Assembly (NCBI GenBank): GCA_028711675.1
Contig: JAQTRT010000002.1
Coordinates: forward strand, 1-39,063
DNA length: 39,063 bases
Direction of reading: 5' to 3'
From: a bacterium
GTDB taxonomy: Bacteria; Spirochaetota; JAHITG01
The position numbers were made by a program, and so were the translations under genes. Below the pieces are notes generated by a model that saw only the letters and a program-made list of their open reading frames with translations, had not been told where the DNA came from and made no database searches. Position 1 is the stretch's first letter, and every line of letters starts with the position of its first letter. Positions 1 through 39,063 of the stretch are shown one piece after another.

Positions 1-154
1 CATTACCCAGGCTTACAGCAAGCGGGGAAGGGCTGATGGTCAGGAACTGGAGCAGATGGCTGCTCTCCGGATGCACCGCGTATATTTTTAAGCTGCACAG
101 CATTAGTATCAATAAAGCAGGATATCCTTTTTTACGCACCATAATATTTCCGGC

Positions 155-1900
155 CTACCGGCTGACCAGCAGCTTGAGGTATTTCTTCTGGCCCTCCGGA
201 TTGGAGATGCAGCAGATATAGACCCCGGTCTTCAGGTCCTCTCCCTGCTCGTTCTTCACGTTCCACCTGTATTTTCCCGCTGACGCATTCCCTTTCAGGG
301 AAACGACCTTCCCTCCGCCCACAGAATATACGTCTTTCTTGAACTCAGGAGTAAGATTGAAGAAGACCACATAACCGCTGTTGTCCCCGGCCGGATGAAA
401 CGGATTGGGGGCTGCCACTACCTTTTCCAGGTCCTGGCGGATCCCGCCATCATAGGAGACCTTGATCCAGTCGACCAGAGGCGTGCTGTCACGGCCGGCT
501 GAACAAAGGGTTATCCGTATCCTGAGCCGGTCCTGTCCGCCGGAACTGCACCTTATGCTCTGAAGACCGGAGTCTGTGAGCTCCTGCCAGTCCGACCAGA
601 CATATCCCCCGTCCGGCGAGGAGGAGAACTGATACGAGACCTTTCCGTTGTTCAGCGTATCGGAATAACTGAAAGAGGTCCAGCGGTTGATTGCGTCCGG
701 GGCGATATTGAGAATAACATCATTGGATACGGCATATCCGCTTCTGAACACGTAACCGCTGTTACTCGCCGAAGTGTTCGTGCATCCGCCGGCCAGGATA
801 GAACCGTCCAGGGCCTGGAGAAGCGCGCTGCTGAGATTCCTGCTGAAATTGGCAGTGCCTATTTTAATGTCCGCTGTCTGCTCCCAGTTCGCGCCTTTAT
901 CAAAGCTCTTCCAGAGGTTGGTGCCGGAGACCTTATAAAAGATCCCGTCGTTTGCCTCGATGAGCCAGGCGCATGACCCGGACGACAGGACCTGCCATGT
1001 CCGCGCTTCATCCGGGGAACGGTATATCCCGCTGCTGCTGGCAGCGTACAGGGAACCGTCCCTGCTCCGGAACAGCCTGTTCATGTATATATTGGATGAA
1101 AATGAGAGGAGATACCAGTTCGTCCCCCGGTTCGTAGAAAGGTATATACCGCTGGGGATTGTTGTGACAGCCCCTCTTCTCGCGATGAAATGCCTGTTGT
1201 CCAGTTCCAGAAGCTCGTCGAATCCGGACGTGCTGTAACCGTTCGTGACCCCGATTTTGCAGATCAGGAACCAATTGGTCGCATGATCAGTACTTTTATA
1301 CAGATAATTGGTGGCCCACTGGTCCACTACGCTGTATTCCCTGTCCTCTGCGTAGAGCGCATGGTCCGAGTCCTCAAAGATCATCTGGACCAGCCCTGTC
1401 ACTGTCATCCTGTTCGTCCACCTGCTCCCGTTATCATAACTCTTATAAACTCCGTTATAGGAGAACGCGCCGTACAGTCTGCCGTCCGATCCTTCCAGCA
1501 TCTGATTGAAACTTGAATTCACATTATACCAGGTAACGCCGTTATTGGAACTTTTATAGGTTGTGTAAGGCGGTGAACCCATAAATCCGGCCGAATAGAA
1601 TAAATTGCTTTTTGAATCCTGGAACAGATACTGGGGAATCGTGTCATGGCCCAGCCTGCCTGTGTTTGTCCAGACACCTGTAGGCGAAAGCCTCAGTTGG
1701 CTGTTATAGACCTCGACCCTGGTCCTGTCATAGCTGACAGCGGAATCATCATTAAAATGGAACTGTATCTCATCAGCCCGGATGTTATAAGAACAGAATA
1801 TCACGGATAATATCAACAGGAACGGAAAATTTCTTTTTAAATTTAAAGTCATTTGTGCCATTATATTCAATTTCATAATAGAATCAACTCCTTTTTGCAT
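155..1900 (-). CDS. Secreted BNR/Asp-box repeat (sialidase-like beta-propeller) protein with C-terminal sorting-type domain
   Basis: Six Asp-box-like S-x-D-x-G-x-T/N-W motifs are present (SNNGVTWYN, SYDNGSRWTN, STDHATNWF, STNRGTNWY, SPDEARTWQ, SFDKGANWE). There is an N-terminal hydrophobic signal-like segment (NFPFLLILSVIFCSYNIRA). The C-terminal ~90 aa (AAPNPFHPAGDN...GVYICCISNPEGQKKYLKLLVSR) are homologous to the C-termini of the 2007 and 7633 genes. The true start may be the internal ATG at 1876 (AAGGAG upstream) or at 1852. Confidence 0.75.
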   Translation of the reverse strand: MQKGVDSIMKLNIMAQMTLNLKRNFPFLLILSVIFCSYNIRADEIQFHFNDDSAVSYDRTRVEVYNSQLRLSPTGVWTNTGRLGHDTIPQYLFQDSKSNLFYSAGFMGSPPYTTYKSSNNGVTWYNVNSSFNQMLEGSDGRLYGAFSYNGVYKSYDNGSRWTNRMTVTGLVQMIFEDSDHALYAEDREYSVVDQWATNYLYKSTDHATNWFLICKIGVTNGYSTSGFDELLELDNRHFIARRGAVTTIPSGIYLSTNRGTNWYLLSFSSNIYMNRLFRSRDGSLYAASSSGIYRSPDEARTWQVLSSGSCAWLIEANDGIFYKVSGTNLWKSFDKGANWEQTADIKIGTANFSRNLSSALLQALDGSILAGGCTNTSASNSGYVFRSGYAVSNDVILNIAPDAINRWTSFSYSDTLNNGKVSYQFSSSPDGGYVWSDWQELTDSGLQSIRCSSGGQDRLRIRITLCSAGRDSTPLVDWIKVSYDGGIRQDLEKVVAAPNPFHPAGDNSGYVVFFNLTPEFKKDVYSVGGGKVVSLKGNASAGKYRWNVKNEQGEDLKTGVYICCISNPEGQKKYLKLLVSR

Positions 1901-1910
1901 TTCCCGCCTA

Positions 1911-1939
1911 TATATACAACCAAAAAGAAAAAAAGTGAA
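1911..1939 (-). promoter_or_regulatory. Sigma-70-like promoter for the BNR-repeat gene: TTCACT-N17-TATATA
   Basis: On the minus strand, the -35 TTCACT is at 1934-1939 and the -10 TATATA at 1911-1916, preceded by TG. It has the same architecture as 6517-6545. Confidence 0.35.
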
Positions 1940-1944
1940 AAGAT

Positions 1945-1973
1945 TTCCCTTTTTTTTATGACCATTGTATAAA
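1945..1973 (+). promoter_or_regulatory. Promoter for the 2007 gene: TTCCCT-N17-TATAAA with ATTG extended -10
   Basis: -35 at 1945-1950 and -10 at 1968-1973. The hexamers and spacing match 6585-6613. Confidence 0.35.
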
Positions 1974-2006
1974 TAACAGAGAACGAGAGTTTGATTTTAT
2001 ATCATT

Positions 2007-4124
2007 ATGGATAAAAAAAATATATTCAAGATGAACCTTATAAAATCTGCCGTTATATCCTGCGCTTTCCTGATGAATTTCCCTGCATTAAATCCGATGA
2101 ACCGGCAAACCTGCGAGTTGGCAGCAGCATCAGTGCCCCATGCATGGAAGGCATTGGCCCTGGTGTACCGGGACATCAATGCCGAATACATCAACAACAA
2201 AAAGCAGGTCCAGCAGCTCCAGGTATCCATGAATGACGCGGATTTCCAGTACACCCTTTCCACTCTGTCCAACTTTCCCCGGACCATCCTGAACTGGTCA
2301 GGCGGTAAGGTTGTCATGGACCTGAAGATCGTGATCGTGGACCACCCCATCCGGTCCCTGAACACGAACGGAGAGCCGAATGAATACCAGGCCCGCCAGG
2401 AGATCGATCTTTACAATCCCGGCAGGATCTATGATTCCGTTGAAATGATCTACTGCCTGAGAGCAGGCGTTGTCAGCGGCTGTTCTTCTGTCGGACTTTC
2501 CGGAACAGCCAATAATGCCGGATTCTCCATTGTCCATATACCCGTCAGCTATAAGGACTGGGGATTATATTATCCCGAAGAAATACTGGTCCATGAATGG
2601 CTGCATAACGTGGAAGGATACTATCAGGGACTGGGATATACGGTGCCCGGACTGCATGATGCTACTGTGTACGGTTATACGTACGACCCCAGTACCAACA
2701 ACACCTGGCAGCACTGGTACAAAGATTACATGCAGAACAAGGTCTGGGACGGTTTCCAGTATATCGGTGTGCCGCCCCAGGCATGGAGCAATTATATTCC
2801 CACAGGCCTGGTGACCATGTCCGTTCCCGGAATACCGGTACCATCGGAACCCAATAATAATTCCACGGGTGTATCCCTGAATACCCTGTTCCGATGGAAC
2901 ACGGTAAATCAGGCTTCCTGGTACGGCCTGCAGGTATCCTCAGACGCGTCATTCACAACAAAGGTCATTGACCGCTGGATCAAGACAAATTCTTATGCCT
3001 GTGCCGGCTTATCGGGCTCGACCATGTATTACTACAGGCTGCGGGCCATCAATCCGGCAGGAACGAACAGCTGGTCCGCAGTTTATTCCTTTACCACGGA
3101 AGCCGGGACTGAGGTCCTCAACAAGGGAAAGGCCCTGCGGTTCGACGGAAAGAACGACCACGTCCGGATCAAAAGCCTTATCCAGGATGATTTTACCGTT
3201 GAAGCCTGGATCAAGACAAAAGCTTCGCGGTCAGGCAGCCAGGTCTGGGAAGGCCTGGGACTTATCTACGCGGATTACCCGGGCGTAGCCGATGATTTCG
3301 GGACAGGCGTCGTAAGCGGAAAATTCGCTTTTTTCACTGGTAACCCGGATACCATGATACAGTCCGTATCATCCGTCACATCCGGCCAATGGACACATGT
3401 GGCCGCAACAAGGGTTAAAGCAACGGGAGTAATGAAAGTATTCGTGAACGGCGTGGAGGAGAGCCGTGCATCCAACATGAACAAGAACTCGCTCACTGCA
3501 CCGGTCTATATCGATATCGGGGGCAACCTCCTGGACCTGCGCACTTTCGACGGGCTCATGGATGAGGTCCGCATCTGGAACACCGCCCGGACCAAAGACG
3601 AGATCATGAGCAACATGAGCAACCAGCTGACAGGAACAGAAACAGGCCTTGTGGGATATTACTGTTTCAATGAAGGAAGCGGTACATCGGCACTGGACAA
3701 GAGCAGCAGCGGGAACCACGGTTATATCAGGTACGGTCCTGTATGGCAGGCGTCCACAGCACCCCTGGTCATCCCGGCGGAACCCGAAATTGTGCCTGAT
3801 CCTGAGCCGGAAAAAGAGGGACCGGACAATACGAATGCGGCATATACGCACCTGGTGATCGGGCCCAATCCTTATAAGCCCAATGACAGGATATTGTCAA
3901 CAGGTACACCGGATACAGGCGTCATCTTTGCCGGAATAACCAGGGACACCAGGATAGAGATATATACAATCGCAGGCCGGCTCATTGCCAGGCTGGAAGA
4001 GAAGGATGATGACAGTAAACTGACATGGCATGTACCGGACACAATAGCCAGCGGTATTTATTTATGCCGCATCATGGACCGGAAAGGAGAAAAAGCAATA
4101 AGGAAGATAGGGATAATAAAATAA
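2007..4124 (+). CDS. Secreted multidomain protein: N-terminal HExxH (HEWLH) region, FN3-like module, LamG/concanavalin-like domain, C-terminal sorting-type domain
   Basis: Contains an HExxH motif (ILVHEWLHNVEGYY). An FN3-like segment follows (PSEPNNNSTGVSLNTLFRWN...YYYRLRAINPAGTNSWSAVYSF). A LamG-like segment runs LRFDGKNDHVRI...FTVEAWIK...WTHVAATR...DEVRIWNTARTKDEI. The C-terminus is GPNPYKPND...SGIYLCRIMDRKGEKAIRKIGIIK. Confidence 0.7.
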   Translation: MDKKNIFKMNLIKSAVISCAFLMNFPALNPMNRQTCELAAASVPHAWKALALVYRDINAEYINNKKQVQQLQVSMNDADFQYTLSTLSNFPRTILNWSGGKVVMDLKIVIVDHPIRSLNTNGEPNEYQARQEIDLYNPGRIYDSVEMIYCLRAGVVSGCSSVGLSGTANNAGFSIVHIPVSYKDWGLYYPEEILVHEWLHNVEGYYQGLGYTVPGLHDATVYGYTYDPSTNNTWQHWYKDYMQNKVWDGFQYIGVPPQAWSNYIPTGLVTMSVPGIPVPSEPNNNSTGVSLNTLFRWNTVNQASWYGLQVSSDASFTTKVIDRWIKTNSYACAGLSGSTMYYYRLRAINPAGTNSWSAVYSFTTEAGTEVLNKGKALRFDGKNDHVRIKSLIQDDFTVEAWIKTKASRSGSQVWEGLGLIYADYPGVADDFGTGVVSGKFAFFTGNPDTMIQSVSSVTSGQWTHVAATRVKATGVMKVFVNGVEESRASNMNKNSLTAPVYIDIGGNLLDLRTFDGLMDEVRIWNTARTKDEIMSNMSNQLTGTETGLVGYYCFNEGSGTSALDKSSSGNHGYIRYGPVWQASTAPLVIPAEPEIVPDPEPEKEGPDNTNAAYTHLVIGPNPYKPNDRILSTGTPDTGVIFAGITRDTRIEIYTIAGRLIARLEEKDDDSKLTWHVPDTIASGIYLCRIMDRKGEKAIRKIGIIK

Positions 4125-4129
4125 AAGCA

Positions 4130-5785
4130 TCAGTAGCATTTTTTTATGGTCTTATCACAGGTATAGATAAAATAGGATCCGCGCGTTCCGTCATGAAACA
4201 GCTTTAAGGCTTTCTGGACCGTCTCATTAAGTTTCCGGGTCTGCAGGTCCATTGTGCACACATTCCCGTCATAGCCGATCAGGAATAATCTTCCTTCATG
4301 GGCAAAAACATCTTTGATCTCTTTGCCTGTATCGTATTCTTTCAGAACCTTTCCTGTCCTGTGGTCTATGCGTGTGATCCTCCCGTCCCTGTTGGCCCGG
4401 TACAGGTCATCTTCGTCATTAAAAACGAAATGTGCCGGGGAACCTGTTTCTATCCATAATAAAGTCCCCTTGTCCCGGTCGAAGGCCATAAGAAGACCTC
4501 CTGCGGTCTTAATGACAATGGCTGTACGGAACAGGATGGGTTTGGATCCCGTTACTTTATCCCTGATGGGGATCTTCCCGGTTATCTTATTCTTATCCAG
4601 GTCATAAACATAAAAATGCCGGTCGATGGAACTGATGAACAGTTTATTATCCGCGCAGAGCAGAGGCGCCCATACCGGGATGGACAGATCTGTTCTTTTT
4701 AATATATTACGGCTCTTATCTATTCTATACAATACGCCTTCCGTATTCATCAGGATGATCTCATCCCTGAAGGGGATTGGCGCGGAATACAGCAGTGTGC
4801 CTGTGTTCCTGATCATATCCCATTTCCCGTTCTCCAGCGAATAAACATACAGGTTCTTATCGTATCCGCTGATATAGATATCGTTGTTTATGATGACAGG
4901 TATTGATTTGCTCCGGACCGGCAGTAAAAGATGCAGGAAGAGATCGCCTGTTCTGTTGTCAAAGAGATACAGGTCCTTCTTGAAATTATGGATGATGAAA
5001 TACCGTGTATCGAATGAATACAGATACTCATCCTGGTCCAGCCCGATCTTTTCGAGTTTCTGTGAACCGTTCTCCTCCAGGACCTCCGGTGTGATACGGT
5101 TGCTCCGGATGCTGACAGTGCCCTTTTTATCCGTGGAAAGCAAGGATCGGCCGGCTGATTCAATGTCCAGATGCCCTTCCCTGAGGATGATCTTGATGTC
5201 ATTCGTATTATTATAAATAACCTCCATCCGGGAGCCTTTCAGATATAGATCGTACCGGTCAACGTTCAATTGGACAAGATGGTCTTTCCTGGATTTCATA
5301 TCTATGGTCAGGCCGCCGTTCAGGAGCCGGACACGGATAAAAGAGTACAGTCTTATTTTTTCGATCAAAACGCCTGATCCCGGATTTATCCGGACCAGGA
5401 CAGAATCATCCCGATGGCGCCTGCTGATGGTTAAAGGACTGTCAGCCCGGGTCATCACACGGCTGCCTTCCCTGATCTTGATATCCTTAAAGACCGGTAT
5501 GGAAACATCCTTGACACGGACAAGGGCGCAGCCACGGAGGTCCTGGACATGGAGATAATTGTCCCGTTGCCGGAGAGCCGTGAAGAAGATCAGGAAAAGG
5601 AGAAGAGAAAAACCGAGTCCCAGGGATAAACTCACTGGCCTTGACCGCCGAAAGTCCCGGAAGGGCTGCTCTTCCTTTTCCAATGCTTTGTCGAACCTTT
5701 CCCACCTTCCTTCCGGCACCGGTTCATTCTTCACCAGTTCATCAGAATAAATCTTTAACACTTTAAATATTTGATCTAATTTCAT
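4130..5785 (-). CDS. Membrane-spanning anti-sigma factor candidate with periplasmic PQQ-like beta-propeller repeats
   Basis: Sits 15 nt downstream of the ECF sigma gene on the same strand. It has a short cytoplasmic N-terminus and one TM segment (VSLSLGLGFSLLLFLIFFTAL). Propeller-type repeats recur (DIYISGYDKNLYVYSLENGK, LFISSIDRHFYVYDLDKNK, LLMAFDRDKGTLLW, DLYRANRDGRITRIDHRTGK, LFLIGYDGNVCTMDLQTRK). Confidence 0.6.
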   Translation of the reverse strand: MKLDQIFKVLKIYSDELVKNEPVPEGRWERFDKALEKEEQPFRDFRRSRPVSLSLGLGFSLLLFLIFFTALRQRDNYLHVQDLRGCALVRVKDVSIPVFKDIKIREGSRVMTRADSPLTISRRHRDDSVLVRINPGSGVLIEKIRLYSFIRVRLLNGGLTIDMKSRKDHLVQLNVDRYDLYLKGSRMEVIYNNTNDIKIILREGHLDIESAGRSLLSTDKKGTVSIRSNRITPEVLEENGSQKLEKIGLDQDEYLYSFDTRYFIIHNFKKDLYLFDNRTGDLFLHLLLPVRSKSIPVIINNDIYISGYDKNLYVYSLENGKWDMIRNTGTLLYSAPIPFRDEIILMNTEGVLYRIDKSRNILKRTDLSIPVWAPLLCADNKLFISSIDRHFYVYDLDKNKITGKIPIRDKVTGSKPILFRTAIVIKTAGGLLMAFDRDKGTLLWIETGSPAHFVFNDEDDLYRANRDGRITRIDHRTGKVLKEYDTGKEIKDVFAHEGRLFLIGYDGNVCTMDLQTRKLNETVQKALKLFHDGTRGSYFIYTCDKTIKKCY

Positions 5786-5799
5786 AATGATACCATTCT

Positions 5800-6375
5800 T
5801 TAATATAAATTCTCATAGCCTGCTTTTTTCAGCTCTTTTTTAATGATGTCCATGGCCTTTTCTATCTTATATTTCACGTTCCTCTCGCTCTCATGGAGCA
5901 TCCCGGCTATTTCATGGAATTTCAGGCTCTCGAAGATCTTCATATTGATCACGATCCTGTATTTCGGCTTCAGGGAATGGATGATCTCCATGGTCTTCTG
6001 TAAAAGGTCCTTTTGCATAAGTTCATCCGTCATGTTATACGTGCTTTTGATATTATCGAGGAGAGAGGTATCCAGGTATATCGTGCTTTTTGTGTAACGG
6101 CTGTTCGATTTATAGAAATTCCTGGTCTCGTGGACGGCAATGGAGTAAAGCCATGTTTTAAAGCTGGCGCCCCTCAGCGGATCGTACTGTCTCAGGTTCT
6201 TAAAAGCTTTCAGCAGGGTTTCCTGGAAAACATCCTCGGCAAAATCAGAGTTGAACAGGATCATTTTCCTGATAAAGAAAAACAAGGGTTTTTCGTATTT
6301 TTGGACCAGCAGCTTAAAACTCTCTCTATCTCCGCTGACAATGTTCCTGATTAATGCGTTTTCATCCATAACCAT
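5800..6375 (-). CDS. ECF-type RNA polymerase sigma-70 family factor
   Basis: Region 2-like sequence (FKLLVQKYEKPLFFFIRK...DVFQETLLKAF) and region 4 HTH-like sequence (LKFHEIAGMLHESERNVKYKIEKAM) are present. The ORF extends to 6492, but 6376-6492 is AT-rich and promoter-like. Starting at ATG 6375 gives a typical ~190-aa ECF sigma. The alternative ATG at 6492 has a GGAGAGAAAGGG purine tract upstream. Confidence 0.85.
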   Translation of the reverse strand: MVMDENALIRNIVSGDRESFKLLVQKYEKPLFFFIRKMILFNSDFAEDVFQETLLKAFKNLRQYDPLRGASFKTWLYSIAVHETRNFYKSNSRYTKSTIYLDTSLLDNIKSTYNMTDELMQKDLLQKTMEIIHSLKPKYRIVINMKIFESLKFHEIAGMLHESERNVKYKIEKAMDIIKKELKKAGYENLY

Positions 6376-6516
6376 ATATTGAATATCGTAAAAACAGTAA
6401 TATAAATTATATATTTTGATTATATTGTCAAGTACTGATAGGGCACGCATGTAATTATCAGAATAAAAAGGTCTTTTTCCGCATGTTTTCATAAACTACC
6501 CTTTCTCTCCAGACAT

Positions 6517-6545
6517 ATTATACTGATGAAAGTATAAAAAGTGAA
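6517..6545 (-). promoter_or_regulatory. Sigma-70-like promoter upstream of the ECF sigma gene: TTCACT-N17-TATAAT
   Basis: On the minus strand, -35 is at 6540-6545 and -10 at 6517-6522. Confidence 0.35.
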
Positions 6546-6584
6546 AAACTTTTTATGAACCAGCAGAATTAATGCACGTCCCTT

Positions 6585-6613
6585 TTCCCTTTTTCCCGAC
6601 ATGATTGTATAAT
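6585..6613 (+). promoter_or_regulatory. Promoter for the PorV-like gene: TTCCCT-N17-TATAAT with ATTG extended -10
   Basis: -35 at 6585-6590 and -10 at 6608-6613. ATG 6620 lies only 6 nt after the -10. Confidence 0.35.
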
Positions 6614-6619
6614 AAGATT

Positions 6620-7609
6620 ATGAAGAAAAAAAATCCTTTTTCATTTTTTTTAAATTATACAGCTTTCATTAAGATAATGACGATAAAAACACTGTATATC
6701 CTTTTTTTCCTCTTACTGCCGATTTCCCTGTTATCCGGTAATGACCGGTACGATCTCTCTTCATTCCAATTCCTGAAGGTCCAGCCTACGGCCAGGAACG
6801 CAGCCCTGGAAAACGCAGGGACCTCCCTTTACGGATCCATTGAAAATCTTTCTTCCAATCCTGCCGGTATCTTTTTCCCGGGCCAAATGGAATTCTCCAT
6901 GCATTACATGAACTGGCTTCACGAGATCCATTATACTTCACTGGCATACGGCATCCGTCTGGACGATTCGAGTATCCTGGGATTCGGGGTCCTGGGTCTC
7001 TTTTACGGGGATATCCCTGTTGTGAACTTTAACAGCAGCGGAGAATTATCGGAAACAGGGAATACGAGCGCTTATGACTTTGCTTTCTCCGCCTGCTATC
7101 ACCGCCGGTTGACCGGGATGATCTCATCAGGGGTCTCCCTTAAAGTACTTTACGAACAGATAGAAAAAGAAAGAGCAACAGGTCTGGCACTGGATACCGG
7201 GGTCCTTATCCATTTAATGGATAATAAACTGAACCTGGGGCTGGCGGTACTGAACATCGGCCCTGAAATAAAATTCAGCGGGAAAAAGGATGATCTGCCC
7301 CTGTCCGTCAATACCGGGATAAGCGTCAAGCTGATACAGCAAAAGGAACATTCAGGCCTTATTGCCCTGGATATGATCTACCCTAATGACGAAAAAATGA
7401 AAACACGGCTGGGAATTGAATACGGCCTGATGGACCTGTTTTTCGGAAGAGCGGGTTATCAGACCGGTGACGACCTGAGCACATGGAGCATAGGCTGCGG
7501 ATTAAAGCTGAAAATCGGATCAAAAGTCATCAGAGCCGATTATACCTACTTGCCGCGCAGCGAGCTGAACAACACGCATATCATAGGGCTGGTCATCGGC
7601 CTGAACTAA
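6620..7609 (+). CDS. Outer-membrane beta-barrel protein, PorV/PorQ-like (type IX secretion-associated family)
   Basis: Has a signal-like N-terminus. The N-terminal family-type motif is FQFLKVQPTARNAALENAGTSLYGSIENLSSNPAGI. Alternating beta-strand character runs to the C-terminus, and the gene is embedded among the CTD cargo genes. The alternative start is ATG 6677 (MTIKTLYILFF...). Confidence 0.55.
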   Translation: MKKKNPFSFFLNYTAFIKIMTIKTLYILFFLLLPISLLSGNDRYDLSSFQFLKVQPTARNAALENAGTSLYGSIENLSSNPAGIFFPGQMEFSMHYMNWLHEIHYTSLAYGIRLDDSSILGFGVLGLFYGDIPVVNFNSSGELSETGNTSAYDFAFSACYHRRLTGMISSGVSLKVLYEQIEKERATGLALDTGVLIHLMDNKLNLGLAVLNIGPEIKFSGKKDDLPLSVNTGISVKLIQQKEHSGLIALDMIYPNDEKMKTRLGIEYGLMDLFFGRAGYQTGDDLSTWSIGCGLKLKIGSKVIRADYTYLPRSELNNTHIIGLVIGLN

Positions 7610-7632
7610 AACATTTTAAAAGAGGCGCGTAC

Positions 7633-9651
7633 GTGAAAAAACCGATAACTCTTCTCCTTTTCACGGTCTTTCTTTTGAACGTCATAACAATCATAATGGC
7701 AGACACCATCATCCCGGCCTCGAGACGGATCGACTGGACGCCGGGGATCCCCAACGGTATTCCGGATTCAACCGGCTGGGCCGTACGGAACGTCAAAGAT
7801 TACGGGGCAAAAGGGGACGGCGTGACCGATGATTACTTCGCCGTCATGAAAGCTATTTCCAATGCGCAGGCAAGCAACGTGATTTATTTTCCGGCAGGCA
7901 CATACACCGTCTCATCACAGATCATCATAAATTATAAAAATCCGAAACATCATGTTCTCCTGAAAGGCGCCGGGCCGTCAGGGACAATCATACGGTACAC
8001 GGGAACGGAATCAAGCCATAAGGGTATCATTTATTTTCAAAACACATCCGGGGCCGAAAGGGAGATCGACCTTTCCTCCGGTTTCACCAAGGACAGTATT
8101 TCCCTCGTATCCGGTTCAACCGTCCCGTTCCGGATAAACGACCATATCCTGATCGACCAGCTGAATGACCCTGCAGTTGTCAAGCTCAACGACCCGGACA
8201 CATATTATTCACGGGACAACGCGACACGCTGCATCGGCGAGATCGCCCGCGTGACCGCAACCAACGGGGCCGCGATAACCATCGACCACCCCCTGCACTG
8301 GAACTATAATTCAGGTTATACGCCCCAGGCCTGGAGAACGCATGACTCATCAAAATCATGTTATCTGCTGGGTATCGAAGATTTAAAGATCGAAAACATG
8401 AATCATCCTGATATCAATCTCATTTATTTCAATCACGGCCTCCAGTTCTGGGCCCGGAACGTGGAAGGCTGCCGGTCAGGGCAGACGCATGTCAGGCTGG
8501 CTTACAGCTACCAGTGTGAAATAAGAGGATCTTATTTCCACCATTCGCAGCAATACACCAGCGGCCAGGGTTATGGGGTACGGATATGTTATCAGACCAC
8601 GGACTGCCTGATCGAAGACAATATTTTCCATTATCTGCGCCATTCCATGGTCCTGATAGGCGGCGGGACAGGTAATGTTTTTGGCTATAATTACAGCAGT
8701 CGGATGTTCAATGATAATTACCCGAACACGGATTGGCTTACCGGCGACCTGCTGTGCCACGGCCCTCATCCCATGATGAACTTATTCGAAGGGAATATGG
8801 GATGCCTGCTCTTATTCGATTATGTACACGGTTCCGCAAGCCATATCACTGCTTTCCGGAACCATATAGCAGGATACAGCCAGGGAGAAAGCTGCGCGGT
8901 TTCCAAGGCTCTCCGCTGCGTCGGGATCGACCAGACCAATTATAACATGAACATCGTGGGCAATGTCCTGGGTTTATCCGATGATACAGGTATTTATGAA
9001 ACCAATTACTGGGCTTCCGGCGACTACAGGAAAACAGTCTGGAAGATCGGATACAATTCCTCTGTGTACAACGGATATCCCGTTGATACGAATTGCCGGA
9101 CCACAGCCATCAGGCACGGTAATTATGATTCTATCACCCGCTCCACACACTGGGACCCGGCTATTTCAGATCTCACCCTGACAAATTCCTATTACCTGAA
9201 AAGCAAACCTTCATTTTTCGGAAGTTTAACCTGGCCCTGCATAGGACCGGACCTGAATCCCATGGTCAGTACTATACCGGCCAAGCAAAGATATGATCAG
9301 ATGTCCGCCGGTCCCCCGTCATCCCCGGCAGCTCCTGCGACAAATCTCACACCAGGCAGCTCAAGTAATTTAAAGCAGGTGATCGTCGGCCCTAATCCTT
9401 ATAAATCCAATAAAACAACATTCCCCTCGGAAATCTATAAAGAGAGCATTACATTCCAGAAACTGACGAAACAAGCTTATATTAAAATATTCTCGGTGAG
9501 CGGGAAATTAGTGGATGAATTCGAGGAAACGGACAATGACGGCCGGTATATCTGGAAAATCCCCGGTCCCCTGGCAAGCGGTGTCTATCTCTGCGAGATA
9601 TCGAACAAGCAGGGAGAAAGGGTCAGGAGGAAGATCATGATCATCAAATGA
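7633..9651 (+). CDS. Secreted right-handed beta-helix protein (pectate-lyase-3/GH28-related N-terminus) with C-terminal sorting-type domain
   Basis: NVKDYGAKGDGVTDDYFAVMKAISNA is the classic N-terminal signature of the Pectate_lyase_3 / GH55-GH28-related beta-helix. The C-terminus is GPNPYKSNK...SGVYLCEISNKQGERVRRKIMIIK. I chose the GTG start at 7633, which has AAAAGAGG upstream and a signal peptide (KKPITLLLFTVFLLNVITIIMA). The longer ORF from 7483 would overlap the upstream gene by 127 nt. Confidence 0.7.
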   Translation: MKKPITLLLFTVFLLNVITIIMADTIIPASRRIDWTPGIPNGIPDSTGWAVRNVKDYGAKGDGVTDDYFAVMKAISNAQASNVIYFPAGTYTVSSQIIINYKNPKHHVLLKGAGPSGTIIRYTGTESSHKGIIYFQNTSGAEREIDLSSGFTKDSISLVSGSTVPFRINDHILIDQLNDPAVVKLNDPDTYYSRDNATRCIGEIARVTATNGAAITIDHPLHWNYNSGYTPQAWRTHDSSKSCYLLGIEDLKIENMNHPDINLIYFNHGLQFWARNVEGCRSGQTHVRLAYSYQCEIRGSYFHHSQQYTSGQGYGVRICYQTTDCLIEDNIFHYLRHSMVLIGGGTGNVFGYNYSSRMFNDNYPNTDWLTGDLLCHGPHPMMNLFEGNMGCLLLFDYVHGSASHITAFRNHIAGYSQGESCAVSKALRCVGIDQTNYNMNIVGNVLGLSDDTGIYETNYWASGDYRKTVWKIGYNSSVYNGYPVDTNCRTTAIRHGNYDSITRSTHWDPAISDLTLTNSYYLKSKPSFFGSLTWPCIGPDLNPMVSTIPAKQRYDQMSAGPPSSPAAPATNLTPGSSSNLKQVIVGPNPYKSNKTTFPSEIYKESITFQKLTKQAYIKIFSVSGKLVDEFEETDNDGRYIWKIPGPLASGVYLCEISNKQGERVRRKIMIIK

Positions 9652-9681
9652 ACAGAAGGGACCATGACAGCCTTTTCTCGA

Positions 9682-10143
9682 TCAGTAACCGGACCTTTTA
9701 CCGGTGAGCGGAGAGATATCAACCTTTATAACGCTGACTTTTTTCAATGCTTCTTTAGAGAAAGAGAATTTTCCAGTCCGCGGATATTTCCTTATGATAC
9801 ATTCAAGGGCTTTCTTTTTTTTAGCGGGATCTGTCATCACACTGGCCCGGCCGTATCCGATGACGCTGAGATAACGCATCCTCCAGTTACAGGGACGGAC
9901 GGACCGGACAACCCTGGTCCTGATATCCGTTTCAAAGCAGACATTTTTATTCTTCCTCAGCATATCCATTTTTTTCCCTTCCGAGGCCGAATGAAGATAA
10001 AGGCAGGAACCGTCATATCCGAAATTCATAGGCACGATATAAGGTTCACGGCCCAGGCAGAAGCCCACACGGCAGACCCGGGCTTCATGAAGGATGGCAT
10101 TTATTTCCCTTCTCCCTGTGATCTCCTTATCTTTTCTCCGCAT
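9682..10143 (-). CDS. Pyridoxamine 5'-phosphate oxidase-like FMN-binding split-barrel protein (Nim/Pyridox_ox_2-like)
   Basis: MRRKDKEITGRREINAILHEARVCRVGFCLGREPYIVPMNFGYDGSCLYLHSASEGKK matches the family N-terminal pattern, and the size is ~150 aa. The start codon overlaps the stop of the upstream gene (TAATG). Confidence 0.75.
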   Translation of the reverse strand: MRRKDKEITGRREINAILHEARVCRVGFCLGREPYIVPMNFGYDGSCLYLHSASEGKKMDMLRKNKNVCFETDIRTRVVRSVRPCNWRMRYLSVIGYGRASVMTDPAKKKKALECIIRKYPRTGKFSFSKEALKKVSVIKVDISPLTGKRSGY

Positions 10144-10955
10144 TATTTTTTATACTCCTTCTCAAAGAGCGCCAGGGCTTCGGGCAGTTTAATACGGAAG
10201 ATCCCCTGAAAAACAGACCTGTCATGCCTGGGATCTTTAATGTACCGGGAAAGGAATACCCGGAATTTCTCCGGCCCGTATGTTTCGACAAGATACTGGA
10301 TAAAGTACCTGTACAGTGTGTAATTGAACCCGGGTGCCATGGGATCAAGGTTAGAATAAATATCCCTGTTGTTTTCCTGGTAAGTGAACTTCTTTTTTTT
10401 CCATTCCCGTACGAACTCATTACGGGTCATGTAATACGGTCCCCCGAAATAACAGGCTGTTCCCTCAGAAACCCAGTGCTGGCCTGTGATCCTCATGGAT
10501 TTCAAGATCCCGGTGTTCTGCTGGACGAGGCTGTGGCAAAGTTCATGCCTGATGTACTGGGGCTCCTTTCTTCCGCTGCGAACGATACGCGGCTGGTCGA
10601 TATAAACAACATCGCCTGTCTCAAGTGCCCTGCCGCCCATCCCGTAATTCCTCATCCAAAGCATGATACGGCCCATCTCACTGAACCGGCCTTTGTCATC
10701 CAGGGCCACAAAGACCTTCACAGGTTTCCTGTATTTCAGGCCGTACAGCTTTTCTGCTTCAGCCATGATCCTGTCGATCGTATGATACACAGGGTCCAGT
10801 TTGTTCTTATCACGGATGAACACAACAGCTTTCCGGGACCTGATCTGATGATATCCCGGCCTGAGAGGGCTCCAGGGCAGCAACGGACCATAGAGAAATA
10901 AAAAAATGATTAAAAGGAACGGAACGAGCAGAAGAACTATTGTGCGCTTTTTCAT
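10143..10955 (-). CDS. Membrane-anchored putative zinc metallopeptidase (peptidase MA-like, HExxH + downstream E)
   Basis: HExxH motif (IRHELCHSLV) followed by WVSEGTACYF, the gluzincin-type third ligand context. An N-terminal TM/signal segment is present (KKRTIVLLLVPFLLIIFLFLY). ATG 10955 is preceded by AAGAGG. The longer ORF to 10985 would run into the inverted repeat. Confidence 0.5.
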   Translation of the reverse strand: MKKRTIVLLLVPFLLIIFLFLYGPLLPWSPLRPGYHQIRSRKAVVFIRDKNKLDPVYHTIDRIMAEAEKLYGLKYRKPVKVFVALDDKGRFSEMGRIMLWMRNYGMGGRALETGDVVYIDQPRIVRSGRKEPQYIRHELCHSLVQQNTGILKSMRITGQHWVSEGTACYFGGPYYMTRNEFVREWKKKKFTYQENNRDIYSNLDPMAPGFNYTLYRYFIQYLVETYGPEKFRVFLSRYIKDPRHDRSVFQGIFRIKLPEALALFEKEYKK

Positions 10956-10967
10956 GACAACCTCTTG

Positions 10968-11068
10968 GGGGACGGTGCTTGACATTTTGACATTTTGTCA
11001 GGGATACTGAAACAGATGGGGAAAATAAGTTATTTTATTAAAATGTCAAAATGTCAAGCACCGTCCCC
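10968..11068. repeat. Perfect 29-bp inverted repeat with a 43-nt spacer; each arm contains tandem TTGACATT units
   Basis: The left arm GGGGACGGTGCTTGACATTTTGACATTTT (10968-10996) is the exact reverse complement of 11040-11068. The repeat fills the gap between the stop of the 11068-11727 gene and the RBS of the 10143-10955 gene. Confidence 0.9.
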
Positions 11069-11727
11069 TATTTTATCTTAAAATCTTTCAGGGTACAGTT
11101 GAACATGTTCCAGTTTATTCCGTACATCATGTATTTTTTCAGGTCTACCCTCTCCGGGATATAGAACGCATCCTGCTTTCTGAATGTGACCCCGATCTCA
11201 TATTTCTCGTTCCTGTCCATGACCATAAGCTGGTTGGTTCCCAAGGGACAAAGAGTGATATCGCTGAATTTACCGTTGAGAAAAAGGGTATGGGACGGTT
11301 TATCCGGCAGGACCTTGGCAATAAAGGAATGGACAAAGGCCAGCAGAGAATTGCTCTTGTTCCGGTTCGTATAATCCTGCCGGTTCGTCTGGAAGCCGCT
11401 GTACCGTACATATCCGACTACATTGGATAAAAAAACGATATTCTCGTATGACAGCTTGTTCCCGCTGCTGGTCCGGATATCATCGCGCAACGAATCCATC
11501 CCTGTCTGCCAGGAGCACCGGTCCTCCTGTTGAAAGTCGATCAAACCGCTGGCCGTTATCCGGACCCTGGCTGTCACATGATTGGAATAATGGACAAGCC
11601 GGATCTGCCCGATGGACAGGGAGCCCAGATTAAGGATATAATCGATCTGGTAGACCGCCTGTAAAGGACCAAGACCTCCTCCCAACAGAAGTAAACCAAG
11701 CACACGGATCCCTTTTCCTATTCCCAT
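11068..11727 (-). CDS. Hypothetical secreted protein (possibly DUF3108-like)
   Basis: Signal-like N-terminus (GIRVLGLLLLGGGLGPLQA). I recognise no catalytic motif, and the family guess is weak. Confidence 0.4.
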   Translation of the reverse strand: MGIGKGIRVLGLLLLGGGLGPLQAVYQIDYILNLGSLSIGQIRLVHYSNHVTARVRITASGLIDFQQEDRCSWQTGMDSLRDDIRTSSGNKLSYENIVFLSNVVGYVRYSGFQTNRQDYTNRNKSNSLLAFVHSFIAKVLPDKPSHTLFLNGKFSDITLCPLGTNQLMVMDRNEKYEIGVTFRKQDAFYIPERVDLKKYMMYGINWNMFNCTLKDFKIK

Positions 11728-11754
11728 TATTTTATTCTCCCTGGCCTGTATCCT

Positions 11755-13980
11755 TTACTGGGCGCTTTTCACATCTTCGATAATTAGGGAAACGCTTTCC
11801 TTATTGTTCCAGGTATTTATTTCCGGCCTGAAAACGATATGATACTGTTCACCCACGGCAAAATCCTTGCCCTGCGCGACACCGCCCCAGAACAAGGCGT
11901 CAAAAATATGCCGGTCATCCTTTCCGACCCGGAGCTTCAGGTGTTTTTTATTGCTCCCGATCATCTGGACATTGTAAAGCCGGACGTCTTTCAGCAGAAA
12001 GAGCGGTTCATCGTTATCCTCTCCGAACGGCTCAAAGAGCTGCTCCATCTTTTTCATCATATTCACTGTCAGGTCATCCAGGCTGATCTCAGCGTCGATC
12101 TCCAGGACAGGAATAAGATCCTCCTCCTTTAACTCCTTCTCCGCAATGGCTCTCAAACGGGTCTTGAACGCCTCCAGATTTTCCTGCTTGATGGAAAAGC
12201 CAACGGCATATTTATGCCCGCCGAAATCTATGAACAGGTCCCTGCACTGCTTGAACGCTTCGAAGATCTTGAACTGCTCAATGCTGCGGGCCGTGCCCAC
12301 GCCTTCCCCGTCCTTGAGGATCAGGATCACCACAGGCCTGTAGAACATCTCCAGGATCCGGTTGGCGATCACTCCGGTTACCCCATGCTCCATGTCCTCG
12401 ATATCGATGATGAAGATCTTATCCTTCTCTACATCCACCTTCTGTTCCAGGATACCCATCACCTTGTCGAAATTCACCTGCTGCTTATCTTTCCGCTGCT
12501 GGTTCAGGATGAGCAGTTCATCCACGATCTTTTCCGCTTCCTTGTAGCTGTCGCTGATCAGCAGTTTCAGGGCTTTGTCCGCGATGCCCATGCGGCCGGC
12601 CGCGTTCAGGATAGGGATGACTTTCCAGGAAAGGGCCCTGGCTGTCAGGGTTTTCTGGCTGATGTTCAGCTTTTTCAGGAGGATCTCAAGCCCGATGATA
12701 TCCGTGCTCTTCAGCTTCTCCAGGCCTTTCCGGACAATCAGCCTGTTCTCATCCCGGAGCGGCACAACGTCCGCAATGCTTCCCAGGACCGCATATTCAC
12801 TGAACGCCTCCAGGATATTCTTGATCTTCTTGGTCACCTTGAAGAATTTTTTAAAGATCTCATAGGTCACCCTGGCATCCACCATGGCGCCATGGAACTT
12901 CCCTTCCTCTTTGATATGAAAATAAGCAGCCACACTCTCCAGTTTATTATGGGGCAGATGAAGATAGCTCCTGGCCAGCTCGAGCGTGTCCACCATCTCG
13001 TTCTTGATCTTTATGTCCAGGCACGTCTTGATATCCCGCCTGAGGAAATGGATGTCAAAACCGGTTATATTATGTCCCACCAGGACAGCATCCTTGATGA
13101 ACTCATAAAAGCCGCCAATGACACGGGAGATTGGTTCCTCGTTCTGAAGCTGTTCTTCAGTGATGCCTGTTAAATCCTGGACTTCCCGGGAAAGGGCCTT
13201 GGGGGGTTTCACATATTTATGGAATTCGCCTGTTTTGATGAAGTTCCGGTATTTAACAGCTCCTATCTCGATGATCTCTTCATTCAATTCAAAGCCCGTA
13301 GTCTCCAGGTCAAGCACAACGATCTCTCTGTCATAGAACTGGGAATAGGAAAGGAAGATTCCGCACAGGAGCTTATAGGCCACACCCACGCCCGCCAGGT
13401 CCTTGAAGGGATAATTCTCCTCGCATTTAGGATTCAGGACAGCCAGGGCTTCAGGCAGCTTTTCACCCGGTGTATGGTGGTCCGTGATAATGACGTCCAT
13501 GCCGTTCTCCACAGCCTTCTTCACCGCGTCAAATTCGGAGATCCCGTTATCAACCGTGATAATGAGATTACAGCCGCCGGCCTTGAACTGTTCGACGTAT
13601 TCCGTGTTGATGCCGTAACCGTCTTTGGCTGAAGGGACAAAAACCTCGACACGGCCGTTCAGCTTTTTCAGGGCTCTATAGACCATGGCACTGCTGGATA
13701 CGCCGTCCACATCGCGGTCGCCATAGATGAATATCTTTTCTTTGGCTTCAAGAGCTTTCCGGATCCGGTCCACGGCCTTCTGCATATCCCGGAACAGGAA
13801 AGGATTATGAAGGTCGTTGATCAGATCGGGATTAAGAAAGCTGCGTGCGGATTCCCTGTCCTGCACACCCTTGCTGTTCAATAAAACAGCAAAGAACCGG
13901 TTGAACCCCAGTTCCAGACCGAGTCTGCTGATCGTCTCTTCATCATGGGATTTCAGTTTCCAAATCTTGTTTTTTATCAT
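11755..13980 (-). CDS. recJ: Single-stranded-DNA-specific exonuclease RecJ carrying an inserted DnaQ-like DEDDh 3'-5' exonuclease domain
   Basis: DHH motifs are present (IFIYGDRDVDGVSS, ITVDNG, ITDHH), as are LAGVGVAYKL, the LGSIADVVPL linker and DHHA1 FGGHKYAVG. Between AYKL and LGSIADVVPL lie ~170 extra aa carrying ExoI VLDLETTG, ExoII LVGHNITGFDIHFL and ExoIII HGAMVDARVTYEIF. Confidence 0.9.
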   Translation of the reverse strand: MIKNKIWKLKSHDEETISRLGLELGFNRFFAVLLNSKGVQDRESARSFLNPDLINDLHNPFLFRDMQKAVDRIRKALEAKEKIFIYGDRDVDGVSSSAMVYRALKKLNGRVEVFVPSAKDGYGINTEYVEQFKAGGCNLIITVDNGISEFDAVKKAVENGMDVIITDHHTPGEKLPEALAVLNPKCEENYPFKDLAGVGVAYKLLCGIFLSYSQFYDREIVVLDLETTGFELNEEIIEIGAVKYRNFIKTGEFHKYVKPPKALSREVQDLTGITEEQLQNEEPISRVIGGFYEFIKDAVLVGHNITGFDIHFLRRDIKTCLDIKIKNEMVDTLELARSYLHLPHNKLESVAAYFHIKEEGKFHGAMVDARVTYEIFKKFFKVTKKIKNILEAFSEYAVLGSIADVVPLRDENRLIVRKGLEKLKSTDIIGLEILLKKLNISQKTLTARALSWKVIPILNAAGRMGIADKALKLLISDSYKEAEKIVDELLILNQQRKDKQQVNFDKVMGILEQKVDVEKDKIFIIDIEDMEHGVTGVIANRILEMFYRPVVILILKDGEGVGTARSIEQFKIFEAFKQCRDLFIDFGGHKYAVGFSIKQENLEAFKTRLRAIAEKELKEEDLIPVLEIDAEISLDDLTVNMMKKMEQLFEPFGEDNDEPLFLLKDVRLYNVQMIGSNKKHLKLRVGKDDRHIFDALFWGGVAQGKDFAVGEQYHIVFRPEINTWNNKESVSLIIEDVKSAQ

Positions 13981-14073
13981 ACTGTTATCGGAGGATAATT
14001 TCAGGCTTCAGCCGGTCAGATCCGGTCCTGCGGCTGCCAGGACATGAACTACCAGGATCCGTCAGCCGGATGA

Positions 14074-14910
14074 TCAAATCTCCATCTTGCTGAGTTCAAG
14101 TAAAAAGCCTTTGATAAGTTTGATGAACTTGGACCTGGCTTTTTCCGAAGTTTCAAGAACCTCTTTATGGTCAAGTTTCTTTTTTAAGATACCGGCAGCC
14201 ATATTCGTGAGCAGGGAAATACCGGCCACCCGCAATCCCAGCTGGTTGGCTACGATCACTTCAGGTACCGTACTCATTCCCACAGCATCAGCGCCGATGC
14301 TGTCCAGCATCCGGATTTCAGCCGGTGTTTCGTAAGAAGGCCCTGTCATGGCAGCATACACTCCCTGCCGCAGAGGAACCTTATTCTTTAACGCAGCCTT
14401 TTTCAGAACCTGGATCATTTCCGGATTATACCCGAAGGTCATATCGATGAACCGCGGATAAAGATCTTCCCTTGACCAGCCCCTGAGAGGATTGTCTCCC
14501 ATGAGGTTTATATGATCTGTCAGGACCATCAGGTCGCCTGTCCTGAACCTGGGATTAACACTGCCGCCGGCATTGGTGACTACAAGGACTTTAATCCCCA
14601 GCTCTTTCAGGACCCGGACCGGATATGTGATATCTTCCATGGGATATTCTTCATAATAATGAAAACGTCCCTTCATGACCACAACTTTCAGGTTATGGAT
14701 CTCCCCAAAGACAAGAGTATTGGAATGGCCTTTTACCGTGGATACAGGGAAGAACGGGATCCTGGAATAGGGGATGGATAATGGATTCTGCAGGCTGTCA
14801 GCCATGACGCCCAGCCCGGACCCCAGGATCAGACCCACTTTTGGGGTCGAACTATAATATCGCCTGATGTATTTCATGCTTTTTTTTAAGGTCTTTGTAA
14901 TATTTTCCAT
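14074..14910 (-). CDS. punA: Purine nucleoside phosphorylase (trimeric PNP-I / PunA type)
   Basis: Motifs LILGSGLG, GRFHYYEEY, VTNAGGS, TGPSYETPAE, GADAVGMSTVPEV and LTNMAAG. ATG 14910 is preceded by GGGAGG. The longer ORF to 14946 lacks an RBS. Confidence 0.85.
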   Translation of the reverse strand: MENITKTLKKSMKYIRRYYSSTPKVGLILGSGLGVMADSLQNPLSIPYSRIPFFPVSTVKGHSNTLVFGEIHNLKVVVMKGRFHYYEEYPMEDITYPVRVLKELGIKVLVVTNAGGSVNPRFRTGDLMVLTDHINLMGDNPLRGWSREDLYPRFIDMTFGYNPEMIQVLKKAALKNKVPLRQGVYAAMTGPSYETPAEIRMLDSIGADAVGMSTVPEVIVANQLGLRVAGISLLTNMAAGILKKKLDHKEVLETSEKARSKFIKLIKGFLLELSKMEI

Positions 14911-15151
14911 AATGTACCTCCCAAAGGCTTGGTACCTGGACTTCATACGGGAATCTTTAAAATATGAATGTACTGTTATAGAACACCCGTTTAAAACACA
15001 GATACGCTACTCTTTATTTAGTAATAAAAATAAATCCGATATCAAATATATTTTGAATGATGTTTTGCGGAGAATTTAAAGAACAATCCCGGTCTATCCG
15101 TTCTAAAAGGATATTCCTTGATTTTCAAATCCATTTATATATTATTCAACC

Positions 15152-16141
15152 GTGAATATCATTCTTACACATACGGATTTCGACGGAGTGATCAGCTCCG
15201 CTCTACTCTCCCTGGCTACCGGTATTGATTTCATCAAATTCCTGAGCAATAACCAGATCTGGTATGAGAACCTGACAGGCCAGGAGGTCATCTCCGACCT
15301 TCCCTGCCCCTGGAAATGCAGCCTCTGGTTCGATCATCACGAATCCAATCTTAAAGAGATGAAGGAACGGGGTGTGGACACCGCCCTGATACCCGGAAAG
15401 TTCGAGATCGCGGATTCCTGCGCCAGGATCATATATGAGCATTTCAGAGAATCCGTGCCTTTTCCGCATTATTTTGAGGACGTGATCCGGGAGACCGATA
15501 AGATCGACAGCATGAAATATGATTCCCTGGAGGAATGGCTCCGGGAAACGCCGGTCAAATGCTTATCCAACACGGTCCAGCTTTTCCCGGACGACGATTA
15601 CAGGAAATTCCTCCATTATCTCCTGGACCTGGCCAAGCTGATCAAGAGGCACGAGCCGCAGAAGATCCTGGAAATGGAAAATGTTAAAAAACGGTGCAAC
15701 AAGTTCAGGACATACAAGGAAGAATCCACCAAACTGATCAGGGATAATTACTATTTTCATACGACCGACAGCGAAAAAAAGATGGCCGTCCTCGACCTCA
15801 GCGAGTTCAAGACCCCGGCCCGTATCGATAAAAATTTTGTTTACATCATCGAGCCTGAGGCGGAATGCGTTTTATTCATCAACGCCATCTTCAAGAACAA
15901 CGTCAAGACCAATGACCTGAAATTTTCCATGGGCATTAATTTTACCCGTTCCCGTTTTTTACCGGCCATGAACATCGCCAAGATATTCGAGGAACTGGAA
16001 TTGGGCGGAGGGCATTCCAAAACAGCCGGCGGCATCCTTCATGCCGCAACCAAGCTGGAGAAGCTGGAAAAGAAAGAGAACATCCTCAAGCAGATAGTTG
16101 AAAAATGGTACAACCAGAAAAAAGCTCAACCGGTCATTTAG
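15152..16141 (+). CDS. DHH/DHHA1-family phosphoesterase (NrnA-like nanoRNase/pAp phosphatase candidate)
   Basis: GTG start. Motifs are ILTHTDFDGVIS, LWFDHHESN (DHH) and GGGHSKTAGG (DHHA1 GGGH). Confidence 0.7.
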   Translation: MNIILTHTDFDGVISSALLSLATGIDFIKFLSNNQIWYENLTGQEVISDLPCPWKCSLWFDHHESNLKEMKERGVDTALIPGKFEIADSCARIIYEHFRESVPFPHYFEDVIRETDKIDSMKYDSLEEWLRETPVKCLSNTVQLFPDDDYRKFLHYLLDLAKLIKRHEPQKILEMENVKKRCNKFRTYKEESTKLIRDNYYFHTTDSEKKMAVLDLSEFKTPARIDKNFVYIIEPEAECVLFINAIFKNNVKTNDLKFSMGINFTRSRFLPAMNIAKIFEELELGGGHSKTAGGILHAATKLEKLEKKENILKQIVEKWYNQKKAQPVI

Positions 16142-16959
16142 TTGAATATGACCTGCATATCCATTCTTCTGTCTCCGACGGCACGCTCACCCCGCGCCAG
16201 ATCATCGATACCGCCAGGCAAAAAAAACTGAAAGGCGTGGCCATTACCGACCATGACGACATCAGTATCGACGGCATAAAGGAATACGCCGCGGAACAAA
16301 ACATGTTCTACACGTACGGTATCGAATTTTCCACGGATATCCCCAATCTCCATATCCTGGGCTATCAGGTCGATCTTCATTCCCCGGCCCTGAGGGAATT
16401 CCTGGATGAACAGAAGAGCGGACGGGAGAAGGCCATCAGGGAGATGTGTAAAAAGACACGGGCGCTTGGTATACCTGTTGATTTTGAGGAGATCGCCGAG
16501 TCCAGCACAAAGACGCTCGGTCGGCCCCATCTGGCGGAACTGATGGTTAAAAAAGGATATACCAGCAACATCTATGAAGCGTTCCAGAAATACCTTAAGA
16601 ACGGTAAACCGGTTTTCGTGGATTATAAAAAATATAATTTCCTGAAGATCCTGGATATCATCATCAACAGCAAGGGCATCCCTGTCCTGGCGCACCCTGC
16701 CATGCTGAGGCCCGAGCTCTTCTATTCCGTGTTCAGCCAGGCCGTCAAGAACAACCTGGCAGGCCTTGAGGTCTATTACCCGCGCCATTCCCCGGACCAG
16801 AAAAAACGGCTCAAGAAGCTTGCCCGGGAGTATAATCTGATCATCACCGGCGGCTCTGATTTTCACGGTGATATCAAACCTGATATTGAAATCGGAAGTG
16901 ACGGTGTGAACCAGCAGGAATTCGAACGTTTTATTCAGTTATTACAGCAGAAAAAATAA
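16105..16959 (+). CDS. PHP-domain metal-dependent phosphoesterase (TrpH/YciV, RNase AM-like)
   Basis: YDLHIHSSVSDGTLTPRQIIDTARQKKLKGVAITDHDD, then LAHP and GGSDFHG. The only in-frame start gives a 37-nt overlap with the DHH gene. Confidence 0.8.
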   Translation: MVQPEKSSTGHLVEYDLHIHSSVSDGTLTPRQIIDTARQKKLKGVAITDHDDISIDGIKEYAAEQNMFYTYGIEFSTDIPNLHILGYQVDLHSPALREFLDEQKSGREKAIREMCKKTRALGIPVDFEEIAESSTKTLGRPHLAELMVKKGYTSNIYEAFQKYLKNGKPVFVDYKKYNFLKILDIIINSKGIPVLAHPAMLRPELFYSVFSQAVKNNLAGLEVYYPRHSPDQKKRLKKLAREYNLIITGGSDFHGDIKPDIEIGSDGVNQQEFERFIQLLQQKK

Positions 16960-17008
16960 TCGTGAAAGAGATCAGTTAAGACCTGTGCCGTGCTTTTAAC
17001 ATCCCGGA

Positions 17009-17254
17009 TCAGACGACTTCAATGACCTTCCGGCCTCTGGCGCTGCGGAAAACAAGAACCCCGTCCTTCTTGGCAAAAAGGGTTTTATCCCTGCCCATAC
17101 CCACATTGATGCCGGGTAAAAATTTCGTCCCCTTCTGGCGTACGATGATGTTGCCGGACCGTACTTTCTGGCCGCCGAACAGTTTTACGCCGAGATATTT
17201 AGGATTACTGTCCCTGCCGTTCTTGCAGGAACCTTGACCTTTTTTATGCGCCAT
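17009..17254 (-). CDS. rpmA: 50S ribosomal protein L27
   Basis: [31 protein letters not shown]...[29 protein letters not shown] lies 6 nt upstream of the ATG. There is no in-frame upstream start before the preceding stop at 17309-17311. Confidence 0.95.
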
Positions 17255-17624
17255 GTTTTTCCTCCGTGTCTGTATTGCTGATATCGATATGTCCCGGATA
17301 TTCCCTGATCATCTCTTCCAGGGTCCGTAATAAAGTCCGGAACAATAACTCGCTCTTCCCGTCCGGCTTATCTTTTAATTTGCATTCCATGAAGCCGGCT
17401 TCATCCGTCCGGAATTCGATCCTGCGGCCTTCGATGCGGCCCAGGCCGATCACCGTCATATAGGATACGGCCGAGACCGCGGAGCAGATATAATCCTTCT
17501 GCCCCGTGCTTTTTAAAAACAGATACCGCAACCTGCCCTTTATCCCGCGATAAAGGTCCGAATGTCCTGTTATTTTAAAACCGATTATTTTTTGCCGGTG
17601 ATAAATAAAATCCGCATGGATCAT
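17244..17624 (-). CDS. prp: Ribosomal-processing cysteine protease Prp homolog (DUF464/YsxB family)
   Basis: Occupies the canonical position between rplU and rpmA. The conserved His (KITGHSD) and Cys ([18 protein letters not shown]) contexts are present. The spacer between His and Cys looks longer than in the Firmicute Prp I recall. Confidence 0.7.
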
Positions 17625-17935
17625 CAGGCTATTTTAATATCTTTGATCTTAATGACCGTATAAGGCTGCCGGTGTCCGGTCTTTCTCTTATATCCTTTTC
17701 TCCGTTTGTATTTAAAGATGATGATCTTTTTCCCTTTGATATCTTCGACCACTTCAGCGTCCACTTCCGCGTTCGCGATATACGGTTTGCCGATCACGGT
17801 CTGTTTATCATCTTTATACAGGAGAACATTCTTGATCTTCAGCTTTTTTTCGCCGGTGTTGAGCTTGTCAACGGTGATCTCCTCATCCTTCCTCACCAGA
17901 TACTGGTTCTTATTCAACTCAATGACTGCGTACAT
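17624..17935 (-). CDS. rplU: 50S ribosomal protein L21
   Basis: MYAVIELNKNQYLVRKDEEITVDKL...IIFKYKRRKGYKRKTGHRQPYT. Confidence 0.95.
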   Translation of the reverse strand: MYAVIELNKNQYLVRKDEEITVDKLNTGEKKLKIKNVLLYKDDKQTVIGKPYIANAEVDAEVVEDIKGKKIIIFKYKRRKGYKRKTGHRQPYTVIKIKDIKIA

Positions 17936-17964
17936 GGAACAAACCTCCTGATTTTACCGCTCGT

Positions 17965-18711
17965 TTACCACTCGTCGGATATTTCCAATCCGGGATAAGT
18001 CTTGGCATACTGGTCCAGTAATGCTTCCACCTGATCGATATAGACATAAAATGTTTTATGCTGTTCGTCCGCAAACTGCGAAGGAATGCAGGTTACCTGA
18101 AATCCGGCAAGCTCGATCACTTTTCTCTGCGGATACAGGTCGTAATTCTGGGGGATGTAAGACGGGATACTCACCTCACAGTATTTCCATCCCAGAAAAT
18201 CAAGCTTCGAAACGAATACGGGATAATTCCTGCCCAGATAATCTTTCAGGATCAGTTCGAAATCCACGTTCCGGCCGCGGCCGAGGACCCATAAAGCGAT
18301 CTTTTTACAATAACCGTCCATCTGGTAAGACTGCTTGGCTTTCAGGAACACGGAAGCCCTGATCAATTCCGGAAAAGAGACCTTTACGCCCAGGCAGCTG
18401 CTGTTGTCCTTATAATTATCCATCAGGAACCGGCCTGTCTTCAGGCTGCTGAAAACAAGGCTGGGTTCTGTTTTCTTAAAATATGCCTTTAACTCCGTGG
18501 ATTCGCTCTTCTGTTCGCTGCTTTTCTGCGAAGAAGCGTTCAGATCCCAGTTATTGATCTTACTGAATTCAAAATCATCCACGAGGACCCATCTTTGATA
18601 ATCCAGGGGGGTTACGAATTTCAGCTTTATGTTCTGGTAATCGGTCTGACCAGCCAGGGACATAGTAAAAAACATAATAAAAAGAACGGATAAAACGCAT
18701 TTCATCTTCAT
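17965..18711 (-). CDS. Secreted protein resembling the FlaA (spirochaetal flagellar filament outer-layer protein) family
   Basis: Signal peptide present. The pattern VLVDDFEFSKINNWDLNASS ... IALWVLGRGRNVDFELILKDYLGRNYPVFVSKLDFLGWKYCEVSIPSYIPQ ... LAGFQVTC...FYVYIDQVEALLDQY parallels the FlaA layout as I recall it (VLIDFSKL, W.V.LNSS, ..D..G....Y.MG.L.F..WKEL....P.YI, F.GF.V, Y..YFKDV.I.YD). This is memory-based only. Confidence 0.45.
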   Translation of the reverse strand: MKMKCVLSVLFIMFFTMSLAGQTDYQNIKLKFVTPLDYQRWVLVDDFEFSKINNWDLNASSQKSSEQKSESTELKAYFKKTEPSLVFSSLKTGRFLMDNYKDNSSCLGVKVSFPELIRASVFLKAKQSYQMDGYCKKIALWVLGRGRNVDFELILKDYLGRNYPVFVSKLDFLGWKYCEVSIPSYIPQNYDLYPQRKVIELAGFQVTCIPSQFADEQHKTFYVYIDQVEALLDQYAKTYPGLEISDEW

Positions 18712-18744
18712 AAATATTCTCCATGAAAAACGAAATTTCTATAG

Positions 18745-18772
18745 ATGATAATATAATTAATTCAATTGTCAA
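18745..18772 (-). promoter_or_regulatory. Promoter for the FlaA-like gene (and probably rplU-prp-rpmA): TTGACA-N16-TATCAT
   Basis: On the minus strand, a perfect -35 sits at 18767-18772 and the -10 at 18745-18750. GGAG lies 8 nt before the ATG at 18711. Confidence 0.4.
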
Positions 18773-18783
18773 GTAAAAGGTGA

Positions 18784-19968
18784 TTAAAAATAATACCTTA
18801 TACCCAGACTGATATCCAGGCCATTGGCCGAATAATCATTGATGAACCAGTGGAAAAAATCCACCTGGCAGAGGAATCCCAGCTGGTTGAACCTGATCCT
18901 CGTATTCCCGATATAGAAAAGGCCCGGATATACGGTATATTCAATGCCGGCCCCAGCCTGGAGAACCGCATTAATGGAGGAGGAAGACTCTTTCTCCGTT
19001 CCCAGGCCGGAATAATAGGTATGGATCAGGCCGGCCCCTGCTCCTATTGAAACAAAAGGCGAGAGACGGTTGATGCGCGTATCAAAACGAAAAATAAAAC
19101 TAAAAATAACGGGCAAATAAGTATTGTAGGTATACTTTTTTAAAGGATCATCTTCAGCACCGGATTGAAGGGAAGGGATAAGCATAAGGTCGATCTGATT
19201 GTAGAGGTTACGGACCCCCCAGATGGGGAGTCTGAAAAGCAGATTAATATCATGGCTCCAGCCATTCTCGGACCGTTTTCCCATCTCCCCCAGTCCCATG
19301 AAATAGCCCGGTCTGTATCCCAGAGCCCAGGACTGGACCCTCTGTTCATAGGGATTCAGCCATTTGAACTCTTTTTTTTCTTTCAGCGTGGGTTCGGAAT
19401 AATCTCCTTTCTCAATGGTAGCCACCAGGGTCTCGCTCACATATTTAAGGCATCCTTTCATGCCGGATGTCCACAATATGGCCTTGCTCCTGCTCTCCAC
19501 GAGAAAGAACGTTATATCAATATAACTTGTTTCAAAATCCTTGCCTTCGTAAAAACGGGCGATCTTGCCGTACAGGTACGCGTCCATGGTCTTGACCGGA
19601 GTCTGGGAGGTCTCTATCCGGTTCTTGATTTTTTTCTCGTCATATTCAGGAATATATTTTCCCCGCTGAACGGAAAGGCTGTCCTCCTCTGTCTGGCTTA
19701 ATTTCTCATCAGCATCCGCGATCTGGACCTTGTTCAGCCTGTAAAACCTGTCCAACAGGGACTGGTGGAACCGTTCGCTTATCTCCAGATAATCCACAAG
19801 TTCAGCACGGCCGGAATTGACCAGCTTGGCATCAAAATGAAAAAGGGCAAGGGATTTAATGTTCTGTATCCGGTTATCCGGAAGGACATCTGTTTCAATG
19901 AGGGGTTCGGAAAAAAGTGCAGGAGTGAATAGAAAAAAAAGAAAGATTATTTTTTTCATCATAATCAA
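18784..19968 (-). CDS. Outer-membrane protein: N-terminal periplasmic domain plus C-terminal beta-barrel
   Basis: Signal peptide (KKIIFLFFLFTPALFS). The C-terminal half has alternating aromatic/Gly-rich strands and ends in GIRYYF, the terminal-Phe signature of outer-membrane proteins. Confidence 0.45.
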   Translation of the reverse strand: MIMMKKIIFLFFLFTPALFSEPLIETDVLPDNRIQNIKSLALFHFDAKLVNSGRAELVDYLEISERFHQSLLDRFYRLNKVQIADADEKLSQTEEDSLSVQRGKYIPEYDEKKIKNRIETSQTPVKTMDAYLYGKIARFYEGKDFETSYIDITFFLVESRSKAILWTSGMKGCLKYVSETLVATIEKGDYSEPTLKEKKEFKWLNPYEQRVQSWALGYRPGYFMGLGEMGKRSENGWSHDINLLFRLPIWGVRNLYNQIDLMLIPSLQSGAEDDPLKKYTYNTYLPVIFSFIFRFDTRINRLSPFVSIGAGAGLIHTYYSGLGTEKESSSSINAVLQAGAGIEYTVYPGLFYIGNTRIRFNQLGFLCQVDFFHWFINDYSANGLDISLGIRYYF

Positions 19969-20046
19969 GAAAAACAGGGGAAGGGAGGATGGGAACGGAA
20001 GGGAACAGGAAAGGATTAACTCCCCTGTTCCCGTTATCCGTTTCTA

Positions 20047-20505
20047 TTATTCAAAACCAGCTTCTGCCATTTTTTTCAGGCCTTTTTTCTCGATCCTGTA
20101 AACGACCGAGCAGTTATCTTCTTCGTCATATGTGGTCTTGACGATATTACCGCCTTTTCCGTAGCCGTCAATGGTCTTTAAGGCCACTTCACCCAGGCCG
20201 ACACCGGATTCAGCGCCGCCCTTGGCTTTTAAGGCGTATCCCTTAAAGAGTTCCATGGCTCTTGTCTGAGCCTTTAACAAAGCTCCTTCTTTGGCTCTGT
20301 TCCTCTTGATAACTTTTTTCGCGTTCTCCAGCTCCTCGGGATAGGTTCCTTCAGCTATAACCTGGAACGTATCATCATCCAGAAAACCTTCTGTCTGATA
20401 ATCGTCTCCTTTAATATAGGATTCTGTTCCGGGTTCGGAACCGCAGCCTACCATAAAGGAAAGAAGAGCACCAGCAAACAGGAAGAAAAGTATTTTCTTG
20501 CTCAT
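20047..20505 (-). CDS. Small lipoprotein, LPP20/FlgP-like
   Basis: Lipobox LSFMVGC. ATG 20505 lies 8 nt downstream of GGAGG. The helical segment RNRAKEGALLKAQTRAMELFKGYAL fits the LPP20-type pattern. The family call is weak. Confidence 0.4.
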   Translation of the reverse strand: MSKKILFFLFAGALLSFMVGCGSEPGTESYIKGDDYQTEGFLDDDTFQVIAEGTYPEELENAKKVIKRNRAKEGALLKAQTRAMELFKGYALKAKGGAESGVGLGEVALKTIDGYGKGGNIVKTTYDEEDNCSVVYRIEKKGLKKMAEAGFE

Positions 20506-20527
20506 GGAATTCACCTCCTTTTATTAT

Positions 20528-21757
20528 TTATTTATTCACAACGCTCACTGAGACAAGACCGAAATCATACTTTAATACGTTCACCTGATAAGGAAATGTT
20601 TCTTTGGTGGTCAGGGCAGTGGCCAGGTCCCTCGGTGTGCCCAGGAATTTTACAGTGAAAACGGATTGGTTCCCTTTTTTCTGTTTGGAATAAACCTCTT
20701 TCACCTCCCGGAAATAGCTCTTCAGGTCCTTGGAAAATTTCAGTTCTGCGGTCAGGGTAAGGCCGCTGGCATAAAGAGTGATAAGATTGCCGTTGTTCAG
20801 GATGTCCTCCCAGGCTGTGAGGATCTGGTTGACCAGGTCGTCCGCCGCCATCTCCGAGGCTTTCTGGATGGCGTTGATACCGCCTGTGGCATTGTTGATA
20901 TGAACCGCTGCTCCGTGTTTGGTGGAAGTGGCTATGATGCGGCCGTCGCCTACGTTCACGACCTTAAAATCCATGTCTGCCTGGAATGATTTCATCTGCG
21001 TGGAATACGCGCTGAGAGCGCCTTCGGCCTCCTTGCTGAACCCTTTGCCCACAATGACCACATCCGCGTTCACTTCAGTCCCCAGTTTTCCGGCTGCAGA
21101 AATGAACTCGTTCTCATCCCCTTCAATGGAGGAATAAAGACCGGATATCAGTTTCTTGTATTCAGCTCCCACATCGGAAGGGCTGATGATGGTAAATTTC
21201 TTCTCGGTGAATTTTTTTACCAGGACATTATAGGACGCATTCTGCTTGGACTCCTGGCCTAAATTTTTCTCATTGATGAAAATGATCACCTTGGGCATGC
21301 TCATGCGGTGCTGCATGATGTCCAGAGCCATCACGTCATCCTTCAGTTTCTGCAAACCCACCACGGCCGTCACCGTGACATAAGCCACGCCGTCATCTAT
21401 TTTCTTCGACTTGATCTCATACTTCTTAATATAGCCCTGTTTCTTGGCATAGATATTCTCTTCCAGGATCACTCCGCTCTCTCCCAGGATACGGGCGTCG
21501 ATGATGGTACCCAGAGCCTGCTCAATGCATTTCCGCAGCGCATTCTCAATGGCTCTGTCGTACGCTTCATCTTTTCCCGCTGAGCGCACCTCAGCCATGC
21601 CTTCCGCGGTCTCTGTTTTTGTCCCCTGTCCGCCGATCTGGTCGGCGCTGCCGAACGAAAACTCATCATCTTTTTTCTGTTTTTCGCTGCTGGCGCAGGA
21701 AATAAACCCGAAAACCATCATGATAATCACCATTTTTATGATCAGGGCTCTTTTCAT
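20528..21757 (-). CDS. Lipoprotein with an LPP20/FlgT-N-like N-terminal domain
   Basis: Lipobox GFISC. The segment AEGMAEVRSAGKDEAYDRAIENALRKCIEQALGTIIDARIL fits the LPP20/FlgT_N-like pattern. GGAG lies 10 nt upstream of the ATG, and only 13 nt separate this gene from the next. The family call is weak. Confidence 0.4.
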   Translation of the reverse strand: MKRALIIKMVIIMMVFGFISCASSEKQKKDDEFSFGSADQIGGQGTKTETAEGMAEVRSAGKDEAYDRAIENALRKCIEQALGTIIDARILGESGVILEENIYAKKQGYIKKYEIKSKKIDDGVAYVTVTAVVGLQKLKDDVMALDIMQHRMSMPKVIIFINEKNLGQESKQNASYNVLVKKFTEKKFTIISPSDVGAEYKKLISGLYSSIEGDENEFISAAGKLGTEVNADVVIVGKGFSKEAEGALSAYSTQMKSFQADMDFKVVNVGDGRIIATSTKHGAAVHINNATGGINAIQKASEMAADDLVNQILTAWEDILNNGNLITLYASGLTLTAELKFSKDLKSYFREVKEVYSKQKKGNQSVFTVKFLGTPRDLATALTTKETFPYQVNVLKYDFGLVSVSVVNK

Positions 21758-21807
21758 AATATTGATCTCCTTGATTGTTTAATGAACATTGACAGGCATA
21801 TCCATAC

Positions 21808-21835
21808 AGTATATCCCGTTTTACTTTAAAGTCAA
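21808..21835 (-). promoter_or_regulatory. Promoter for the lipoprotein operon: TTGACT-N16-TATACT
   Basis: On the minus strand, -35 is at 21830-21835 and -10 at 21808-21813. It lies between structured element A and the 21757 start. Confidence 0.4.
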
Positions 21836-21867
21836 GAAAAAAAAGGGTGTGTACTATATAAATACTT

Positions 21868-22011
21868 AAAGGGGTGAAATTGATATTTGTTTTTTTCTCA
21901 TTCTCACGCCCCATCCGTGGGGTGCTGCGAGGGTTCCGCCGGTTTTCACATCCTTGTGAAAACGACGGCTCCACAAACCGAAAAAAAAACAAATATCAAC
22001 TCCACCCCTTT
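21868..22011 (-). ncRNA. Unclassified structured element, copy A (candidate structured RNA, alternatively a MITE-like repeat)
   Basis: Homologous to 28689-28848 in the opposite orientation. A 29-bp closing stem joins 21868-21896 and 21983-22011. Read as minus-strand RNA, its two imperfect positions are G-U wobbles; on the plus strand they would be A-C mismatches. Internal hairpins lie at 21942-21963 and 21905-21924. Confidence 0.45.
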
Positions 22012-22043
22012 TAACAACTTAACTTCTTTTTAAAATATCCCCG

Positions 22044-23510
22044 TTAAACGTTCGTGATCTCGGTCCTGTTCTTCACCTCGTTCAGGTACCGGCCCTTGAG
22101 ACCAAGCTCAAGCTGCAGGTCCTTTATATTATTCCGGTCCAGGCGGTCCACAGGACTTTTTTTATCCACAAAAACCCGCAGCACATAATACTTCAGGGGA
22201 ATATCATTGAACAGATCGTTCTCATCCTGGTCCATGAAGACCTTGTTCTTCTCGTCATACATGGCGATCACCTTGCTGTCATCGTGCTGACGCAGGTCTT
22301 CCCGGCTCCTGAACCGGACCAGGAGATTCTTATTCCGGACATCCACGATGTTCCGGGAAATCACATGGCGTGCACCCAGGACCTTCCGGACTTTCTTTTC
22401 AAGCTCCTCCACGGTAATGATCGCGCCTGCCTCCCTGAAGTGGTAGATAAAATCCTCCTCTTCATATATCTTTTTATAAGGCAGGATACGGCTGTCCAGG
22501 ATCTTCAGCCATTCCTCCGCGAGAGCCCGTTTGGTCCTGTTCTTCTCCCGGGACCAGTTCCGGATCCGGGTATTCAAACTGAAATCATCCAGGAAAAGGA
22601 ACTGATCGAGCTTCTTGTACACATCGCCCAGTTTCATGAGCCTGAAGGTATCCGGGATGAGCCCGCCGAACGATTTTTCCAGAACATCTTTATTCTCGTT
22701 GTAATAAATATTCTTGAACAAATTGAACCTTGTGGTCAGAAAAGCCCTCAGGACCGGCAGAGCGGCCCGTGTGAGGGTCAGGCCGTTCGGACTGAGGAAA
22801 GACTGGTCGATGAGCCTTTTATAACTGATCTCGCCTACCTCCTTAAGCCCGGAAAAATATTTATCCCTCAGGAGGAAGTCGATGGAATCCACGCTGTATA
22901 CGCCGAACATGATCTTGGAGAACACCTGTTCCCAGACCTGGTAATTCCTGTAATCAGAAGGGAGTTTGATGAATTTAACGATCAACGCAGGTTCGATCCG
23001 CTGTTCAAACGGTCCGGAGGGCGAGATGCGGATCTTCCGGATAAGGTCGCCCAGTTCCTCTGTGATGATCTTGGCCGAGATATCCTCATGGGTCTTACGG
23101 TAATATTTATAAAGGTAAATATCATCGATCAGATGGCCCATGGGCGAATGGCCGATATCATGGAGAAGGCCGGCCAGCCGGAAGACCTCGATCACATGAT
23201 TCTTTTCCGGTATAGATTCATGGGGAAAAGCCTGCTTGAAAAAAGGATAAAGGTGGCCGGCCATTTCACCGGCCAGGTGCATGGCACCCAGGGAATGGAG
23301 GAACCGGGTATGGACCGCGTTGGGGAAGACCAGCCAGGAGGCCTGGAGCTGCAGGATCCGGCGCAGGCGCTGCACCCAGGGAGAATCGATGATATTCTTC
23401 TCCGCGACGATCTTATCGCCGTTCGACCTGGTAAAGCCGATATAATCGTAGATCACGTCCTGGATCCATTGGATATTATTATTCATACTGTATTCCGCTC
23501 TCCCGTGCAT
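22044..23510 (-). CDS. HD-domain dNTP triphosphohydrolase-like protein (SAMHD1/dGTPase-like)
   Basis: RLRRILQLQASWLVFPNAVHTRFLHSLGAMHLAG and LLHDIGHSPMGH supply the H...HD...D ligand set in the SAMHD1/EF1143-type context. The start ATG overlaps the ssnA stop (TGATG). Confidence 0.8.
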   Translation of the reverse strand: MHGRAEYSMNNNIQWIQDVIYDYIGFTRSNGDKIVAEKNIIDSPWVQRLRRILQLQASWLVFPNAVHTRFLHSLGAMHLAGEMAGHLYPFFKQAFPHESIPEKNHVIEVFRLAGLLHDIGHSPMGHLIDDIYLYKYYRKTHEDISAKIITEELGDLIRKIRISPSGPFEQRIEPALIVKFIKLPSDYRNYQVWEQVFSKIMFGVYSVDSIDFLLRDKYFSGLKEVGEISYKRLIDQSFLSPNGLTLTRAALPVLRAFLTTRFNLFKNIYYNENKDVLEKSFGGLIPDTFRLMKLGDVYKKLDQFLFLDDFSLNTRIRNWSREKNRTKRALAEEWLKILDSRILPYKKIYEEEDFIYHFREAGAIITVEELEKKVRKVLGARHVISRNIVDVRNKNLLVRFRSREDLRQHDDSKVIAMYDEKNKVFMDQDENDLFNDIPLKYYVLRVFVDKKSPVDRLDRNNIKDLQLELGLKGRYLNEVKNRTEITNV

Positions 23511-24853
23511 CACTTCTTTTCCTTCATCCGCTTCCAGACCTCAGCCGCGAACCGGCTGGCTTCCCGGTGGACCTGTTCTTCTTTGATGCCTTTCAATTTT
23601 TTATTCAGATAAACGATCCTGCCGTTAATGATGGTAGTATCCACTAAAGAGGTTCCGATGCCGTAAATAAAATGGCCGTAAAAATTCTCCTCGCTCATGG
23701 GCGTATAGGGGTAATAATCCATGACAATGAGGTCGGCAAAAGCATCCTTTTCGATCACGCCCACCTTATGCCTGAAATACCGGGAGGCGATAACCGGATT
23801 GGTCTTGAGCAGCATGTCGCACGCTTCCATGAACGCCACACGCGGGTCCTGCTTCACCTGATGCTGGATCAAAAAAGCTGTCCTCACTTCCTCCATCATA
23901 TTAGAGGTCATGCCGTCCGTGCCCAGGCCCGGTCTGGCGCCTTTTTTCAGAAAGCCCAGGATATCGGCCGTGCCTACGGCATTGTTCATATTGGAAGAAG
24001 GATTGTTCACTACATTGGTCCGGGTATCGGCCAGGATCTTCATCTCAATGTCATCCACGTGAATGCAATGCGCGGCAATGGTCTTCTCTCCCAGGATACC
24101 CAGGTCATACAGCCGGGGCACGACCCGCATTTTATATTTTTTCTGGCTGTCCTCCACGTCAGCCTTGTCCTCGCTGATATGGACATGAAAACCTGTAGCC
24201 AGTCCCTGCATGGACTTGACCGCCTTTTTCAGGGTCCTGTCCGAAAGGGTCATGGAAGCATGGAGACCCATCATGGCCCCGAGCATATCATCCTGTCCGC
24301 CGGCGTACTTCCTGATAAAATTTAAATTTTCACTGATGCCTTTATTGGATTCCTTGAGCCCGTTCCGGTCTGTCACCTCATAGCACAGGACAGACCTCAC
24401 GCCGATCTTTTTTACAGCTTTAGCGATCTTCTTCAGGCTCCCTCTCACGGCACCGGGCGAAGCATGATGGTCGATGATGGTCGTGGTCCCTGACTTAACG
24501 CATTTGATGAGCGGTACCAGGGCGCTGTAATATACGTCATCCAGCGTAAGAGCTTTGTCCAGCTTCCACCAGAGCTTCTCTAAAATTTCAACAAAATTGG
24601 AGGCCGGTTCAGTACTGATGCCGCAGGCGAAGGTGCTGTAAAGATGATGATGGACATTCACCAGCCCGGGCATGATCACCCGTCCTTTGACATCAAGGAA
24701 CCGCGCACCGGGATATTTCTGCCTGAGTTCATCGGTCAGGCCGAAATCCCTGATCAGGTTCCCCTCAACATACACGGCACCTTGGCCGATGATCCTGTTG
24801 CTGCTCCCGAGTGTGACAAGGGTCCCGTTCCCTACCAGAATTTTATTCTCCAT
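23510..24853 (-). CDS. ssnA: Amidohydrolase-superfamily putative aminohydrolase, SsnA type
   Basis: VNVHHHLYS, FVEILEKLWWKLDKALTLDDVYYSAL, IIDHHASPG, HVHISED, NPSSNMNNAVG and LGTDG parallel E. coli SsnA as I recall it. Confidence 0.75.
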   Translation of the reverse strand: MENKILVGNGTLVTLGSSNRIIGQGAVYVEGNLIRDFGLTDELRQKYPGARFLDVKGRVIMPGLVNVHHHLYSTFACGISTEPASNFVEILEKLWWKLDKALTLDDVYYSALVPLIKCVKSGTTTIIDHHASPGAVRGSLKKIAKAVKKIGVRSVLCYEVTDRNGLKESNKGISENLNFIRKYAGGQDDMLGAMMGLHASMTLSDRTLKKAVKSMQGLATGFHVHISEDKADVEDSQKKYKMRVVPRLYDLGILGEKTIAAHCIHVDDIEMKILADTRTNVVNNPSSNMNNAVGTADILGFLKKGARPGLGTDGMTSNMMEEVRTAFLIQHQVKQDPRVAFMEACDMLLKTNPVIASRYFRHKVGVIEKDAFADLIVMDYYPYTPMSEENFYGHFIYGIGTSLVDTTIINGRIVYLNKKLKGIKEEQVHREASRFAAEVWKRMKEKK

Positions 24854-24877
24854 AATTCCGCCTCCTGCGCCTGATCA

Positions 24878-27586
24878 TCAATCCAGCGTGACGAGGATCA
24901 GGTTCAAATCATTGCATGCGGTCTTTAAAAGCTCCTGTCTCTCTATCCTGACACTTGCATCATGGATATTCTGACAAATGATATCCTTTCCGTTGATATT
25001 AATTTTTTTTATCCTGTACCGGGGAAAATCCCTGAGTGCACTGTTCTTGTATATCACCCTGATCCTTTTCCCGGCAAAAACAGTCTCACCGAAGGCCTCG
25101 CCCTTCTTGTTGAACTGTTCCCTGACCAGCCTGGGAGACAGGATCAGATCGCCCAGTTCGCCCCGGATGCCGTAAACCAGGGTCAGCATCGTAAATATGT
25201 ACCAGCTGGCCGAGCCGGTCAAATAATGATAATAACCTCTTCCCTTCAGGTTGAAGTATTCCGGGAGCCCCGGGTAGATCCTGCTGGCGTTGAAATTTTT
25301 CCACATCCGGTAAATGGAGCTGAGGATCATATTTCCCTCACGGATAAAGTCCTGATGGTACAAGGCATTGGCCATCATCACGTTCATATGGCTGAAGAAA
25401 GCGCCGTTCTCCTTATGGCCGTAAGCGAATGAAAAAGCACGCCCCAGGTTCAGCTGGATATCCTTGAAATCCGTGTTCAACCGGAGACCGTTCAGTTCTT
25501 TATCCCACAGATACTTCATCACAGCTTTGAAAGACCTTTCGGTCTGGCTTTTATCAGCGATACCGAACATAATAGGGAACACCTGTCCTGTCAGGGTCAT
25601 CCTTACAGTTGTATGATGGTCTCCCTCCACCCTGTTCCCGTCATTATCATAATAACCGTTGAACCATTCCAGGCCTGCTTTATCTTTGATCCATTCATTC
25701 TTCCGGATATGTTCCCTCATCCATCCTGCTTTCTGTTTCAGGTCCAGGACCAGGCTGTCCAGGGGGATCTGTATTTTCACGCCCTTGATCCTGTATTTAA
25801 CTTTCTCCAGGTATTCCTCCAGCCTGGTTTGTTTATCCTCAACTAAGTTGTAATCAACAGGCCGGTCCAGTGTATCCAGCAGCATCTTCAGTTCTTCAAA
25901 TATTTCTATTTCCGTGATGTTCAGCAAAGCCTTCACCTTTTCCAGAAGCCCTGCCAGACTGGATAAATTCCCATAGTAAAAAGCGGTGAAAGCCACGCTC
26001 TCTCCTTTTTTATTGGCCATATCCAGGCCGTCATTCCAGTCCGCGTCCTCCAGCCTGATGTTGTTATGAGCGCCCACATTGAAGAACGCCACAAGATGCT
26101 GGACCAGGATATGTTCCACGACCGTACCGGAATATACTTCGTTCCTTTCCGTCCTGAGGTTCCTGCCATCGGACTCCTTCCAAACCGTATCCTTTTCCCG
26201 GGCCCGCTTGGTCTGCATGTCCTTGAAATATTTCTGCTGCCGGAAAAGGAAGCTGAGATCGCCTGTCTGGTGGATATAAAGAAGAACCGTGTAGAACGGC
26301 CATACGCCGTGGTCCATCCAGACCCGGGTCACATTGTTCCTGTCCGCGATGAATTCACCGGACCGCTTCCCGATGACCGTAGCATTACTGCCGTCTACCC
26401 GGACACCCTCAAAATTATCCTCCAGAGATTCCTTTACGCTCTCCGGGTTCACCAGGATAAGAGCCAGAAGGTCCTGCCAGAGGTCGCGCCAGCCCCGGCC
26501 TCCCTTACCGTAATCAAAATCAGGAAGAAAGGAATTACCCGCGATCTTCCTGAGCAGAGGCTGGACAGAAACCCATTTGATCCAGTTATTGAACACTTTA
26601 TCCGGCGTCCGGAACTCGATCCTTTTACTGTATTCCTGCCAGAAAGCCTTGGTATGTTCCAGGGCTTTATCCGCCTGGACTCCTGTGCTGAATTTCCCCG
26701 ACCATTCATGGATCTTCTTCTCGTCGTCCGTAATGCCCATGATCATGACGAAACGGCATGATGCGCCCTTTTCCAGCCTCACATCCCGGAATCTGACGGC
26801 TGCCGCGTTCTCTTCACCCTGGTTGAAGTCAGAGGAAGGCTTTTTATCCTTGAGGACAGCTTCAGGCCTTTCAAAATCACCGGTTTCACCCAGGAATTCC
26901 ATGATCGTGGGAAAAAAACCAAGGGGGGCCAGGCCATCACCCGTATATCCGTGGACAAAATAATAATTATGGTTCAGTTTATGACCTGCTTCATTAAAGA
27001 GCATAACAGGTTTGCAGACCACTCCGTGTTTATCTGTACGGACCCTGTTGAGCATGGACGTGACGTTCCTGTGGTCCCGCAGGTTCTCGGCGCTCCGGCA
27101 GAACAAAGGCAGGCTGAAGAAAGGTGACAGGGTCATTGTCTTTTTTGAAGTATTGGTCAGGGAGACCATCATGATCTCAACCTGTTCACGGGAACAGGGT
27201 ACGAAATTTGTGATCTCGGCCTTGATCCTTAGTTTTTTATTTTCACGGACCACCCGGTGCCAGAGCAATCCTGCCCGGAGCTTCACCCGGTCCTGTTCCC
27301 TGTTCCCCAGGCAGGAAATCCCGGCAGCTGACCAGGCTTCCTTTTTATCAATCAGGACCCAAAAATTCCTGCTTGATTTTGTCAGATACAAATCCTCCAC
27401 CGAGACCGGTAAAGTAAGGAACGCGTGCTGACCGGTCTTGATGTCCCCTTTCAGATCAGGCGTAATGGATGAAATCAGGCCCGACTCGTTCAGCAGGGGG
27501 AAGTAAAGCCGTTTAAAAGCCTGCGGATTCTCAAGCTCAAAATCCCCGTTCTCCCTGATAAATTTAACATGGAACCGTTCTGACAT
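24878..27586 (-). CDS. GH94-like glycoside phosphorylase/hydrolase ((alpha/alpha)6-barrel, cellobiose/chitobiose phosphorylase-related)
   Basis: 902 aa. Contains GKGGRGWRDLWQDLLALILVNPE and EDADWNDGLDMA (ADWND-type catalytic-region motif). Specificity is unknown. Confidence 0.55.
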   Translation of the reverse strand: MSERFHVKFIRENGDFELENPQAFKRLYFPLLNESGLISSITPDLKGDIKTGQHAFLTLPVSVEDLYLTKSSRNFWVLIDKKEAWSAAGISCLGNREQDRVKLRAGLLWHRVVRENKKLRIKAEITNFVPCSREQVEIMMVSLTNTSKKTMTLSPFFSLPLFCRSAENLRDHRNVTSMLNRVRTDKHGVVCKPVMLFNEAGHKLNHNYYFVHGYTGDGLAPLGFFPTIMEFLGETGDFERPEAVLKDKKPSSDFNQGEENAAAVRFRDVRLEKGASCRFVMIMGITDDEKKIHEWSGKFSTGVQADKALEHTKAFWQEYSKRIEFRTPDKVFNNWIKWVSVQPLLRKIAGNSFLPDFDYGKGGRGWRDLWQDLLALILVNPESVKESLEDNFEGVRVDGSNATVIGKRSGEFIADRNNVTRVWMDHGVWPFYTVLLYIHQTGDLSFLFRQQKYFKDMQTKRAREKDTVWKESDGRNLRTERNEVYSGTVVEHILVQHLVAFFNVGAHNNIRLEDADWNDGLDMANKKGESVAFTAFYYGNLSSLAGLLEKVKALLNITEIEIFEELKMLLDTLDRPVDYNLVEDKQTRLEEYLEKVKYRIKGVKIQIPLDSLVLDLKQKAGWMREHIRKNEWIKDKAGLEWFNGYYDNDGNRVEGDHHTTVRMTLTGQVFPIMFGIADKSQTERSFKAVMKYLWDKELNGLRLNTDFKDIQLNLGRAFSFAYGHKENGAFFSHMNVMMANALYHQDFIREGNMILSSIYRMWKNFNASRIYPGLPEYFNLKGRGYYHYLTGSASWYIFTMLTLVYGIRGELGDLILSPRLVREQFNKKGEAFGETVFAGKRIRVIYKNSALRDFPRYRIKKININGKDIICQNIHDASVRIERQELLKTACNDLNLILVTLD

Positions 27587-27765
27587 GAATTCTGCTCCGT
27601 GAAAATGAGAATATCCAGGCTGTCCCTGTATCAGATGATCCGGGATATGGTAATCATCATTTATGTATACCCATTTTCATTTAATTGTCAATTTATTTTG
27701 ACTTTACATTAAAAATGAGTAAGAATCTGATGAACACGCCGGAAGACGGGAAAAGGAGCTGTATC

Positions 27766-28599
27766 ATGATAAAAAAATTAAAAATAAGGATATTCAATAT
27801 CCTGGAAGGCCGCGATCCGGAAGACAGACCGGCCAGACTGTTCCAGGTCTTCATCATGAGCCTCATCATCCTGAACGTTCTGGCCATGATCCTGGAGACC
27901 GTACAGCAGATCTGGCTGAGGTATAAACTGTATTTCCATATTTTTGACGTATTCTCAGTCATGGTTTTTACTCTTGAATACATGCTGCGGATCTGGACAT
28001 GCCCCCTGAATAAAAGATATAAACATCCCATCAAAGGCCGGATGCGGTTCATCCTGACGCCTTTGGCCCTTGTAGACCTGCTGGCCATCCTTCCGTTTTA
28101 CCTGCCCATGATATTCCCGTTCGACCTGAAATTCATCAGGGTGATCCGGCTGCTCCGCTTTTTCAGGCTCTTTAAAATGGCACGGTATTCAGACGCGGTC
28201 GTAACCCTGGTCAATGTCCTGAAAGCCAAGAAGGAAGAACTGGGCATCACTATATTCGTGGTTTTCACTCTGCTGATATTATCCTCCAGTCTGATGTATT
28301 TTATCGAGCACAGCGTTCAACCCAAGGCCTTTTCCAGCATCCCGGCCTCCATGTGGTGGGGGGTTTCCACATTGACCACGGTCGGGTATGGCGATGTCTA
28401 TCCCCAGACCCCTATGGGAAAACTCCTGGGAGCAGTCATCGCATTTCTGGGTATAGGAATTTTTGCCCTGCCGACCGGTATCCTGGCATCCGGATTTGCC
28501 GAGGAGATCCAGAAAAAGCATGCTAAAGAAAAAAAAAGAGGGGGCATCTGCCCGCACTGCGGAAAGAGGATAAAACAACAGAATAATCTAAATTTTTAG
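27766..28599 (+). CDS. Voltage-gated-type (6TM) potassium channel
   Basis: S4-like FIRVIRLLRFFRLFKMARY and selectivity filter TLTTVGYGD. GGAG lies upstream of ATG 27766. The short C-terminal tail contains CPHCGKRI. Confidence 0.85.
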   Translation: MIKKLKIRIFNILEGRDPEDRPARLFQVFIMSLIILNVLAMILETVQQIWLRYKLYFHIFDVFSVMVFTLEYMLRIWTCPLNKRYKHPIKGRMRFILTPLALVDLLAILPFYLPMIFPFDLKFIRVIRLLRFFRLFKMARYSDAVVTLVNVLKAKKEELGITIFVVFTLLILSSSLMYFIEHSVQPKAFSSIPASMWWGVSTLTTVGYGDVYPQTPMGKLLGAVIAFLGIGIFALPTGILASGFAEEIQKKHAKEKKRGGICPHCGKRIKQQNNLNF

Positions 28600-28627
28600 C
28601 TGGAAAACCAGGAATAATTACCTTTTT

Positions 28628-28656
28628 TTGGAATTATAAAATAAAACCCATACAAT
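28628..28656 (+). promoter_or_regulatory. Candidate promoter upstream of structured element B: TTGGAA-N17-TACAAT
   Basis: -35 at 28628-28633 and -10 at 28651-28656. The predicted TSS is about 25 nt upstream of the element. Confidence 0.3.
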
Positions 28657-28688
28657 GTATCGCATCCTCCCCCCTTCCTCTGAGAGGT

Positions 28689-28848
28689 AATGGATCGACA
28701 ATATTTTCTGGTTTTTCGGTTTGTGAAGCCGTCGTTTTCACAGGATGTGAAAACAGGCCGAAGGTACCCTCCGGAGTACGGAACCCTCGGAGCGACACAT
28801 GGATGTGTCGCGAGAATGAGAAAAAACAGAAAATATTGTCGATCCATT
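28689..28848 (+). ncRNA. Unclassified structured element, copy B (candidate structured RNA, alternatively a MITE-like repeat)
   Basis: A perfect 22-bp closing stem (AATGGATCGACAATATTTTCTG / CAGAAAATATTGTCGATCCATT) extends about 6 bp further after one mismatch. Hairpin 28734-28754 is GTTTTCACA-GGA-TGTGAAAAC. Hairpin 28792-28811 is GCGACACA-TGGA-TGTGTCGC. An extra hairpin sits at 28758-28774. Confidence 0.45.
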
Positions 28849-28864
28849 GTCGTGAAAAAACTAC

Positions 28865-28892
28865 TTGCTTTTAAAAACCAAACCATTATAAT
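28865..28892 (+). promoter_or_regulatory. Promoter for the dehydrogenase-asd genes: TTGCTT-N16-TATAAT
   Basis: -35 at 28865-28870 and -10 at 28887-28892. It lies downstream of element B and upstream of the GGAGG/ATG at 28937. Confidence 0.4.
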
Positions 28893-28936
28893 TATTTACA
28901 TTTTACTCTTATTTCGTATAGTTTGGAGGCTGAAAA

Positions 28937-29998
28937 ATGTATAAAATCGCGGTGATCGCCGGTGACGGCACCGGCCCGGAAATGGTAAAGGAGGGACTGA
29001 AGGTACTGAAAGCTGTTTCCGATGTAAAAGGCATTCAATTTGATTATAAGCAATATGATTTTGGCTCCAACCGTTATCTTCAAACAGGCGAAACCCTTCC
29101 GGATTCAGCTGTTTCGGAATTGAAGCAGTTCGACGCCATCTACCTGGGCGCTATCGGCGACCCGCGCGTGGCTCCCGGGATCCTGGAACAGGGCATCCTT
29201 TTAAAACTGAGGTTCGAACTGGACCTGTACATCAACCTCAGGCCTGTGAAACTTTACCCCGGTGTCGAGACCCCTTTAAAGGATAAAGGGCCGAAGGATA
29301 TCGATTTTATCGTTGTCCGGGAGAACACGGAGAGCCTGTATATCGGTGCCGGCGGTTTTTTAAAAAAAGGCACGCAGGATGAAGTGGCCATGCAGAACAT
29401 GATCATGACCCGGAAAGGCACGGAACGCTGTATCCGGTACGCCTTTGACCTTACGCGCAGGAGGAACAAGGAGAAAAAACTAACCCTGTGCGGGAAGACC
29501 AACGTGCTCACTTATGCCTGGAACCTGTGGGAACGCACGTTCAACGAAGTGGCCGGGGAATACAAGGACATCAAGACCGATTATGCCCATGTGGATGCCA
29601 CGACCATGTGGTTTGTGAAGAACCCGGAATGGTTCGACGTGATCGTAACGGACAACATGTTCGGCGACATCATCACGGACCTGGGCGCCATGATCCAGGG
29701 CGGGATGGGCGTGGCAGCCGGCGGTAATATCAATCCTCAAGGCGTTTCCATGTTCGAGCCCATCAGCGGCTCAGCACCCAAGTATGCCGGCAAGAACGTG
29801 ATCAATCCCATTGCCACGATCATGGCCGGTCAGATGATGATCGATTTCCTCGGCGAACACGAGGCAGCGGCCCTGATCGAAGAAGCCGTAATGGACACGA
29901 TCAAAAAAATGAAATCCATGTCAGCCGGCAAGATGGGTATGGGTACGGATGAAGTGGGTGACCGCGTCGCTGAATACATAAAAAAGAAAGGAAAATAA
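28937..29998 (+). CDS. Isopropylmalate/tartrate/D-malate dehydrogenase family enzyme (3-isopropylmalate dehydrogenase candidate)
   Basis: [41 protein letters not shown] and [14 protein letters not shown]. The layout resembles the TtuC/archaeal-type LeuB branch. GGAGG lies upstream of the start. Confidence 0.8.
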
Positions 29999-30074
29999 AA
30001 AAAGACGTTTTTGGTTCTTTATTGAACCTGGAACCATGAACAAAGAACTTACGAATAAAAAGGAGAAATGAGCT

Positions 30075-31094
30075 ATGTCGAAGTATATTGTGGCTGTTGT
30101 GGGTGCCACCGGTGCTGTAGGACGGGAAATGATCAAGACCCTTCTTCAGCGGAAATTCCCGTTTAAGTCCCTCCGCTTATTCGCCTCCAGCAGGTCGAAA
30201 GGCTTCAAGATCAAGGTAGGCGAAAGGGAGGTCGAGGTCGAGGAACTGACCGAAGACTCGTTCACCAATTCCAAGATCCAGTTCGCACTTTTTTCCGCCG
30301 GAGCCGACCGGAGCAAGAAATTCGCTCCCCTGGCAGCGAAGAACCATGTGGTGGTCATTGACAACAGCAGCGCGTTCCGCATGGACGAGGATGTACCGCT
30401 GGTGGTCCCCGAGGTAAATCCGGATGACATCAAGAACCACAAGGGTATCATTGCCAATCCCAACTGTTCAACTATCCAGATGGTCGTAGCCCTGAAGCCC
30501 CTGTATGACGCAAGCCGGATCCGGCGCGTGGTCGTCACTACCTTCCAGTCCGTTTCCGGTGCAGGGCTGAAGGCCATGAACGAACTCCGGACCCAGTCCG
30601 AAGCTTATCTGCAGAATGCGCAGATCGTTATTGATAAATTCCCGTACCAGATCGCTTTTAACTGTATCCCGCAGATCGGCGATTTCATGGAGGACGGGTA
30701 CAGCAAGGAAGAAGAAAAGATGGTCCTGGAGACCAGGAAGATCATGGGCGACAAGGAGATCAGGATTTCGCCCACAACGGTCCGCGTCCCGGTCTTCACC
30801 GGCCACAGTGAATCCGTGAACATCGAAACCGAGACCAAGATCACCCGGAAGGAAGCCATGGCCATCTTAAAGAAGGCTCCCGGCGTTACTGTCGTGGATG
30901 ATGTGGAAAAATTAAAATATCCTCTGCCTATAGATTGCGAAGGAAAGGATGATGTTTTTGTGGGAAGGATCCGCGAGGATAATTCCGTTGAGAACGGCCT
31001 GAACATGTGGGTCGTCTCCGACAACCTGAGAAAAGGAGCTGCCTTGAACGCGGTCCAGATCGCCGAACACATGGTAAAGAAAAAACTGGTTTAA
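30075..31094 (+). CDS. asd: Aspartate-semialdehyde dehydrogenase
   Basis: VAVVGATGAVGREM, IANPNCSTIQMV (active-site Cys), FQSVSGAG and VPVFTGHSESV. Confidence 0.93.
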   Translation: MSKYIVAVVGATGAVGREMIKTLLQRKFPFKSLRLFASSRSKGFKIKVGEREVEVEELTEDSFTNSKIQFALFSAGADRSKKFAPLAAKNHVVVIDNSSAFRMDEDVPLVVPEVNPDDIKNHKGIIANPNCSTIQMVVALKPLYDASRIRRVVVTTFQSVSGAGLKAMNELRTQSEAYLQNAQIVIDKFPYQIAFNCIPQIGDFMEDGYSKEEEKMVLETRKIMGDKEIRISPTTVRVPVFTGHSESVNIETETKITRKEAMAILKKAPGVTVVDDVEKLKYPLPIDCEGKDDVFVGRIREDNSVENGLNMWVVSDNLRKGAALNAVQIAEHMVKKKLV

Positions 31095-31146
31095 GTTCAG
31101 ACAAGAACCGTGAACCGGCAGGATATATGGGTTTTACAACGGTTTA

Positions 31147-31213
31147 AGCGATAAATTCCGAAAAGGAATTTATCGCTCCTGATTCATGGCTGAGTTTTTC
31201 ATGAATGGTTTTT
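31147..31213 (+). terminator. Tandem hairpins downstream of asd (putative intrinsic terminator)
   Basis: The first hairpin is a 13-bp perfect stem, AGCGATAAATTCC-GAAAA-GGAATTTATCGCT (31147-31177). The second is ATTCATG...CATGAAT (31182-31206), followed by GGTTTTTG. Confidence 0.5.
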
Positions 31214-31264
31214 GATCCTGTTAATCCTGTTTAAAATTTTACCTTTAGGTTTAAGGAGGATCGT

Positions 31265-33358
31265 ATGGCAGACATCTTACCTCAAAACATCAGGAATATC
31301 GCGGTGATCGGGAATAACGGGGCGGGAAAGACCTCTCTGTCCGACGCGATACTGTTCGATTCCAAAACAGCCAAACGCCTGGGAAAAGTTGATGAAAAAA
31401 CATCGGCTTTTGATTTTCTGGAAGAAGAGATCAAAAGAAAGATGACCATCACCATCTCCCTGGCCCAGTTCCCCTATAAGGAAAAAAAGATAAACCTGAT
31501 AGATACTCCCGGATACATGGATTTCATCGGGGAAGCCATTTCCGCCCTGTATGCCGTGGAAACAGCCGTGGCCGTGGTAGCAGCAGGTGATGCCGCGCAG
31601 TTCAACACCATCAAACTCCTGAGCGATGCCCAGAAACGCGGCATGGCCAGGATCATCTTCATCAACAAAATCGATAAAGAGAACATTAATTACGAAGAGG
31701 CCCTGGAAAAGCTGAAGGAGAACATCCCTTCCGGGACCATGCCCGTCACCATCCCGGCCAAAGAAGGAAACCAGGTCACAGGCGTGATCAACCTCCTGGA
31801 CAATAAACTGTATGCCGTAAACAACGAGAACACGGAGATCAGGGACATACCGGAGGCCCTGAAAGGGACAGCCGACGTTTTCCGGATCAAAATGCTGGAG
31901 GCTGTGGCGGAAACAAAAGAAGACCTGATGGAAAAATATCTTGAAAAAGGGAGCCTGACCGAGGAAGAGCTTACCAAAGGATTAAAAGAAGGGCTGCTCA
32001 GCGGTTCCATCATACCTGTTTTCTGCGGAATAGCCGTCCGTAACATCGGGACCGCACCCCTGCTCCATTTTCTGGAAACATCCGCGCCTTCACCCCTGGA
32101 CAAGGGTAAAATTAAGGTAAAAAAAATCGAAACGGGTTCCGAGATCGAATCCAGCGTGGATGAAAAAGCGCCGGCCAAGGCCTTTGTCTTCAAGACCCAG
32201 ACCGAACCCCATATCGGAGAACTAAATTTCGTCAGGGTCTTCTCCGGCACCATCAATTACGGCGACGAGATTTATAACTCCTCAAAAAGCTTTTCCGAAA
32301 AAGTGGGGACCCTCGATAACCTGATCGGTAAGGAAAGAAAGGAAGTCAAGACTGTCGCAGCCGGCGATATCGCTGTTCTGCTGAAACTGAAGAAAACAGC
32401 CATTAACGACACATTATGCTCTCCTTCCGAAAAAATGGAATTTCCCAGGATCGATTTTCCCCGGCCTTTGCTCGACCTGGCCATCAAGGCCAAATCCAAG
32501 GCTGACGAGGATAAATTATCCGTTAACCTTCACAAGCTTCTGGAAGAGGACCCTACACTCAAGATCAGGGTGGATTCCGAACTGAAGCAAACCATCATCA
32601 GCGGCATGGGCGAGACCCAGATCAATATTTTTGTGGCGAACCTGAAAAACAAGTACAATGTGGAAGTGGAATTCGAAAAGACCAAGGTACCTTACCGCGA
32701 GACCATCAAGAAAAAAGCCCAGGCCCAGGGCAGGTATAAAAGGCAGACCGGCGGCCATGGACAGTACGGCGACTGCTGGCTCGAGATCGAACCCCTGCCC
32801 ATGAACCACAAGGAAGATTTCGAGTTCGTGGACAAGATCGTGGGCGGGTCCATCCCCGGCAAATATGTTCCGGCTGTGGAAAAAGGCGTACGGGAAAAAC
32901 TGACCAAAGGGCTCCTGGCCGGTTATCCGGTCATTAAGGTACGGGCTTCTGTTTATGACGGCACCTACCATTCCGTGGATTCATCGGACCTGGCCTTTCA
33001 GATTGCCGGCTCCCTGGCGCTCCAGAACGCGGCGCCATCCGCCAATCCCGTTCTCCTGGAACCTGTCATGAAAGTAAAGGTCTACACACCGGATAAGTAT
33101 ATGGGTGATATCATCAGCGACCTTAACAGCCGCCGGGCTAAAATATCGGGAATGGACGACGAATCCGGGCTGAAGGTGGTCAATGCTTTCGTGCCCCAGG
33201 CGGAAATGTTCAAGTACATCAATGACCTTAAATCCATCACCCAGGGCAGCGGGATATTCGAAAGCGCATTTGACCATTATGAGGAAGTCCCGTTCGAACT
33301 GAGCAAGAAGATCGTTGAGCAGGCCAAACTGGAAAAAGGTACAGAAGAGGAAAAATAG
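31265..33358 (+). CDS. Elongation factor G paralog (EF-G2-like translational GTPase)
   Basis: G1 GNNGAGKTS, G3 DTPGYMDF and G4 INKID. KVPYRETIKKKAQAQGRYKRQTGGHGQYGDCWLEIEP and SSDLAFQIAGSLA closely parallel Thermus EF-G-2 as I recall it. The gene is not in an rpsL-rpsG-fusA context. Confidence 0.85.
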   Translation: MADILPQNIRNIAVIGNNGAGKTSLSDAILFDSKTAKRLGKVDEKTSAFDFLEEEIKRKMTITISLAQFPYKEKKINLIDTPGYMDFIGEAISALYAVETAVAVVAAGDAAQFNTIKLLSDAQKRGMARIIFINKIDKENINYEEALEKLKENIPSGTMPVTIPAKEGNQVTGVINLLDNKLYAVNNENTEIRDIPEALKGTADVFRIKMLEAVAETKEDLMEKYLEKGSLTEEELTKGLKEGLLSGSIIPVFCGIAVRNIGTAPLLHFLETSAPSPLDKGKIKVKKIETGSEIESSVDEKAPAKAFVFKTQTEPHIGELNFVRVFSGTINYGDEIYNSSKSFSEKVGTLDNLIGKERKEVKTVAAGDIAVLLKLKKTAINDTLCSPSEKMEFPRIDFPRPLLDLAIKAKSKADEDKLSVNLHKLLEEDPTLKIRVDSELKQTIISGMGETQINIFVANLKNKYNVEVEFEKTKVPYRETIKKKAQAQGRYKRQTGGHGQYGDCWLEIEPLPMNHKEDFEFVDKIVGGSIPGKYVPAVEKGVREKLTKGLLAGYPVIKVRASVYDGTYHSVDSSDLAFQIAGSLALQNAAPSANPVLLEPVMKVKVYTPDKYMGDIISDLNSRRAKISGMDDESGLKVVNAFVPQAEMFKYINDLKSITQGSGIFESAFDHYEEVPFELSKKIVEQAKLEKGTEEEK

Positions 33359-33419
33359 CGGTTCTGCCGTGCTGCAGAAAACTGTTCCCCGGTCATAACA
33401 GACAAACAAGGCGTTATTC

Positions 33420-35768
33420 ATGGAACAAGAGACCCCTTCAAGAGTTGAAGAACTGTTCTTGAAAAGATCACGATATGATTTTTTCTACCCTCCTGTGGAA
33501 AAAATAAAGGCCGTTATTGTGGACAACTTCCCCCTTCTGGGCAAACTGACAGCCCTCCGTTTCCTGGAATGGGTCCAGGCCAATCCCGGCGGGGTTATCT
33601 CCCTCCCCACCGGCAAGACCCCGGAACATTTTATCAAATGGACAGAGTATTTTCTGAACAACTGGAATAAAAAAGAAGTACAAAAAGAACTTGAAGAGAA
33701 CAGCATCGGCCTGAAACCTGTGCCGGACATGAAATCCCTCTCCTTTGTCCAGATCGATGAATTTTATCCCATCCTGCCTAAACAGCAGAACAGTTTTTAT
33801 TATTATATTAATAAATATTATATCAGCGGTTTCGGCCTGGATAAAAAAAAGGCGCTGCTGATCGACACTTCCCGTACCGGTGTGCCGGAACATTATGACA
33901 TTGAATTGCTTTTCCCGGATTTCAGGGTAGATCTGAGCCTGCGCTGCCGCTACCCCAAGACCCACCTGGAGGTCCTCCAGAAGGAAGCTATCCTGGCTGT
34001 TGACCAGTACTGTACGGAATACGAACAAAAGATCAGGGATATAGGCGGGATCGGTTTCTTCCTGGGCGGGATCGGGCCGGACGGCCACATCGGCTTTAAT
34101 ATCAGCGGTTCTGATTTTTTCTCCACCACAAGGCTCACACCCGTCAATTATGAGACAGCGGCCGCGGCAGCAGGAGACCTGGGCGGTATCGAGATCAGCC
34201 GGAACCGGCTGGTTATCACCATCGGCCTTTCCACCATCACATTTAAAAAAGAAGCCGTGGCCATTATCATCGCAGCAGGCGAAGCCAAAGCCGGCATCGT
34301 GGCCCGTGCCATCCAGAACGGACAGAATATCAAATATCCGGCCACTGTGCTGCAAAAGCTGACACGTGCCCGGTTCTTCCTGACCGAAGGAGCTGCGTCC
34401 AGGCTGACCGAGCGTAACTATTTCAAACTGAAGAATAAGGAACAGATCACGGAACAGGACATCCGGTTCAACCTGATCAACTACTGCCTCGAACAGGAGA
34501 AGAGCATCGGTTCCGCCGGGGAAGCGGAATTACGGAAAGACAGGTTCACACAGGAAATCCTGGCCCGGACAGGAAAGGACGCCGGCCAGATCAAGGATCT
34601 GGTGGAATCAGGGATGAGGACCGGCCTGAACAAAGGCGCGCAACCCTTAAAAGATACCGTGATCCTCCACACGTCGCCCCATCATGATGATGAAATGCTC
34701 GGTTACCTGCCGTACATCACCAGGCTGGTACGGGAATCCACGAACAAGCATTATTTCGCCTACATGACCAGCGGGTTCACGGCTGTCACCAACCGCTATA
34801 TGCTCTCCCTTCTGGAAAACCTGAAATACTTCCTTGACCTTAATATCTTCAAACCCCTGATCGATAAAGGCTATTTCGATCCGGCCAATGCCAAAGCCAG
34901 AAACGAGGATATTTACCACTTCCTGGAAGGCCTGGCTGCCGAGAACGAGTACATCAAGAACGAAGCCAAGGCTTTCCGGCTCTTCCGGATCCTCATCGAG
35001 GTCCTGGAAGAGACGGAGATCGATGGCCTGATGAACAGGATAAACGAGATGATCAGTTATTTCCAGACCCAGTATCCGGGTAAAAAAGACCTGGAATATA
35101 TCCAGTCCATAAAAGGGATGGTAAGGGAATTTGAAGCTGAACTGCTCTGGGGATATTTCGGATTTGAGACCTCATCCGTCAAGCACCTGCGCCTGGGATT
35201 CTATACAGGCGACATCTTCACCAAACAGCCTGAAATGGAGGAGGATATCCTGCCGGTCCTGGACCTGCTTAAACAGGTGAAACCGGACGTGGTCACAGTG
35301 GCCCTGGATCCTGAAGGAAGCGGGCCTGACACGCATTACAAGGTCTTACAGTCCATATCCGAGGCCCTGAAACTGTATGAGAAAGAGACAGGCAGAAACA
35401 ACATCCGGATATGGGGTTACCGGAACGTCTGGTACAGGTTCCATCCGGCCGATGCCAATCTCTACATCCCCGCCTCCCTGAATTCACTTTCTATCCTGAA
35501 CCATGCTTTTCTGAACTGTTTCGGTTCGCAGAAGGATGCGTCTTTCCCGAGTTATGAATATGACGGTCCTTTCTCCTTCCTGGCACAGAAGATCTACGTG
35601 GAGCAGTACAGGATGATCAAAACACTCCTGGGTGAAGGGACATTCTACAATAATCCGCATCCTATGATACGCGCCAGCCGCGGTCTGGTATTCCTGAAAG
35701 AACTAAGCCTGGAAGAATTCTACCAGCACTCCATGGAACTGAAGAAACTGACCGAGTTGGTAAAGTAA
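33420..35768 (+). CDS. Glucosamine-6-phosphate deaminase-like (NagB/Pgl fold) fused to a PIG-L/LmbE-type deacetylase domain
   Basis: The N-terminal part carries SLPTGKTPE and GGIGPDGHIGFN. The C-terminal part carries VILHTSPHHDDEMLG (PIG-L/LmbE metal-binding motif) and VALDPEGSGPDTHY. Confidence 0.75.
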   Translation: MEQETPSRVEELFLKRSRYDFFYPPVEKIKAVIVDNFPLLGKLTALRFLEWVQANPGGVISLPTGKTPEHFIKWTEYFLNNWNKKEVQKELEENSIGLKPVPDMKSLSFVQIDEFYPILPKQQNSFYYYINKYYISGFGLDKKKALLIDTSRTGVPEHYDIELLFPDFRVDLSLRCRYPKTHLEVLQKEAILAVDQYCTEYEQKIRDIGGIGFFLGGIGPDGHIGFNISGSDFFSTTRLTPVNYETAAAAAGDLGGIEISRNRLVITIGLSTITFKKEAVAIIIAAGEAKAGIVARAIQNGQNIKYPATVLQKLTRARFFLTEGAASRLTERNYFKLKNKEQITEQDIRFNLINYCLEQEKSIGSAGEAELRKDRFTQEILARTGKDAGQIKDLVESGMRTGLNKGAQPLKDTVILHTSPHHDDEMLGYLPYITRLVRESTNKHYFAYMTSGFTAVTNRYMLSLLENLKYFLDLNIFKPLIDKGYFDPANAKARNEDIYHFLEGLAAENEYIKNEAKAFRLFRILIEVLEETEIDGLMNRINEMISYFQTQYPGKKDLEYIQSIKGMVREFEAELLWGYFGFETSSVKHLRLGFYTGDIFTKQPEMEEDILPVLDLLKQVKPDVVTVALDPEGSGPDTHYKVLQSISEALKLYEKETGRNNIRIWGYRNVWYRFHPADANLYIPASLNSLSILNHAFLNCFGSQKDASFPSYEYDGPFSFLAQKIYVEQYRMIKTLLGEGTFYNNPHPMIRASRGLVFLKELSLEEFYQHSMELKKLTELVK

Positions 35769-35785
35769 GACCGATCCAACAGACC

Positions 35786-36280
35786 TTAAAAAAGTTTATC
35801 CGTGAATACCTGGCGGACAAATGCCCAGCTGTCATCCCTGTGCAGATATAATTTATGTTCCTTGCAGCTGCTGCGGCTGCAGAACTGGATGATGCTGCTG
35901 GAGAACGCGTGGAGCATAACGGTCGGGCTGCCGCAGGAACAGGCATGTTTGACTTCGAGCTGCAGGCTGCTTTTACAGTGAGGGCAGAAGAACTCGACCA
36001 CAATACCTTTCTTGTAATCCAGCTTTTCCGGATATTCCACTGTGAAATCATCCAGTTTATCGGAAAGGGTGAATATCCCGTGTTTTTTATCATTCCACTT
36101 TCCCAGAAGTGTTATATGCCCTTTATCATCGGTCAGGGGTTTACTGCAGACAGGACACCTTGTCCAGAGCTTGACATAATTGGTATGGCCTTTCTGGGTA
36201 TACGGATTCTGTTCAATGGAAATATATTCATCCTTGCCTTTCAGAATTAACTTTAACATACTCGTACTTAACCTCCTCAT
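35786..36280 (-). CDS. Cys-rich zinc-ribbon protein of unknown function
   Basis: CPVCSKPL, then CPHCKSSL, then CSCGSP and CSRSSCKEH. The start ATG 36280 overlaps the aspartate kinase stop (ATGA). An alternative ATG at 36259 lies downstream of GGAGG. Confidence 0.4.
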   Translation of the reverse strand: MRRLSTSMLKLILKGKDEYISIEQNPYTQKGHTNYVKLWTRCPVCSKPLTDDKGHITLLGKWNDKKHGIFTLSDKLDDFTVEYPEKLDYKKGIVVEFFCPHCKSSLQLEVKHACSCGSPTVMLHAFSSSIIQFCSRSSCKEHKLYLHRDDSWAFVRQVFTDKLF

Positions 36281-37644
36281 TGAGCCGTAAGAGCCCGGTA
36301 AAGGCCGGCAACCGCTTTTTCAGCCGCATCCTGGTCTACGCAAAAGATGATGCTCATCTCCGAACCGCCCTTGATCATCATTTCCACGTTGATCTGGCCG
36401 TCCCGGAAAACCTCGAACATCCTGGCGAGCAGGCCGATATTGCTCTTGATGCCGCTCCCGACCACGGAGATGAGGGCGCGGTTGTAATCCAGGTACACGT
36501 TATCCGCGTTCAGCTCGCTGTAGATCCTGCGGCAGATATCCCTGATCTTTTCCAGCGGCAGTTGGTCCTGTTTCAGGATGATGGAGGTCGTATCTATCCC
36601 TGAGGGAGAATGATCATAAGAAAGCTTGTTCCTTTCGATGATCTCCAGCAGATGCCTGCCGAATCCCCGTTCCACATTCATCATATATTTTTCGACATGG
36701 ATGGCGCAGAAGCCCTTGTCAAAAGCGATACCCGTGATCTCATCCTTATCCATTGGTTTCTCTTTCACGATCATGGTCCCGGGACCGGATAAATTAAAAA
36801 AATTAAGCAGATGCATGGACACGCCCTTTTTCATCACGGGATAAAGCAATTCTTCATGAAAGGTCTGGAACCCTGCATAGGTAAGCTCACGGAGCTCCTG
36901 GTATGTGATCATCCGGATGACCCTGGCATCAGGAACCAGCCGGGAACTGACCATGGTCAGGCCGTCATAATCAATGAAGTTCTCATATAATTCCGCTTCC
37001 ACGGCGCTGGCTAAAATAGACCCTGTCAGGTCATTACCCCCCCGGCTGAAAGTAGCCACATCCCCGCGGGAAGTATAACCGTAAAAACCGGGAATGATCA
37101 AGACCTCTTTCTTCTCCCTGAGCATCTTCAGCTTGTCATAGGAACCTTCCAGAAGGCTTGCATTCCCGAATTCAGGAGTCACGATCACGCCGGCTTCCCT
37201 GGGGCTCATATACCGGCATTCCAGGCCCTGTGATTGGAGGTACCTGGCGATAAAGAGAGCTGTATATTCTTCGCCGAAGGATTTAATCCTGTCCAGGTAT
37301 TTCTGTTTCTTCCCGCCGCCTTTCAGGGACCGGACGCGTTTTTTCAGGTCATCAAAGGCCTTGTTCATGAAATCACGGGAAAGATTAAGCGGCTGAAAAA
37401 TGGAAAGGTACCTGTTCACGATCTCCTGGATCAGGCTGGCGGGCAGTTTCTTTTTTTTCATGTATTCCAGACCGCACTCGATCAGCAGGTCCGTCACGTT
37501 CCTCTCCTTCTCCGTACGTCCGGGTGCGCTGATTACAATGATCCTGCGTTTATTGTCTTTTTGTATGATCTCCTTCAGCAGTTCGATGTTCCCTGAACCG
37601 GTCAGGACAGCCCCGCTGAATTTACAGACCTTTATATCAGCCAT
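36277..37644 (-). CDS. Aspartate kinase (monofunctional, YclM/AKIII-like with C-terminal ACT region)
   Basis: VCKFSGAVL...IIVISAPG, GEEYTALFIARYL, FSRGGNDLTGSILA, LYENFIDYDG, ELTYAGFQTFHEE and SVVGSGI...INVEMMIKGGSEMSIIF parallel B. subtilis YclM as I recall it. AAGGAG lies upstream. Confidence 0.88.
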   Translation of the reverse strand: MADIKVCKFSGAVLTGSGNIELLKEIIQKDNKRRIIVISAPGRTEKERNVTDLLIECGLEYMKKKKLPASLIQEIVNRYLSIFQPLNLSRDFMNKAFDDLKKRVRSLKGGGKKQKYLDRIKSFGEEYTALFIARYLQSQGLECRYMSPREAGVIVTPEFGNASLLEGSYDKLKMLREKKEVLIIPGFYGYTSRGDVATFSRGGNDLTGSILASAVEAELYENFIDYDGLTMVSSRLVPDARVIRMITYQELRELTYAGFQTFHEELLYPVMKKGVSMHLLNFFNLSGPGTMIVKEKPMDKDEITGIAFDKGFCAIHVEKYMMNVERGFGRHLLEIIERNKLSYDHSPSGIDTTSIILKQDQLPLEKIRDICRRIYSELNADNVYLDYNRALISVVGSGIKSNIGLLARMFEVFRDGQINVEMMIKGGSEMSIIFCVDQDAAEKAVAGLYRALTAQ

Positions 37645-37699
37645 ATCCCCGCTCCTTTATCATTATTCCCGTTCCATACGGGCTTGCTGTTCCGGGATA

Positions 37700-37727
37700 A
37701 ATATAACAATGATACTTTTTAAGTCAA
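37700..37727 (-). promoter_or_regulatory. Promoter for aspartate kinase: TTGACT-N16-TATATT
   Basis: On the minus strand, -35 is at 37722-37727 and -10 at 37700-37705. This leaves a leader of about 50 nt containing a small CCCG/CGGG hairpin and AAGGAG. Confidence 0.35.
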
Positions 37728-37805
37728 TGATAAAAATCATATTAATCCGGAAAACGGGTATTCGTCCTGCTTGAAAGATAAATTCAAATCATTATCTTTC
37801 CCATC

Positions 37806-39063
37806 ATGCTCAATGAACTGAACGAACAGCAGAAAGAAGCGGTCAAAGCATTCGATACGCCCCTTCTCATCTCAGCCGGCGCGGGGAGCGGCAAGACCCG
37901 TGTCATCACCTATAAGATCGCCCATATCATCCGTGAACACGGAGTACCCTCTTACCGTATCCTGGGAATGACTTTCACCAACAAGGCGGCCGATGTAATG
38001 AAAAAAAGGCTGACGGACATTCTCGGCACCGGCCGGCTCGACCTCTGGCTCGGTACCTTCCACTCCCTCTGCTCCCGTATCCTCAAGACCGAAATGGAAA
38101 AACCTTTCATCATAATTGACGAGAACGACAAAAAAGGCATTGTGCGGGAGATCATCCGCGAGATGGACCTGGACAAGGAGGTCTACGAACCGTATACGAT
38201 AGCCACGACCATCTCGAAATTAAAGAACAACAGGATACCGCCTCATCATCACGGTTCCAAGGCCGTTACCGAAGAAGTGGAACAGGTCTTCCGGATCTAT
38301 AAAAAATATGAGGTTTACAAGGAAAAGGCCGTTTACTTCGATTTTGACGACCTCCTCATCAAGACCATCCGCCTCCTCCAGACAGACGCGCAGGTCCTCG
38401 GGAAATACAGGGATCAATTCCAGTATATCCTGGTGGATGAATTCCAGGACACGAATGACATCCAGTATGAACTGATCTACCTTCTGGGCCACGGCCATAC
38501 CAATATAACGGCCGTGGGCGACCCGGACCAGTCCATTTATTCCTGGCGCGGGGCCAATGTCCATAATTTCAAAAAATTCACGCAGGACTTTCAGGGCTGC
38601 CGGACCATCAAGCTCGAGCAGAACTACCGTTCACCCAACATCATCCTCAAGGCCGCCACCTGCGTCATCTCGCATAATTCCTCCTATGACAATAAGAAAC
38701 TCTGGAGCCGGAAGGGCGAAGGGGAAAAGCTTAAATACTTTTCAGGCCATTTCATCGACGAGGAATCGTGTTTCATCAGGGAAAAGATCCGGGAACTGGT
38801 CCGGAAAGGCTACGCATACAAGGACATTGCCGTGTTCTGCCGGACCAATTATTACTACGAGAACCTGGAGTTCAGCCTCCGCGAAGAGAATATCCCTTAC
38901 CGTATCATCGGCGGCATGAAGTTCTTTGACCGCCTGGAGGTCAGGAACGTCATAGCGTACCTGAAGTTCATCAATAATCCCAGGGACGATCTCTCCCTGC
39001 TCCGTATCATCAACATTCCCAACCGCGGTATCGGGAATAAAAGTCTGGAAAAGATCGGAAGAG
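37806..39063 (+). CDS. uvrD: UvrD/PcrA-family ATP-dependent DNA helicase (3'-truncated by window end)
   Basis: I translated this frame myself because it is absent from the ORF track (it is open to the window end). The N-terminus reads MLNELNEQQKEAVKAFDTPLLISAGAGSGKT (motif I). It also has TFTNKAA (Ia), LVDEFQDTN (II), VGDPDQSIYSWRGA (III) and LEQNYRS (IV). Confidence 0.9.
   Translation, partial: MLNELNEQQKEAVKAFDTPLLISAGAGSGKTRVITYKIAHIIREHGVPSYRILGMTFTNKAADVMKKRLTDILGTGRLDLWLGTFHSLCSRILKTEMEKPFIIIDENDKKGIVREIIREMDLDKEVYEPYTIATTISKLKNNRIPPHHHGSKAVTEEVEQVFRIYKKYEVYKEKAVYFDFDDLLIKTIRLLQTDAQVLGKYRDQFQYILVDEFQDTNDIQYELIYLLGHGHTNITAVGDPDQSIYSWRGANVHNFKKFTQDFQGCRTIKLEQNYRSPNIILKAATCVISHNSSYDNKKLWSRKGEGEKLKYFSGHFIDEESCFIREKIRELVRKGYAYKDIAVFCRTNYYYENLEFSLREENIPYRIIGGMKFFDRLEVRNVIAYLKFINNPRDDLSLLRIINIPNRGIGNKSLEKIGR

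Follow-up and report, generated by a model that had tools for sequence, protein, structure and literature searches.

A two-copy intergenic element with GGAUG-loop hairpins, a putative TwoAYGGAY-like and CsrA-binding RNA at operon 3′ ends of an uncultured bacterium

TwoAYGGAY RNAs are known from Clostridia, gamma-proteobacteria and metagenomes of the gut (Weinberg et al. 2010, PMC2864571) and are defined by two terminal loops of the form AYGGAY together with a closing helix, P1, which is 'often very large, e.g. 24 bp' (PMC2864571). The published rows include several copies from one Psychromonas genome, with the loops ACAUGGAUGU, ACACGGAUGU and ACAAGGAUGU, and the loop variants AAGGAU, AGGGAU and A-GGAC occur among the rows of the seed alignment. 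Gardner and Eldai recognized that the loops match the motif bound by CsrA, proposed that these RNAs sequester the protein and described the outer stem as poorly conserved (PMC4333381); CsrA binding by TwoAYGGAY itself is a prediction. In Rfam the family is placed in clan CL00106, named 'Csr-Rsm protein binding clan'. Likewise, the RMfam proposal assigns a CsrA motif to the Bacillaceae-1 RNA's reverse complement (PMC4333381).

The consensus obtained for CsrA by SELEX is the 12-nt sequence RUACARGGAUGU, in which ACA and GGA are invariant and the GGA lies within a hairpin loop (PMC4347634). The sRNAs CsrB and CsrC carry 13–22 GGA motifs, and a passage of PMC6546359, from which this count is taken, describes sRNA antagonists of CsrA as established only in gamma-proteobacteria, with FliW thought to fill the role elsewhere. 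Here we describe an intergenic element from an uncultured bacterial lineage that has much of the building plan of TwoAYGGAY and is present in two copies within the 39-kb stretch of DNA that was analysed (39,063 nt; hereafter the window).

Two homologous copies between operons

By its gene content the window is ordinary chromosome. It encodes an ECF sigma factor, RecJ, L21, a FlaA-like protein, an HD phosphohydrolase, an amidohydrolase, a GH94 enzyme, an ion channel, LeuB, Asd, EF-G, aspartokinase and several proteins with type-IX secretion sorting tails, and no transposase, integrase, recombinase, reverse transcriptase or Cas gene was found in it. Copy A of the element occupies positions 21868–22011 and is read here from the minus strand (144 nt as RNA; minimum free energy (MFE) −75.5 kcal/mol, z −10.75), whereas copy B occupies positions 28689–28848 of the plus strand (160 nt; MFE −76.2 kcal/mol, z −10.07). 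The first-pass annotation of this DNA had proposed that the reverse complement of the former aligns with the latter, and re-alignment bears this out. A repeat search between the two loci recovered segments of 48 nt at 83% and of 42 nt at 88%, with the copies inverted and within 7 kb of each other, and an nhmmer profile built from A and B returned E-values of 1e-43 and 3.5e-50 for the two copies. The count of two refers to the 39-kb window.

Identity between the copies is distributed very unevenly. With hairpin 2 and an insertion specific to B set aside, the core is identical at 73 of 76 positions (96%), that is, at 44/46 in the 5′ core including hairpin 1, at 14/15 in CGGAACCCUCGSAGC and at 15/15 in GAGAAUGAGAAAAAA. 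Hairpin 2 agrees at 13 of its 20 positions. The outer arms of the closing helix are at chance level (5/12 in the outer 5′ arm and 10/22 in the 3′ arm), the ends being the least conserved part of the element; the inner 5′ arm agrees at 7/11, with AUAUUU in register. Outside the two hairpins ∼60 nt are conserved, in the segments UUUUUCGGUUUGUGRAGCCGUCG, CGGAACCCUCG and GAGAAUGAGAAAAAA. The insertion present only in B, CCGAAGGUACCCUCCGGAGUA (21 nt; positions 28758–28778, plus strand), is itself a small hairpin and was flagged on the minus strand by the hairpin scan.

Open reading frames cross both copies, and it had been claimed that they have only FRFV.PSFSQ in common, which proved correct. A search with the concatenated six-frame translations of both copies, aimed at spurious ORFs called over other copies, yielded no protein resembling any of the six reading frames of either copy at E≤10 among 5.8 billion proteins. 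We conclude that the two-copy element is real, non-coding and strongly structured. A reading as coding ORF was dropped on sequence grounds, and so was domain V of a group II intron. An integron attC site was also rejected: the ends of the copies read AAAGGGG.../...CCCCTTT and AATGGAT.../...ATCCATT, not RYYYAAC...GTTRRRY, and the neighbours are housekeeping genes with no integrase among them.

Copy A starts 33 nt past the stop codon of the minus-strand HD gene, the upstream transcript being the GH94-amidohydrolase-HD operon, and a promoter-like site for the next minus-strand gene, TTGACT-16-TATACT (21808–21835, minus strand), lies 33 nt downstream of it. The same site is kept in a relative that has no copy of the element (locus L081). 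Copy B starts 90 nt past the plus-strand ion-channel gene and ends 17 nt ahead of a TTGCTT-16-TATAAT site, read from the sequence, upstream of leuB. Since each copy is located between the upstream stop codon and the next promoter, it sits where the upstream transcript should end, and on the proposed strands both copies run in the direction of their flanking genes, as had been noted and as the gene map confirms. A weak match, TTGGAA-17-TACAAT (9/12 positions; 28628–28656, plus strand), lies 33 nt upstream of copy B and might be the element's own promoter; the promoter scan counted four promoter-like sites in 500 nt against 0.9 expected, and found no clear promoter for copy A.

This placement is also what would be expected of a purely cis-acting 3′-end structure with no partner in trans, either an oversized terminator or an exonuclease-blocking stabiliser of the upstream transcripts. 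The distances fit such a role (33 and 90 nt past the stop codon at one end, 17–33 nt before the next −35 box at the other), a canonical terminator occupies the equivalent place in L081, and the base of the A stem is G+C-rich and followed by UUU. However, the U tract of A is interrupted (UUU and then AAG, with a U8 run 22 nt further downstream) and none follows the B stem, while the terminator scan found no canonical terminator at the 3′ end of either copy; neither A nor B has a G+C-rich stem that runs directly into a U tract. Moreover, a terminator needs neither a branched core conserved at 96% nor conserved GGAUG loops. We regard a purely cis-acting structure as distinctly improbable.

Helices, strand and pattern of divergence

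Three helices are present in each copy. In copy A the closing helix P1 is formed by the 5′ arm AAAGGGGUGGAGUUGAUAUUUGUUUUUUUUUCG (21979–22011, minus strand) and the 3′ arm at 21868–21900 (minus strand), which were delimited by repeat search and folding; it comprises 33 bp (32–33 bp) and has G-U wobbles on the minus strand only. In copy B the arms at 28689–28717 and 28820–28848 (both plus strand), delimited in the same way, form 22 perfect outer base pairs, followed by a G.A mismatch and six further pairs (UUUUUC). As inverted repeats, the arms of A are complementary at 91% over 32 nt and those of B at 97% over 29 nt. If one assumes that the arms are homologous in register, both partners have changed in 13 of 23 pairs, and pairing is retained in all of them. 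Folding and arm identities agree with the earlier proposal that the closing stem has largely different arm sequences in A and B and is paired in each.

Hairpin 1 has the same stem in both copies, GUUUUCACA-AGGA-UGUGAAAAC in A (21942–21963, minus strand) and GUUUUCACA-GGA-UGUGAAAAC in B (28734–28754, plus strand), where the loop is one nucleotide shorter. Hairpin 2 is CUCGCAGCACCCCA-CGGA-UGGGGCGUGAG in A (21903–21931, minus strand) and GCGACACA-UGGA-UGUGUCGC in B (28792–28811, plus strand). Its stem was said to have changed at two positions on both sides, with C-G pairs in A and A-U pairs in B, and it has; the stem of A contains in addition one A.C mismatch and one G-U pair.

The fold z of about −10 for the whole elements falls to between −3 and −4.8, relative to shuffled sequences, for the cores without the closing stem, equally on both strands. 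A and B do not share a best fold in the stretch that separates their two hairpins, and a common fold of that stretch was rejected, as the A-type fold costs B 10–14 kcal/mol over its MFE.

The choice of strand had been based on the imperfect positions of the closing stem of A, described as two G-U wobbles that exist only if the minus strand is the RNA. Read from the minus strand the imperfections are indeed G-U, and from the plus strand A.C, but over the 32–33 bp there are three of them, not two. The MFE of copy A is −75.5 kcal/mol on the minus strand vs −62.9 kcal/mol on the plus strand. That three of three imperfections are G-U on one strand has a chance probability of only ∼1 in 4, and the strand evidence from copy A is weak. 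Folding of copy B gave no strand signal, and the small hairpin in the B insertion has its G-U pairing on the strand opposite to the proposed one.

The source organism has no close relative in the databases searched. LeuB is at most 76% identical to its homologues in GTDB species representatives, and its matches, being distant and from many phyla, are useless for synteny. The best relative of the HD protein is 71% identical and the following ones 62–51%; the few with a label are named as Spirochaetes or Elusimicrobiota metagenome-assembled genomes (MAGs). We collected ∼125 kb of DNA around homologues of the HD protein, from nine relatives and ten loci (L081 and L083–L091, with L088 and L089 sharing the same gene set). 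No copy was detected there with the nhmmer profile, and the ∼102 kb that remain without L085 and L089 gave no TwoAYGGAY-like Rfam match. At site A, L081 (the relative with 71% protein identity) keeps the downstream promoter CTTGACTTT...TATACTGTATG and has a plain canonical terminator hairpin instead of the element, while the corresponding place in L091 is occupied by an unrelated inverted repeat of 27 nt that surrounds an AT-rich centre. In this lineage long perfect intergenic hairpins are frequent, as exemplified by window positions 10968–11068 and by L090. Homology of the outer arm of A to the 29-bp palindrome at 10968–11068 (GGGG..GG.G.TTGA.ATTT) was considered and rejected as not significant (shuffle p = 0.19).

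The nhmmer profile detected no third copy, either in the window or in the other fetched DNA (1.27 Mb). An exact 21-mer of the 5′ core had 0 matches in 185,579 species genomes and 0 in the JGI metagenomes, three patterns had 0 matches in viral contigs, and blastn in distant mode against plasmids and phages returned nothing relevant. A gapped pattern of the 3′ core matched one metagenomic locus, L082, which was rejected as a further copy: it has no long stem (fold z +0.57) and no Rfam match, is missed by the nhmmer profile and agrees with chance expectation (about one match).

These data bear on a reading in which the repeated unit is DNA rather than RNA. A palindromic module of the MITE or REP kind, ∼115–135 bp long (inner arms plus core), might have been duplicated into the apices of intergenic hairpins or terminators that were already there. 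In that case the outer 'stem' would belong to the host sequence, and the apparent compensatory changes would reflect non-homology and not selection on RNA. Such a module would explain the contrast between a 96% core and chance-level outer arms, which point mutation alone cannot yield after a recent duplication, without many compensatory events. It would also suit two inverted copies within 7 kb, the plain terminator hairpin next to the same downstream promoter in the closest relative, the unrelated long inverted repeat at site A in another, the general abundance of long perfect intergenic hairpins in the lineage and the outer arm of A (AAAAGGGGUGGAG...CUCCACCCCUUUU), which, as read from the sequence, resembles a terminator stem. 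As to filled and empty sites, there are two copies in 39 kb, and the element is missing at site A from L081, a relative with only 71% identity at the protein level.

On the other hand, the termini of such a repeat should be conserved, whereas here the terminal inverted repeats are not (outer arms 5/12 and 10/22 vs core 73/76), and the flanks (GTTGTTA|...|AAGTATT in A, GAGAGGT|...|GTCGTGA in B) contain no consistent direct repeat, hence no consistent target-site duplication at either copy. With the module taken out, B would be reduced to a 22-bp perfect palindrome without a loop, an odd target. Neither transposase nor recombinase nor reverse transcriptase is encoded in the window, and no further copy was found in the window, in the 1.27 Mb of fetched loci, in collections of genomes, metagenomes, viruses, plasmids and phages or in the ∼125 kb from relatives. 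Finally, a neutral repeat would not be expected to show what the core shows, namely divergence that is concentrated in a single hairpin stem and compensated within it. We consider a palindromic DNA module, the main rival reading, unlikely; if a repeat did insert into hairpin tips, its targeting behaviour would be unusual.

The first-pass annotation had taken the divergence as a sign of selection on structure and against a MITE. The pattern agrees with this, in that conservation is lowest at the ends and the flanks show no consistent target-site duplication, but duplication of a module into pre-existing hairpins could produce a core at 96% identity next to arms at chance level as well. As judged from the two aligned copies, the divergence is the opposite of that of a MITE and favours a functional structured RNA that would present two GGAUG loops. 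Changes in the stem of hairpin 2 that are compensated while the loop is kept, linkers conserved at 96% and an outer stem free to vary form the patchwork that may be expected of a functional RNA.

GGAUG loops and possible CsrA-type recognition

On the proposed strands GGAUG is present in all four hairpin loops and CA-N-GGAUG in three of them. The loop contexts are ACAAGGAUGU (A) and CACAGGAUGUG (B) for hairpin 1, and CCACGGAUGG (A) and ACAUGGAUGU (B) for hairpin 2. That of hairpin 1 in A is identical to the last 10 positions of the SELEX consensus (ACARGGAUGU), and the corresponding 12-mer, UCACAAGGAUGU, agrees at 10/12; hairpin 2 of B also reaches 10/12, and in both cases the invariant ACA and GGA are included, with the GGA in the loop. 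The feature of clan CL00106, loop GGA motifs matching RUACARGGAUGU or CANGGANG, is present. In terms of AYGGAY, the loops of hairpin 2 are ACGGAU in A, which fits the motif, and AUGGAU in B, and in hairpin 1 the Y is replaced by a purine or missing (AAGGAU for A, (C)AGGAU for B). Each element has only two GGA sites, separated by 37 nt in A and by 58 nt in B, and this spacing of 37–58 nt falls within the known range over which a CsrA dimer can bridge two sites.

Ten hairpins with a GGA loop and at least 6 perfect base pairs were found in the window, three of them in the two elements. A scan of the gene leaders of the window for GGA hairpins yielded just small Shine-Dalgarno-centred hairpins of doubtful meaning. 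In a relative (locus L087), an mRNA leader contains two CAAGGAUG hairpins, the second of them over the Shine-Dalgarno site, which is the classic layout of a CsrA target and suggests that the lineage uses recognition of the CsrA kind. No tblastn match to csrA or fliW was obtained in the window or in any fetched locus.

Rfam had been named as the place to look for relatives of both copies. A scan of the whole window at gathering thresholds gave nothing. In a sensitive search, copy A matched the full TwoAYGGAY model (RF01731) at 21864–22015 on the minus strand, the predicted one, with 35.2 bits, which is below the 43-bit gathering threshold, and an E-value of 3.7e-4, which applies to a search of 281 nt; copy B had no match to TwoAYGGAY at E≤10. 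The Rfam alignment of copy A has non-canonical pairs marked in P2. Copy A also has sub-threshold matches to MIR821 and Phe_leader, through its long AU-rich stem, and an unrelated long hairpin in the relative L090 scores 44 bits against Plastid-psbJ-2. Since long AU-rich hairpins match unrelated families, much of the TwoAYGGAY score of copy A may come from P1.

Because the Rfam match needs this caution, a covariance model without P1 was built from 11 published TwoAYGGAY cores and used to scan the window on both strands with filters off. The first-ranking match was hairpin 2 of B (15.4 bits, E 0.025) and the second hairpin 1 of A (13.6 bits, E 0.09). These matches comprise one hairpin per element, and the P2 three-way junction is not reproduced in them.

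Taken together, the loops, which are of the type preferred by CsrA/Rsm proteins, and their spacing are the grounds on which we read the element as a putative TwoAYGGAY-like RNA at operon 3′ ends that would bind a CsrA-type protein. This reading remains tentative, with a probability of roughly 0.4. According to it, each copy would be a structured RNA transcribed from the strand of the neighbouring genes, and its placement would make it an element of the 3′ UTR or terminator zone, or else a small RNA gene located there. The closing helix of ∼30 bp would hold up a branched core in which two hairpins display apical loops of the type (A)CA-N-GGAUG, which is the sequence, and the presentation, that CsrA/Rsm proteins prefer; two such sites could suit one CsrA dimer. 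The RNA might titrate the regulator as a decoy, or it might tag the upstream transcript and so place its 3′ end under CsrA control. The long perfect helix might provide nuclease resistance or a site for RNase III processing.

The ∼60 nt that are strictly conserved outside the two hairpins have no explanation in CsrA binding. They would be better accommodated by a structured RNA with another partner or activity (a different protein that recognizes GGAUG loops, a role as substrate for processing, or a fold with ligand-binding or catalytic function), for which the likeness to CsrA sites would be coincidental, and the layout of the junction, which is unlike that of TwoAYGGAY, points the same way. 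Yet no Rfam family except TwoAYGGAY gave a meaningful match, and the region between the hairpins has no fold that is consistent between the copies. We regard a different partner or activity of this kind as distinctly improbable.

The CsrA-binding reading could also be combined with mobility. In that case a module of ∼110 nt, consisting of the two CsrA-type hairpins and the inner stem, would be a mobile cassette copied into the apical loops of the long intergenic hairpins and terminators that are plentiful in the lineage. We consider this very unlikely. If true, however, ordinary operon 3′ ends would thereby become 3′ UTRs that titrate CsrA or are controlled by it, and the cassette would constitute a mobile regulatory RNA module in a phylum without a known RNA antagonist of CsrA.

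Comparison with known systems

Among repeated DNA elements, the Correia/NEMIS and ERIC families are similar in general appearance. They are transcribed intergenic repeats of ∼100–160 bp with long terminal inverted repeats, which are co-transcribed with their neighbours and form long hairpins, and they have conserved termini and target-site duplications. In the present element, in contrast, conservation is lowest at the termini, and no such duplication was observed.

The Bacillaceae-1 RNA (RF01690), when reverse-complemented, contains, like the element, a hairpin with a CsrA-type GGA loop, but its overall architecture is different. Hairpin 1 of B has a weak local match to Bacillaceae-1 on the opposite strand (18 nt, 15 bits, E 2.2), which is consistent with the RMfam proposal for that RNA. 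The sponge sRNAs CsrB/CsrC and RsmX/RsmY/RsmZ (Rfam clan CL00106) likewise display, in loops, GGA motifs that match the CsrA consensus. The element differs from CsrB and CsrC in having two sites per RNA instead of many GGA sites, and in its long closing helix.

It is TwoAYGGAY that the element resembles most closely. Common to both are a long, sequence-variable closing helix P1, whose 5′ strand is U-rich and whose 3′ strand is A-rich, and two hairpins with ACA-Y/A-GGAUGU loops, as well as the occurrence of several copies per genome with no tie to particular genes. In contrast to TwoAYGGAY, the element lacks a P2 helix around the two hairpins as well as the conserved AAGUGA/GAAC junction; it has conserved linkers of its own, and copy B carries the extra 21-nt hairpin. 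The hosts also differ, being Clostridia and gamma-proteobacteria for TwoAYGGAY and, for the element, an uncultured lineage with its nearest labelled relatives among MAGs named Spirochaetes and Elusimicrobiota. The likeness therefore appears to consist in a shared building plan and in the hairpin sequences, and does not establish membership in RF01731.

That TwoAYGGAY-type RNAs could serve as CsrA decoys in other phyla is an idea dating from 2015 (PMC4333381) and is still a prediction. Copies A and B, which have the same loops on different stems and differ by the presence of the 21-nt insertion, make a compact natural pair of variants for binding assays. The element may represent a second, independent version of the TwoAYGGAY design, with its long closing helix and two ACA-N-GGAUG hairpins, in a deeply branching uncultured lineage, and a second version of this kind would strengthen the case that the design reflects function and is not a quirk of one family.

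The site of copy A in related genomes

The gene that follows copy A of the element (21868-22011, minus strand) has its promoter, CTTGACTTT ... TATACTGTATG, at 21808-21840 in the window. The promoter is near-identical at 1806-1840 of L081, the closest of the loci fetched around homologs of the HD phosphohydrolase, despite the fact that the proteins of L081 are only ~71% identical to those of the window. Upstream of this promoter the sequences of the window and L081 are completely different. In another relative, L091, an imperfect 27-nt inverted repeat made of CACAGAG units is found downstream of the HD homolog (3108-3266), occupying the position that copy A has in the window, ahead of the same TTGACT promoter box. 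The repeat encloses ~105 nt of AT-rich DNA, is followed by T8 and folds with a z of -7.25. The same relative carries a gene for an IS110-family transposase (7852-8946); palindromic repeats are known targets of IS110 elements.

A search with the gapped pattern of the element's 3' core returned a single database match, at 8834-8915 of L082, a contig from soda-lake sediment, with TTTTTCGG also present on the expected side. The matching segment lacks structure, and the match is probably due to chance. The segment is located ~700 nt upstream of the start of a TnpB-like ORF (7002-8126, minus strand).

Other long palindromes and the host lineage

The third long inverted repeat of the window (10968-11068) has perfect 29-bp arms, GGGGACGGTGCTTGACATTTTGACATTTT, in which TTGACATTT is present twice, and a 43-nt centre. 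It extends from the stop codon of the minus-strand gene 11068-11727 to the start of the next minus-strand gene, 10143-10985, and its fold has a z of -11.3. The likeness between its arm and that of copy A is not significant (p = 0.19). A perfect hairpin of ~40 bp is also found upstream of the HD gene of the relative L090 (4929-5015), sharing with the window palindrome the 9-mer GGGGACGGT/ACCGTCCCC and a CTTGAC motif; this palindromic motif may be lineage-specific. The L090 hairpin scored 44 bits, below threshold, against a plastid Rfam family, indicating that long hairpins inflate sub-threshold Rfam scores.

The host appears to belong to a poorly sampled lineage. Its HD protein has its closest relatives in MAGs labelled Spirochaetes and Elusimicrobiota. 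The loci 2007-4124, 7483-9651 and 17965-18711 of the window were noted for proteins that bear type-IX secretion C-terminal sorting domains alongside a homolog of the spirochaete-type flagellar sheath protein FlaA. In the RecJ-like protein (11755-13980, minus strand), the DHH and DHHA1 domains are separated by an exonuclease domain of the RNase_T/DnaQ type, at residues 221-376.

Other GGA-type hairpins

Two further GGA-loop hairpins of the window, both on the plus strand, lie within coding regions: one with a perfect 9-bp stem, gaaataagaGGAtcttatttc, at 8518-8538 (gene 7483-9651) and one with a 7-bp stem, ccctttaAAGGAtaaaggg, at 29272-29290 (leuB). Among the relatives, the leader of an amidase-type gene in L087 (11673-11718) forms a pair of hairpins, UUUAUACCAAGGAUGGUAUAAA and UUCUCAAGGAUGAGAA, whose loops both carry CAAGGAUG. 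The second hairpin overlies the Shine-Dalgarno site just ahead of the ATG, the classic arrangement in mRNAs repressed by CsrA.

Follow-up and report, generated by a model that had tools for sequence, protein, structure and literature searches.

The TwoAYGGAY RNA motif (Rfam RF01731) was catalogued in 2010 from Clostridiales, gamma-proteobacteria and the human gut metagenome and was scored as not cis-regulatory (Weinberg et al. 2010, PMC2864571). According to the supplement of that study (PMC2864571), it consists of two hairpins with AYGGAY loops above a closing helix, P1, that is “often very large (e.g. 24 base pairs)”. Several copies occur per genome, with P1 differing between copies; multiple copies with near-identical flanks are found in Psychromonas and gut metagenomes, and the loops of some members deviate (CAGGGAUG and CACGAUG). 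Based on its GGA loops, TwoAYGGAY was later predicted to be a small RNA that sequesters CsrA (Gardner & Eldai 2015, PMC4333381), and the same paper proposed Bacillaceae-1, a small RNA with a pair of GGA hairpins, as another CsrA-binding candidate (PMC4333381). A 2025 preprint still calls TwoAYGGAY “relatively unexplored”. The CsrA consensus obtained by SELEX, RUACARGGAUGU, places GGA in a hairpin loop (PMC4347634), and CsrA is known in cultured spirochetes (PMC8668096).

A repeated, two-armed element in intergenic DNA

The 39,063-nt stretch of DNA analysed here (the window) contains two copies, A and B, of an element whose cores are ~85% identical. The copies lie 6.7 kb apart, in intergenic DNA in both cases, and each is co-directional with both of its flanking genes. 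Copy A follows a gene for an HD-domain protein (32 nt after its stop codon) and precedes the gene of a 409-aa protein of unassigned function (110 nt before its start codon), while copy B lies between an ion channel gene (89 nt after the stop codon) and leuB (88 nt before the start codon). The two copies adjoin unrelated genes, and the element is both intergenic and multi-copy, with two copies in 39 kb. Its parts are as follows.

28689..28848, + strand: copy B, whole element, 160 nt; P1 closing helix and two-armed core
28689..28717, + strand: B P1 5' arm; outer 12 nt unrelated to A, inner ATATTT...TTTTTC common to A
28717..28731, + strand: B conserved segment CGGTTTGTGAAGCCG; small hairpin (minimum-energy fold) or 5' half of the arm I lower helix
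28734..28754, + strand: B hairpin 1, GTTTTCACA-GGA-TGTGAAAAC; 9-bp stem, 3-nt loop GGA (ACA-GGA-UGU)
28755..28779, + strand: B-specific insertion of 21-24 nt, absent from A, with its own small hairpin
28758..28774, + strand: extra hairpin CCGAAGG-TAC-CCTCCGG within the B-specific insertion
28779..28789, + strand: B conserved CGGAACCCTCG; 3' half of the lower helix in arm I, and 5' strand at the base of arm II
28792..28811, + strand: B hairpin 2, GCGACACA-TGGA-TGTGTCGC; 8-bp stem, loop UGGA (ACA-U-GGA-UGU), fits AYGGAY
28812..28826, + strand: B junction strand GAGAATGAGAAAAAA, conserved without change in A
28820..28848, + strand: B P1 3' arm
21868..22011, - strand: copy A, whole element, 144 nt; Rfam TwoAYGGAY match over model positions 1-168
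21980..22011, - strand: A P1 5' arm, 32 nt; two G-U pairs that are C.A mismatches on the opposite strand
21942..21963, - strand: A hairpin 1, GTTTTCACA-AGGA-TGTGAAAAC; 9-bp stem, loop AGGA (ACA-A-GGA-UGU)
21906..21925, - strand: A hairpin 2, GCACCCCA-CGGA-TGGGGCGT; loop CGGA (CCA-C-GGA-UGG), fits AYGGAY
21868..21897, - strand: A P1 3' arm, ending in CACCCCTTT

The 181-nt region containing copy B folds with -79.3 kcal/mol, compared with -43.8 +/- 3.9 in shuffled sequences (z = -9.1). The consensus fold of the two cores, with 37 pairs, is a three-way junction closed by UUUUUC/GAGAAA with a separate lower helix under each hairpin; in this fold the segment 28717-28731 of B contributes GGUU/AACC and CCG/CGG pairing to the lower helix of arm I. 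Between the copies three two-sided changes keep pairing, two changes lead to wobble pairs and none breaks a pair, although with only two sequences this covariation evidence is thin. Two of the compensated pair changes fall in the stem of hairpin 2, whose loop is kept. Copy A displays a strand bias: it folds with -75.5 kcal/mol in the gene-sense direction versus -62.9 on the opposite strand, a difference of 12.6 kcal/mol, and has six G-U pairs on the gene-sense strand versus two on the other. Both strands of copy B fold equally well. In both copies the GGA sites are present on the gene-sense strand only. Judged from the compensatory changes and from the unequal G-U pairing of the two strands, the element appears to be an RNA read in the same direction as the neighbouring genes.

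The closing helix is 29-32 bp long. The arms of A are 32 nt long and 91% complementary and those of B are 29 nt and 97% complementary; the duplex of B, which an earlier note on this DNA had described as perfect, contains one G.A mismatch. The outer 12-15 nt of the arms (AAAGGGGTGGAGTTG in A versus AATGGATCGACA in B) show no relationship between A and B, although within either copy they are complementary. In copy A, P1 has a G+C-rich base followed by TTTAAGTATTT. The insertion in copy B resembles the adjacent core (GGTACCCTCCGGAG versus GGAACCCT-CGGAG, 12 of 14 aligned columns identical, a score equalled by ~3% of shuffles) and is probably an imperfect tandem duplication of that next core segment, so that the extra GGA triplets that it carries look like a by-product.

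Open reading frames that overlap the copies (28690-28944 on the + strand and 21666-21992 on the - strand) were dismissed as coding sequences since a 1-nt indel in hairpin 1 and the 21-nt insertion set the copies apart. Assignment of either copy to 6S RNA, Y RNA, retrons, bridge RNA, omega-RNA or attC finds no support in Rfam, and no gene for a reverse transcriptase, recombinase or transposase was found near the copies.

Relationship to TwoAYGGAY

Searches of the whole window at Rfam gathering thresholds returned nothing, and a search of 28500-29000 by E-value returned nothing useful. The resemblance emerged only when copy A was searched alone: it matches the full TwoAYGGAY model (positions 1-168) with 35.2 bits (E = 2e-4, search space 152 nt), short of the gathering score of 43, and the runner-up family scores 18.9 bits. 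Copy B gave no match to this family at E <= 10. As a control, a further perfect inverted repeat of 29 bp elsewhere in the window produced spurious miRNA matches of 30-39 bits and no TwoAYGGAY match; cmscan E-values are inflated by long hairpins. A core-only covariance model lacking P1 (R1) was built from ten sequences of the 2010 alignment with A and B left out, and its top three matches in the 39-kb window are copy A (16.9 bits, E 0.011) and copy B twice (12.6 bits each, E 0.21), all on the right strand, weak and partial. Neither the Rfam nor the R1 alignments ever place both hairpins together, and P1 and hairpin 1 supply much of the 35 bits. A second model built on A and B themselves (R2) scores copy B at 164 bits by construction.

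The two copies share with published members a long closing helix that varies between copies in sequence and length (~24 bp published; 29-32 bp here), a predicted three-way arrangement of two hairpins with (C)A-N-GGA-U(G) terminal loops, the occurrence of several intergenic copies per genome with no apparent cis-regulatory role and, as in one gut subfamily, GA...GAAU in the internal loop beside hairpin 2. They differ in their junctions (CGGUUUGUGRAGCCGUC, CGGAACCCUCG and GAGAAUGAG), which are unlike those of the published members compared, and in providing each hairpin, in the predicted fold, with its own lower helix instead of one short P2 enclosing both. Hairpin 2 displays the canonical loop (ACGGAU in A, AUGGAU in B), whereas hairpin 1 departs from AYGGAY, with AAGGAU in A and a loop of GGA alone (3 nt) in B. 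The host also lies outside the reported range of the family: it appears to be an uncultured, Spirochaetota-like bacterium, an approximate placement whose closest named relatives are entries labelled “MAG: Spirochaetes bacterium” (LeuB 76%, EF-G 60-64% identity). Copies A and B are best read as a divergent version of the catalogued motif TwoAYGGAY and no new class. The find is therefore real but modestly new, as the motif was already catalogued and its link to CsrA already predicted.

Genomic distribution and transcription context

Exact-pattern scans returned chance matches only, in viral contigs (two patterns), in 185,579 species genomes (TCGGYYYGTGRRRCCGTCGN{6,12}GGATG) and in JGI metagenomes (AGCCGTCGNNNNCACAN{0,1}GGATGTG); these negatives are weak because a homologue with one mismatch in the pattern would go unseen. 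When both copies were compared by BLAST with plasmids and phages, nothing relevant was returned. The leuB-asd-fusA loci of nine relatives (LeuB up to 85% and EF-G up to 77% identical) formed a synteny set, and Rfam, R1 and R2 detected no element over ~149 kb from the nine contigs. The region upstream of leuB, covered in seven of the relatives (L027, L028, L029, L034, L035, L036 and L039), lacks the element. Other, unrelated palindromes occur upstream of leuB in L027 (1204-1307) and L028 (about 9790-9840). Proteins at least 90% identical to the LeuB or EF-G of the window were absent from a collection of 15 billion proteins.

Two intergenic copies only 6.7 kb apart, and orthologous leuB upstream sites that lack the element and in two cases carry other palindromes instead, would also be expected of a selfish or neutral REP/MITE-type palindromic repeat. 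Such a repeat would be kept at the DNA level, having inserted into, or grown from, hairpin-forming DNA, with its arms kept alike by template switching and its GGA loops incidental. Multiple copies with near-identical flanks are also seen among published TwoAYGGAY members, and the equal folding of both strands of copy B fits a DNA repeat as well. REP/BIME and MITE elements, however, are conserved at their ends, while in A and B it is the interior that is conserved: the outer arms have nothing in common, so the copies do not share terminal inverted repeats, and neither copy is flanked by direct repeats that would indicate a target-site duplication. A MITE was rejected on these grounds, and the absence of a nearby transposase also argues against a mobile repeat. 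Furthermore, the differences between the arms of copy A are G-U-compatible on one strand only, a pattern worth 12.6 kcal/mol that points to selection on an RNA and indicates constraint at that level; the compensated changes in hairpin 2, with retention of its loop, also speak against a DNA-level repeat. We therefore consider a DNA-level repeat unlikely.

The promoter-like sites near the two copies are as follows.

28628..28656, + strand: TTGGAA-17-TACAAT preceding B, a candidate promoter that matches the sigma-70 consensus at 9/12 positions; no counterpart at copy A
28865..28922, + strand: leuB promoter region, downstream of B and outside the element; TTGCTT-16-TATAAT (28865-28892) and TTTACA-16-TATAGT (28895-28922)
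21808..21835, - strand: promoter-like site of the gene downstream of A, TTGACT-16-TATACT; 10/12, downstream of copy A and outside the element

The earlier note had assigned copy B a plausible promoter of its own, upstream of that of the next gene, and on that basis favored a small RNA over a 5' leader. The site is present, but it is a weak match confined to B: copy A, which starts 32 nt after the upstream stop codon, has no promoter-like site. No terminator-like site or proper U-tract follows P1 in either copy.

The same positions bear on a cis-regulatory 5' leader, either a CsrA target, the alternative offered in the earlier note, or riboswitch-like, with copy B acting on leuB and copy A on the gene of the 409-aa protein. 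Each copy does lie upstream of and co-directional with a gene, at distances of 88 and 110 nt. CsrA-regulated mRNA leaders, by comparison, carry GGA in the 5' UTR with one site overlapping the Shine-Dalgarno sequence, whereas A and B end upstream of the predicted promoters of the downstream genes, which therefore makes a leader role unlikely for both, and their GGA sites overlap no Shine-Dalgarno sequence. The leuB promoter sequences are similar in relatives and recognisable there without the element, leuB and the 409-aa protein gene are functionally unrelated, and TwoAYGGAY was scored as not cis-regulatory by Weinberg et al. Taken together, a leader role is very improbable.

CsrA as the candidate partner

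A sequence re-check confirmed the hairpins, the extra hairpin of B and the TTGGAA-N17-TACAAT coordinates given in the earlier note, which had also quoted the SELEX consensus correctly (PMC4347634). Three of the four hairpins of A and B are of the ACA-N-GGA-UGU type, the CsrA SELEX optimum. The pattern ACA.?GGATGT occurs three times on the two strands of the 39-kb window, every time inside copy A or B, against an estimated chance expectation of ~0.15. Loosely defined GGA-loop hairpins are not enriched, with 26 in the window versus ~17 in shuffles (maximum 30). The Rfam comparison agrees independently with the proposed CsrA/Rsm-type likeness: in addition to the sub-threshold TwoAYGGAY match of copy A, hairpin 2 of B matches an RsmV hairpin locally (14.8 bits, E 0.018), and RsmV and TwoAYGGAY are listed in the same Rfam clan, CL00106. 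Hairpin 1 of B gave an 18-nt reverse-strand local match to Bacillaceae-1 (RF01690; 15.2 bits), an RNA that differs from A and B in lacking a long P1, in overall architecture and in taxon. The CsrA idea thereby becomes a re-derivation of the hypothesis published in 2015 (PMC4333381).

The copies contain six (B) and five (A) GGA triplets, but conservation together with an unpaired position is seen only for the two in the hairpin loops; CGGAACC, although conserved, lies in a helix of the consensus fold, and the remaining triplets are copy-specific. The earlier description of a sponge with 3-5 GGA sites, as in RsmY, RsmZ or CsrB, does not hold for this reason, the extra sites of B stemming from its small duplication. 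The sponge RNAs of the Csr/Rsm systems contain 4 to ~22 GGA sites and have dedicated GacA/UvrY-dependent promoters, intrinsic terminators and no long closing helix. Copies A and B share with CsrB, CsrC, RsmX, RsmY, RsmZ and RsmV the ACA-N-GGA-UGU loops that present GGA, and the same titration of CsrA/RsmA is proposed for them; unlike these RNAs, they have two conserved sites, a 29-32-bp closing helix, no conserved promoter and no terminator. Two conserved loop sites would suit a single CsrA dimer. A tblastn search with approximate queries detected neither csrA nor fliW in the window, which represents part of the genome only, and none across 0.41 Mb of sequence in all.

From these features we infer the following model for the element. 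Each copy would be transcribed in the direction of its flanking genes, copy A probably by read-through from the upstream HD-domain gene and copy B by read-through or from a weak promoter of its own. The transcript would adopt a Y-shaped fold, with a closing helix of 29-32 bp that is free to vary in sequence, followed by a short inner helix and a pair of arms. The tip of each arm would present GGA in a loop of 3-4 nt with ACA/UGU-type closing pairs, which is predicted to be an optimal CsrA ligand. Because the CsrA homodimer has two RNA-binding faces, the side-by-side hairpins could clamp one dimer per RNA and titrate CsrA away from mRNAs, making the element a decoy. The long P1 helix may shield the RNA from nucleases, or it may be processed by RNase III so that the core is freed from a longer transcript; cleavage of P1 by RNase III is plausible, and purely inferential. 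We give roughly even chances to this explanation as a whole, namely that A and B are a lineage-specific, divergent TwoAYGGAY acting as a CsrA decoy.

An alternative is that a structured RNA with this architecture binds a different dimeric RNA-binding protein in place of CsrA, or that it serves the upstream genes solely in cis, by stabilising or terminating their transcripts from the 3' UTR or by providing a site of RNase III processing. The location of the copies, 32 and 89 nt after the upstream stop codons and before the next promoter, is that of a 3'-UTR element, and the G+C-rich base of P1 in copy A with the TTTAAGTATTT that follows it is compatible with such a role. In addition, some published TwoAYGGAY hairpin 1 loops, such as CACGAUG, lack GGA, which fits poorly with a CsrA clamp that must have both sites. 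Against a terminator function, neither copy has a proper U-tract after P1, and a pure stability hairpin would have no need of conserved loops and junction strands. Moreover, the loops and their closing pairs fit the CsrA optimum in three of the four hairpins, and we know of no other protein that recognises the ACA-N-GGA-UGU hairpin motif. A partner or role other than CsrA titration thus seems improbable to us.

Returning to the CsrA decoy, this divergent variant from a distant, uncultured lineage has its junctions replaced and retains just the long closing helix and the pair of ACA-N-GGA-UGU hairpins; retention of these two features alone points to them as the functional core and strengthens the case for the predicted dimer-clamping decoy. 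As the Rfam model misses such variants, the TwoAYGGAY family is probably wider than listed, and copies A and B deserve annotation as TwoAYGGAY-like RNA where they would otherwise be left blank. If CsrA binding is confirmed, RNA-based antagonism of CsrA would extend beyond the gamma-proteobacteria. A more speculative and quite doubtful extension is that the element, besides being dispersed and self-multiplying, is the first RNA to antagonise CsrA in a Spirochaetota-like lineage, from a phylum in which only the protein FliW is known to counteract it. If this were true, the two-hairpin core would spread into intergenic palindromes, and CsrA buffering would be set by copy number and read-through from neighbouring genes, and not by one dedicated small RNA gene.

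Fold, strand and anatomy of the two copies

Two intergenic copies of a hairpin-rich element lie 6.7 kb apart on opposite strands, each followed by a promoter-like region:

28689-28848, plus strand: copy B, a nearly perfect long hairpin whose 29-nt arms (97% complementary) enclose 102 nt
21868-22011, minus strand: copy A, the second copy, with 32-nt arms (91% complementary)
21835-21808, minus strand: promoter-like site downstream of copy A, TTGACT-16-TATACT
28865-28922, plus strand: leuB promoter region downstream of copy B, with promoter-like sites

No further copy was found in the window. The hairpins, loops, insertion and promoter hexamers quoted in the earlier note were all located. The cores of copy A (21883-21996, minus) and copy B (28701-28836, plus) share 85% mean column identity. 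They differ by a 1-nt indel in the loop of hairpin 1, by 21 nt inserted in B and at several positions in the stem of hairpin 2. Because of the 1-nt indel and the insertion, the copies cannot share a reading frame, which speaks against a protein-coding reading.

The 181 nt around copy B fold to −79.3 kcal/mol, against −43.8 ± 3.9 kcal/mol for dinucleotide shuffles (z = −9.1). Folded to a consensus, the cores form 37 pairs, with three double-sided changes that remain paired, two that go to wobble and none that break a pair. Copy A indicates the strand of the element as an RNA: it folds to −75.5 kcal/mol on the strand whose direction its neighbors share vs −62.9 kcal/mol on the opposite strand, with six G-U pairs on the gene-sense strand vs two on the other, and two of its G-U pairs lie in the long closing helix P1, where the opposite strand would show C·A mismatches. 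Copy B is uninformative in this respect (−76.2 vs −76.3 kcal/mol). Each copy has the orientation of both its flanking genes.

P1 is a helix of 29–32 bp. Its outer 12–15 nt (AAAGGGGTGGAGTTG vs AATGGATCGACA) are unrelated between the copies and complementary within each. Toward the inside, ATATTT...TTTTTC / GAAAAA...AAATAT shows partial conservation, and its indels are compensated. UUUUUC/GAGAAA closes the junction inside P1. In arm I, GGUU/AACC and CCG/CGG form a lower helix around the internal loop UGUGRAG, topped by hairpin 1, GUUUUCACA-(A)GGA-UGUGAAAAC; arm II has a CUC/GAG base and a 3-nt bulge, followed by hairpin 2 with its YGGA loop. The 3' junction strand, GAGAAUGAGAAAAAA, is conserved between the copies.

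The extra 21–24 nt of copy B, placed between hairpin 1 and CGGAACC, resemble the adjoining downstream segment (GGTACCCTCCGGAG vs GGAACCCT-CGGAG), a likeness that about 3% of shuffles score equally. Because of this resemblance, the insertion is read as an imperfect tandem duplication, whose extra GGA triplets would be by-products and not the additional sponge sites previously proposed. The hairpin of the insertion (28758-28774) is better on the minus strand, where seven pairs including one G-U are followed by CCTGTTTTCA; our scan flags it there as terminator-like, which is probably no more than a side effect of the duplication.

Genomic setting and relatives

Copy A starts 32 nt past the stop codon of its upstream neighbor, an HD-domain gene, and ends 110 nt ahead of the next start codon, that of a 409-aa protein without a Pfam match. 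Copy B starts 89 nt past the stop of an ion-channel gene and ends 88 nt ahead of the leuB start codon. For A and B alike, the best candidate promoter of the gene that follows sits between element and gene, and similar leuB promoters are recognizable in relatives that lack the element. Since these sites lie past the elements, a role as 5' leaders is highly improbable, and the position of the elements is that of a 3' UTR or inter-operon region. The suggestion that copy B has a promoter of its own was overstated: TTGGAA-17-TACAAT before B is a weak 9/12 match, with nothing comparable before A. Past P1, neither copy has a terminator-like site. Downstream of copy A, three consecutive genes (409, 155 and 394 aa; 18784-21757, minus strand) have no Pfam match, and the 409-aa protein has a hydrophobic N-terminus, MKRALIIKMVIIMMVFGFI.

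The protein collection gave no match of 90% identity or more to LeuB or EF-G of the window; the relatives nearest to it are metagenome-assembled genomes (LeuB 85%, EF-G 77% identical). The nearest named relatives are labeled ‘MAG: Spirochaetes bacterium’ (LeuB 76%, EF-G 64% and 60%), and one such contig has a gene for DUF1577, a domain typical of Leptospira. The order leuB-asd-fusA (28937-33358 in the window; fusA encodes an EF-G paralogue) is kept in nine relatives. Each of the contigs concerned (L027-L029, L033 and L035-L040) has different genes upstream of leuB, three tRNA genes taking that place in L029.

The element is absent upstream of leuB in all seven relatives with sequence covering that site, and searches of ~149 kb of relatives' DNA with Rfam, a core-only model of published TwoAYGGAY sequences and a model of copies A and B returned no copy. 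Exact-pattern scans of viral, genome and metagenome collections gave chance matches only. The absence from relatives marks the element as a recent, lineage-specific acquisition or expansion, which fits a dispersed repeat and speaks against a gene-specific regulator. A palindromic repeat at the DNA level is one of the two main rival readings and seems unlikely to us. In the closest relatives, other, unrelated long palindromes occur just ahead of the leuB promoter in L027 (1204-1307), the position of copy B in the window, and ~150 nt ahead of the leuB start in L028 (~9790-9840); within the lineage, hairpin repeats seem to come and go at this intergenic site.

Relationship to TwoAYGGAY RNAs

At curated thresholds, Rfam gave no match anywhere in the window. 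Searched alone, copy A matched RF01731 (TwoAYGGAY) on the expected strand over all 168 model positions with 35.2 bits (E = 2e-4), under the family's gathering score of 43; the runner-up family scored 18.9 bits. Copy B had no TwoAYGGAY match in the Rfam search. Its hairpin 2 aligned to an RsmV hairpin (CGACACAgGGAUGUGUC, 14.8 bits, E 0.018), a family that shares clan CL00106 with TwoAYGGAY in the search output, and its hairpin 1 (28734-28751, minus) gave a local reverse-strand match to Bacillaceae-1 (15.2 bits), echoing the CsrA-type sites remarked in the literature for the reverse complement of that RNA.

As a control for spurious long-hairpin scores, Rfam was run on a perfect 29-bp inverted repeat at 10968-11068, which drew many miRNA-precursor matches at 30–39 bits and zero to TwoAYGGAY; the match of copy A thus needs more than a long stem. 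This control repeat (GGGGACGGTGCTTGACATTTTGACATTTT ... complement, 43-nt loop), unrelated to the element, lies between minus-strand ORFs 10143-10985 and 11068-11727, contains tandem GACATTTT in each arm and is possibly a terminator or operator. The core-only model, built from ten sequences of the 2010 paper's alignment without P1 and without copies A and B, was run over the whole window with filters off. Its top three matches, weak and partial, all fall on the right strand: one within copy A (16.9 bits, E 0.011), two within copy B (12.6 bits each, E 0.21). Neither the Rfam model nor the core-only model ever aligned both hairpins together.

Weinberg et al. named TwoAYGGAY after its two AYGGAY terminal loops and scored it as probably RNA and not cis-regulatory; in the published alignment Psychromonas ingrahamii has several copies in its genome and human-gut metagenomes contribute many. 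P1, described as often very large (24 bp, for example), varies between copies, and the hairpins take the form ACAUGGAUGU or ACACGGAUGU (PMC2864571). Junction sequences vary widely among published subfamilies, and likewise between these and copies A and B. The GA...GAAU internal loop by hairpin 2 of one gut subfamily is reminiscent of GA...GAGAAU in our copies. The architectural hallmarks appear to be present, whereas the score falls short of the curated threshold and the junction is organized differently. A divergent TwoAYGGAY-like structured RNA, a variant of a known family, is the description that fits the element best. In a 2025 preprint the motif is still ‘relatively unexplored’, and for it the Rfam 15 paper lists structural refinement only.

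GGA loops and CsrA

SELEX on CsrA gave the consensus RUACARGGAUGU, whose GGA lies in a hairpin loop (PMC4347634; PMC8668096). The likeness of the GGA loops to it, pointed out in the earlier note, is borne out: ACA-(N)-GGA-UGU occurs in three of the four hairpins (the fourth has CCA-C-GGA-UGG) and nowhere else on either strand of the 39 kb. Gardner and Eldai had proposed on the same argument, as a testable hypothesis, that TwoAYGGAY RNAs sequester CsrA (PMC4333381), so the CsrA reading is a re-derivation of a published prediction. The accompanying idea of a multi-site sponge was not upheld: unlike CsrB and RsmZ, copies A and B have only two conserved loop sites, which makes a clamp the natural model, in which each RNA would hold one CsrA dimer.

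Several published gut-metagenome members have the hairpin-1 loop CACGAUG, without GGA (PMC2864571, supplementary alignment); ‘two GGA loops’ thus does not describe every TwoAYGGAY RNA, a point that calls for caution with a two-site CsrA model. An RNA with another partner, or one acting in cis within a 3' UTR, is the other main rival reading and seems unlikely to us. CsrA is present in cultured spirochetes, usually alongside FliW (PMC8668096); neither csrA nor fliW was found in the window, which covers part of the genome only, or in the other sequence examined.

A CsrA decoy would be the most likely function. Judged by motif resemblance, the combined statement that the element is a TwoAYGGAY-like RNA and a CsrA decoy has about an even chance of being correct. 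The finding adds no new kind of system; with it, a known but uncharacterized family reaches a new lineage, and the minimal set of features that the family conserves comes to the fore.
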